Below, in pieces: positions 1 to 64,000 of a stretch of DNA of 64,000 nt. The stretch is from Rhina ancylostomus (taxonomy: Eukaryota), in assembly GCA_030265395.1 (NCBI GenBank), contig JARFYF010000061.1:18754257-18818256 (forward strand), written 5' to 3'. A program made the translations under genes and the position numbers. Positions within the stretch are counted from its first letter, which is position 1; each line of letters begins with the position of its first letter. The notes below the pieces were generated by a model. That model was not told the DNA's origin and did no database searches. It saw nothing but the letters and a program-made list of their open reading frames with translations.

Positions 1-890
1 TGCTGCTGACACTTGCATATCTGCACATTGGAGGCCAAGCTCCAAGTTCTTCATCAACTCGTTCAATGAAGGATATGAGAGAATAGGTCTCACATTTTAC
101 ATATGCAAAGCAAAAGTTCTTACAAACATGATCCACTGTACTATACTGCTCTCTGACAATAATGTCCCATGATGACACCCTGAAAAATGAGGACCCTTCC
201 TATTGAGGGCAGACATAGATACTAAAATTCACCATTGCCATCTGTGTATCAGGCTAGCCATTTGAGGAAAGAGACTGTTTGAAGATCAAGACCTCAAACC
301 CAGCACAAAGCTCATAGTCTACCAGGCAGCAGTGATTTCTGATCTCCTGTGTGCTCCTGAGGCTTGCACTGGAGAAATACAACCAACACTTGTCTCCACG
401 GGATCTTCCAAATCCAGTGGTAGGATAAGTAAACCAAAATCAGCATCCTCTCCTCAGTAGTGAGGCTCCAATCACACCCGGTCAGCTCTGATGGCCTTTC
501 ATGTGCCTGAAACAAGATTCCCAAAACTGAAACATTTTGAGTTGTGTCACATCAAGCATTACAGACAGAAAAAAAAATCAAGGATGTCCTCAGAACCTTG
601 ACAATATATACCCTCCCCATTGACTCATGAAAATCCCTAGGTCATGACTGCTCAGAGAGAAAAAGGAGAATTCAGGCTGGCACTGAGAACCTTGAGTCTA
701 TTCATCGGTAGCACACAGAAGCCCAGTGTAAATGGAAGGAGTATACTGGTTCCCAAATAACCCACTCACCTGCCTCATCAGCAGCTACTGCTCTACCTGT
801 GGCAGAGTCTGCAGATTCCATTTTGGCATCATGAGGCTTCTCTGAACCCATAGACCAGGAAGTCATCCTTGATCTAGAGGAAATGCCTCA
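1..890 (+). mobile_element. Degenerate RTE-clade LINE, RT C-terminal half and 3' end (runs off the window start)
   Basis: Frameshifted translation gives AADTCISAH..NSFNEGYERIGLT..KAKVL, LFEDQDLKPSTKLIVYQAAVISDLL, LEKYNQ..IFQIQW and terminal TCGRVCRFHFGI..THR. These match RTE RT motifs (YADD-region, C-terminal CxxC..H). Multiple stops and frameshifts. Confidence 0.85.
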
Positions 891-1035
891 GAACACCAGG
901 CAGACGTTTCTGAAGTGTAGGTACAGTGGCGACACCTCATCCAATTTGCATTGACCATGATTGAAAGTAAAACAAGAACAGAAATTGCAAGAAATAACAA
1001 GCAGATGAGGAAATAACAATGAAGAACAAAATAGG

Positions 1036-1071
1036 GTCAGCGTTTCAGATTGATGAAATTTCATTAGACTG
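1036..1071 (-). other. Highly degenerate hammerhead-like motif from a Penelope-like repeat
   Basis: Reverse strand reads cagtCTAATGA-aatttcatcaatct-GAAAC-GCT-gac, with the same spacing as the copies at 20088, 48999 and 57172. Core and stem II are mutated. Confidence 0.35.
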
Positions 1072-1179
1072 ATGAATCTGGTCTTCACTGAGAGTGCAAA
1101 ATGTCTGAAAATGAATCCACAACCTACTCAATGGCAAAAGAAATGCATCTGTGGATGAAGTGGTTTCCTGAATACTAAT

Positions 1180-1460
1180 TGCACTTCAACAAGACTCAAC
1201 AAATAGCTATCAGATTACTGACCAGGATAATATATTCTGCCAATGTTGGCAATTGGATTAATTGGTCAAAGAGAACAAACCACTTTCTTCAGAAAATAGC
1301 ACCAAGGGATCTTTTGCCTTTGATAACAGCTTCTCTGACAGTGCAGCTGTCCCTCAGTATTACACCAAAGTGTCAGCCTTAATTATGGTCTCAAGTCCAC
1401 AGAGATCTCTCAGTCTCTTGAATTTAAGCCATGGTAGTGAACCAAGGATGACACTGAATT
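1180..1460 (-). mobile_element. DeuSINE-like (SacSINE1/AmnSINE-related) ancient SINE fragment
   Basis: ctctgacagtgcagctgtccctcagtattacacc..gtgtcagcct is the reverse complement of the Deu-type motif seen at about 42660-42710 (ggagtgctgcactgtcagagg). Confidence 0.6.
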
Positions 1461-1599
1461 AAATGACTTTTCTTCGCAATTCTTAGGTTTTGACATCTGA
1501 GTGGCAAAGCTTCTTTTCAAACTTGCAAAATGTGACTACACAAAACATTGGCAAAGAATTCTTTAAATGATGCATTTTTGTGTACTTCTTTATGGATTT

Positions 1600-1865
1600 G
1601 CATGTCACTGCTCATCTCCAAAAGTTCTAATTACTTTGGATGTTGATTAAGAGTCAGTCACATAACTGCGTGCCTAGTGTCACATTTAGGCGAGGCTAGG
1701 TAACAATCCAGCATTTTGTCCCCAAATTACATTTCAGTAATTCCTTTCCCATCATTACCTGCACTCACAGTTTGTCTCAGTTAACAATATGTAAATTCTT
1801 CAGCCGCAGTGAGGTTATTTGAATTCATATCTCTCAAGTGCTAATTCAGTAACATAACCATTACA
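1600..1865 (-). mobile_element. Degenerate interspersed repeat (tRNA-headed SINE-like), same family as 41810-42150 and 43020-43135
   Basis: taagagtcagtcacat..gtgtcacatttagg resembles tgagagtcaaccacat..gagcctcatatggg at about 43050. Confidence 0.45.
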
Positions 1866-4800
1866 GTTCCAAATCATTTAGGTCTCTGTGTATACTTCTT
1901 TTGATTTTTCTGACCTTTTGTTCTAGCAGCATCTCTCAGTGTGAAGAGCGACCATCCGTATGATCTACATGTTTCGTTATTGATGCATCAGATCAGAGAA
2001 TGAGTAACTGCAACAGTTTATTTAAAAAGAATGCTGCTAATTCCTGGGAGTGCCTGTATTCACTCTCTATTCTAATATCCTAATACACAAAGCATTTATA
2101 TTCTCTGATTTCATTTCAGATAAACAAATCCTGAAATCATGAGTTGTCATTCCATATGAATAGAATGCACAAAACTGCCAATAATCTTAGTGCAATGTGA
2201 TATACCCAGTGGCCAATAAAATTGAAAGTAGAAATTATACACTGTAAGGAAATTTAGTGGGGAAGCATGAAATATAGTTAATGAATGATTACCTTGAGTA
2301 TAGATTATTGCAGTACCACACCTTGTTGAAGTTCAAATGGTGTTCATTAGCTGAGAGAACCTTCCTCCTTTGGCTCAAGACTCAACCTCACCCATGAAGC
2401 ATCTGAACCTATGAACACCTGCTTCAGCAATTATTTATGATAAAGCAATTAGGATCATTCAGTTAGATACCAATACAATATTTGTTCTTAATTCACTGTT
2501 GCCTGCTCTTTCTGAAACTGACTCTAAATAATTTGAAATACTTTGTATCCTACATTCAACAAATGAGTTGTCATTATATAATGCAGTCTATCAATTCTTG
2601 AAAATAATTCTTACTTTGATTATATTGGTTGTATTATTTGCTGAATGGCATGCTTTTGACTATAATTAAAATATAACTATTTGAGTGGAATGATGTCCCT
2701 TTAATTTCCTCACCATTTTATAAATAAAGTACATATTATGTTATGCCTGGAGTTCACTTTGAATTTGGTCAATTGACCAAGCATCAGATTAAATTAATTA
2801 TGTCTGATGGCTTAATGGAATTAAACCATGATATCTTAAGAACAACTGTTTTATATTATTTTCTGGAAGTGACATTGCATCAAACTGCAATAATAGCATA
2901 TACAAGTAATGTAGCAGTGGCACCAATTAAATCGCAAGTGTAGTGTCCTATGACCTTATGTCAGAAATGTACATGTCAAATATGAAAGCAACCTCTGACC
3001 TCTCAAAATGTAAAGGTCCACAAACCCCTCCAACATAAAGTGACACGCTGGAAGAAAGTGAAAACTCCATGTGCAATTTGTGTAAGTTTCAAACAAGATG
3101 TCATTTTTCAATCATCATTTAATTGGTTAAGATCCAATGATTTGTAATCCATATTGATAAATAAACCACAGTGATTTGATCCTATTTATTATGGGATGCA
3201 TAAAAACAAAGAGGTTGAACATATGCATGAAGGTATTACATTTGTGCTAATATATTTGTTTCATGAAGTATAGGAATTGCTATTATATTGTTGCCCAAGA
3301 TTATACAAACAGTAATTTATTGAATATTGTTTGTAGGTGGAAAGAATGTCAGATTTTTGGAATGCACTTTTCGATGAGTTCAAACACAGATTTCCTTTTG
3401 TCTTTTTCTGCTGAATTAAACATACCTGCTTTAAGTAATATTATGAAATGATGTAGTATAGTGATGTTCTGCACACATAATAACTTCACAGATTATAATA
3501 GGTATAATTATCATCATGAATTCTATAAAAATAAACAACACTTCACTGGGAACATTGCTTTAATAATGGTATCCCATCATTAAANNNNNNNNNNNNNNNN
3601 NNNNNNNNNNNNNNNNNNNNNNNNNNNNNNNNNNNNNNNNNNNNNNNNNNNNNNNNNNNNNNNNNNNNNNNNNNNNNNNNNNNNATCCCATCATTAAACT
3701 GAAAATTGCTAACCTTGTCTTATCTCACAGCAGGGTACAGAAATACTGCTGCTGGATAATTGAAAAATTAGTTTCTTTCTGTGGATTGATAGTGTGTGGT
3801 TTACACGTCAGCTGTCTTCTTTCTACCATTTAGGAATGTTATAGAGTGTTAAAAAAGAAATACTTATTCAAAAAAAAGTTTTGGATGCCTTGGAACTAAA
3901 TTGATAGGTGTCCTTTAAAAACATATTTGTTTATCAGTTTAATTGAAAGCAAAAGGATTGACTGTACAGCACAATACCCAGCCACATTTAAATATTAACC
4001 TCAGACCCCCATCAGCAGCTCTTATCATATCTCTCTTGCACACGGACATAATGTGCTGTGAGTCATCGAGTCCTGGCATGAAGACAGTATTATATCTAAA
4101 CTCAGCAAAGGCATGTATTCAGCAGTCAAGACAGGTAGTCTATGTCACAGGAGAAAACACTGACCCTGACTGGATTTGCATGAGAGGAGCTAATTGAGAA
4201 TATGGTGTAATCTGTGCAGTTTTTTTGTCCAGAAGCTGAGGTTGAAGTTTATTTCCACTTTTCCCTCATGGATAATCATGACCTTTACATTTTCAGTATG
4301 TGGAGGTTTCTGATACTGGCAGATTTTCTATTAAGCAGCAGGTCGAAATTTAACTTTGCCCTATATAAAGCAATGTTGGTTGTATAATCACAAAGTTGCG
4401 GAAATGATGTTCCCTTTCACAAAATCTTTCTCAAGGCTGCCAAAACTTCACACTGCACATATTTTGCTCATATGGTGCTAAATATTCTGCAATGCCAATC
4501 TCCTCCTCAGTGTGTCTGTGCAGCAGCCGTTCATATCCATTCAATGGGAAGAACAAGGGACACAGAGCTGCATTTGCTTCCATGGCTCTATGAACAATAC
4601 TCCACTATTAATTAGCTTAATATTACAAAGAAGATCACCCTCAAAAGTTGGGTACAGGACAACCCGGAGTCCTTTTGTCAGCGCTTTAGGCAGATAAGTT
4701 TTTGTTGAGTGAAGGCCTTGTCATGCCTCCTGGTTAACTCACCACACACAAGGAGAGCAGATTGGAGTGTTGGCCTTTGTTGGAACCCAAACTGGACACA

Positions 4801-7800
4801 ATAAGAGGAGCGAGGTAATGAACCTCCTTCAGACCCCCAGTGCTTCTCACAGTTTTCAGAGTCAACCCAGGCGAGAAAAACACCAGACAAAAGGACCAGA
4901 CTACTTTAATACCTTATGTTCAATGTTTTAACAATATATATTAATAATTTTAGGACATATTCCCCCTGCCACACCCCACTTCAAAGACATAAATAAACCG
5001 ATGCTGGATAAGCATGATTCACACATTGCTTCTCCGCACATATTTGCTATTTTCAGCACCATTGCACCAAATTGGAAATAGCCGCAAGTAGGCAGCACAT
5101 TAATATTTAAATGAGGTGGTAATGATCGGGCCACCATTTGTGTCACTCCTACCAGCACCAGGGAAATTGGAATTACTGTGTGAGAGTCTGGGTCTGTAAT
5201 TTGCCTTTAACAAATAAAAATAAATAAAATATATCTCCCCAGATGGCCACTTCACCATCAGGGGTTAACGCCCTGTGGTTTTCCTTTCCCGCATAATTCT
5301 CCATCCCTGCATTGTAACAAAGTGGCACAGAGATGAAGGGTATTGGTCCACAAGCCTTTTGAATAGGTCCTAATTAGTTGCTTCTGCATTGTCACTCCTT
5401 CAGCTTCAAACCCATGGAGGCACACAACTCAAACAATTGATAACATGAGGCAAACATCATTTGGCCAAAAAAAATAATGTGAAGAGCCTGGCATTAATAA
5501 AAAAAGAAACCTTTCATTTTCATTCAAAACTGAAGACTGCTAACATGGAAGTACAATGAATTTGAACATTTCTTCCCTAAGGTGAGCAGCTTGTATAAAT
5601 GGACTAAAAAAAATTGTGGAAGAGCAAGAGGCTGAAAATAATATTTGATGTATTTTCAAATGGCATTCATTGACAGGTATCAATGGCAGTGAGGAACTGT
5701 AATTTGAGATGAGTTTGTAGAATAACTCCGATTTAGAAAGATCTGTTTCAATTGATGCAAACTTCGTGAAAGCAAAATAAACCAAATTACATAACTGCTT
5801 ATGAAAATAGTTTATCAGTCTGTTTTAAAAAAATTTCCATTTTACTTTTGACCTTGGTGGGAACAACTATTTGCAAAGAAGGGCAGGATAAAATGTGGTA
5901 GCTCACTTGTGGATCTTCGGTTTATGTACACAAGAGAGACTGATTTAAAAATATACATATGTCAATAANNNNNNNNNNNNNNNNNNNNNNNNNNNNNNNN
6001 NNNNNNNNNNNNNNNNNNNNNNNNNNNNNNNNNNNNNNNNNNNNNNNNNNNNNNNNNNNNNNNNNNNNNNNNNNNNNNNNNNNNNNNNNNNNNNNNNNNN
6101 NNNNNNNNNNNNNNNNCAGGTGGATATGCATTAAAAAGAAACATGAGAGAACACTACTGATTCATAGGGGCTTTTGTGGGAAAAAATGCCAGTTATGTGC
6201 ACGTTGATAGATAATATTAATTTCCACACTTGGTAAGGGACGAGTGTTCTAATTTAGTGAAAAAATTGTGCATAAGGTATTTCTTATGGAAACATTAATG
6301 GGTATTTATATTGCCTGAATTGTGATTAAGATTCAAATAATGATCACAATGTTTACTTTTCGCTCTTTTAAAGATTATATGTTATTAACATATTCACTTT
6401 GAAAGTATGAAATTCTAATATGTTAATGAACATAGTGAGGTAGGTGGACTGAGTAACTAAGTTAATAATTCTCAGGAAAACTGTGAGTTAAAGCCTTCCC
6501 AATTATTTTGAATATAATATTCCCACAACATTCACTTACTTTTCCTTTGTGCTCTGCAGATAAAGTTATAACTCACGAAACTGAGCTGAAACACCCAGGA
6601 AATTTTAATGTGATAATTAGAGGTCAGAACAAACAGCAAAATAGCAGTCAATGTAATATATGGAATATTAAAAAATTCCCACAACCAGATCTGTCTACAT
6701 TACGCTAATTATTGATAAAACAGCAACTGTAATTAAAAAGGCCATTGTATAATAACTTTTGGGAAATGGGTGAAATTGCATTCTGAGTTCTATTAGAGCT
6801 CAAGGTCTAATTATTTTCCTTGGCCTCAAACAAAATCAATAACATGGAAAGCAGTTTAATNNNNNNNNNNNNNNNNNNNNNNNNNNNNNNNNNNNNNNNN
6901 NNNNNNNNNNNNNNNNNNNNNNNNNNNNNNNNNNNNNNNNNNNNNNNNNNNNNNNNNNNNTTAATAAAGGCATATATTCTCTTAAGGTAATTGTTTTTTT
7001 TTCCTTTGCTTTTCATTTTGGCTTAATTTTTCAGAAGGTGAAAAGGGGGCAATGGAGATGCTTGATACAGCTCCTCCTGCTCTAGGGAGCCACTGGCAAG
7101 AGACAAAATGAGGAGGTGACAGCAAAACTGGGGAAAGTTCAACAAAACGAGGACTGTGGATTAGTGGAGGCCTCCGCTGGTGGCTGTTACGATCTCACAG
7201 GTCATTCCATTTCAATGCCATCTGGTGCTCTTCACAAATAGGAAATGGAATTCTCAAATGACATGAAAATACGGAATTATCTAACAATGTATGCATGCAT
7301 TATGCAAAACATTTGTCTCTGAAATATATTCAGCCTGCTTGGTATTCTCACCTTTAGATACCACAGAGTTTTAGTTTGTGAGAGACCAGTTCTTTTCCTT
7401 ACCCTTTGAGGACCAAGGTTTATTCCAACACTAAATGAAAGGTCCATTAAAGTGGTGAGTTTGGAGTCGATGTGGAAATAGTTTTAGTCTTCTTTCTTCT
7501 CACTGTTCTTTCTCGATGAATGTGACAGAGTGATAAAACCTGTTTGTGTGTCAGCTTGAAACTTTAATTGACACTAGCCCCTAAACAGCTCACCCTGACA
7601 AAAGCCAAAGCTGCTGACAATTTATGAATTTCTTCAAATCTATCATGCTAACAAAAAAGTAAAACTTGTTCGGACGAGATAAATTACCAGTAAATTTCAC
7701 ATCAGCAGTCAACTGTCCAGACAGTTAATAAATCATAAGGCCTTCTTTAAACACTTACATTGAAACCCTCTCTTCTTCTGCATGTCATGTATGTACAGGG

Positions 7801-10800
7801 ATAAGCAAATCTTTTCAAACTGTCTCTTCTTGTCATGGCATTTGTACAACTTTTAAACAAAGTGTACTAATTTACTAATATCTTTTAGTGAATTATAAAT
7901 GTAAGAAGTGACAAATTGATACTTTTCAAATCAAGTCATCTAGAAAAAAGGTAACATTGCACTCATACCTTACAAGACAACAAAAAGCAAATGTTCTTAT
8001 AGACTGCTGCTTTTACATTTAAAAACATCTGCATTTTAAAATTATAATTTAAATCCTGTAACATTAAAGATGTTTGAATTTTAATAATGTATATATTTGC
8101 AGTTTTGACATATTGTTTGCATGTTCCTGTCATTACAGGTGCAATAGCTACTTAGATAGACATCCTGAATATTAATTAATTGAGATGTGGCAAAGAATGC
8201 AGAAACCTTAAAGTATATTATGAAAACATTAAACAAATTCAGCATGCAGGTTTAATGATAAAGAGGAAAATATTGTTCTATTTCGGCAATGGTCCTTCGA
8301 ATGCTCTTAATAAAAGCTAATCTTGTCATTTTAAGTAAGATTTTGTCATCTTTTATGTCTTGGAGTACTGCATAGTAACTTCTAATGTTTTAAAACAATA
8401 TATTTTGCATTCTCAAAATTACAAAGAATTTATCTGAAATATTAGCAATTTTGCAGTCTACAATTACATTCAGTTTTGTTTCTAACACGAGCATTAAAAG
8501 CAAAGGAAGAGGTTCATTTCTGTGGTCTCCCTGTTGACACACAGCATGATCCTTTCTGGTCAGAATCCAAACCCCGGTTTAAGTATTTGAAGCATGCCTG
8601 AATTTTTCAGTTGTACTCTATTCAGTCACAAGGAGCACAGAAGCTCTGCCAGCTCTTGGCAACTGTGCCAAGATGAACGCAGCCACTAAAAAGCGTGGTT
8701 GGCATATTTAAACACAGGACTCACATTCCACCAGCATTCCCTCAGNNNNNNNNNNNNNNNNNNNNNNNNNNNNNNNNNNNNNNNNNNNNNNNNNNNNNNN
8801 NNNNNNNNNNNNNNNNNNNNNNNNNNNNNNNNNNNNNNNNNNNNNCAGCCTAAGCCTTTTGGTAATAAAATAAGGCACTAGCTCTCTCATGCCAGGAGTA
8901 AGAGAAAAAAAGCTGGCAATCTCTCTGAAACAATGAAATCCAGAATCTAGCGACGGCAACCTTACCGCTGACAAATAGAATGCTAATTAGAATTCAGCTA
9001 TTTTTTCTCTATGACAGATGAGGGATGCCCCCTATTGACTCTACCAAGCAAGCTGAAGGAAAGGGTCTCAGCTAACATACGCTGCAGATTGCAAATTGCA
9101 GCAAAACCCGTGCCAAGTCTTCACTCTCACCAGAACCTGGCACCGAATTTTAAATTGCAAGAGAAAAAAATGTACACTATAAGGAAATATATTTTCCACC
9201 ATTCAATTATTCCATCATGGACCTATATGACATAAAAACATTACATCTTCATCTATTCTTCGAAAAAACAAAGTGAAACGAGTTATTTTAACAGTATTCT
9301 CTCTAACCCCACTCTGCATAATATTATCTAATCCAATGTAAATCCTGAGCAGTAACAATAAAGACAAAACTAAGGTATCGAACAATCAGTTCTCTTCCTT
9401 ATTCCATGGTACCATATGATATATTCAGGTCATAGCATGGAATAAAAGGTGAGAAAATAAAGAGTTAATTATTTCAATCACCAAAATTAGAATTAAATAA
9501 CTTATAGCATACAGTACTATCATATTTGAAAAATAAGTGCTCCAAATGTAATGTTCTTGTGATTGCTGCAGTTAACTGCCATTGCCAATGTTAGTGCTAT
9601 CCATAATATTACACAATACTTTTTTTTGGAAGGTCATTGGCTGGGTGAGGGGGGGTGGGTGGGAGGGGAGGGTCACTGCTCTTGCACATCCTTAGATCTA
9701 CAAAGCAAACATACAGCCCACGGCAAGTTCCATCAATATCTGTGCTGTATTTAAAAAAATAATAACAAGATATGTTTATGACTTCAGCAATATTTGAGGT
9801 GATAATAGTTCTTGATTCCCCAATTTGTTTTGATTGAATCTGTGCCTAAAACCACTTAACTTAGCACCTGAACTGAACCACAGGTAGAAATTAATGGGCA
9901 AGTGAAAGGCAGGCTTGGCTTCTTTTCCAGGCTATCAACCATAGGTTCCTCCATTTCTAAAGAGCCCTTAGGCTTTAGTTAAGGCTGAGCCATGCAAAGC
10001 ACTACCAAGCTCAATCAGAACTGAGATATGTGTAGGTGGCTGATTTCAGGTCTGCAGCGAACTAATTCTTAGAGAGTATGCTTTGTGCTATTTTACTTCT
10101 GATTAATGAAAGCAAATTGGCACTTATAGCTCCAGACCCAGGCAAGCACAGGACTTAAAATTTTCTGGCTTTTGGAAGGCCGCCTGCATGCAGCCTTAAT
10201 GCTATGGGGCAAACATGTGTGCATTGGTCCATAATATCACATTATACATTTTTCTTGCATGATTACTGGGAGGGATCCTGGCCTGTGGATACCATAAGAC
10301 AATAATGCAGCACACAGCAGGCCCTGTTAATGTCTGTGCTCTATTTGACCTAATAAATAGAATGGAATTGCTAGATTGTAAGAAAAAAATTATTTACAAT
10401 GCAAAAGCTTTTTCCCTTAATACATTTATTACACCCGTGAACCCCCCCAACTTGCCCAGTAAATCAAATAATCACACTTCTTCTCCAAATGGTATTAATA
10501 GAATTCAGACAGCTTGCAATCTCATTTCCTACATTGCAAGAAATATTTATTTCCCTCATGGACAAAAGTCACAGATTGCAGATGCAGCTGTATAGGTGCA
10601 AATTGCAATATGTGTATGGATATTTACTGAAGGAAATATAAGCAATATACTTTCATTGAGGGAAGCACCAGCTAATCTTGCAGTAGCGTTGATGTGTGGA
10701 TACCTTATCTTTCCAGTGTCTGCTTACTCCATAAAGCCCCTTCTTTCTGCCTAAGTAATGAGAATAATACACAGAAAAATACAAATATTTCCAAAGAAAC

Positions 10801-13800
10801 TGTCTGGATTACTTCTGTGAGCCTCAGCCTTTATTAAGCAACCTGAGTTTCATTAAACTTCCAAAATCCGAGGGCAAGAGAAAGTGCAGTAGCACAATTT
10901 CTGCTTTCATGAGGATTCTGAGCTGAGCCTTCGAAATGAAAAGCTTCGACATACGGTGACGGACCCAGGGCGGCTGAATGACAGATCTATTTCTCCTGCT
11001 CTCAGATAAGAGTTGGAGGGGCAGTGACACTCTTTTTCCCAAAAACATTGTCACTATCTGACTAGTTCAAGAGCTTTTCATTAGTATCCCCCACCGTCTG
11101 AAAAAAAATCCTGCGTTATATTTTTTTCTGTATGAGAAGAACAAAATGTGAAGACTTTGTGTTTTTCACTCCATAGCTGATAGACATGTCTTACAACGAG
11201 AATGAGGCTTTTCCTTTTGTTTATCATGAGAATAAGATGAAAAGGCCCATTGCTATGTCTGAGTGCATAACCACATGGAACATATCTTTCAAAATAATAG
11301 TCATGCGTTTTATATACTTTGAACAAGAAAGGTTCAATCTCTTGCTGTGAGCTATCTTGGCTAATTGTCATATGCAAATGAGAGCAATTACAAAGCTTTT
11401 AGGTGAGGATGACAGCTGAGGTTGTCAGTTGAGTAGGCCTCACCTACCTTGTTGCCATAACAACACAAGAGGATGGAATCAACAGACAAATGGGAAAAGA
11501 AAAACAAAGTGTTTTTTTGGTTAACTTCAGAGAAATAAAATTAAATTGTAATCAGTAATGAGTGTTATAGAAAGTAATGTCTATTCAGTAGGGTAACAGT
11601 GGTCAAAGAAACATTGCTGGTTGAAATTCTTTTATTTGTTATTACACATGGAAACACCACAGCAGTAAAGCAAAATGCTGCATATGTTCTAAATATAAAT
11701 TTTAGCCACAAATGGATATTTTCTATGGCAATTTATTTCACAATTACTCTTGTGGAAGCTTTCATGAATTATATATGAGTTTCGTCTCTGAATTAGGTGT
11801 TATAAAGCTAAATTACAAGAGGCAGCCAGTAATTGAGGTGCCAGTGACACAGACCTACTGAACTAATCTTCAGCAGTGTCATGTGACCATCTCATAACCA
11901 ATAGCAAATCCCTGCTGTCAAAAACAGGGCAACTGAGAAAATTGATTTCTCATATGAGCAATATTTGATAGCTTTTGAAATCAAAAATTGAAATTAACTA
12001 ACCTAAGCCCCTTCAGTACAAAGAGCAAATTAAAACTGCAACAGCAAGCCTATTGATAGTGTGAAATACTGCCAAGGTGAATTTGTAAATGTATTTTCAG
12101 CTGCTTCTTCCTTTTCTTGCTTACTGTGAAGTAACTACACACACAGATTATTTACCCCAAGTGCCGGCTGCACATTGTTACTAGGGTGGAGTACTTGCTG
12201 ACTACAAGCTATGCAAATAGAATTTTCTTTCTTCGCTCACTTGGGGTTTCAAGTAAAACAGCAAATTTTATAGTGCATTAAAATAAATTATGGTTCAGCA
12301 AAAATAAATCTTGTTCCACAAATTTTCAAAAATTAAATCCACCGCTTGTTCTAAAAATGACTAATTGGTAGTATTGCAAAACTCAGAAGCAGAAGGAACT
12401 GCAGCACCTTGAATGCCTAAGTTGAATATTTGAATGTTGTGTCTTGTTAGAAATGCCTTTTGACAACAGTGTGTTTTGAATCATTTACCTTTCGCCAACC
12501 AGATACTTTAAACTGCACTTTCTTTCATAAATACTAGATAGCTGAAAATTGCAAACTCAGAATTAAAGATAGATGGAATATTCTTTTATAAACACAATTC
12601 TGGAATTTATTTATGTTTTGAATGATAGAAAACAAATTCAATCTCTAAAGTTAGTTTGTACAATTGTAATGTTTGAAAATGTTTACTGCATTTGTATAGA
12701 ATTTGGCTTCTTGCTATTTTATGGAAGTGGTAAACTATTAAAATAAGAAATAAATGACATACTCTCTTAACAATTGGAGGCAGAAGACTTCTGTGAAGAT
12801 ACATTAGGAATTCATAGATTAAAATGGTGTAATATTATTTTAGAATGATCATTTTGTAATGCCTATATCTAAATAAAAGTACAATAAATGCCAACTTTTT
12901 TTTGAGTATTGACTTCAGTGATTTCATATAAAAGTAAAACTCATTCTTCTGAATATAATATTTGGCATGGATTTGCCTAATCCAGTAATTGTGGCTTATT
13001 CCTAATATCTATTTTAATATTATTTAAAAGTATACAGCTCTGCATTTGGTTTATCCAGTGAGTAGCTGTATTACACATTCAACAAGGTCTCAGGGTCAAT
13101 GGCTGGTGTGGTCTGAATTCGCTGAGTTAGAATGTAGCAGCAGCAGGTGGATCCCATTTGACTCCAGTGCCTCTGGATTGCAGAAGGTACAAATTGGCCA
13201 AGCTTTCTGCAACTGACTGCCACCTTGCAACCTTTCTCGAGATTGATGTGTGAAGCAAATGATACTTCATCTGAGAGACAATATAATGCTGGAACTTTAT
13301 TTTTTCAACACGTGCTAGGCAAAATAAGTCTCAGCTAATTAGCAACATGCAGCTTCTAAAATGAGGAAACTAGTGTCCTCGGCTGTGATGCCCTCTTGGC
13401 AAAATCGCCTGCCAATCAATGTCAGGGCTCACACATGAAGAGTTGCCACTTGGAACGCATGCAAGGCTGCTGAAGCTGTGCCCCAACTGGGAGGCAATGA
13501 GGAAGAGAGTAAATTGGCGAAGAAACAAAAGTGGGCACTTAATCTTTAATTAAGTGGGATTTAGGCAACCAAAACAGACTGTAAAACCTGTATTCAGCTG
13601 TTCTTCATTGCATTGTTACAATTTGCTCCTTTACCAGCATCCTGAATTGGTTTCCTTTCGACAAGTCAAAAACCTGTGGTGAGTTGGAGAGAGGTACTAT
13701 AAGGGATTTAAGCTGAATGATTTAACTCAGAGGATGACACAACTATGTAAGGTCAAGGTATTCGTATTCATGTGAAAGAGCCCCAATGTAGCATCCAAGC

Positions 13801-15044
13801 CTTATTTCATCCACGTTAATTAAAATTAACTTTACATTATCCATCAAAAGTTAAAATCCTTACACAGATTTGTAATGTGGAACATAGAAGAACATTAGCA
13901 TTGCAGCAAATATTATCGGTTCAAGTCAGTGCCAAAGTTGAAGCAAGCTAATTATTTTCTTCCAGATATTGTTGTCAACTAGTTAACCTCATCTCACTTA
14001 GGCTGGGTGAAATTGGCCATCTCATAATTTTTTTCGGAGCTGTACTGAAGGGCTAGCAGCAGTCGTGTTGCTTTTCTTTTGTAATATTTATAATCAATTA
14101 TGTGGCAATTTCATCATTAGATCATTAGAATATGTCTGTGTGTGGCATGCATAAAATGTGACATTTTGGGAATACTGATTTAATCAATATTGGCATATTT
14201 CTGAGCTCATTGTTTAAAGTTCCAGGACAGCAATCACATAAAGAAACACTAGGTGGGAGAGGGTTAATGAGGAGGAGAATAATTGTTCCTTCAAGGGAGT
14301 TACCTAGAGTAGCAATTTTTGTCAATCACAACACATGATGGGAAAACATTGCTTCCACTAGGAAGAGTACTTAGCAGAGCTAATGAGGAGGAAGAAAGCT
14401 TCTTCTCTCCGGAGAGTCAACTAAGATAGTTTTATGGAGTTAGGGAAGATAGTATCTCTGGTCAGTGCTGGCGGGAAGACTCAGGAGGGAAGCATTTACT
14501 CCAATAGATGGTGTAATAAGATAATCAGTCCTGACAGTCAGGAANNNNNNNNNNNNNNNNNNNNNNNNNNNNNNNNNNNNNNNNNNNNNNNNNNNNNNNN
14601 NNNNNNNNNNNNNNNNNNNNNNNNNNNNNNNNNNNNNNNNNNNNNNNNNNNNNNNNNNNNNNNNNNNNNNNNNNNNNNNNNNNNNNNNNNNNNNNNNNNN
14701 NNNNNNNNNNNNNNNNNNNNNNNNNNNNNNNNNNNNNNNNNNNNNNNNNNNNNNNNNNNNNNNNNNNNNNNNNNNNNNNNNNNNNNNNNNNNNNNNNNNN
14801 NNNNNNNNNNNNNNNNNNNNNNNNNNNNNNNNNNNNNNNNNNNNNNNNNNNNNNNNNNNNNNNNNNNNNNNNNNNNNNNNNNNNNNNNNNNNNNNNNNNT
14901 AACAGCCACAATGGTGATTCCATTTTGTCTAAGACTGTAAAGATTATCTATTACCATCAAATGGTTACTCCCATTTGCTCAAAGAGATGCTGTGTAGAAT
15001 GTCTTTCTTATGCATGTCTAAGAAAGAAAAAAAGTGGTACAATA

Positions 15045-15280
15045 CAGCACGGTAGTGTAGCAGTTAGCGCGATGCTATCACAGTGCCAGCGATCGGTGTT
15101 TGATTCCTGTTGCTGTCTGTAAGGAGTTTGTACATTCTCCCGTCTGCGTGGGTTTCCTCTGGGTGCTCTGGTTTCCTCCCACATTTCAAAGATGTATGGG
15201 TAGGTTAGTGTAGGTTTAAATTGGGCGGTGTGGACTCTTTAGGCTGAAAGGCTGTTACCATGCTGTAAATAAAATGAAAA
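15045..15280 (+). mobile_element. tRNA-derived SINE (V-SINE/HE1-like)
   Basis: A-box-like ggtagtgtagcagtta, B-box-like gtttgattcc, central ggagtttgtacattctccc..gggtttcctctgggtgctctggtttcctcccaca (V-domain-like), A-rich end. Confidence 0.85.
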
Positions 15281-15819
15281 TTTTGCCAATTAGGGAAATA
15301 TTACAACTTTACCAAAAACGATTTGATGATATTCAATGCACAACCTATGAATAGCTTTGGTCATATTAAGTGAATAATTTAGTATCTTCACAAAATGCAG
15401 ACAATTGAACAAAATACAACAATCAAAAATTTGTCACTAACATCAGCCACAATAACCAACAAATGTATGCATTAAAATTGCTGCTAATGCCATTTAAATT
15501 GTTGGCCTTATTATCATGTAGAGATAAATATGGCCAAAGTTTGAATAGTTTGAATCCTTTTTTCTTGATTATGCTTTGATCTGAGTTTTAAAATTTAATT
15601 GTTTGGTGGCGTAATGCATGCCTTTTACTAAAGGACAATGGGTAATGTTGATTTTAGACCACAGTGTGAAATATGGGTATGTCTTCTCTATCAGAGGAAG
15701 AGTCAAACTACCAAAGGAGATTGCTTTTCACTGAAAACAGAAAACTCTGGAAAGGCACAGCAGGCCAGTTCAACCCATTACTGAGCTGCATAATAACTTG
15801 GACAGATTTGGAATCTCCT

Positions 15820-16550
15820 TAACCTTGGATGGTATCCTGGGCCCAACCATTTTAAGATATTTCATCAATAACCTTCTCTTCATGATGAGGTCAGAGCAAG
15901 GATCTTTGATGATGATTGTGCAATATTCAATTCCATTCACAGGACCTCTATTTCTGTATGCAATATATCATGCAAGAGTTGGGAAGACAAGCAGCAAGCA
16001 ATGAGCCTCTCCAGCAACAGAGTTCACCCATCCCTCCTTGGTACTCTAGTTGTGCTGCTGTGGAGTCTTCTACTTTAATCATCCTGTGGATGTAATTTAA
16101 CTGGACTAGGCACATCATCACTGAGGCAACATGGAGGGTTAGATATTTTGCAATGAGTGACTAACCTCCATCCACCCAAAATACTTCCCATCATCAGCAA
16201 GGATCAATTCAGGAATGTTATAAAAAATTCTCCACTTGCCTCCCAGCCTTCCAACAATACCAAAGCAGGTCACAAATTATACAATCTGGAAAGACAAGGG
16301 TAGCATGCAAGTAGTAGATACATGGTAAAAGGTACAAGTGACAACTTCTCTAAGATACACACCATCCTGATTTGGAAATATACTGCTTTTCCTTCCACAT
16401 CACGAGGTCAAAGCCCTGTAACTGTAGTTAACAGCTGAATGGGAGTATCTTCACCACTAGGGCTGCAACAATTCAAGCAACCACTTTCTTTGGGACAATG
16501 AGGAATGAATGAATGTGAAAAAACGCACACATCTTGTGCATGAATAAAAA
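15820..16550 (+). mobile_element. Degenerate CR1-group LINE fragment
   Basis: Translation GILGPTILRYFINNL followed by frameshifted FDDDC resembles the RT motif GSVLGP.LF..FINDL..FADD; decayed downstream. Confidence 0.65.
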
Positions 16551-16669
16551 GAAACCAGCTAAGTATACAACCATCAATAAAGCACAAGGATGTCTTTAGG
16601 GAACTGACTGGTTTCCCTTGCTATCAATGTCAACTTAAGGCAGTTGCAGGATGGGTGCAAGACTGTGCC

Positions 16670-16929
16670 TGTCACAATATTGATCGAGAGCAAACTCAGA
16701 ACCCAAATGCAGCACACCGATACAAGACTGGAGTCAGGATACTTCCTCAGGACAAANNNNNNNNNNNNNNNNNNNNNNNNNNNNNNNNNNNNNNNNNNNN
16801 NNNNNNNNNNNNNNNNNNNNNNNNNNNNNNNNNNNNNNNNNNNNNNNNNNNNNNNNGCATGGAATCCATGTGCTGGACAACAAGGCATTAATGGAGCCAA
16901 ACTGAGGGCCAGAACTCAGAACCATGACA
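16670..16929 (-). mobile_element. Probable solo LTR (Gypsy-type), interrupted by a gap
   Basis: Termini TGTCA...TGACA, flanks gtgcc/gtgca (4 of 5 match), and 16670-16756 is the reverse complement of 20476-20566. Strand inferred from typical fish Gypsy LTR ends. Confidence 0.6.
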
Positions 16930-19483
16930 GTGCAATTAGTTTTGAGATTCAGCTGTGAGCTGAAAACAACTTTGATGACTAGTTGCAGAATGGTCTGGAT
17001 CTTTCACTGAAATAATTCACAATTGCCTCCCTGCTAAATCTATTCTCACCTGGAACTGGTCCCTGGCACAGTCTTCCACAGGTGAGCTAGCCTGGAGCTA
17101 CTCACTGAAGACAGTGCAGGATCTTTCCACACATCACTGCTATCAAAAGGTGGGACCTGAAATTCCTTGACATCCAACTAAGACATGCCCCACCGACTTC
17201 ACATCTGCAACTGGTCAAATATATTGTACATTTGAGACAAATGTTCACAAATGTTTAATAATCATCTAAAATATAAAACATACTCTTAAAAATGTACAAA
17301 ATAATTAAAAGTTCTAAAAGTAAAGAAGAGAGAAGTCAGATCAATAGATAACTGGAAATCAATCAAGAACAATTCAATATATTTAAATCAACCCAATCAA
17401 ATATATAAAAACATTTCATCCACCCTTCTTCCTTGTAGTTGTTCCTTACTGTCCAAAGTAATGGGCACAGTGTTTTTCTGTTAAGTTAAACCTGGCATAG
17501 TAATAGTGTGCAGATCTCCCACTTTAAGTATCTGTGGAAATTTCCCCTCATGTGATGGGTTCCATAACAAAGTGTAGAGATCTTCCCATGTTGAGCAGCT
17601 GAGGTGAAACCGGAGCTACTGTATTTCCATGGGAATCCCTAGGTCGTACTTGTAAAGATCTACAATTCCAGGCAGAATTGCTGTCATTTTTTTCATAAGA
17701 AGCTCTATGACTGTGTAATGGATTGGCTTAATTTTTGGATATCTGTCAAAAGTATCTGGCACACCCTGTGCACATATTATTATTGCAGTCTTTCAATGCA
17801 GATTTGTTATTAAAATCCCTTTCAGAGTCCATTTCTCCATTTCAACCATCCTAACCTTGGAGTCCCTTTTAATCTGACAAATGTCATGCAGTTTGTTGAG
17901 TTACCCACTCTTAAAAAGTGAACAGCCATGCAGACAAGAGCAGATCAGAGAAATGACTACTTTTTTAGGTTCTTACTATTGTGTTAACGTTCCTAGATAA
18001 ATGACTTGATTCAAAACTATAAAAAAACTCTTCTAAAATTGAACCTTGTTATATATAAGCTAGTAAAATTGTCAAAATGTAACAAAAATGGAAATCAACA
18101 AATTTGGAGCAGGATAGGACAGTGTGTTGAGGTAAATGAAAGAAGTGAAAAGGGACTTGTATAAATTTTACGAGACAGGTTTGAAGGGATTAAAGCATAA
18201 GCCTAAAGGTCAGTGCTGCTCATGTGTGACTGTACTCAAAGAGGATAATGACTGAGGAATTCACAACTAAACTAGGTGTGCTTTGTTATATTTAGGATAG
18301 ATGTGGCTGCCTAAGGTCCAGTTCAAATAGTACAAAGTATTTTTATAGACTAATAATAAACTGTGACTGTGACAAATTCCCTTTGTACTCTTTTGATCTC
18401 TCACTGAATCTACCTAATTGCTTAACCTTATACAAGATAGGGTACAAGTAAACTAATGCAGTGAAATTATTGATTTTTATGGATTGAGACATTTTAATGC
18501 AGTCTCATTTTGGGGGCAATAATATTTCAGCAACAGAACATACAGCAATACATATTAACATTTAGAAACTAAGCACAAAGTCATGGTTCAAACATTATGG
18601 AGATTCTGCCACATTTGTGTTCAGAAAATAACTTGGGTCATGTTTTGAAAGGCTGGGGAATTAAGCATATGAGAGAATTAAAAGGGTATCTACAATTTAT
18701 TCAAGTCCCTTACATCTTTCACATCCAACAAATTCTTGCATGACAAATCTCCCCTTATAAAATTGTTTGTGCTCATACTCAAGTGTAAATATTATCCACA
18801 TATCAGTACTTGAAAATAGTCAGTGGTTCAATATAACAGCAAAAGTCCCATATTAAACAAAATAAAGCTTAGACAAAAGGGCAACCTTCTTGCTATGGCC
18901 TACCCCTACACAGGCAGCTGGTTCTGTCCATTTCTCCAGTGAACCATTTGTAGTGCAGTTGGTCACATGCTACAATTCTTGAAGAGAGATACATCAATTG
19001 CATGAGCCACACATTTTACATCTCTCCTTTGACAATGAAATACAAACATGAAAAATAACTGCCCAGTGTCTGCACTCTATCTTGTCATGAAATCTGCTAG
19101 ATACTTGGGATGATGAAGTGTCCTTCTACAGGTGGTCCAAACTGGTTGCAGTTCTTTTGGGGCCGATAGAGTTCTCATTCCTCATGGTTAGTCCTGGATC
19201 ATTCAATATTTCCACATATGCTTTGTTAGAGTGAGAGCCCACCCAATACCACAATGCATCCTTCATGTGACTCATGCATCTTAACTTCCTGTTATGGTGG
19301 CTGTTCCTCCCATAAGGAGTTCTCTCAGCTGTCATAACCTCATATGATCTGGGATGTGATGTGTGTTGAGTCGTCACTGCCTCTGTCATGCCTGGTGTCA
19401 GTCTGGGGTGGGCTTCATGCTCAGCGTGTCTCTCTAACTATGAGCAGTGGTATACACTTATCAAATAGCCTCCTCAGTCTTTG

Positions 19484-20190
19484 AGAAGAAACACAAGACT
19501 GCAGATGCTGGAATCTAGATGAAAAAACAACAGGATGCTGGAGGAACTCAGCAGACCAGGCAGCATCCATGGAGAAAACAAATGGTCAACTTTTCAGGTT
19601 AGGACCTTTACCTGATAGGAAAAGGTGAAGCCGAATATATAGGGGGAAGAAACAGAGCAGAGATAGGTGGACAAAAGAGGGGAGGCAGGGGAGGCAGGGT
19701 GGGCACAAGGTGGTTATAGGTCGATGCAGGTAAGATATAGTGATAGGCAGATGTGGGGGAAGAGGGGAGAGCAGATCCACCAGGGATGGGTCAAAGGTAA
19801 GGAGGCAGGTGCCCCATAAGGGGAGAGGAAGAGAGAAAAAAAAGTGAGGAGAAAAAAGAGGCTAGGAAAGGGAAGAAAAGAAGAGGCATGGTGGGGTGGG
19901 GGTATTTGGTTCCTCCTCACCTTCCTCCATAACTTTGACCCATTGCTTGGTGGATCTGCTCCTCCTTCCTCCCTATCACTATCTCTTACCTATCACTACC
20001 TTGTCCCCACCCTGCTTCCCCTCTTTTCTCCACCTATCACTGCTTTGTTTTCCCCCTCTATATATTGGGCTTCACCTTTTCCTATCTTCAGTCCTGAAGG
20101 AGGGTCCTGATCCGGAACATTGACCATCTGTTTTTCTCCATGGATGCTGCCTGGCCTGCTGAGTTCCTCCAGCATCCTGTTGTCATTTCA
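19484..20190. mobile_element. Penelope-like non-autonomous element with long inverted arms and a hammerhead-like motif
   Basis: About 19520-19811 is an imperfect reverse complement of about 19918-20190. Flanks tcctcagtctttg (19471-19483) and tcctcaacctttg (20191-20203) match at 11 of 13. Hammerhead-like motif at 20089-20125. Confidence 0.75.
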
Positions 20191-20377
20191 TCCTCAACCT
20201 TTGGTGTTGGTGGCTGAGAGATTGGAAAATGCTTCATCATCATATTGATTGTCTCATGCTCAATATTCTCTGCATGTNNNNNNNNNNNNNNNNNNNNNNN
20301 NNNNNNNNNNNNNNNNNNNNNNNNNNNNNNNNNNNNNNNNNNNNNNNNNNNNNNNNNNNNNNNNNNNNNNNNNNNNN

Positions 20378-20566
20378 AGCAGTCCTGTGTTCTCTATTCC
20401 TTTGTGAAGATCCAGTTTGTGTTGGGATTCCTCTTCTGATCTCTGAGGCAAGATCCCTTCCAGTTACTGCCTGTGTTTGTCCTGAGGAAGTATCCTGACT
20501 CCAGTCTTGTATCAGTGTACTGGATTTGGGTTCTCTGTGAGTTTGCTCTGGATGAACATTGTGACA
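20378..20566 (+). mobile_element. Second copy of the LTR-like element (3' part; remainder probably in the gap)
   Basis: tttgtcctgaggaagtatcctgactccagtcttgtatc is an exact reverse complement of part of the 16670 copy; ends in TGACA. Confidence 0.6.
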
Positions 20567-20869
20567 GATCTCTGTGTACATGTACAATTCTTTCTTATAT
20601 GTGATTGGGAGACTTTTCCAATCAAACTCACTGTAAGTAGCTTCTTCTAAATTTACTTCCTGTAGTGTTATTGTTCTGAGACTCTTGGATTGTGACAGTT
20701 CCTTATCATCAAAGTATCATAACACATGACCTGCTGTGATTATCTCCTAATTTTTTTTTTAACTACTTGCTGGTGAGAGTCCAACCAACACCATTATGCA
20801 ACCTTTATCATCAGCTGTCTGAGTAACTCACACATCCCACTCAGACAAAGCAAAAGCTTACTCATATAG

Positions 20870-21320
20870 CTGATTAACACCACAAAGCATTGCATTCCTC
20901 AAAATCTGTTGGGTTGGGTATCTGCTTCACTCTCTTGACTTTTGCTGGATCTGGCCATAGACCATTTCTGGTGTTAAAACCACACATGATAAAGATGCCC
21001 TTCAATCTGAACTTTTTCTCATTCAGCTTCAGCTGCTTCTCCCTACAAGTGCTCAACAGGGTTCTTAGCTTTCTGCCTTGTTCAAGGTTTCTGCTTCTCC
21101 AAAGATCAATATATCTTCTGCTGTGGTCTTTTCCCATCTGAGTCCTCCAAATCCAGTAATTCTCCACTGAAATTCCTCTGGTGTAGTGTGGATTCCAAAT
21201 GGCATTTTTCTCTCATGGTATTTACAAAGTGGTACATTGAAACAGGCTAAATGTGAGCCCTCCTCATCAAATTCTGCATGTGAGAACCCATTCTCTCTAT
21301 CCTGTGCACTGAAAATGTTT
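20870..21320 (-). mobile_element. Degenerate Gypsy/Ty3 LTR-retrotransposon reverse transcriptase fragment
   Basis: Minus strand: IFSAQDRENGFSHAEFDEEGSHLACFNVPLCKYHERKMPFGIHTTPEEFQ, then LRTLLSTCREKQLKLNEKK..NGLWPDPAKVKRVKQIPNPTD. Both are typical Gypsy RT segments. Confidence 0.85.
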
Positions 21321-22989
21321 TGTTCTATTCAGGTCTGAAAAAGCATTAGTTCAATTCTCATTGAAGGGCCTCCTAAAAATGCAACCTGATTTTCAAACAC
21401 CTCATGAAACTAAGTAATTCCTCTTGTGTTTAATTGGAATTATTTTTAAAAGATTACCCCAACTTTAAGCTGCTCTGGGCCTCCTTCTGTTTTGAATAGA
21501 TTTTTATAGTGAAGTCACAAAAAATGGAATGGTTTCACTGATTACAGATTCATAGAAATGCTGTTCCTGATGTGTGTGAATGCTGGTTAAATTAATTGAA
21601 ACTTTAAATGTTCATACTTAAAGAGCTCAGTGGTTTTCTTTAGCACTGTTTACTCTAGCTTAAGCTAAGTTTAAGTATGTCTGCATTCTAAAAAGACTTG
21701 AAGGATACTTTGGTGTAATTTCTAAAATAATGGTAATATTTCAGGCTAAGGTTCCAGGATGGCTTTAAGAGAAGTTCCATGCTCATGCTTAAATATACAT
21801 CAGCCATATTATACTGGAGCAAATCAAGCAACAACAGAACTATTGCTGCCACATCATTTTGGAAACATCAATGGAGAACTCTATTAACCTTGGTCACCAC
21901 AAGATTAACATGGTGGAACTATTTTTAATGAGAAGTACTAGTAGATCTTTGCATTCTTACTAGATTATAAAGAATATTATTACTCCCTTCTCCAGAAGGG
22001 TTTAAGTGGCATATCCACAAACATTTTGACCTGGGAATATTTCAAACCTGTTTAGGCCTTCAGAGTTTTCATTATTGATGAGTGAGGGCACTGTTAACAT
22101 TTGCAAAAATATTGAATTCTGCTCTTATAACTATTGCAGCATCATATCAAATCTGTATACATTTAGCAAAAGAATAAGTACATAGTAATATGCAAGTAGC
22201 AGTACACTTAGGTTGTAAGAATGACATTGATAGAGTCTATCATCAGAAGAGGTAAAGTATATTGTCAGGTACAGAAGAGTGTGGCTGGAAGAATATAATA
22301 AGTTTCAGTTTGACTTCTGTGATAAGATAAAACTTGTGTTAGGCCACCAGTTGACAATAGTTTACTTCCCCACTTCCAACTGCTAGAGTAGTGTTAACTC
22401 CTCAAGACCTGGTTTTGAGGGGCAAAATTCAATGCTATGTTGCAGATGTACCTCCTCACTGAGTGAGTGGTAGGCAAATCAGAAAGTGCAAATCAGAAAG
22501 AACTCTTTCCAAAGAGAACTATATAGATATTTTGTTATGATTTATAGTTAACATAACATATACTTTTGGCGATAGGTTGACTTTCACTCAGTGGTTACCA
22601 AATCTCTCTAAAAGTGGGGTTTCTTACACTCATGTCTGGGTCTGGTGTTTTCCAACTGATAAAGCTCAACTGATAATTAGCCAACTATTACAATTTTTCT
22701 GCTTCGGGCATGACTAGAATAATGGAAGGTGAACCTAATGGGCCGCATTGTTGACTTATCCAGCAATTTCAATAACATTACAGCAGATAATTCAATAATT
22801 AAATTTCCTCTTACAAGTAGCAATGCAAAACTACTGTGCAGGTAAGTAGTGCTCAAAGTGAAACTCTTGAGCTTCTCTGCTCCTGATCTGAACATATTAT
22901 ACAGAGAGAAACAGCAACAAACTACAGCCTTAGTAATCCTTATGCTCCTAGAGAACTGGTAAATGTCAACCCTCGCACCAAGTGGGAGA

Positions 22990-23160
22990 AGAGAAGGCCA
23001 TTTAGCCCTTTATGCCTGTATCAGCTCTTCCAAAGGACTATCCAAAGATTTCCAAAGCCAATAACCTTTTCCTTTTCCTGTGTATTCAATTCCCTTTTGA
23101 ATCCGTTCTGATCTGCTTTGCACCATATTTTCAGACTAAGGACTCCAAATTATTACATCT
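22990..23160 (-). mobile_element. Old CR1-like LINE 3' remnant
   Basis: gaaggccatttagccc...ttcaattcccttttgaa resembles the reverse complement of the CR1 3' ends at 30500-30700 and 50670-50875. Confidence 0.45.
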
Positions 23161-24249
23161 GTAACATTGCTTCAAACTTAATTCCTTTCTTGATCTGCCT
23201 TTTGTTGGAGAAATTACTGTTTGTAATTGCCAAACCACAAAACTGAATTTTATAATTAATGACAGCTTGCTACTGCTGTACAGCATACACAAATGGATAG
23301 ATCATTGTCCAAGTCTGTGTAGGATTTTTTCTGCAGTAGACTAGTGATTGCTTGCTCCTCAAATTAGATGAGTAGTCATACTGTGAATGGCTGAATTATT
23401 AGCAAAGGGAGCAGAATTGTAGTGACAGTGAAGAGAATTGTAAGTGTTGAAGCTGATCATCCATCTATTATAATAGCACAATGCTTTAGTTCCTATGACT
23501 ATTCTCAACAGTCAATGTTTCAAATCTGTTAAGGGAAAATGCAATATTATGTATTTTATCATCTAGTCAAAAATGAGAACAGTCATTAGCAAACACCAAA
23601 GCTCTCCACTGACTTATACTATTGCTATTACTATATACTATTGAACTGGAACCTTGCAAAAAAATGTACTTTCTGATAATAAGCTACACATTCAGTTTGC
23701 AGCAATCTGATAACTATACTGAGGCACAAAAGCCTAGAACATAGACAACATAGCACCCACTTTTTGAATAAAAATAGTGCTAAATTCAATTTTGCCTGAA
23801 GTAGATGCTTCTGGCTGAAGCCATACCAATCAGAAAATTCGATTGAACATCTCTGTCCATGATCCATGTGAATGTGCTTGACTTTTCCCAGGGTCAGACA
23901 TGCACTGGTTGATGTCATTATTTGTAATGCCTGTTTTCGAGCTTGAAGCTCCACATTAGAATTGTAATGGGGCAGTCATTACCATGAGATGCATTACACT
24001 AGTATGTTGTATTTCTTGCTATTTAAAGGGATGTCTTGGCAATATCAGCAGACAAAGGGCTGATTGGACTTTTTCTAATGTGCAGCAATTAACAGGGAGC
24101 ATTTTCTTCAGCAAATCTGTCAAGATGCTTGTTCAATGGATGCTTCATGGTGTACACTGCTGGAAGAGTCATTATTGGAGGTGGCAATGTGGCCTTGGCT
24201 GGTGAGAGATAGGGTCCCTTAGAGAGGAGGGACAAATACTTCTATCAGT

Positions 24250-24557
24250 GAAGAGACTATTCTCACATTGCGTCTTGGTCTCTCTGATAAGTGATATATC
24301 CACATGCTCAGGTTTTCCAATTATGTCATCACTGAGATACCCAACATTCTGGGGAAAACCTTCAATCACACTCTCACTTCAAAACTTCTCATCACTGATA
24401 AGGTGGGGGAACCCAGATGATGCATTGAAGTCCCTCACATTCTGCTTTGCAGATCCATCAACACTGACTACAGCACATGAATGAATGAATCTCTGCAACA
24501 ATTTGTGAAATAGCTTGCTACAACATCTCTGAATGTCCTTATGAGTGGCACCTCACA
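24250..24557 (-). mobile_element. Possible Harbinger/PIF nuclease relic
   Basis: Minus-strand FRDVVASYFTNCCRDSFI resembles the HARBI1-type V.A.YPGS.HDSFI motif; heavily decayed. Confidence 0.35.
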
Positions 24558-24559
24558 CA

Positions 24560-24722
24560 AAGTCAAAGTCGAGGTACATGTATGCACAGGTGCAATGAAA
24601 ATCTTACTTGTAGCAGCATCATAGGCATTTAGCATCATATAAGTAGCATTCATAAGAAAAACATAAACTATACACAATTTGTACAAGAAAGGACACAATT
24701 AGAACAAAAATAAACAAAGTTC
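24560..24722 (-). mobile_element. 3' UTR remnant of a Rex1/Babar-like LINE
   Basis: gtacatgtatgcacaggtgcaatgaaaatcttacttgtagcagcatca is close to 43743-43790, which continues into Rex1-like coding sequence. Confidence 0.65.
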
Positions 24723-25699
24723 AAGGATTTCCACTCTTCTAGTGCAAAAATTGTGTTAACCACTACAAAATATAATGTTTGGACATGACATTTCCTTCGT
24801 GTTTCTGTTTTCCAGGAGGAGGAAACTAATGTTGTGAGATCCTGCCAGGCTCTTGAATGGTAGGTTTGATAGGTTGCCTAGTGTCCCCAGAGCATGGAAC
24901 CTTCTTCCCGCATGTATTTAATTGGCTAGGACTTACATGTCTCTTTGAATAAATACGGGAGCTGTCTTCTTCTCCCCTGCAGCCTCTGTGTGATTTGCTG
25001 CTATCAGGCTGCCATGGGAAGTGTACTGTACAGCAGAGTGTTGGGAGATAAGCAAAACTGAGTGAGGTCCCATTGCAAATCATCAGATCCTCTTAGAATT
25101 TGTAAGCCACCCAAAAGTTTTCTCAAACTTCACTTTGACCAATAATTCTGAACCTGACTTAAGTGTTAGTGTAAAACCCTGCATGTTTTAGCATGCCAAA
25201 AGTAGGTGAACTACAATTTCCAGGCAAAATATTTCTTCCATGTCCTGAGGTACAAAAATTACTCAACCAACGAACCATCATGCTATTCTATACATTGAAT
25301 AAACCTTCACTTTGCATTTGGCACATTAATTTAAACCTTACTATTTGATACTAGATCCACCTTTACTGAATAAACCAATAAACCCTCAGTCATTAAGGGC
25401 TGACAGCATCATAGTAACAATTATTGTTCGCAACCATTATTACACATTCCTTTCTTTACTGCTTCCCTTATTTTTGCAAAAAAAACATTAATGCTTTTAA
25501 CCAAACAATAGGTCTTCATAGTCTTTATAATCTATGCAGTGGTGCTGTTGTTACTTGTTCAGAACTTACTCCTACATCTGTTGAATTTGTATTTTCCACC
25601 TTTGCCGCATTGTCTCTCAGAAGGTATTGCCTGTTGTTTCTTCTTGAACAATTGTGGAATCCACTCCAGCAACATTTTCGATCTGGCAGCTTTCCCTGC

Positions 25700-26220
25700 T
25701 GTTTTTCCAACAACTGAACTGGAAGTAAGTGGTCTAACATGGACTTTTTCATATTTCACACCAAATATTATGAGAAATCTTGGCACCGCTGATATTCAAA
25801 GATATCTCAGTGCACAACCTGAACCTCTTGCTCCTTGCAGTTTTTATTTTGATTCTTACCTTGTGAATTGTCTTCACCTGCCTTTACTTCCAAATTAGAA
25901 TGAACAAGACTCAACCATGTCTTTAGTCTCCTGAGAATTTCATCCGGAGTGCATTTTGAGGAATTTATCTTGTTCAATATTTTTGAAAAAATTGAGTCAT
26001 TTTGCATAGCTCTAGCTATTTCCAGGGATAGGAAACCTGCCTTCTGCCATCTATAAAGTATCAATTTTACTTCCCATGTTCGTTCCTAAGGTATTTTTAA
26101 CAAGGTGTAAGCAACAGGTTTTTCAATGCAACTCTCCATTCTGTGACTTATCACTGCCCTAACTCCACATTCAGTTACATTGCAAGAATGTTTTAGTATC
26201 CATTTGGTATTGTACTGCTG
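25700..26220 (-). mobile_element. Degenerate Gypsy pol: RNase H N-terminus and integrase C-terminus
   Basis: 26220-26100 reads QYNTKWILKHSCNVTECGVRAVISHRMESCIEKPVAYT (cf. HYDP..L.LACDAS.YGVGAVISH...EKPIAY). 25950-25900 reads TPDEILRRLKTWLSLVH (cf. SPAELL.RRLRT.L.L.H), followed by frameshifted KVHV/DHLL. Confidence 0.75.
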
Positions 26221-28099
26221 AGGCCTTTCTTGCTCAGATCCTTTGCCAATCTATTTCCCACTGCCATGCTGTACCTTTCTCTAATATCTGCTGAATTAGT
26301 TAGTTCTGTGCAAAGTCAAGTAGAAATCTCACTATATTGGATCACACCTCGCAAAGACCAGAGTTCAGTGACCTACTTGGGTTCTCTGACTCTGACAGTT
26401 GTTTCAATTTTCTCTTTGGTAGGCTGCAGTTCATTTTCATCCATTTGTAGACCTCATTATTAATCTTCCTTCTGCTTGAAGGCATTTTTATTTCCTTTAA
26501 GCCTAGAATTATTTTAGTGAAGTCTATTGAACAATCGTTGGTATTTGAAAGTTTTCTTCCTTTATGCAGTTAGATACAATCTTATCCATTGTTGCTGAGA
26601 TTACTTTTGATGATGATTGTACCCATACAGTACCTTAATTTCCTCATGTAATCCCTTGTGGATGTTAACTGTCAAGCTATTTTGGTTTTCTTCACTCACA
26701 CTAAGCTGGGCAAGGAAGTTTGTCAATTCTAATTTGGTAAAAAAATTCACCTCTGCCAATTTGACATGTAACTTTTGAGGCGCAACTGTATTGTCTTTCC
26801 TTCATTGATCTATTATGGTTACTTTGTATTATCTGTGGTATTGGACTGTCTTATCTGCCTTGGATACTACAAGTTGGGTGTCACCCAATCACTATCATTT
26901 TTGCCAACATTCTGTGACTTTCCACTTTGTTTCACTCTTTTCTACTTGGGTATTTATCTCAGGTTGAGAAGTTTACAATTGCTTAGTTTAGCACTTGCTT
27001 TGAAGCTCTTAAGAGCTTGGATCCTTTATTTCCTCTGTAAAAATCTTTCAATATAACTTCATACCATTCCAAAAAGCTTTTTTAAACATGGCCATGATGC
27101 ATGCATACAAATACATTTTCAGAAACCACCTTCAATTCTTTCACCTTCTTTCCCCAGCAGATTTAGTCTATTCAGGGAAACAGCCATGACAATTAGCAAT
27201 CCTGCCTTTTGTCCATTGTGCAGATCTGCACATTCTATTTGTCCTAATATTCACAGGTCTCACTAGAATATACACCCAATCTTAATGTGCCTCTTGCTGT
27301 GGCATCTTCCTGAGCCTCTAGACATATGCATCCCTTCTGATGATGGAGCAGTCTGCAACTCTATTACTATTCATATGACAGTCTTGATGATTAATCTTTA
27401 ATTTTGAGTTCACTGTTTGTTTATTATTAGTCATGTATACACTATTTAAATAACACACCTCACATGACTCATCCCCTTCTATGAAATGCAAATCTCTTTT
27501 CTGTGGTCTTCCATTATAATTATTCCCCTTTCATTAATCCTTTGCTTGACTGACACTACTTTGGCTGCTATCATTTGTATAACCTTGCATAAAGAGACCA
27601 CGTGGTCTCACCTTCCAATATTGAAACTCTTGTTTCTGGAGTGGTGCACTTCTGAATAACTCTGATTGCAACAGCAAGACAGCTTCCCACATTTGAACCA
27701 GACACAAAGGCAAAGTTCCTGCTATTGGTCCTTTCATTGGCCTGCATGCTGCATGTGTATTAATGTCCCATATAAGCCAAAATTCCATTTTATGTACCAT
27801 TTTCATAATTTAGCAATTTTACTTGGATATTTGAGTTTTACTAAATTGTACTGGATATGCTGATCAGTAAGTGCACACAGAAACATCTCAATCCAAAACT
27901 TTGCCAAAAATGGTTTGTTGCTACAGGTTTTCAGAACAATTGTATAATTGCTAATCATCATTTCAATCCTCTAATTACAGTTTACAAATTTATTACTTTG
28001 TATAATCTCTGACATTGTTGGCTTGAAATGATTCTATAACTTTTCCACTACTTCATTAAATGCCAACACTGTATAAGTATCTGGCCCAGTTCCTATGAA

Positions 28100-28230
28100 A
28101 AGGTCCTCCTTCTTGCATTCATGCATGACTTCATTCCAAACACTTTTGCATGCACCTTCTACTTTATCCCAAAGGGTATTTCCATCCATTTGATATACAC
28201 TTGGAAGGTGTTTTGTTGTACCTATGGAAA
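28100..28230 (-). mobile_element. Small Gypsy RT remnant
   Basis: Minus strand TTKHLPSVYQ/WMEIPFGIK resembles TT.NT..G.YQW..MPFGI. Confidence 0.45.
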
Positions 28231-28399
28231 ATTTCCAGTGTAATCAGTGGGACTGGATTGCCACCATGTACTGCCTTACGCTTCAACGGTTACTGGATGT
28301 GCCTAATAATTACAACATAATTGTACAAATGATACCTATCTTCACGTGTTCAAGACTGCATGTTAGATGTTGCAATTAGTTCTGAGTTCTCACACCTTT

Positions 28400-28560
28400 C
28401 TTCCTCTCAGGCAGTTCCTTGGGATTGGGTCTGACTCATTTTCACTCTTTTTTTGGCTTCTTAGATGGTTAATGAGGCTAATGTGAGAACTGCAGAATCA
28501 TCCACAGATGGGGCAGGGGGTGCCTGATTGGATGGGTGGGTGACATTTCGTGAGGACATG
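28400..28560 (-). mobile_element. RTE LINE 3' end remnant
   Basis: Minus strand CPICG*FCSSHISLI and 3' tail agtcagacccaatcccaaggaactgcct parallel the RTE end at 796-888. Confidence 0.65.
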
Positions 28561-28826
28561 TTTCTTCCTCTGCCTTACTGCCCTATTTTATTCAAAGGCC
28601 CTCCACAGACTGACCCTGAAGCTTCCTATGAATATTGATGAAGCCCAGAGAGTAGCTAGTCACATGACCTGCTCCTAAACCCTAAGAAACAATTGATGTT
28701 TGGTAATATATGTAATATCATTTCCTATGAAAACAAGTCTAATTCTCCATTCCCTACAATTCTTCTGCTGCTGATCATTATAGGAGCCAGTTGACCATAA
28801 TGCCAAATAAAGTCTCATACAATGCA

Positions 28827-29167
28827 GGTGGCACAGTGGTGCAGCTTGCAGAGCTGTTTTCTCACAACTCAGCAACCTGTATTCAATCCTGACTTCCGGT
28901 GCTGTCTGTAGGGAGTTTGTACATTCTCCAGTGACAACATGGGTTTCTACCAGATGCTCCAGTTCCCTCCCACATCTCAGACAGTTTGGTAGGTTAATTC
29001 ATCACTGTAAATTGCCCTTAGTGCAGGTGAGTGATGGAATCTGGATGGAATTGATGAGTATATGGGGAGAATAAAATGTGATTAGTGTAAATAGTGGGCA
29101 AGGACTCAATGGTCTGAAGGGCCTGTTTCCATGCTATATGACTTAATAACTCTACTCTATGACTCTA
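28827..29167 (+). mobile_element. Full-length tRNA-derived SINE (HE1/V-SINE-like)
   Basis: ggtggcacagtggtgcag head, ttcaatcctgac B-box-like, V-like core, tail gaagggcctgtttccatgct..ctctatgactct. Confidence 0.9.
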
Positions 29168-29669
29168 AAATCATAATACCAAATCAAATTTGTATATCAA
29201 ACCATGCATCAAAGAATGCATAATGGTGATTAGTTTATGTTTGTATGAGATAAACTGATCACTATTCTGCATTATTTTAGTGCTCATATCCTGTGTAGCT
29301 TTGCCTGATCTTGTTACCCCACCCAGCATAGATCCATGGCTGCTGCGTGGCTTGTTGAACAATGCTGACTTTCAGGAGAGGAGGTTGCTGAACAACCCCA
29401 AGCAACTTCAGGCAAGAAAGCCCAGCTTTAGACAATGTCTTCTCAGGAAGGGCAGCAACAGTTTAGACTGGCTGACAGGCAACAGCAAAGGAATTGGCAA
29501 AGTGGATATGGTGGGATCAAAAATGTTATGCTGCTGAGAGTTCAGGAACTTCATGGTCCTCAGAGCCACTATAGCTCCTCCAAGATGGCACCATAGCCAT
29601 CCTAATGCTGTGTTGGAGGGCAGACTACTGAACCACTGTATTATGACACAATATCAAGTTTATACTGAA

Positions 29670-31340
29670 TGAAAGAAGATTGACTGTCTCCTACAGCACC
29701 AACCAATGGAAACTGAGACATAGGCATTAGTCTATTCAATGGTTGAGTCCACCAGTGTGATGGAAATGAAGGACTCCAAATAAAGTTCTGTGCAGCAATC
29801 ATGCCTGAATCCTTTATACTCCAAGTCACTGCATGCAAGCTTTCTAGCAAGCCCCTAGTACTACATTTTGCATGCCTTTCAGACTCTTGTGAAGTCTGCT
29901 CAGTTAAGTACTGATCTGAGTTCTCTGCAATGGAATTTCTGTGCAGCTTTAACTTCTGTATAACTTCTGTGCAACTTTAACCTCTTGTACAATCTAATAC
30001 AACAATTGTACAAGTCGTTGGTGAGGCTGCACTTGGAGTACAGTCTTGGTCACCCTGTTACAGGAAAGACATGGTTAAACTGGAAAGAGTGCAGAAAAAA
30101 TTTACGAGGATGCTGCCAGGACCAGAGGGATGGAGTTGTAGAGAGAGGTTGGCTCTGAAGTCTCGATCTCACTACAAANNNNNNNNNNNNNNNNNNNNNN
30201 NNNNNNNNNNNNNNNNNNNNNNNNNNNNNNNNNNNNNNNNNNNNNNNNNNNNNNNNNNNNNNNNNNNNNNNNNNNNNNGGTCTGAGTTATAGGGAGAGGT
30301 TGGCCAGGCCAAGGTGCAATTCCTTGGAATGTAGGAGAATGAGGACTGACTTTTCATCATTTTAAACATTTCTGTAAGGCATAGATAAGGTGGAAGGTAA
30401 CAGTTTCTCCACAGGTAGGGGAGTCCAAAACTAGGGGGCATAGACTGAGGGTGAGAGGGGAAAGATTTAAAAGGGACCTGAGGGGTAAATTTTTCATCCA
30501 GAGACCCGTGAGTATATGGAACGAGCTGCCAGAGGAAGTGGTTGAGGCAGATACAATAGTATCATTTAAGAAGCACTTGGATAGGTAAATGGAGGGGTGG
30601 GGCATAGAATACAGGAAACTGGGACTAGCTGGGTGGGGACCATGGTCAGTATGGACTTGTTGGCTGAAGGGCCTGTATCTGTACTGCTTTGCTCTATGAC
30701 TCTGGGAAGCTGCCACTTAGACTACCCTCTCCCCTCACACTAGATACAGGACAAGTTGGTGAGTGACCATGTGCAGATCTGCCACTGTATGCAAAGCATC
30801 AATATCTGATCTAACATCCAGGAGTGTCAACTCTCACTAAGCAAAACCGCCAGCATGTTGTTATAGTCTTGCTGTCCTTCATAACAACACACACACTACA
30901 ACTCTACTGTCCAGGTACCTTGAAGGGACGTTCACCAAATCACAACCTAACACGTAACACTATGGGACATTAGGTGTAATACAGGGCCAAGAAATGTATT
31001 AACATTATGTTGATATTGATTGTTAATCAGATAGTGTTGGGGAAGCAGTGTATTGAGCAGTGCGTGAGGCTATGTGCTTCACTTCATGAGATATGGCACT
31101 TGAAGAAATACTGGCTGTGCTCGATCAGACATTTCAAGTTACTGACCCTGACCACTCCGATGAAGTCTTCTTACTTTTTGTGACACTATCTCCAGTCTCT
31201 TTCAGTTTGATTCCTCCTGGGCTGTACCCTTCCACCGGATGGCCTGTTGGCTCCCTGTAGGCAGAGGATATCTCACCTCTTCTCTACCTTCTCCACAGAA
31301 ACCTCCAAAGAAGTGTGCAAAATTTGTGGAACCCATTCTG
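29670..31340. mobile_element. Decayed Harbinger/PIF DNA transposon (nuclease on +, Myb/SANT-like ORF on -), split by a CR1 insertion
   Basis: Plus strand: IDC (about 29679), QCD, SNH/SFIL (about 29795-29820), and after the CR1, AVLHN (about 30870-30885). Minus strand 31340-31150: SLEVSVEKVEKR*DIL..G and RDWR*CHKK*EDF, resembling Myb/SANT R.W.QCRKRFNDL. Confidence 0.5.
29998..30703 (+). mobile_element. 5'-truncated CR1 LINE (ORF2 C-terminus plus 3' UTR), with internal gap
   Basis: LYKSLVRLHLEY..KLERVQKKFTRMLPG, then RVRGERFKRDLRGKFF and WNELPEEVVEA, ending gaagggcctgtatc..ctctatgactct. Confidence 0.93.
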
Positions 31341-34300
31341 TCCTGTGCTTTGTTTTGTTCTGAGATGCAATCACTTGCAAAATTATTTTACTGATCTGCA
31401 GCATCCAAAATGCACTTCATCTGTAAGAGGCTTCAGGAGGTTCAAGTGAGCACAAACCAATGCCCATCACTGACAAAATTGGGCCATTGTGGCATTGTCA
31501 GATAGTGGTTCCATTAGTGCTGGCTGAACAGTGATCTCATTAACAGAAGTTTCCTGAGATAAACAGGCATGGATTAATAATACATCATCATTTTCCAACA
31601 CTATCCAATTTAACTCCCATGGTCTCTTGTTTTTCTAAACACCACTATTGATATCAATAAGGAAAACTTCCTGGATGATATTGTAATAGTTTTATTTTAG
31701 TCTGATCTAATTTAGTGTTTTTCAGATTTCACACCTGGTTCATCAAATTAATTACATGGATAACTTACTGTTTTTTTTTTGCCCAACAACCATAAAGCCA
31801 CTTTTCTCAACTTTTGGACTAGATGGATGTTTTGAATGTAATTTTCACTTTCTCTGAGCAACTTGACAATGATTGACACAGGGCAAACTGAAGGATATCT
31901 ACAAAGGAACAAATTTCCAAAATCTGAACTCCTAGAAATTTCAATCCAAAGACAAAAACTGAGAATACCTGGCCAATTAATCAAAAGTGGCAGAGAATAT
32001 AACATAAGAAAGTCTTAAAATACTTTAACAAGAGTATGTGAAGGTACCAGCAAATGAATAAAACACTACATAAAAATAACAATAATATACACATTTCTTT
32101 ATAATCAAGAATAGGTTGGCTGTGAAGGGGTTGCTTATGTGGTCACATTTCATCTAGTATTACCTTGTTTGAGTTAATTGAAATTTAAACTTGAGGATCT
32201 GAAGCTTTGGTCCAATGGGTCATGTTTAGGTTGGCCAAGGGAATAGGCTCTTCAGTGAGGAGTAAGAAATCCTTCAAGTTAGCAAAGAAGGAAATACAGA
32301 ACAGCAGAAAAATACATGGAAACTTTTCAGTTTAGACTAACCACAGTCCTGAAATTCTGCCAAGTTGTTTACTTTAATACTTCCATGAAAGCGTAAGTTA
32401 CTCTCTCTTTGCCACAAAGATTGTGAATATATTCCAACAAGTTTATTAGGCACAAAACATCCATGTATACTTCAACTTTTAGAGAGAACTCAAACAAAAT
32501 GACTGTCTGATAGATGAGCAATTCTCTTACGTAGCCAGAAATCCATATACACAGAATCTGTCCACTTTTTTAATGAATATAGCTGTGTGGGTGTAAATAA
32601 TTTTAAGTGGAAAGTACGTTGCTTTAAGTGCACAATGTTATAATCACTATCATTCTTTAAAAAACAAAATTCTATAATTGAAAAGGCAGATATCAATTTT
32701 GATGAAGAATAGCATCAATGAGATGCTAAAAAGGAAATTAAGCACTTAACTTATCCCAAAAAATAGCTAACAAAAAGTATCCCTAAATCTTGCCATAAAA
32801 CAATTGGTAAATGCATGATTTTAAAAAAAAATATTCACCTTTCAGGATGTGGGTGTCATTGGCAAAATGAGCATTTAAAGAGATGAAGAAGTACCTTCTT
32901 GAATTCCTGAAGCAGTTGATGAAAATTGTGACATTTTTAGATTCCTGCAAGCTCAAAAATCACTTGGGAAGTTGTAGAGCAAGACTATTGATTTCATAAA
33001 AAAGCATCTCCTTACTGTGAAGTGTTACTTAGTGACACTGAGTGGTGCACACAATCCGCACAATTTAGCCCCACATGGAATGCACTGTATATTATGTTTC
33101 TCAACTCCACCATTTTTTCCCGACACAGCAGGAAGAATTTAAATAATATGTAATTAAAAGTATAAATCTTTAAAGGGCTTCTGGAATGTTGATATATCTC
33201 CAATTGCCTTTTTGTAAATAAAAGACTAACATTCATGAAAGATAGCTAACACTTTCACTTATTTCTACCTATATTCTTAACACATATATTTCTATCCATA
33301 TCCTTAATGTTTGAAGAATGACCAAAATGAAAAGGTGTTGAAGCAGTTGCTACAAGTTGTTGTGTTTACAATACTCAGCTCAAACAATATAGTTTTCTAG
33401 CTGCCTTGGCCTAAGATAATATCTTCCAAGTTGCGAGTATTATATATCTCAGCTGACAACATCAGTGCATCAGTGTATGTATCAACACCAGGGGTAACAA
33501 AGTGAAACAGTAACGTACAACATGTCAGTACCTAAGGCTGAACAATTAAAACACATTTTTGTTTGCTCACTTGCTTTGATTTTGTTGAAAGAATTTGCAA
33601 AATGTTGAAGTTTTAATTTCTATTCATTGGGATAATTTGAATTATTAAGCTAACATTTTGAAAAGACAAAATAGATTTATTGCAGGATATTTATTTTTCT
33701 TATTTTTGGAATCAAATGGGAGCCGAAAGTATAACTCAAGTGTGTTATAAAGACCAAACACTTGCTGTGTGGTCTTTAAATACAAATTGTGACTTTTGCT
33801 TTTTATGGGGGAGTTTTGAACCATTGCTGAGCCAAGCTGATTTGCAACTTTCTTCCTTTGTGTTATGATAGAGCCATATTTTCAGTTGAAAAAATAAAGG
33901 TAATATATCGCTTTGATAAAAAGTTTGCCTGAACAGATCATTTCCTGAATTTGAAATGATGGAGCAGGACCTAGTCAAATAAATGCTGGTTACAAATAAC
34001 AAGTCAAAGACTGGAACCTTTTGACATTTTGGTGGAAAATGAATCTATTGTGTATCCAAGAAATATAATTTTAATTATCATTCAAAATAGATTAACATCA
34101 CTGCAAGTTTTAAGATGTGTCATCCAAATATCAAAATCCCAATATTTAAGAATGTTTTTTGGTATTTCAGATCAAAATTTCTCATTCTTATTTGGTTATC
34201 AAAATCCCTTGTTGTAAAATGTCCAGGCTATATACAAACTGTGTAAGATTAGTTAACATTAATCATTATATCTTATGCAAAGAAACAGTAAAGCCACTGA

Positions 34301-36338
34301 AGTTCCAGCATTAAAACTAGGTTTATTGGATCAGAAATATGCAACTGGTAATATGCTAATGCAGGTTGTAATATTGATATGTGTGGATAATATTGATAAT
34401 GTGATCAATTTGACATATCAAGATTTATAGAATTGTAATTAGCTTGAAGTGTTTTCAGCAAACTTTAATTTCCTGCAATATAGTACAATGCCCACAAAGA
34501 TGGGTCACTGCAGTATTGTTGATTGAAACTTCAATCCCCTTTAATTTGGCAAATATTGCATTAAATCAATGTTTCGAGTCATAATAAAATAATAACAGTG
34601 AAGTCTCCCACCCAGTCAGAAGGTTGAACTTAAAAAAAACTACCTTCATTACTACAGCAATCAAGTAAAATTACCACTTGAAAACATCTCTGATCTCAGT
34701 ACATGAGTTGATCTACTTATAGTAAAGAAGAATTAACACACTTTGTTAATCTTTTTTTCTGGTCTGTAAACCATAGCTAGAAGCAGAATTCCTTCACTGT
34801 AACATGCTGCTCATCTTCCTCTTTAACATTTTCTTTTATCTGACTTGGCATAAGAGCTGTCAAGGCAACCTTACTGTATGGGGCCTCTTCTCTGATATAT
34901 TTTGCAAATAAAATGGTTCATGTGTCATCCATGGTCCCTGCGGCCTTGCTGTCTGGGTTCCTGCTCGAACAGGTGATAACCTGATAGACTTTATCTTGNN
35001 NNNNNNNNNNNNNNNNNNNNNNNNNNNNACTTCCACTGGCTGTTAGGCATTTTAAAATGCCCCCTTGAGCCATAACCTTCCCCCTTTCTCCTATCATCAG
35101 CTGGTATGTCTCTGAGCTGTCAGTAGCTTGTTTTTTATTGATGTTTCCATGTGTTTTATGTCTTTCTGAGATATGACGGCCCTGACATAGCTATGGAGCT
35201 GTAGTGATTTCAATCAGGCTGCATAAGAGGCTCTGGATTTTAACTTATACAGTCTGTCTTCGATACTTCAGAGTTTCACCTTTAATGAAAATGTTTCTGA
35301 AGGCAGAAAAAAAACGCCTGTGTGCAACATCAGTGATGAATACACAAGACAAAAGCCTGCTTTTGTCATAAAGGAAGCAAGAACAGAAAGTGACCCTTGA
35401 GCCAAAGGTTCTGACACCACATCAAATCCCTTTAGGCTCGATGTGGCAGGCTGGGGCTGGCTTAAGATTACTTTATCACATCCAAGAGTGATGCTTGCAT
35501 TTACTTCAGATGTCCAACATGTAAAGAGTTGTACATTTCCCAACCCATGTCGCCTATTAAATCAAGTTTAAGTGACTTGTGGAGCACATAGCCTTGTCAA
35601 ACTGAGCTAAGCTTAAATCAAATTGAAACGTGAAAATGTGTAGAGAGTTATTATTGAACAAAACTCCAAGCTTGCTTCTCATCAATGTCATTTATTTGTA
35701 ATAATCCTGAAAACAAATTAGCTAACATATTTTCAAAACAGTACAAATATTGTTGCATTTGTGCTTGGGGCTCCTGTGGAACACTAAAGCAAAAAAACCT
35801 TCTACACAAAAATGATTTTTTTCTCTCTTTAAATAATAGGTAACATAAAATGATTGAAGTTCTGGAAAACCTTTAACCTGTACTACACATATCCATCATA
35901 ACAATAGTGATTATATTAAAATGCAACTTAAAAAAATAAAACCACTTCATCTTTTTAGAAGTCAATTGAAATATCTATTTTGTGTTCAATCCCTCACTGT
36001 CCAGTAGTTTAACAATTTCAAAAGCACATTTGTATCACTTAGAACAACAGCATCATTGTATGTATTCAAGCATCTTAATTAGCTGTACTGCATATAATAT
36101 TTCCTCATATGAGATGACTTTACAGAATATAATTCTTGTCAAGCCCTGCTAAGGTGATAGGAACTTAATATAATTAATTCAGTGATTTTACAGCTCAGTT
36201 TAATAATATCAACATTTGTCATGAAACTATGTAATATGAAAGCTTGTATCACTACAGTATTATAGAGCTTTGAATTGGAGAACAGAGAAAAGATTAAAAG
36301 ATCATGAAATATTTCTGTTCCAATTAAGAGTTAAAGGT

Positions 36339-36367
36339 TCCCAGTTCCTATATTATAAGAACTGGGA
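36339..36367. repeat. Short near-perfect inverted repeat
   Basis: tcccagttc-c-tata-t-tata-a-gaactggga: 14-bp arms with one mismatch. Confidence 0.8.
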
Positions 36368-37862
36368 CACAAAAGCTACGTTAATATATATTGCATCTTA
36401 TTTGTTGTAGCTTCTTAACATTGATAAAGATACTGAATGTAAATGTCCCAACACAATAAATCTTGCAAGTGCTTGCATCTATTTAACAAAACAATGTAAG
36501 AGACTAACTGGTTTCATTGTAAAATTTTAAAATTAGGAATATATTTTTCATGATAAATTATGCATATCTATGCAAATATTAACATAATCGTTCAGAACTG
36601 ATCTTTGTTTGGTGTAGTTTGGCAATGTTAGTCTCATACACTAACCCAAGGAATCTACTTTCAATACACTATGAAATGCAGTCCTCTAGGCCTGCTAGAA
36701 TTCTTTTCAAAAATACTGTGACAAGTAGCCCCAGCACTCAAAATAACTCGCTGTTCAGTCAGCATAATAATATGCCATTGTTTTCTGGTTAAATGCTTTT
36801 CAGAAATCTAATTACCTGAATGACAATTGTTGGCATCACCGCTGAGATAAGTGCCTTAATTTGTTTTTATTAATATCATTAATCCCTTTGAGAACTTGTT
36901 AGTAGGTGGAGGAAAAAACATTGCACATAACATATAATACATTACTTTTCAAGCTAAATCTTAGCAAAACCAAAGCTGAATACTAATCGTATTGCTAAAC
37001 TATGTTACAGAACATTTAAATGGTAAAGATAAAAATATCTTGGCTCTGTAAAAAAAAATATTCTATCATATGTTGTTTAAAATGATAATCTTGTTTATTT
37101 AAAAATCCTTAAAGATAAACTATGTACTTTATTTACAAGGACACTGAGATAGTATTTACCTAGTGTTGCAGAAATGCAGATAGGTTCAGCTTTTCTGATC
37201 TAAAATATTTGCAGCTTGCACGCGTTCTGAATTTTTAACACTATAATAAGCCTATAGTTGGGTCTGAGTCAAATATAAGCTGTCACCCAGGAAGTATTGA
37301 GGGAAGGAAAACCTTCACAGTAGAGCTTTAAAATTTCAATTTATATTGGTCATGACTTGTGACACAGTTTGGTGAGTTGGGGCCTGGGAGTCAGGGTTGC
37401 CACTGACCTCTGTTCAGACTGGTTGAGAGAGATGTCAGCTGAAAACTCCCAGGGATGAACTGGCTGCCAACTAGTCTGAAAACTTCTGCCAAATTGTCGT
37501 ACCCCTCAGCTGAATGCTAACCCGAGAGGAGGGGAGTAGAAGCACTAAAAAGGTTAGAGGTGGGCATCACTTTCAATAGTGGGCTGTCTGGTTCATTAAA
37601 GACAGCCGGTCCCAAACAGCATGGGAGTCAAGCAGTTCAGTAACCTCTAGGTTGGTATTTTCTGCATAATTTTAAAATCAAAGGGACAATATTCTGGAGT
37701 GCTTAATGGGATAGTGAAAAGATGATAGAAAGACGTTTTTGTTTTAGATTTTTTTCCCTATTCTTAGGTTTGTTACACTTTATCACGATTCATAGCTGCA
37801 TTATAATTAGAGCTTCTGAAGAAAATATGTTAAGGATCAATAAATGATTTTAATTTATAAAT

Positions 37863-37930
37863 ATTAATTCCAGCATATGGAATTAATTCCAGCATATTGG
37901 TTACAATCATGCAGACATGATTATAACCAA
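37863..37930. repeat. 16-bp direct duplication immediately followed by a 15-bp inverted repeat
   Basis: attaattccagcatat occurs twice (19-bp period), then ttggttacaatcatg-caga-catgattataaccaa (one mismatch, 4-nt loop). Confidence 0.85.
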
Positions 37931-40900
37931 CAGTGGGTATTTCTGAGTAAACATCTTAAAATATTTCTGTTTATGTAAAACTTTTTTATATGCTATGTCT
38001 ATTTCCAGAATTTACAGTATTTGTGGAGAAAACTTGCCAAATTAACATACAATGCAAGAACCAACACTGACTAATTTGCATTGTTTTTTTCATACTTTCA
38101 TCTCAATCGCTTATCTTTATTCCTTGTTTGAAACAGCATTTGCTTTTCTGTGATGTTATTAAGGAAAATGAAAGCAAATGAGAACAGTATACATGAATTA
38201 GTTTATTAAGTAATTCATCCTTAACAATGAAATTATTTCCCCAGATTAATGGATAAATTAAGGCCTATGGATGCTGGGTATTATTGCTTAGAAGGAAAAG
38301 GCAGGTAAATCTATTTTATTTTCAAAATGTACCTTTGAGACAGTTTTTCTGTTGACCTTACAATCCGCTATTTTTAATGCAATCCCACCTTGTTAAGAGT
38401 ATGCTGCCATACTTCAGTAGCAAAATAAATGTATTAATAAGTATGATTTTCCTTAGCATTAAAATGCTTAATTTGATTTTGTCTGGGATATATGAATATA
38501 GAGCAATGAAATAATGTACAAAACGGCTCATATTTCAAAATGCAAGTCAGTCCCTATTATAAATAAAAAAAATTATGGAAGACAATGAACATCATCTTAT
38601 ATTTTCAAATGAGCTTCATATCTATTAAAAACTTATCATTGTGCAATGCTAGTTGTAAAAGCCTGTCTGATTGATTGTATTGGTGTGACAAAGAGTTACC
38701 TAAGGATGCAGTCATCTGCATGAACACTATACTGTAGAAGTTGGTGACTGGTAACTGTAGCTAGTTTTTTGAGAGAGCTGATAATGATAGGATTTATTAT
38801 GATGTCTGGATCAGATTACAATTTTTGACCTGGATAATGAAAGCCAGTAACTGCTGAAGAGAATATTGGTAATCATTAATAAATTGCATGCACGGGAAAT
38901 TTTCTGGGATGTTTTAGTAACTTTTTTAATAACATTTTTGCATATATTAGATTGACTAAATAAAACAAAAATAGTAAAGAATTCTACTTATGTATTGTAG
39001 TATTAAGTTTAATCAAAATGTTGAAATACACAGTACAAAGACCTTTTATTTTCAGTGTAATTGGATATTTTTGGCATGTTTTGGTATAGGCACTGGTAGG
39101 AGTGAAGGATTTTAATATCAGAAATGCCACAATAAAATTACACAATCAAGCAAATCATAAATGGTTAAAATAATTACTAAGACTTATTAAAACAATGAAT
39201 CTTTCTATTTCAGTATGCTTTAAAGTTATAGATTTAAATGATGGCATTTTTGTACATTCTGTTATTTTTAATAGAAGTACAAAATATAAGCTGCAAAGTG
39301 AAATAAGGCAGACAATGGCAGAAAAACATAGCATTTCCATTTGCTTTGGGAAAAGGAAAGGGCAAATTAATATTTCAGATACAAACCTTTTCTTATAATA
39401 GTTCCCATCAGAAGCCTACTGCTCCTGTATCATTGTTTTATGTTTTATTATAATAGAGTCTGGCATATCTACAGTGTATACCTGTATTTTCTGTTTTAAT
39501 TTTCCCAATAATTTTAGTGTCAAAATATGTCTGAATATGTCAACGTACAGATTGTACAGACACCCTGCTAGCCATTCATGGACAAATTAGTCTGTTGCGT
39601 AGTATATATGTAATCTTTACACTTTGAAGTTGGAATTATATTCATATCATGAATATATAATAACCAGTTAAAAAAAGCTGAGTTATGAAATAAAAGTAAC
39701 TGGTTGCTGTAAAATGCTGAATAATAATTATAATTGAAATAGAAAAAAATAACAAAATCAAAATAAACATAATTCTCTTGTTCATATAAATTTTGTTGTC
39801 TTGGAAAAATATAATTCTATATTTTAATAATCTAACTATCCTGTTATGCTTTTTATTAAATTGGAGACAGCTTAACCAGTGAATGCCAAAAATATTAACA
39901 TTTATAACTCCAATATTCAAGTTGACAGATGAGCAAACTTTCAACTGAATTGATTAAAACACAGCAAAGCAATCTGCAAAAGGAAGTAAAGGGAATATAA
40001 AGTTGCCACTGCTTATGGGTAACAACAGGATCCGTCAAGGTAGATAAGTGATGCAAGGCAGAAAGCTGCTAAGTTTTTGTACAGTCAGATTCTGTCAAAT
40101 TCACAGTCAGCCAAGCAGCTCAAAGGTGACACCTGGAGACTATGCTTCAGACCATTTCTTCTTGATGGGGGTGTCTTCTGTATGAGAGTTATTACCTGGC
40201 ATAATAGCATATGGTAAAATGTAAACAACATCTGCATATTCTTGTAATAATTTCATATGTTTAATTAGTTCCAGCAAAGCAGTTTACCCTTAGAGACCCT
40301 CACTGTCAGTGTTGAGATCATACATTTGTGCCCTGCTGTCTGTGCTGACAGGCTTCCATTGTTCAAATGACGCATTCAGCTCACCAGCTAATGTGACTGA
40401 ATCTTCAGAGGGTAAGAGCACATCTCACCAATCCAGCTGTAGGAAAATACGTCTGTCAGTCCAGCAGAATGTGCTAATGGCAGATGTGACAAATCATATA
40501 AATTTGGGAAATGTACATCATGAGGGCCAGAAGTGACTATCCCTTTACCTTTGAATTACAAATAGTGAAGAGACTATTGAGTATATTAATTGGGCTGATG
40601 AATATAATTAAAATTTTGCTCACCATGGTCAATATGTACAGATTCAAACCAAAATTGTGATGTGTTGGGATGTTGGTGGTCTGGGGATGTGGGGATGGAG
40701 GGGCCTAGTGGAATTATTTATTTTTAGCAAAGTACATGTACTTGGGCATGCATAAATATTGTTTGAATTAGGCACAATGGCTGTTGCTAAGTACAAACAT
40801 TTGAAGTCTTCTTTACATGGATTAGATGTAAAGAATAATGTAAATGAGAGAAAGAGAGAGCTTGCCAGAACTGGGTCATGTGTAGAAATAATCCTCACAA

Positions 40901-41079
40901 TCCTGTTGAATCAGTCTTTTGTATAAGTGTCTTGTTTTTATTTTAGGTTCTTCTTTTTACCTAGTTCTTTAACTAAACTTTTAATCACCAAACCAAATGG
41001 CCTAGACATTCTACCATTCACATTCAACTAGCCTGACATAGTTCTCAGGGAATGATGTACGATGGAATATGAAACTATG

Positions 41080-41350
41080 ATCTCACAAGTGGAGATAAAA
41101 AACTCACAGCAATCTTTGAAAATAGGCAGGGGAGTTCTCCTGATATTCTGACCAAATTTATCCTATAATTAACATTACTAGAGCAGGTTATCTGGCCATT
41201 ATCACAATGCTGTTTGTTGCAGCTTGCTATGCACAAATCTGCTGCAATATTTCCTGAATATTAACAGTTACTACACTTCTAAAGAATTCATTGGTGCAAT
41301 CCACATCCTGAAAAGGCTATGAAAAGAGATATATAGATGCAAGTCTTTTA
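41080..41350 (+). mobile_element. DeuSINE-like element, 3' part
   Basis: gcaggggagttctcctgatattctgaccaaatttatcc..ttatctggccattatcacaatgctgtttg..atagatgcaagtctttt; homologous to 49505-49695. Confidence 0.65.
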
Positions 41351-41359
41351 TTCTTTCCT

Positions 41360-41700
41360 TTTTCCCTACAAATGACTATAACTTGTAATACTGACATACT
41401 TTTGTTGTAATAGTATATTCCAAGGCATTTGGCAGGAGAGTTTTCAGAAAAGAAGTTACCAACAAGTCAGAACAGGTGAACATAAGTTTGCTCTAATGGG
41501 TGGGTCTTAAGGAACACTCCAAAAGGAGAGAGAGGTCAAGATGTGGAGAGATCTGTAGAGTGATTCCAGAGATCACAAGTGAAGCATGACCAGCAACTAT
41601 GTAGTGAAGAAAATAAGAGCCTACCCAACAAGTTAAGGATAAAGGTGCACAAATTTCTTAGATGTAGACCCAGAGGAGGTTACAGAGATCAGTAAAGGAA
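41360..41700 (-). mobile_element. Old L2-like LINE 3' remnant
   Basis: gtgggtcttaaggaacactccaaaaggagagagagg..gattccaga pattern resembles antisense L2 ends; recognised from memory only. Confidence 0.4.
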
Positions 41701-41809
41701 CAATGTACAATCATCAAGTCACAGCACAATAACTTGGTCAAAGCCTATGGAAGAAATCTCCACTGTGATGAAGTTACAGTAAATTTAACAGTATCTTAAT
41801 GGTACATAA

Positions 41810-42150
41810 TAATAGTGATTCAGCTGCTGGACTTGTATCCAATGGCTTGAATGATTGATCCATTAGTATGAGCTTGAATCCTACCTTAGCATCTGAGGAG
41901 TTTAAATTAAAGTAACTAAATAAATGTAGAATAAAGAGCCAGAATTAGTAAAGACAATCATGAGACTTCCAGATTATCAGAAAAATCCATCTGGTTCTCC
42001 AATGTTCTTCTATGTCCTTCAGGGAAAAGGTTTGCAATCTCCACCCAATTGATATGACTCACCATAATGGTTGATTATTTACTGCCTCCTCTGTTCAGGA
42101 GCATTTGGCAGTGAACAACAATTGCCAATCCCAACAGTGGCATCAACACC
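41810..42150 (+). mobile_element. Degenerate tRNA-headed SINE-like repeat
   Basis: ctggacttgtatcca..gagcttgaatcctacc head and aaaatccatctggttc..tgtccttcagggaa..atggttga body; antisense relatives at 1600-1865 and 43020-43135. Confidence 0.55.
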
Positions 42151-42337
42151 CACCAAGCAAAAAAAAACAAAATCATCCCCAAATAATTACAGCCAAGATT
42201 TTAATAATGGAGCTATTAGTTGCGTACTTAATAGAGTTGAATGACATTCCACTGTATGTTATCTTAGGGAAGCAATTTAAGGAAAATGTGCTAACATATA
42301 CATCAAAACAACAGATAAAGAATGTTGTAATAATGCA

Positions 42338-42440
42338 TTGTGGCCTATCACTAACATAACCATCAGTCATTTGTGGCCTATCACTAACATAACCATCAGT
42401 CATTTGTGGCCTATCACTAACATAACCATCAGTCATTTGT
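42338..42440. repeat. Perfect 33-bp tandem repeat, 3.1 copies
   Basis: Unit ttgtggcctatcactaacataaccatcagtcat starts at 42338, 42371 and 42404 with no mismatches. Confidence 0.97.
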
Positions 42441-42569
42441 TGAATTGTTCAAAAAGCAATTGGATTGTGTTAATTCTGGAGAGGAACAATAACTCTGTAG
42501 ATAAGATCAGGTGCCTGAAGGAAATTGCCAGCCTTAAATCAGAGTTCTGACGATACTTGAAACCTGATG

Positions 42570-42900
42570 TTGCTCTTGGCTAATTGGTAGCACCCTAATT
42601 TCTGAACCAGAAGTTCATGGGGTCAACTCCATTCCAAGGAATCATATGAATAATCCAGGTAACACCTCAGTGTACAACTAAAGGAGTGCTGCACTGTCAG
42701 AGGTGTTGTTTTGGAGTGGATTGTTAAATTGAAATCATGTTTGAACCCTTAGATGGATGTTTAAAAACACACAAAGTAGGATTTGAATAAGGAAAGAGGA
42801 TTTTTCCAATGTCCAAGCCAATTTATTCCTTAAAACAAAATAGATTAAAGAAAAACGCTGATAAACTGCTCTCCAGTTGTTTGGAAATCTCAATGGTTCG
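42570..42900 (+). mobile_element. DeuSINE-like (SacSINE1-related) element with tRNA-like head
   Basis: tggctaattggtagcacc head, ggagtgctgcactgtcagaggtg Deu-like motif, tgtccaagccaatttattcct. Confidence 0.65.
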
Positions 42901-43019
42901 GCATTTAGATCACTGGGTGCTCATTCCCATGCTCCTATTAACACATCACACCCCAGTTCTTGCACTCCCATTAAACTCAGCCAGGCCCTGTTTCCTGCAG
43001 TCCCCTGAAGCTCATCTGG

Positions 43020-43135
43020 AATGTCTTTCTAAGCTATTCCAGAGGCCAATTGAGAGTCAACCACATTGGTGAGGTTGGAGCCTCATATGGGTCAAACCAG
43101 AACAATGGCAAGATTTTCTTCCCTAAAAGACCTTT
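43020..43135 (-). mobile_element. Antisense fragment of the 41810-42150 repeat family
   Basis: gagagtcaaccacattg..agattttcttccctaaaagac is roughly the reverse complement of 42013-42085. Confidence 0.5.
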
Positions 43136-43711
43136 AACTTTGTCCATATTCTTTGTTACTATAATTCATTGCAATACTTTAATAATGGCTTTGTTGTTAC
43201 AGCATTGTTATACAGTCATAGTTGCTATCACTACCTTTGAATATGATTTGTTCTAATAGTACTTGGAACAATCAGCATATTGAACCCATCCCATTATGAT
43301 AATAAAATGTGATGACTGTTTTGGAGACCTTCCAAACTTGTCAAATGAGTACTCAACAGTTAAAACTATTACTTTATGTTAATCAAAGTGATATCTCCCA
43401 CTGAGTCATAACATGAAATTAATATAAACAGATGACTTGGAAAGGTTAGTTGCAATGGATCTTACAGTATATTGATGAGAATTTATTTTGTGATGCGTAT
43501 CATCCACTTTAAAATCACTGAATGAATACAATATCACAGAGTACTTGAAAAACCTTCTTTATAGTCAAAGTAGAGTTTANNNNNNNNNNNNNNNNNNNNN
43601 NNNNNNNNNNNNNNNNNNNNNNNNNNNNNNNNNNNNNNNNNNNNNNNNNNNNNNNNNNNNNNNNNNNNNNNNNNNNNNNTATCCCAGTGTACTTGAAAAA
43701 CCTTCTTTATA

Positions 43712-44022
43712 GTCAAAGTTGAGTTTATTGTCATATGCACAAGTACATGTATGCATAGGTGAAATGACAAACTTACCTGCAGCAGCATCACGGGCACATA
43801 GCATTAGAGACACAACATTCACAAGATAAACATAAATTAAACATAATTTATACAAAATTATACAAGAACAAGCACAATTGGGGAAAAAAAAACAAAGTCC
43901 ATTGTAGTGCAAAGTAGTCATAGTGTTGCTACACTGAGGTAGTGATTAGAGTTGTGCAGGTTAGCTCAAGAACCAAATGATTGAAGGGAAGAAGCTGCTC
44001 TTGAACCTGGTGGTATGGGACT
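43712..44022 (-). mobile_element. Rex1/Babar-like LINE 3' end
   Basis: Minus strand encodes PIPPGSRAASS / TRFKSSFFPSIIWFL (cf. NSFFPSAIRLLN) followed by a 3' UTR ending aataaactc. Confidence 0.7.
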
Positions 44023-44289
44023 ATATTTGCCTTTGCTAAGGTTATAATCATGGACCTTTAATAATTCTTGTTGATTGGCTGAAATATTGACAATTTAACA
44101 ACATTTTGCATGTTTGTGAAGCTCCAGTGAACCCAATTGGAGGGGTGGGGGAAGGAGCATTGATGCAAACAGCTGGGAGATAGTCACCATTGGCCAGGAC
44201 CTCTGGAGGCTGACATTTCAGAAGAGCATCAGTAGAGGGGTTGGTGGGAGAAGCAGAAATTCAGCAGCTAGTAAGAGGGTCCAGAGAAG

Positions 44290-44400
44290 ACAGAGGTTGC
44301 AAATCTTGCAGCTTCTCAGCCCACTGCCCATCATCTGCAGCTTGTGTGCCAGAGTCTACCATGTCAGAGTAAAGCTCACGAGCCACCAACTGGATTCCAT
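44290..44400 (+). mobile_element. Short RTE 3' remnant
   Basis: CSLCARVYHVRVKLTSH resembles the RTE terminal CxxC.R.C.SRIGL.SH motif. Confidence 0.45.
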
Positions 44401-45954
44401 CAACTGGCTGAAAGAAACTTTGAAACCTGGCTGATAAAACCATTAAAGACTATGAGTTCTTTTGAATGTCACTGATATTCAGAACCATTCAAAGATATTC
44501 TAAAACTATAAAAGGCAATAAATCAATCAGATTATAAAATATCAAAAAATAGAAAAATAAATCAAAATGACTGAGACACCTACAAACACTTTTAAACAAT
44601 TGAAGTAATTTATCATAAATCAATCACTTAAAAAATGTAAATTAACTAATAGCTAACTCTTGTACCTCACTGCCATTTCTCCCTTTGAAATGAGTAGGAT
44701 GGTTGTTCATACATTGGATCCAAGCTGGTAAAGATACAGCAGATAGATTTCCTGGCATGACTTCAGCAAGTTTATGTTTCACCATTGCACTCCACATGGA
44801 ATCCAATGTAGGAATGCGGTTAGAAGAATCCCAGGACAGTTAGCCAAGTTCAGGAATTCTGGATTCTCATGAAATCCTAAACTTAATGGAAAGTAGGGGG
44901 AGAAATGCCATCCAGTCAACACGAAACCACTGGCATATGCCTGCAAATTCCAGTCCTTTATGTTGTCTTAGAATGCTATTGTGGGTAAATTGGTGAGGAA
45001 GCAACTTTATTTCCTAAATATCTGAAGGATTCACTACACAGTGGTGGTGTCTAGTTTGCAGTTTCAGTGTGAGGAGAATGTAAATCTCCTATTGCATGTT
45101 CTGTGAGTAGTTTCATCATTTTGCACAGCTGCTGGATGAGCAGCCTACTGATATAGAAAGAGATGTTGACAGAGATATATCAGAAGAGTATTCTTCTGGG
45201 TAATGCAAGGAATCATGGAGAAGCTGAAGGGAGATCAGGAAGCAACACAGCAAGGAAATTGCTGTCTTTTTGCTGTGGTACTTTGCTATAATGGACCTTG
45301 CTTATTTATTTAAATGATGCTGCATCACGCTTCCACGATGCTTATAGAAACAGGAACCTCACTCGTTGAGGAAATTCCCACCCCAATGGCTCTGTCTAAC
45401 TCTTCTGCAGACATACATTATTTAGGAGCATTTTGTGCAGAACATATCCACAAAGATGTGTACTTATCAAGTCAATTTTCAAGTATGATCTGTGCATGTA
45501 GTGTAATGTGTGTGAAAAAACCAAGATGGACCCACCCTCTAAACAAGTGGAGAAAGCCATCTGATGAAACACAGCAATGTCTCATGCGATTCCTCCAAAA
45601 CACAAATTCACTGGAGTTGTTCAACACCTTCAAGCCTATTCAAATAAATATATTTCAACATAAGATAGTTAACCCTGTTTATCATATAGAGAACAAGTTC
45701 AAAAGGATAACATTGTCTAGCAGTGAATTATAGTTGCAGGATAACCTTTGCCAGTCATTTTGCTTAATTATCTAGCCTTATCTTCATTAGCAATTGCACT
45801 GTGCTTTCATTTGATCCTGCAAAGTACGAGGACAAAGAACAAATAATTGTAATGTTACTATTATTGCAACAAATGCAAATACAACAGATTGCCTATATAT
45901 GAAGCCTGTAATGCTGGAAAACATCTCAGGACATTTCACAGAAGAGCAATTTCT

Positions 45955-46117
45955 CAAAATCTTTGGAATTCCCTACTCCAGAAAGCTGTAGTAAACTGAG
46001 ATGGTTAGATTATTGGTCCTGAGGGAATCAGGGGATGAAGTTGAGCCCAGAAATCAGCTGTGACCTTTTGGAATGTTGGTCAGGTTTGAGGTGCTGAATG
46101 GCTGATTCTTACTCCTG
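45955..46117 (+). mobile_element. CR1-like 3' remnant
   Basis: ctttggaattccctactccagaaagctgt..gggaatcagggga..gctgaatggctgattcttactcctg. Confidence 0.55.
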
Positions 46118-46152
46118 TGAAACTGGGGGTAAAAAATAGACCAAAATTACTA

Positions 46153-46248
46153 TGACTGGTCCACCACGGGCACAGCCCCTCCCCACTATCAAAAGCATCT
46201 ACATGTTGTGCTGCCTCAAGAAGGTGACACCTATCATCAAGGATCCAC
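46153..46248 (+). mobile_element. Rex1/Babar-like LINE C-terminal fragment running into a gap
   Basis: PLPTIKSIYMLCCLKKVTPIIKDP matches LP.I..IY..RC..KA..IIKDP.HP. Confidence 0.7.
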
Positions 46249-46739
46249 NNNNNNNNNNNNNNNNNNNNNNNNNNNNNNNNNNNNNNNNNNNNNNNNNNNN
46301 NNNNNNNNNNNNNNNNNNNNNNNNNNNNNNNNNNNNNNNNNNNNNNNNNNNNNNNNNNNNNNNNNNNNNNNNNNNNNNNNNNNNNNNNNNNNNNNNNNNN
46401 NNNNNNNNNNNNNNNNNNNNNNNNNNNNNNNNNNNNNNNNNNNNNNNNNNNNNNNNNNNNNNNNNNNNNNNNNNNNNNNNNNNNNNNNNNNNNNNNNNNN
46501 NNNNNNNNNNNNNNNNNNNNNNNNNNNNNNNNNNNNNNNNNNNNNNNNNNNNNNNNNNNNNNNNNNNNNNNNNNNNNNNNNNNNNNNNNNNNNNNNNNNN
46601 NNNNNNNNNNNNNNNNNNNNNNNNNNNNNNNNNNNNNNATAATAAGTATTTGAGAATGATGACATAGGAAGTGGAGAGATGGAGATGCTGAGGGAGTTAT
46701 TTTCAACATGCAGAGTCTGAAGATGAAAACATTAATACT

Positions 46740-47040
46740 GAGGTGAAGAGGGAACTAATGTACAAGAGACCTGAGTCACAGGGGCACTGTGATCTAGGAA
46801 ATTGCTGGGTTCAAAAGAAGTTAGATAGGGTAAAGTAAGATCATGAAGCAATTAAAAGACACACACTGAACTGGAACAATTGAGGGACAGGAATCAATTA
46901 AGGTCAGAAAAAACAGGGTGAAGTATGAGTTTGGTTTGGTGTGCGGTAGACCACAGGCACAAAGCTTTGGATGAGCTAAAGTTTATAAAGAGTGGAAGAT
47001 GGAATGCTAGCCAAGGTAATATTGAGACAATCTTAACTAA
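46740..47040 (-). mobile_element. Old L2-like remnant
   Basis: Purine-rich tttggatgagctaaagtttataaagagtggaagatgg..gccaagg resembles antisense L2 ORF2 end; recognised from memory only. Confidence 0.4.
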
Positions 47041-47094
47041 AAATGATGGAAGTATTCAGTAGGTCAGAAAATATTTGTTGAGACAAACCGATTT

Positions 47095-47123
47095 AATGTT
47101 TCAAGTCAATGATCTTTCATCTG
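47095..47123 (-). other. Degenerate hammerhead-like motif (Penelope-like remnant)
   Basis: Reverse strand CAGATGA-aagatcattgactt-GAAAC-ATT. Confidence 0.4.
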
Positions 47124-47749
47124 AATCTATATCTTATCCCAGCATCAGCAGTGTGTTCTTTTGAAACAAGCCTGTGGAGAAGTGATGAAGCTATTGGTGG
47201 ATAGGCACACAAGTAACTGTAAATAATTAACGAAGTGGAGCATCTTTATCCAACACAAGTTTCTTCATCATTTTGGACCATCTTTAATCCAAGAATGAAC
47301 CAACCAGATGTGGTTTTAAACTTTATCATGGAGCAGGTATCTTGATGGTTGAATCTTCAGACTCTGCAACATTGGAACAAGCTCCCTCAACTTCACCATC
47401 TTTCCACTTCTGTTTCCTTTGCAATGATTCTCAAAAAAAAACATTTAGGTAATTGGGATCCATCTTTCATACTTTCTCTATTGCCCATTGAAAACAGGGA
47501 CACAGTTTTCAAATACCTTCCACTGGCATTTTCAAATCATTTTTATTTACCCATTTAATCAAGAGCAAGTAGATGCTCAAAGCTTCATGAACCTTCATAG
47601 TGAGACACACTGGAGATCACAGAGCAATGATCAATATGGCTTTCCAGGTCAACAGTGAACCATCAAACTTTAAGTGGGCAGTGGAGGCCACTAAAGGGAA
47701 AGAAGCAAGGTTTTTTTTTAATTTCTTCGTTTGTGCAGCTAGAAAGAGA

Positions 47750-48004
47750 AGGATTACCATCATCACTACTATCAGGGAGGTGGTACAGGAGCCTGAAGAT
47801 CCACACTCAGTGACTTAGGAACAGCTTCTTCCCCTCTGCCATCAGATTTCTGAATGGTCCACGAACCTATGAACACTACCTCGTTATTCCTTTTTTTTTC
47901 CAATATTTATTTATTTTGTAATTTATAGTAATTTTGCATTGTACTGCTGCTGCAAAGCAACAAATTTCACATCATATAAGACAGTGATAATAAACGATTC
48001 TGAT
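47750..48004 (+). mobile_element. Rex1/Babar-like LINE 3' end
   Basis: LLSGRWYRSLKIHTQ*LRNSFFPSAIRFLNG, then 3' UTR ending aataaacgattctgat. Confidence 0.8.
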
Positions 48005-48683
48005 AAACACCCAATCTTCTCCCTCACCCTCATTCCCCACCCTACCATTGTGATTTCCATTCATCAATTACGAAAGGATCAGCCAATAACTGTACTGGTA
48101 ATGGAGGTGGGGATAAGGAAAAAGATGTTGATTAGACCAAGGCTTGTGCAACTGTTGTCTTGCTTTAAATCACAATCTCATCCAATATCTAGTGGGAAGG
48201 TCGAGACAAAGGTCCCCCTTACTCCCACTGCTTTCCCCCAAACGTATTTCATTCTAAGTTATTCCATAAGTTTCATCAGGTCCATAATTCCACAATCAAC
48301 TGAGGGGAAACTTTAGAAACGTATCCTTGTTCCTTTGGCTTCTAATATTTACTTTGTCAGTGTAAGTGGGAGCAGAAATGATATAAATATTGATCACCAG
48401 ATTATAGTGTCTGATCCGGTTATTTTCAAATCTGCTGATTCTTTCAGGAGTCCAAGAATGAGTTGATGCTTCACAAAATTTTAATGGAAAATTTTAAAAC
48501 AAAGAAACAGTCACAGAGCATATGGCATTAGCTTTACTACTTAGGAGATGAGCCGAAACAAAAGGAACTAAAGTTGAGCTTGGGCCAAGAGGAGTGTGTG
48601 GGGGTGGGGTAGAGAGAACAAGAAAGAGATGAAGGCAAGAGAGAGAGAGATAGCGGCAAGAGAGAGATTAACAAAAACGACAC

Positions 48684-48805
48684 CTTTTATACCTGAGATA
48701 AGAGTTACTCCTTAGCTAACAATAGTCCAATCAGGAAACCTGTTAGATACCTGTAGCAAAACCAACCAATGAGAAAACATGTATTGATCTGATGGATGAA
48801 CCAAT
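48684..48805 (-). promoter_or_regulatory. TATA box plus three CCAAT boxes (promoter-like, possibly an LTR U3)
   Basis: TATAAAAG on minus strand at 48691-48684; CCAAT at 48727, 48766 and 48801 in NF-Y-like contexts (gtCCAATcag, aaCCAATgag, aaCCAATaag). Confidence 0.45.
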
Positions 48806-48910
48806 AAGCCAGGAAGCAGCCATTCCTTGTACAGCCACTTGAGGTGTATTAAACATTATACATGTTAAAAAACTACAGTACTTAAAACAGTCAAATCAAA
48901 CAATGATAAA

Positions 48911-49101
48911 CACAAGAGATTGCAGATGCTGGAATCTGGAGCATAACTGCTCGGGAACCCAGTGGGTCAGGCAGCATCTATGGAGGCAAAGGAATTGACA
49001 GTCTTAATGCACAGTCTTGACCTGAAACATCGACTACCTCTCTGCCTCCACAGTTGCTGCTTGGGCCACTGAATTCTTCCAGCAGTTTGAGTTTTGTTCC
49101 A
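48911..49101. mobile_element. Short Penelope-like fold-back element with hammerhead-like motif
   Basis: Starts cacaagagattgcagatgctggaatct like the 19484 element; left arm is complementary to 49040-49101; motif agtc-TTAATGC..GAAAC-ATC-gact at 49000-49035. Confidence 0.75.
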
Positions 49102-49504
49102 ATTGATGACAGGTGTGTAAAATTAAGGAGCAGGGCTGAAATCAAGAAATCTAGGTGCTTAATAGGAGGCTTGACTCATAGATTGAATATCCCCTTTCGG
49201 TCTGGCACCAGCAATTGGCACCAGATCAGGTGGCATCACAGAGTGATGGCAGCAATTGGTTTAACAATACAGCAGATGTCTTTGGCAGACTTCATCAGCA
49301 ATGTCTTGCATAAACAACATTTACTCAATGTACGTATTGGTCAAAACATTGTGGAATCATGTCCCATTCCATTGGCTCTAGCAGAGATGTCTCAGCTGAC
49401 TTTCTGGTGGTACTGATGTGTTCTGCACTCTCATATGTGCTCTCATCAATCCACAGCAAGTCAATGCCGTAATGTTCTTGTGAAGAAAAGTATTTTGCTC
49501 AAAT

Positions 49505-49695
49505 ACCACCACCAACATCACTGAAAAGAAATATCTGATCATTATCACCTCAATGTTTGTGGTAGTTTGCAGACTTATTGACATGTTTCTGATATTACAA
49601 TGATTTATCATGCTGTAAAGAAGTACTTCATCAGCAATAAAATGTTTGGAGATATCCTGAGTTTGTGAAGGAATATTATTGCAAGTCTTTTTTTT
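49505..49695 (+). mobile_element. DeuSINE-like 3' fragment
   Basis: accaacatcact..tatctgatcattatcac..tgtttgtgg..tgcaagtctttt, homologous to 41160-41350. Confidence 0.6.
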
Positions 49696-50669
49696 CCATC
49701 TGACCATCACTTCAAAGTATGTGCAATTTATGGTTAGCTAATATCTTCCTACACTTGCCTCATGACCAAACTAGTTAAGGGATTTTGTTCAGAGCTTCTT
49801 CTTATTCCAACAGAGATTTTGATCTAATTCCTATTGCATTAGACAATTTGAACTTATATGGATTGTTTCCATAATGTTTATGTACACCTGGTCCTAAAAA
49901 ATAAAGTGATTGCATTTACAACATTCTTCCCAGCTTCACTTCCAGCTGATTCTTAAATTTACACTATACTCAGAAGTATAACTAATGGACAATGACATTT
50001 CCCTTAGAGCAGGAACAGAGTTAAGCATTCAACATTACAAAAACATCCATTTTCAAATGCATTCTATTCCTATTAGACAAGTAAGCCACTTAATACAAAA
50101 TATTTATTCATTGAGGAATCCTAATTATACCTTGCCTTATTTTTGTTGAAAACAAATTCTGCTATTCCAGCTTGGTAACATATAATACAGAATGAGAAAT
50201 TATAATTTGCTCTGCCAACATGTAAAAAATATGTAAACACTCATACAAGGATGAAAGAAAATAATATCTAATTAACACAAATGAAATACATTGGCAGTGA
50301 TTTGCCTGCAACAAACATTTCCACATTATACTCATAGGAGAATCCAAATAGAATATTTCCAAGTTGAAATAGGTGCTATTGTATTTAGATTTGTTATTTT
50401 AACTGATTGTTTAGCATTCCTAATAGTAGACAAGCACTTAATTGGGAAGTCGTTAACAACTTAAAAATCAACAATTATTATTGAAAAATTTGAGGTTATG
50501 AAGAAAGAAACAAAACTCACAATAGTAGGATTTGTCCTGTCTACATACATGCTCCTGATACTTGTCTGAGTAGGCCTTACATGGCTAATATGTGTTCTTC
50601 CATCAATTAAAATTAATAGTCAGAACATCATGAGATGCCCATCAATGATTTTCTGTACTGTGCTGCCTA

Positions 50670-50875
50670 TTATGATCTGGAATGCATTCCCTGAAAGGCC
50701 AGTGAAAGTGAAAACAATGGTAACTTTCAAAGGAGAATTAGATACCTACTTGAAAAGGAAACATATAGAAGACAGTGAGGAAAGACCAGTGGAGTGGAAC
50801 TAACTGAATGGTCATTCAAAGAGTCACAATGATCAAGATGGGCTAAATGGCCTCCTCTGCTTTAGGATTCTCTGC
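50670..50875 (+). mobile_element. Old CR1 3' remnant
   Basis: IWNAFPERPVKVKTMVTFKGELDTYL, then gatgggctaaatggcctcctctg tail. Confidence 0.7.
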
Positions 50876-53569
50876 ATCTATCCTGAATCATCTGTACAAT
50901 GATTTCTTTCAATAAAATGATGGCATGATAAACACATTTTTGCCAAGTTGATGCAAATAAATATTACGTCCTGCAAACCTTGTTTTGAAACTAAATTTAA
51001 AAAGTTATTTGGAATGAGAGCACACAAAGCACAAGAATAGGATGGACTAAATGCAAACTTCACAGAAATAATATTATTGGATAACTATTAGAAAAGCATA
51101 CTAGCTTTTGTGATAAGGTTAAAATCCATTTTCCCTGCACCATTGGTAATATTATTGACCTTAAGTGCTCAGGTCCAATGAATTACAAAGTAGAGGAGAA
51201 CAATAACTTGTTAGAGCATGATATATATTTTTGTAGATTATTGTGATAAGGTCTGTATGTCGCGACCCACTGGCGTCAAACTAATCCGGCAATATTCAGC
51301 GCTACATTGTTCTTAATCAATAACTAATTATCAAAGTATGGCTGAGGTAGCAGTTCTTTCAGAATTCCTTGTTAAAAATGGCTTTTGGCTGTGAGCAGGA
51401 AGAAAGGTCGCCTCAGTGACATCGTCACAAGCCTTTCAACATCCACTGCACTGTCAGATTGAATTACTGTTACTAACTAATTGATATAAATTTAAACAGA
51501 AGAATGCTTGTTACTGTGGGATGTCATAATATCATCTTCAGTAAGTGTGCGTAAGGACAAGCACACTGTAGACTCCCACTCTAATAGATGCAAATTAGGC
51601 TTGGCACAGTTAGGACATGAATATGATTATAGATAAATATAAAGGAATTTAGAGACCAAGAAGAGCATATTGTTTTCTTCTAACAATTCCAGGTATACTT
51701 CTACTGAAAATCCTTAATATTAATATCAGTTTGTGAAAATATTCAGATTTCATTTCATTTCACTATGCATGATTTAGAATTTAGAATTAATTAGGTTCTT
51801 CATAAAGTAATAGTAACAAATAACTATTTAGTTGGGCTCACAAATATTCAGAAATAAAATCTGCTGGCTATGTTCTGTGTATCTGTAAACAAGATGAGAA
51901 ACATTAAGAATCGCAATGGTAGAAATAGAATTTACAACTCAAAAATTATGCTTCATGAAAATTGTAGGCTGTTCCAAAATAATAATGGCTAAAGGTATAC
52001 TTACCTCGGAGTCCTTTTCGTTCAGAAAGACTTGAGTTAGAACTTAATCGCAACAGTCTCCTTTTGATGTGAAGGTAAACTTACTTCAATCCGCTGCACA
52101 AGCCCTTATGGCCTGCTGTACCAATCCTGATATAAATATGTGCTTCAGTTGCTGTGACATGTGGATTTTTTGGTTTTAAATTATCATGCAGATTCAATCA
52201 AGGTGGTTTTACAAATTTCTCATATCAATATTATGAACTCTGGAAAAGGTTTTTCGAAAGTTAGCTGTGTGGCAAAATCACCTCAGCTTCATTTTGTTAT
52301 TCTATGGCAAATAGTTGTGTTTTTGTATCATTTTAAAATGTCTAAATACTATTATAAGAATATGGTATTATAGTTTAGAGTTTGGTGAGTAAAGTGGAGA
52401 GGATTTGTGACCAAATTAAACTAGGCAATCTTGAATTTATGTCATGTACATTTAATTGACTTATGAAATAACAGGGAGATTTCACGCAAAGATACAAATA
52501 TGAATGCTACTAAATCAATGCAATTTGATGTAAAGATTCTTGGAATCTTACAAAGAAATTCTGTTGAATAAGTGTTACTTTTACTAAGACAAATTTAAGA
52601 CAGGCAGATGTGCAACATATCAGAGAGTTACAAGCAGAAGAGGAAAATACATTCACTGGTAAAAATAATTAACATAAACAAAATTGGAAATGAAAATGTT
52701 TTATGTGAGTAACAACAAATATCAAATAAAAAAATCTAAACAATAGGAAATCATTCCATCAATAACATGTGCACAAATCATCTATCTAAATGAATTGTAG
52801 GGGAGTGATTTGATCACTGCAAAATTTATAGGAATCAGGCATTTTTTTGAAAAGTCATCCTTGTTATGATCAGTCACTATTCAATTGCATTTTTAATTGT
52901 GGTTAGAATATAATAAAAAATGTTGGTTGATTGTTGAAAAAGGTAAGTAATGTTAACTCATTGTATTAGATCCCAACCAAATGAACCTGCAGCCTATATG
53001 TTTTCATATTTCTGCTGGTTTTAGATACGTACAAATGTGCTGCAAACTAACGCTCCTTGCAGTTGGTGATAAATGTTCAGAACAAGAAATATAACGAGCA
53101 GTCAATTAAAACATGGAGCCCAGTTTGTAGAGAGTAAAGAATGAATACCGTAATCCCCTTTCTGGGAATTCTTGGGATCAAGATCAACGCTGCTTTTCAA
53201 CCCAGCACAGTTTTATTCTCCATTGAAGTCTTTGCTAGGTTAAAAACTATCCACATGGGCATCAAACTATTCTCTGGTCCAAAACATAATATTTAATGCA
53301 GAACTATTGAGCTGAACAGGGTTTCAATTCATAGAAGTCCAGTGATTAAAGATAATTACAAAATATTTATTGTTTTTAACCTATTTGTCCTGACATTCAG
53401 CAGCTAAACCTGTTCATAATATCTTTTAATTAAGCTATTTCACATCACTGATTTTGGATATAAATAAAACCCCATTCCCTCTCTCACCAGGAAAGCAACA
53501 ACTGGTCAGCAAGTTACAGATATAACCATTTATTTTTCTTTTGAGAAAATACCATAAATGTATATAAGG

Positions 53570-54844
53570 TGGAAGATCCTGATGACATAATTATAGAATA
53601 GGTCACTTAGAATAANNNNNNNNNNNNNNNNNNNNNNNNNNNNNNNNNNNNNNNTTCAGAAGCAGAATTTTCATGATCTAATTTTCATTCACTTATTTTT
53701 AATGTATGATACTTCTATAAATAGATCCATTTTCTTTGTAATTTGTATCCTTATCCCACCCCCAGTGCCTTGAAAATCCTCAGCTTTAATTGCACAGCAC
53801 ATTGGCTAATCTCTACAAAGGTCATTTTTGTAAAAATAAATCAAATACGCATAGCCTTAGTTGGTCCTGCACCCGGTATCGGTGATATATGAGTCCATAA
53901 CTGACTTTGTCAAAAATGTTGCTTTTGTTCTGATTCTCCATTTTTCCATGAAAATGTTAGAAAATAATTGATGAGTTTGCAAAGTTGTTGCACTGAGGTC
54001 TTCATCGGTAACACTGACATGAACAATCCAAGTATTAAAAAACATTTGCTTTTCCAAGGATACATTTTAATGATTACATAACTCACATGAACAATATTTT
54101 TGGAAGTGTTGATTGAATGTAAAATACCACAAAAGTCTAATGATTGTCAAAATAGAGACTTGTTTTAAAGGAATAAGTCCTCATGTTCTAGCATGGCAAT
54201 GAATAGTTGAATGATTCTGACTGCACCATTTGTTATTTGAATTGCAATGGCACAAACTTACACGAAATACACTTATGGGGTCACCTCTCCACTTCTGGAC
54301 AATTTACTATGAATTTATTTTTTTGCTCGCTGGTGCTCATTAAGATAAATTTTGACAGAATCACAGAGGGGATTTTTCCCCATAGTGTATCTAACACGAA
54401 AGAACTCTTTAGTCAAGTATGGCAAGGTCATTAAGGATGATTTAATTCATGGCTTGATTCCAAAAGTGTAAACTTGACCTTAGAATTAGAACTTCAGAAG
54501 TTGCAATCTGTACAGCACAAAACTTTAAGGTATGACTGTGAGGAAAAGGGCAACCATATGTTTTGTGGTTGAATTCCTAACATTTACTCAGTTTAGATAT
54601 TTTGGGTGTTATCAATCCAGAACACTGTTGATCTAACTAAATAATAGCTGGAAGATCCTGATGACATAATTATAGAATAGGTCACTTAGAATAAAGCTAT
54701 ATTCAAATAATGAAACACTGTAGGTGTAATGAAAATCAGATATTGAAAGTTCACTTTGTGGATTAATTTCAGAAGCAGAATTTTCATGATCTAATTTTCA
54801 TTCACTTATTTTTAATGTATGATACTTCTATAAATAGATCCATT
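53570..54844. repeat. Identical direct duplication of about 160-200 bp (53570-53731 and 54649-54844), gap-associated
   Basis: tggaagatcctgatgacataattatagaataggtcacttagaataa and ttcagaagcagaattttc..aatagatccatt occur in both places; copy 1 contains a gap and copy 2 ends at a gap. Confidence 0.9.
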
Positions 54845-54944
54845 NNNNNNNNNNNNNNNNNNNNNNNNNNNNNNNNNNNNNNNNNNNNNNNNNNNNNNNN
54901 NNNNNNNNNNNNNNNNNNNNNNNNNNNNNNNNNNNNNNNNNNNN

Positions 54945-55120
54945 TAATCTCTTCCATGCTTATTAACTCCCAAATGATTCTTTTGCCACTTTATAATTGG
55001 CAATTTACAGAAGCCAATTAACCTTTGAGATCTGGGAGGAAACAGACACTGTTATGGGAAGAACATGCAAGCTCCACAGAGAGTGCAGCACCTACAGGCA
55101 GGACTGAACCATTGACTGCG
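54945..55120 (-). mobile_element. Degenerate HE1/V-SINE-like fragment
   Basis: ggcaatttacagaagccaattaacc..gggaggaaac..gggaagaacatgcaagctccaca parallels 55555-55670. Confidence 0.6.
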
Positions 55121-55391
55121 GGGTCCTGCTTAACCCCTGGCCTCATCAACCAGGCCATAGCGGTTCTGGCAGAGATGTAACACTTGACAACTGAGATTAC
55201 ATTGATTTTCTGTGTGTTTACCTCAATCGAATAACCTGACCACATAGCATTTCTTTTTTTTCCCCCTCTGTTAAGCAATATTCCCAAACTGTTTTCACTT
55301 CTGGGGCCTGATGAAAAAATTGAACAAGATGTGCTAACAATGAATGTGCGTGGAAGAGTAGCTCATGTTTGTTGAGCCTTTGAATTAATAG

Positions 55392-55750
55392 CGTCATAGA
55401 GATGTACAGCATGGAAACAGTCCCTAGAGCCCACCAAATCAACACTGACCATCAACCACCCGTTACACTAATCCTACATTAAACCCAATTTTTAAAATTC
55501 TCTCCACATTCTCATCAACTTGCTCTAGATTCTGCCACTCACGTACACAATAGGTACAACTTACAATGGCCAATGAATCTACCAACCTGCACATCTTTGG
55601 GATGTGGAAGGAGACTGAAGCACCTGGGGGAAACCCATGCAGTCACAGGGAGAATCTGCAAACTCCACATGGGCAGCACCCGAGGTCAGGATTGACTGAG
55701 GTCTCTGGTGCTGTGAGACAGCAGCTCTACTAGTGTGCACTGTGTCGCCC
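55392..55750 (-). mobile_element. Full-length tRNA-derived SINE (HE1/V-SINE-like)
   Basis: Reverse complement starts gggcgacacagtgcac, has caatcctgacctcgggtgctg, a V-like core, and ends ctgtttccatgctgtacatctctatgac. Confidence 0.9.
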
Positions 55751-57171
55751 TTTCACTTCAGCTGGAGGAAAGAAATCCATAACAGGAATCCAGAAAGAAT
55801 TTGTTTGGTGACTGTCAAAGGGGAGAGGTATAATTCATTTCAGAAGAACAAGCAAGCAATGGAAGGTGTGAGAAAATTGAAGAGGGTTGAGAAACGGAGG
55901 AAGCAGGAAACCAATTTTACAGATAGCACAAGTTTCATCACAGACACAGCCCCACAGTTAACGAAATGCTGAAGCTTTCTGAAGTACGACAAGAAATGGA
56001 CAAAAGAGCAAGAGAGGCATTAAAGACCAACAGGCTTCTTCCTTTGTTCCAAGTTTTCAAAGGTAAATATACAGAGACTTGCAATCTGCTCCAACCAGCT
56101 TGTATAATAAGGAAATGATGAAAACAGTTTAAACTTCCTCTTGGAGTCCCTGCTATTTGCATGTCAACAGAGGGAATGGTGTCAAGTTTGGGACATTTCT
56201 CCAGCCTTGCTTCCAGCACTTTGATACAGTACCCACAGTAGATGCCCAGGGGCAGTGACAGCAAGAGAAAGCCACTGTTCCGTTTATAGGAAATATTTTA
56301 GTCTGTAGTCATTGTGGCACGTTACAGTTCTTCTCACTCAGAGGAAAGCTTGCCACACACTAACCAATCTAACCACATGGACGGGGAGCCAAAAAGCACC
56401 AGTGAATTAAAAACCAACCCTACCAGTCTTTCATGTACATGATGCAACATAAAGGACAACAACTCAATGTGAAGGGAACAGCAGCCATTTTGTTGCGCTA
56501 GATATCAGAAGATTAGACCTGCAATTCTCACAGCATTACTTCTGTTGTAATAAAATATTTCCTATGCAACAGAAGTCTAAGAAAATAGACATGAAAATGC
56601 AAACCAGATATGCAATAGAACTGCAGATCACCAGGAAGCTGCACTATTACAATATATCCAGTTTGCTTTCCATCCTCTCCAAAGACTATTCAAACCTATG
56701 CATTGGTCTATGCACAACCTCCTTTAAAATATACCTTCCTGTGACCAATTTAGAAGATCTGGAGTGAAATTTCATAAGAAAAGGGGAAATAATAGCCTGC
56801 ATCAACAGTCCAAACAGCAGAACTAACTGAACCAAATTCTGCTACGACTGCGTTTGACCTATGATGTAAGAGGTTCAATGGTGCATACATTTTCATCATC
56901 GATCGGCATGGATCACACTGCGGCCACAGTATATGGAGAAAATATGGCTTCCGCTCCTGCACCTTTGATCCCTGCCAACCCATGGTGCTACATCTATACA
57001 GCACCCTACTCACTTTCATAAATTAACATTAGGTCAATTCTTTCTAAAGTGAGGGATACAAAACTTGGAACAAGATTAGAATTATTTCCTGACTAACACT
57101 TATAAAATAGGCACTGAGGGAAAATTATTGAAGTGAATCAGATAAACAAACTCAAGGGAGAACTAAATTCC

Positions 57172-57308
57172 CAGTCCTGATGCAGGTTTTCAACCTGAAA
57201 CGTCAACAATTCCTTTCACCCTCCACAGATGATGCTCGACCCGCTGAGTTGCACCAACAGATTGTTTGCTGCTCCAGATTCCAGGATCTGCGGTCTCTTG
57301 TGTCCTCG
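57172..57308 (+). mobile_element. 137-bp Penelope-like insertion beginning exactly at a hammerhead-like motif, with 12-bp TSD
   Basis: Flanks gaactaaattcc (57160-57171) and gaattaaattcc (57309-57320). Begins cagtc-CTGATGC-AGGTT-ttc-AACCT-GAAAC-GTC. 3' end is the reverse complement of the starts of the 19484 and 48911 elements. Confidence 0.8.
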
Positions 57309-57879
57309 GAATTAAATTCCTTACTGATGGAAACATAAACAGATGAAAATGCAGGACGAGGGGTAAGAGTGTTTAATGTTATCAGAAGGGAACCAGACTA
57401 CTGGGAACATGGCTATGAGTGCTTAATAAAAAAGAACTTACATTCCTGTATTCCATTCAAAGTATAAACTTAGCATCAAACATGGAAAAGCATCAGCAAT
57501 ATTTACCCATAACTATTCTTAACAAAACCAGTGGAATACGAAGTAACATTGTCAAAAGATCATTGATCCAAAACTTCAATTGTTTCTCACTTCACAGATG
57601 CCATTTGACCTGTTGAGCAATTCCTTATATAATTTTATTTCAGAGTCTGTAGAGTTTTGCCCCTGTGGATTTATTGGAAATAACATGTTGCTCTGTAAAA
57701 GGAAGTTTTGGAATGATTGGCACCTCAACAGCTGTGGCTGTTAGTGGCTACAAGCAGATAGTTCAGGTGAATCATTTCTACTGCAATAACGAAGTTAGTA
57801 AACTTTACACAGGACACAGGGTTAAAGGATCTGAATACTCTCACTACGGACAGAAGCACATGATAAGCTTAAAAAGGAA

Positions 57880-58150
57880 AGTCCCATCTCTCCCTCTCAC
57901 CCGAACATTGTCATACTTCCCCCTCCTGCCACTCCTAAATACCATCTGCTCCTCTCCCTACCCCCAAACACCACCTGCCCTTCTCCCTACCCCACCCCTT
58001 TCCCGAACAACAGATTGTCTCCCCACATCTCCCCAAGCAACATCTGCCCGATACTCCACCCCTCTCTTGAACAATGAATGCCCTCTCCATCCCCCTCCCC
58101 CATCTGCCCATCTCCACACACCACTTTTTCCTCTTACACAAATGAACGTA
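57880..58150. repeat. C-rich low-complexity tract
   Basis: Runs of ccc/cccc with t/a spacers; explains the Pro-rich and Gly-rich spurious ORFs here. Confidence 0.7.
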
Positions 58151-58480
58151 CCCTTCACTTCAATACCAGTGGGTGCTTAGAATTTCCCAGTGAGTGACCA
58201 GCAAGTTATCCAGTTTTCTATGTTTCATTCAAAGCTCTGCAAATTCACAATAAATGGATGTAATCCTACACCACAGATGCCCATACTAATTCTTCATCTT
58301 TCAGGGCCAGCAGTTACGATGCACAACTGTTGACTTCTACACCACAAACCACAGAAGTACCAAATCCAACAATTAGGCCCACAATTATCAAACGTCTGAA
58401 CTGTTTCCAAGGTAACCAGAGTGATAGCTTAACCTCTTTCCATACAACCCTTCAGCTCCTAACAATGTTACAAGTGGAAA

Positions 58481-58482
<2 letters not shown>

Positions 58483-58525
<43 letters not shown>
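58483..58525. repeat. (TG)n microsatellite, about 21 units
   Basis: Uninterrupted TG run. Confidence 0.98.
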
Positions 58526-58527
<2 letters not shown>

Positions 58528-60878
58528 ACACATGTGCTTAATTTTGTCTTTCTTTATATGTGTGTGCATTTGTATATCTATGTACTTTTGCATTTCTGTG
58601 TGTGTGTGTATATGTCAGAATAGAGGGAAAAGGACTGTCTGCAATCAAAATAAAAAGCAAGAGAACTGCATAACAAAAAGCTGACTTGCAATCATCCATT
58701 TTACATAGTTGCACATTATCAAAATTTTTTTTGCAATGTCTTTATGGTGTGCAAGTTTAAAAACTTAATGAACACATAGTGCAGCATTGTAATAGCTCTT
58801 GAAAAGGTGGGGTGAGCAGCACCCAGGAGCATTAAAAGGTTGTTCAGTAGGTAACAGGAGAAATACTGCTTGTGATTTGCCACTCAGCAAGCCACTGCAC
58901 TTAGGAGGACTGCCAGGAGAAGGTGAGGAATAAAGATGATGTGCTTCCCCACAGAGAAAATTGGAAGGGAAATCAGCTGGTGCCAACTGTGCCATTGGCA
59001 GGTTCAGAAGATCATTGGCACAGGTGTAGGAACAGATGTTTTTGCTGCCCACCTTGTGGATAGTAACTGAGGCAGCAGAAGAATTTAACTTCATAAACCA
59101 AAAGGGGAGAGGATTAAACTAACATCTGCAGCAGAAAGCACTGCAGAATATTTCAGATTTAGAGAATGTTTCTCTTTGAGTGATGATACCAGTCACCAGC
59201 TACCTGGCTGTCTCTACCTGGTATACTCACAGCTATTGTTCCTACATGCCTAAGTGCTTTGGGAACATGACAAAATATTATTTTCCTTCTCTCAACTGCC
59301 TTTTCTGAAATAATTTTCCCAGCAGGAATCAAGTGAATAGAAAATACAATATATATTAATTCCTTCTACATCCTCTAACTCGTAGTGTATACAAAGATAA
59401 TGTTAAAAGTCAAGTTTGTTCTCATCTACTATCCATTTAGCAAGTTACAAACAACAGTGCAACAAAGTGAATGGTAAATTTAAGCTTCTGCTCCTAAACT
59501 CTTATAATTATTCATGATTGCACATTTGCTTGGACAATTATAACACAACTTAAAAGAAAACTTGTGTGATAGGCATCACTTCAGAACTGTTAAATTGCAA
59601 ATATGTGGATGCAACACTCTGATTAAAGGTTTGTGCATATTTGGTCTTTAGTGATTGAACAATGTTAACCTATCCAAAAGATGAGTAGTAACAAATAGAA
59701 ATCCTCCATTGGTGTTAATTACGTTTATAAATGGATAATTACAGACTCTTGACACCAATATTATTTTTCTTGTGAAAGATACTAATGTAAAACAGGATAT
59801 CAAATGCAAGATCTCATGCATAAATTGACCAATTATAAGCCTAAAAATTATTGTGTGATGACATCTGAATGCTTAACATATTCATATCAAATTCACTCCA
59901 TGCTTTTAATGGAAGCATAAATCCAAGCTGCTTTAAAATAGCAGGGAAAGAGATTTAATATGAGGATTTCAAGCAGTTGCAACAGATGCAGTTATTAAAA
60001 GTATGAAGGGTGACATTTTGATCCTACAATCTCTTTAAAGAACTACTGTTCAAAGAGTGTGGGTCAGAAAATTGGGAGTTGATATGTTGTGATCTTACCT
60101 TCAGCCTGGGACCTCTGTAAGTGTGGCTTCTCCACTGAGAACCTGGAAGCATCCACATAGTTCTCTTTTAATAGGCACGTAAGCTCAGAAGCAACTTTTT
60201 AAGCGGTATAGGTTCCAAACTGACTGCATACAGAGACAGAACAATGCTACACAGTGCTCCAGGAGTCTGGATTTCAAACTTTCCTTCCACTTGGCTTAAG
60301 TTAAAGTGTTGTGTGACTGCCTGTTTAGACTTAAGTAGTAAGTCCACTACTTTAGGCACAGCATGAGTAAATAATGGTGTCCTCGAGAAGTGTCTTTAGC
60401 ATGTTAGAAACGGACCATAATATTGATTTTAGTGATTTATAAGAATAGACAGCATTAGAGGAACATGGGTGAGTATTTGAGTTCATCAGGAGCCTGCATT
60501 ATTCAATAAATAGTGGAGCAGTTGGCATTTCCTGGGACCCACTTGAAACTCCTCTTCACTCAATTGTTGTGTACACTCATGCTAAAGAAGGATTTTTGAG
60601 CACTGTGCTGTAGAAGATTGCTGTGGTAAATGAGTGCGTCTGAGGAGGGAAGAGAGCAAACAAAACCTTGGGTTTGTGATCCTGCCTGCTGATTGCTGCT
60701 CAGGCCAGCAGGACTTAAGTGAGCTCGATACATGGAGACAGCCTAAGAAAGCTGCAGAAAAGTAAGGGCAAGAGGGGGTAAGATCTAAATCATCAAAACT
60801 GAGAGCAGCTGAGACAAGGCTTGAATTAAAGGGTGCCAGTGGGGAATAAGCTGAATTGCAAGAAGATGAAGAAAGCTG

Positions 60879-61196
60879 GGGTGTCACAATTGGTGCAGTG
60901 GTAGAGTCACTGACTAACAGCTGCAGCAACCTGGGTTCAATCCTGACCTCGAGTGCTGTCTACATGGAATTTGCGTGTTGTCTGGGTGAATGCATAGGTT
61001 TCCTCTGGGTGCTCCAGTTCCCTCCCACATCTCAAGACACACACAGGTAGGTTAACTGGTCTAGTTTGGTGAGTGATAGAATCCAGAGGGGAATGGAGGG
61101 GAATAAAATGGGATTGGTGTTGATGAGTGGTGGATGGCTGGTGTGGACCTGGTGGGTTGAAAGGCTTCTTTCTGAGCTTCATGTTTCTATGTTTCT
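60879..61196 (+). mobile_element. tRNA-derived SINE (HE1/V-SINE-like)
   Basis: tggtgcagtggtagag A-box-like, gggttcaatcc B-box, ggtttcctctgggtgctccagttccctcccaca core, tail tgtttctatgtttct. Confidence 0.9.
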
Positions 61197-63129
61197 AAAG
61201 TAATGAGAGCAGGAGAAGAAAAGTAAATACAAATAATAAGTGAGCTTACAATAGAAACCAGGAAAAATAGTGACTACTACCCTCCACCCACCTCGTCAAG
61301 CATCTCCCGTCCCCTCTGAGGCAGTCTATGGTTCATCAGCAACCCCAGAACCCACTGAACTAGATTGGAAGCAAGTCATCCTTGAGGGACAGTTGAAGAA
61401 GACAAGCAGAAAAAAAGAGGCTAAATTTCAAAAAGCAGAAGAAATTAAGGGAGAGAAAAAGTTGCCAAAGCACTAGAAATTGGGTAAAAGGAACATTCTG
61501 AGCTGCAGATAAATATTTTGTTGCTTACTTTGGGTTCTTGTTAATTCCTTTCCCATTACTGCTAAACATCTATGCAATAAATTAGATGTTCAATAGAATC
61601 CCTTTTAACCATTCACTAATTGAGAGATAGAAGCTGTTGCTATTGCGATTATTTCAGCAATCAATGCATTTTAAACAAATTCCTCTCTGCTGTTCTAATG
61701 GGAGTGATGAACCAATTCAAATAAACAAATGAGTGCTTCTGCTCACATTGCTGAAGGAGGAATCTCATGCAACCAGTTTAAGCATTGGTAAGCTAAGACC
61801 TTTAGTATTATAATTGCTGTTGTTCCAATGAGGTTGTAACAGTGATGAGAGATTGCCAAACAAGTGCCCTCATTTGCTTTATGGTCAAAACACCAAAGTT
61901 GAGGAAAGTTCTTACCACTTGGAAATGAAACTGCTGTTCTAAAATTGTAAGAGACGCTCAGTGGCAATAGCTGTAAATGCTCCTAATATGTGTAAGTAAG
62001 TGTACTGATCAGCTCAACCCATGTCACAGCCTTCGGCAATGTGTGCAGGTGGTCGATTGCCTCACTTAAAAAGGTTAACCTAGAGTGAACACACAGGCTC
62101 TAACTCTGAATAGGGGAAGCACCCAGGGAGCCTGTAACAATAAGCAAATAATGAAACAAACCTGACCATGGTTAAATACATAAAGTGATGAAGATTCACG
62201 GATCTCTGGCATTGAACAAGGGAAATAAAGGAACTTACCCAGCTAGAGCACAGCTGTCATTAGGCTTGTGTTAGTTCAGGGGAAGGTATGTTAGGCTGGC
62301 TGCCATTTTGATTAACTCAGAGCTAACCTCTCAATTCACATAAAGAGGATCAAAAGACACATACTTTAATCCACATCCTGCTGTTGGTTCATAATGGGCT
62401 TCAAGTGAAATACAATATAGGACACAACATAGTTTTGGATAAAAAGTAAAGTAATTGACACATTTTCAATGATTTTAGAAAGATAGTGCATTAGCTGAAA
62501 ACAAATGCTCATTGAAAGTTTGCTTATAAAATTATTAAAAATGATATTCCTGCATTCTTCACAATTAGCAGTGCTGATGCTGGGCTATCTCAGCATTTCT
62601 TCACAGAGTGCTTTCAAAAAAATGAGTCCGTACCACATCCACTTTCATCTGCTTTGGGCTTCAAAGAAGTTTCACATTATCTACAAAGTAATGAAAGGCT
62701 TTCATTACCACGAATGGGGCTGCCTGTGTTCTTGAATGGTACTCTACAAACCAGAAATGGGCAAATCTCTTCGCCTTTGCCTGCATGCTTTGTCTAACTC
62801 CAAAGATGTTGAGGTGCTTTTAAAGAAAGCCATTCCATAAGCAAATTTGGGGTAGGATAATAGTAAAAGCTGTAACAGCTGGATAAATGAGGAAATGGTG
62901 AAGGACACTGAGAGTAATGCAAGTGAGGACAGAAGTGGTCAGTAACAGTAAGCATTTAGTGAGGGTAAGTGATAACGAATACACTAAATAGACTAAACAC
63001 TTAAACCCTTAAACTAAAAAAAACAAACATCTCATTTAAGTACTGCTCTGATCTGCATTTAACACATTGTCTTTAAGGAAAAGTTAACTAACCTTGCACC
63101 TAAATGTAACCTTTTAAAGATTGTTTTTA

Positions 63130-63740
63130 TTGCATATAAAAATATTGATTAGTAAGGCATGTACAAAAAACATGTTAATAAATTTCAGTGGATCTACAAT
63201 ATATTAGACATGTTCCATATCAAACATATTAGTGAACTCTCAGTGTATATTTAACTAGCCAGTAAATCTTCAGTGTAGATAACACATGCTTGCACAGTCA
63301 CAGTTTCTGCAGCCTGTGAGTGACTTTCCAATGTAGCTGGGAACTGCCTGTAAATCTGCATCCTACACGATATATGCTCTGCATAGCCAGTACTCATGTA
63401 ACATGTTAGCAAATGCCAGGGTGTATGAAGCATGTTCGTAAATCCTCACTATATATATATATATATATATATAAAGCATCAGTAAACCTTCAGTGTGTAA
63501 TAAAATATGTTGTTGAAACATTCACAACTTAATGGATCCTTAGCATATACAAACCTTGTTAGAAAATTTTCAGTATAAATAAAGCATGCTATTCAGTCCT
63601 CGGTGAATATAAAATCTGGCAATAAATCTGTCGGGCATATAAAACATGCTGATAAATCATGTGTGTGTGGAAAAAATACAGTAGTTCCTTAATCTACATA
63701 AAACAGGCAAATAGGTCCTTACTATGTAAATATCTTGAAA
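63130..63740. repeat. Degenerate minisatellite of about 30-32 bp with an embedded (TA)n run at 63450-63473
   Basis: Recurring unit approximating ataaaacatgctagtaaatcttcagtgtat; interrupted by dissimilar sequence at about 63290-63400. Confidence 0.7.
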
Positions 63741-64000
63741 TAGGATTGTTTTGTGTCACGTTTTAGTGTGTTACACAATCTAGCTTCAATGAAAGTGAAA
63801 TGTAATGTTGTGCAAAGACAATGATTCCTGTACTGGGTCCTGCATACACCTAATGTACTACTGCACAGTGGACCAAGACTCATCATAGGCCTCCATATCC
63901 TAATTTACATTCAAATGTTTGGCTGTGCTATCCACAGGTTGTTCATGAAGGAGCTTGTGAAGCTATCTTCTACCTGGTTTAAATAATCTTAAAGGATCTT

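Follow-up and report, generated by a model that had tools for sequence, protein, structure and literature searches.

A decayed terminal repeat from an abundant family of Neptune-type Penelope-like elements, and a family-wide 5' end hotspot at its hammerhead motif

The segment at positions 57172..57308 (plus strand) of the window, that is, of the whole 64,000-nucleotide stretch of DNA analysed here, is a short, decayed solo terminal repeat (pLTR end), together with its tail, from an abundant Neptune-type Penelope-like element (PLE); in itself it is an ordinary copy. It belongs to a subfamily designated C9 and is 88% identical to the majority sequence of that subfamily, which was computed in this analysis from the copies. 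The insertion probably arose by internal priming at the tail by the element's own enzyme, with run-off at a likely capped 5' end of the RNA. The pattern seen across the family bears on the origin of its many short solo and inverted copies, and on the purpose of the hammerhead that they carry.

Results

The insertion and its boundaries

The original prediction of a 137-bp insertion bounded by a 12-bp target-site duplication (TSD) with one mismatch was confirmed at 57172-57308. The left duplicate lies at 57160..57171 and the right one, with the mismatch, at 57309..57320 (both plus strand). Of the 61,706 window positions compared, 3 have a 12-mer match as good as this one, which amounts to a chance of about 8e-4 over the 16 offsets allowed. 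A single run of contig sequence spans both insertion junctions and is probably not independent of the assembly; no empty-site joint was seen in this run. Loose contig ends lie at 57174 and 57175. No tandem array was found at the insertion site.

The hammerhead motif in the insertion copy

All elements of a minimal type-I hammerhead with a palindrome replacing stem III, as initially proposed, are present in the 57172-57308 sequence, on the plus strand. The 5' strand of stem I (3 bp in the C9 subfamily) occupies 57174..57176. It is followed by the core from C3 to G8 and by two unpaired bases, the C of position 9 and an A (57177..57184; the CTGATG core is at 57177-57182 and the C at 57183). Stem II, in the register of the family (4 bp plus a 4-nt loop), spans 57185..57196 and is mutated here at 57187, 57192 and 57196. 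The interval 57197..57204 holds GAAA (57197-57200), the ACGT palindrome in place of stem III (57200-57203) and the GTC triplet, with cleavage predicted after 57204 from the geometry described in PMC4209133. The 3' strand of stem I lies at 57205..57207, where CpG decay of the first base, 57205, has disrupted the first pair.

Compared to the family, the first 40 nt of the insertion copy show the change G16T (57187) and changes at the CpG sites 21, 25 and 34 (57192, 57196 and 57205). Three of these substitutions shift stem II to a 5-bp pairing, and stem I has lost the pair that adjoins the cut. The 5-bp stem II of the original prediction is thus specific to this copy; the stem of the family has 4 bp closed by a TTCG loop. 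Likewise, CpG decay accounts for the weakness of stem I at 57205, but not for the two pairs seen in the A9 and U4A subfamilies that C9 itself lacks. With both the family register of stem II and stem I broken, the copy is probably inactive, as had been suspected; judging from its sequence, it is likely dead and unable to cleave. RNA folding returned hammerhead-like stems in the majority sequences and none in the insertion copy, and an Rfam search of the insertion gave no hammerhead at the gathering score or at E values up to 10.

The hammerhead in the family

Exact, intact 31-nt cores were found 43 times in the 2.2-Gb genome and CpG-tolerant cores 2,580 times, against none of either in the reversed control, which argues that the motif is not a product of chance. 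At the level of the family, the core, both stems and the palindrome are all in place and correctly ordered, and G8 is followed by two unpaired bases. The C at position 9 is not decay of the insertion copy but a subfamily trait inherited from the master: among the first 100 of the 2,580 listed cores, counted by eye, 46 have C at this position, 49 have A and 5 another base. In C9 the base after G8 would either replace A9 or may be inserted before it. A third subfamily, U4A (L133, L140, L152, L180, L220 and others; 43 segments), has a full 5-bp stem I. Compensatory stem changes were absent among 406 segments, the one stem change being the loss of the two stem I pairs in a subfamily; neutral copies descending from few masters carry little signal of this kind. 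Divergence is 0.10 in C9, 0.095 in U4A and 0.075 in A9, with no difference between subfamilies (p 0.37). The naturally occurring C9, U4A and A9 cores offer a ready three-way test of whether cleavage matters. In a separate arrangement, the 30-nt hammerhead core by itself is repeated head to tail about four times in the region L032:1496-1630.

The parent element

The 36-nt tail has 1,394 exact matches in the genome. Many copies extend 5' through a pyrimidine-rich stretch into GIY-YIG and reverse transcriptase (RT) sequence, and the repeat lies on the same strand, 1.4-2.3 kb downstream of RT, in 12 of 18 RT-anchored 8-kb loci (hand-picked from 30 RT hits for long homology, hence not a random sample). 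Pfam profiles matched stop-free pieces of real copies, RVT_1 in 2/2 RT fragments and GIY-YIG in 3/4 EN fragments; all of these matches come from decayed copies and fall below the cut-off. In an atlas search, RVT_1 clusters were matched at 0.91-0.94. RT and GIY-YIG occur in one ORF, linked in cis to the terminal repeat, which bears out the Penelope-type origin originally proposed. In copy L156 the tail precedes the ORF and the hammerhead follows it; not counting a foreign insertion of 300 bp, the unit measures about 3.7 kb. The ORF starts about 35 nt past the tail, and a second repeat piece follows in 50 of 67 copies with an ORF start, through partial-tandem junctions that vary from 55 to 361 nt.

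A CX2-5CxxC linker between RT and EN is present in the majority translation, and part of this motif in the real copies L168, L169 and L170. A linker of this form defines Neptune elements in the account of PMC8557442 on which we draw; it is this motif, rather than a tree, that points to the Neptune assignment. The hammerhead family is probably already named in Repbase or Dfam. Literature searches returned no paper on it or on its 5' hotspot (see below); Lunse et al. 2017 may already describe C9 or U4A cores.

Short partial tandems (L133, L234, L252, L253, L254, L278 and L280) carry two hammerheads about 200-350 nt apart, with variable junctions, and could fold as a dimer on one RNA. A search with the GIY-YIG family also recovered other PLEs (L091-L095), which are better preserved, lie on small contigs and show no connection with the hammerhead repeat. 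Their ORFs are open for up to 377 aa, with GIY-YIG above the cut-off; two of them look unlike the host family and might be contamination.

Anatomy of the copies

Anatomy and the hotspot were studied in 100 copies selected by the tail only, 11 of which were dropped as having their 5' end at an N gap. Two copy sets selected on the hammerhead were left out of the hotspot statistics. An inverted piece lies upstream in 51 of the 100 tail-anchored copies. The direct pieces end at positions 133-135 of the element; in the insertion copy the tail, of about 35 bp, corresponds to 57275..57308 (plus strand). Most inverted pieces (38/51) end at positions 92-106, some 35 nt (30-40) short of the direct end, a second, tail-less 3' end equivalent to 57265..57279 (plus strand) in the insertion. 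A tail together with an inverted copy is a pattern described for PLEs (PMC8557442, in the part drawn on here), and the two 3' ends fit the two internal priming sites known in vitro from Poseidon_Ac. TSD scores of at least 9 were obtained in 29/90 copies, as compared to 3/45 shuffled pairings; 23 of the 29 duplications are 10-16 bp long.

A family-wide 5' end hotspot

The original prediction placed the motif at the exact 5' edge of the insertion. This holds, and is a pattern of the whole family. Among direct pieces of the tail-anchored sample that reach position 8, 26/39 stop at positions -1 to 8, whereas the rate downstream of there is 8.3% per 10 nt (p 2e-19); 24/26 inverted pieces stop at the hotspot as well. 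The hotspot, which peaks at positions 2-3, corresponds to 57172..57179 (plus strand) in the insertion copy, where we infer a start at 57173; its commonest end is position 3, not 2. For A9, the canonical subfamily, 52 of 70 copies were usable, the other 18 having their 5' end at an N gap, and 21 of 42 inverted assignments were dropped as N-run artefacts. Aligned to its own reference, this subfamily has 15/30 stops at the hotspot against 5.8% (p 2e-11). Subfamily-specific references were used because four apparent hotspot ends proved to come from a subfamily whose upstream region differs. C9, U4A and A9 all show the hotspot, and each also has extended copies. The hotspot does not reflect failure of the alignment, since the flanks are not pyrimidine-rich (pyrimidine content 0.47 versus 0.9).

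Discussion

Origin of the hotspot

With moderate confidence, we take the hotspot to be the transcription start, and the template to have been uncleaved RNA. The element's enzyme would prime inside this RNA at the tail, and the cDNA would run off the 5' end of the RNA, which is likely capped and coincides with the first bases of the hammerhead. Priming at the cap-proximal site would give products of 100 or 135 nt, such as the insertion copy, while priming at the downstream repeat would give the longer copies. Solo copies, without the upstream TATA-like box and the ORF-start segment, would be dead ends. The sequence TTTATA is found at -31 to -26 from A2, and a start at A2 would match an initiator. 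Against this reading, the TATA-like box is poor in the main subfamily, A9, the modal end is position 3, and the stretch upstream of the hotspot can also be read as a branch point, a pyrimidine tract and a CAG acceptor. Among ORF-start-bearing pieces that reach the motif, 6/8 stop at positions 1-4 (7/8 with L254, read by eye), a proportion not distinguishable from the general 67%; one such piece, L280, extends upstream of the hotspot.

Of 25 junctions at which the base before A2 is not C, 15 have G there (p 0.006 against 1/3); some of these G residues could have been copied from an adjoining inverted or ORF piece (L052, L300). The excess of G resembles the copying of the cap by L1, for which cap-templated G has been described (PMC4038843, seen in part), and favours a capped RNA end at A2. 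A pair of TATA and Inr-like elements is reported for a rotifer pLTR in the consulted portion of PMC3846280. For a Poseidon element, the sections of PMC11167929 used here describe internal priming in vitro at two tail-defining sites, with cleavage dispensable; for an anole element, they describe a requirement in vitro for the ORF-start segment. If the hotspot is a capped start, internal priming of the kind seen in vitro would account for the bulk of the genomic copies, and also for the need of partial tandems to restore the promoter.

A wider generalisation is offered tentatively, its chances of holding being slightly the smaller. In vertebrate Neptune elements, transcription would start at the first base of stem I and the RT would prime internally. 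Most insertions would then be cap-terminated run-offs of 100 or 135 nt, and the copies would map the start and the priming sites in vivo. Since the C9 and U4A subfamilies, with altered cores, have reached very high copy numbers, the motif may be a structure close to the start rather than a cutter.

The same parent could have produced the hotspot in another, unlikely way, if the RT was halted short of the 5' end of the RNA, either where the folded hammerhead begins or at a 3' splice site, in the form of a spliced junction or of a pyrimidine tract and AG bound by protein. A pyrimidine tract and CAG do lie directly before stem I in C9, in A9 and in a third upstream variant, and the spread of ends over positions 1-4 resembles microhomology at exon ends. 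A shared upstream exon was not found among 85 flanks, however; the matches were inverted pieces or ORF-start sequence. Furthermore, the TSD directly adjoins the element in L001, L140 and L220, and nearly so in L003, L006 and L180. The G excess before A2 also stands out against the 29% that we take as the expectation at exon ends (p 0.001), and a stop caused by structure should fall 3' of the stems. In favour of a splice site, and against a start at A2, an intron of D. virilis Penelope ends at this very position, in helix I (PMC4209133, as far as consulted); transcription of that element starts 46 nt before the intron, according to the part of PMC2377424 available to us.

It seems improbable that the short copies are a non-autonomous family of the SINE or retrozyme type that has a master of its own and an internal promoter and is copied in trans. 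Copies of fixed length are very common, short partial tandems with two hammerheads exist, D. virilis Penelope has an internal promoter (PMC2377424, in part), and a derivation of retrozymes from pLTRs has been proposed (bioRxiv 10.64898/2026.07.22.740005, in the portion used). Nevertheless, comparison of 94 short and 86 long C9 segments yielded no diagnostic position after correction (lowest uncorrected p 0.0036, for up to 128 positions); all three subfamilies show the hotspot and have extended copies; and the variable partial-tandem junctions and the lack of an array at the insertion site leave no fixed unit to be copied. The distinct mini-element mobilised in trans that had first been envisaged is not supported by these data: the same 133 bp form the terminal repeat of an element with RT and GIY-YIG in cis, and one sequence is common to the short and the long C9 copies.

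That the 5' end was made by self-cleavage of the hammerhead is scarcely credible: two A9 copies and one copy of the first sample do end exactly at position 34, but ends in the bin around the cut (29-38) equal background (4/55 in the tail-anchored sample and 3/38 in A9), and cleavage would remove the core, which the insertion copy keeps whole upstream of the cut, so that its own sequence refutes this origin. The two A9 ends give a weak hint, noticed post hoc, that part of the template may have been cleaved.

Comparison with known systems

Both the hammerheads in the repeats of PLEs and the abundance of their single copies have been published before. Cervera and de la Pena (2014, PMC4209133, of which part was consulted) described minimal type-I hammerheads in metazoan pLTRs, mostly as single copies ascribed to truncated PLEs. 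The present motif shares with theirs the CUGANG core, the extra base before stem II, a G-C first pair in stem II, the palindromic 15.2-16.2 and a short stem I. It differs in having a stem II of 4 bp, against 7-8 bp in the schistosome families of that work, and in the C directly after G8 in C9 and the U4A change in the sister subfamily, whereas the rows of the supplementary alignment that we could compare all have A9.

The parent resembles the EN+ Neptune elements of Craig et al. (2021, PMC8557442) in its RT followed by a C-terminal GIY-YIG, its Cys-pair linker, its heavy 5' truncation, its partial tandems, the inverted 5' copy and an optional tail of 30-40 bp. A sharp 5' hotspot at the base of stem I is a feature of the present family that was not found described in the parts of that paper drawn on here. 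With Poseidon_Ac of Anolis (Frangieh et al. 2024, PMC11167929, likewise in part), the family appears to have in common two tail-defining priming sites downstream of the hammerhead and uncleaved RNA as the template; no reads end at the cut site in Poseidon_Ac, and copies of the present family show no excess of ends there. Poseidon_Ac belongs to a different clade, however, and its ORF starts within stem II instead of about 35 nt after the tail. Moreover, defined templates were used in vitro in that study, whereas the run-off point proposed here is deduced from copies made in vivo.

Non-LTR retrozymes, in the portions of PMC7229834 and bioRxiv 10.64898/2026.07.22.740005 consulted, are similarly short, non-coding and pLTR-related, with a type-I hammerhead and long TSDs. 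They are, however, made of tandem arrays of a fixed unit and have circular RNAs, while the insertion is a monomer, and the samples contained no repeat of several fixed units for its family. The missing array at the site and the variable junctions of the partial tandems led us to reject membership among the retrozymes.

Other repeats in the window

Two further sites in the window carry related sequence. At 48910-49101, a head-to-head pair of the same family joins positions 36-130 (minus) to positions 1-103 (plus). At 19487-20174, two related pieces lie in opposite orientation (22-132 on the minus strand; -33 to 86 on the plus strand), with shared sequence between the two. The C-rich interval 57900-58150 contains a 29-bp two-copy repeat; at E 1e-3, this interval did not match the majority sequence of the C9 parent. 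Finally, a perfect 33-bp tandem repeat of 3.1 copies occupies 42338-42440.
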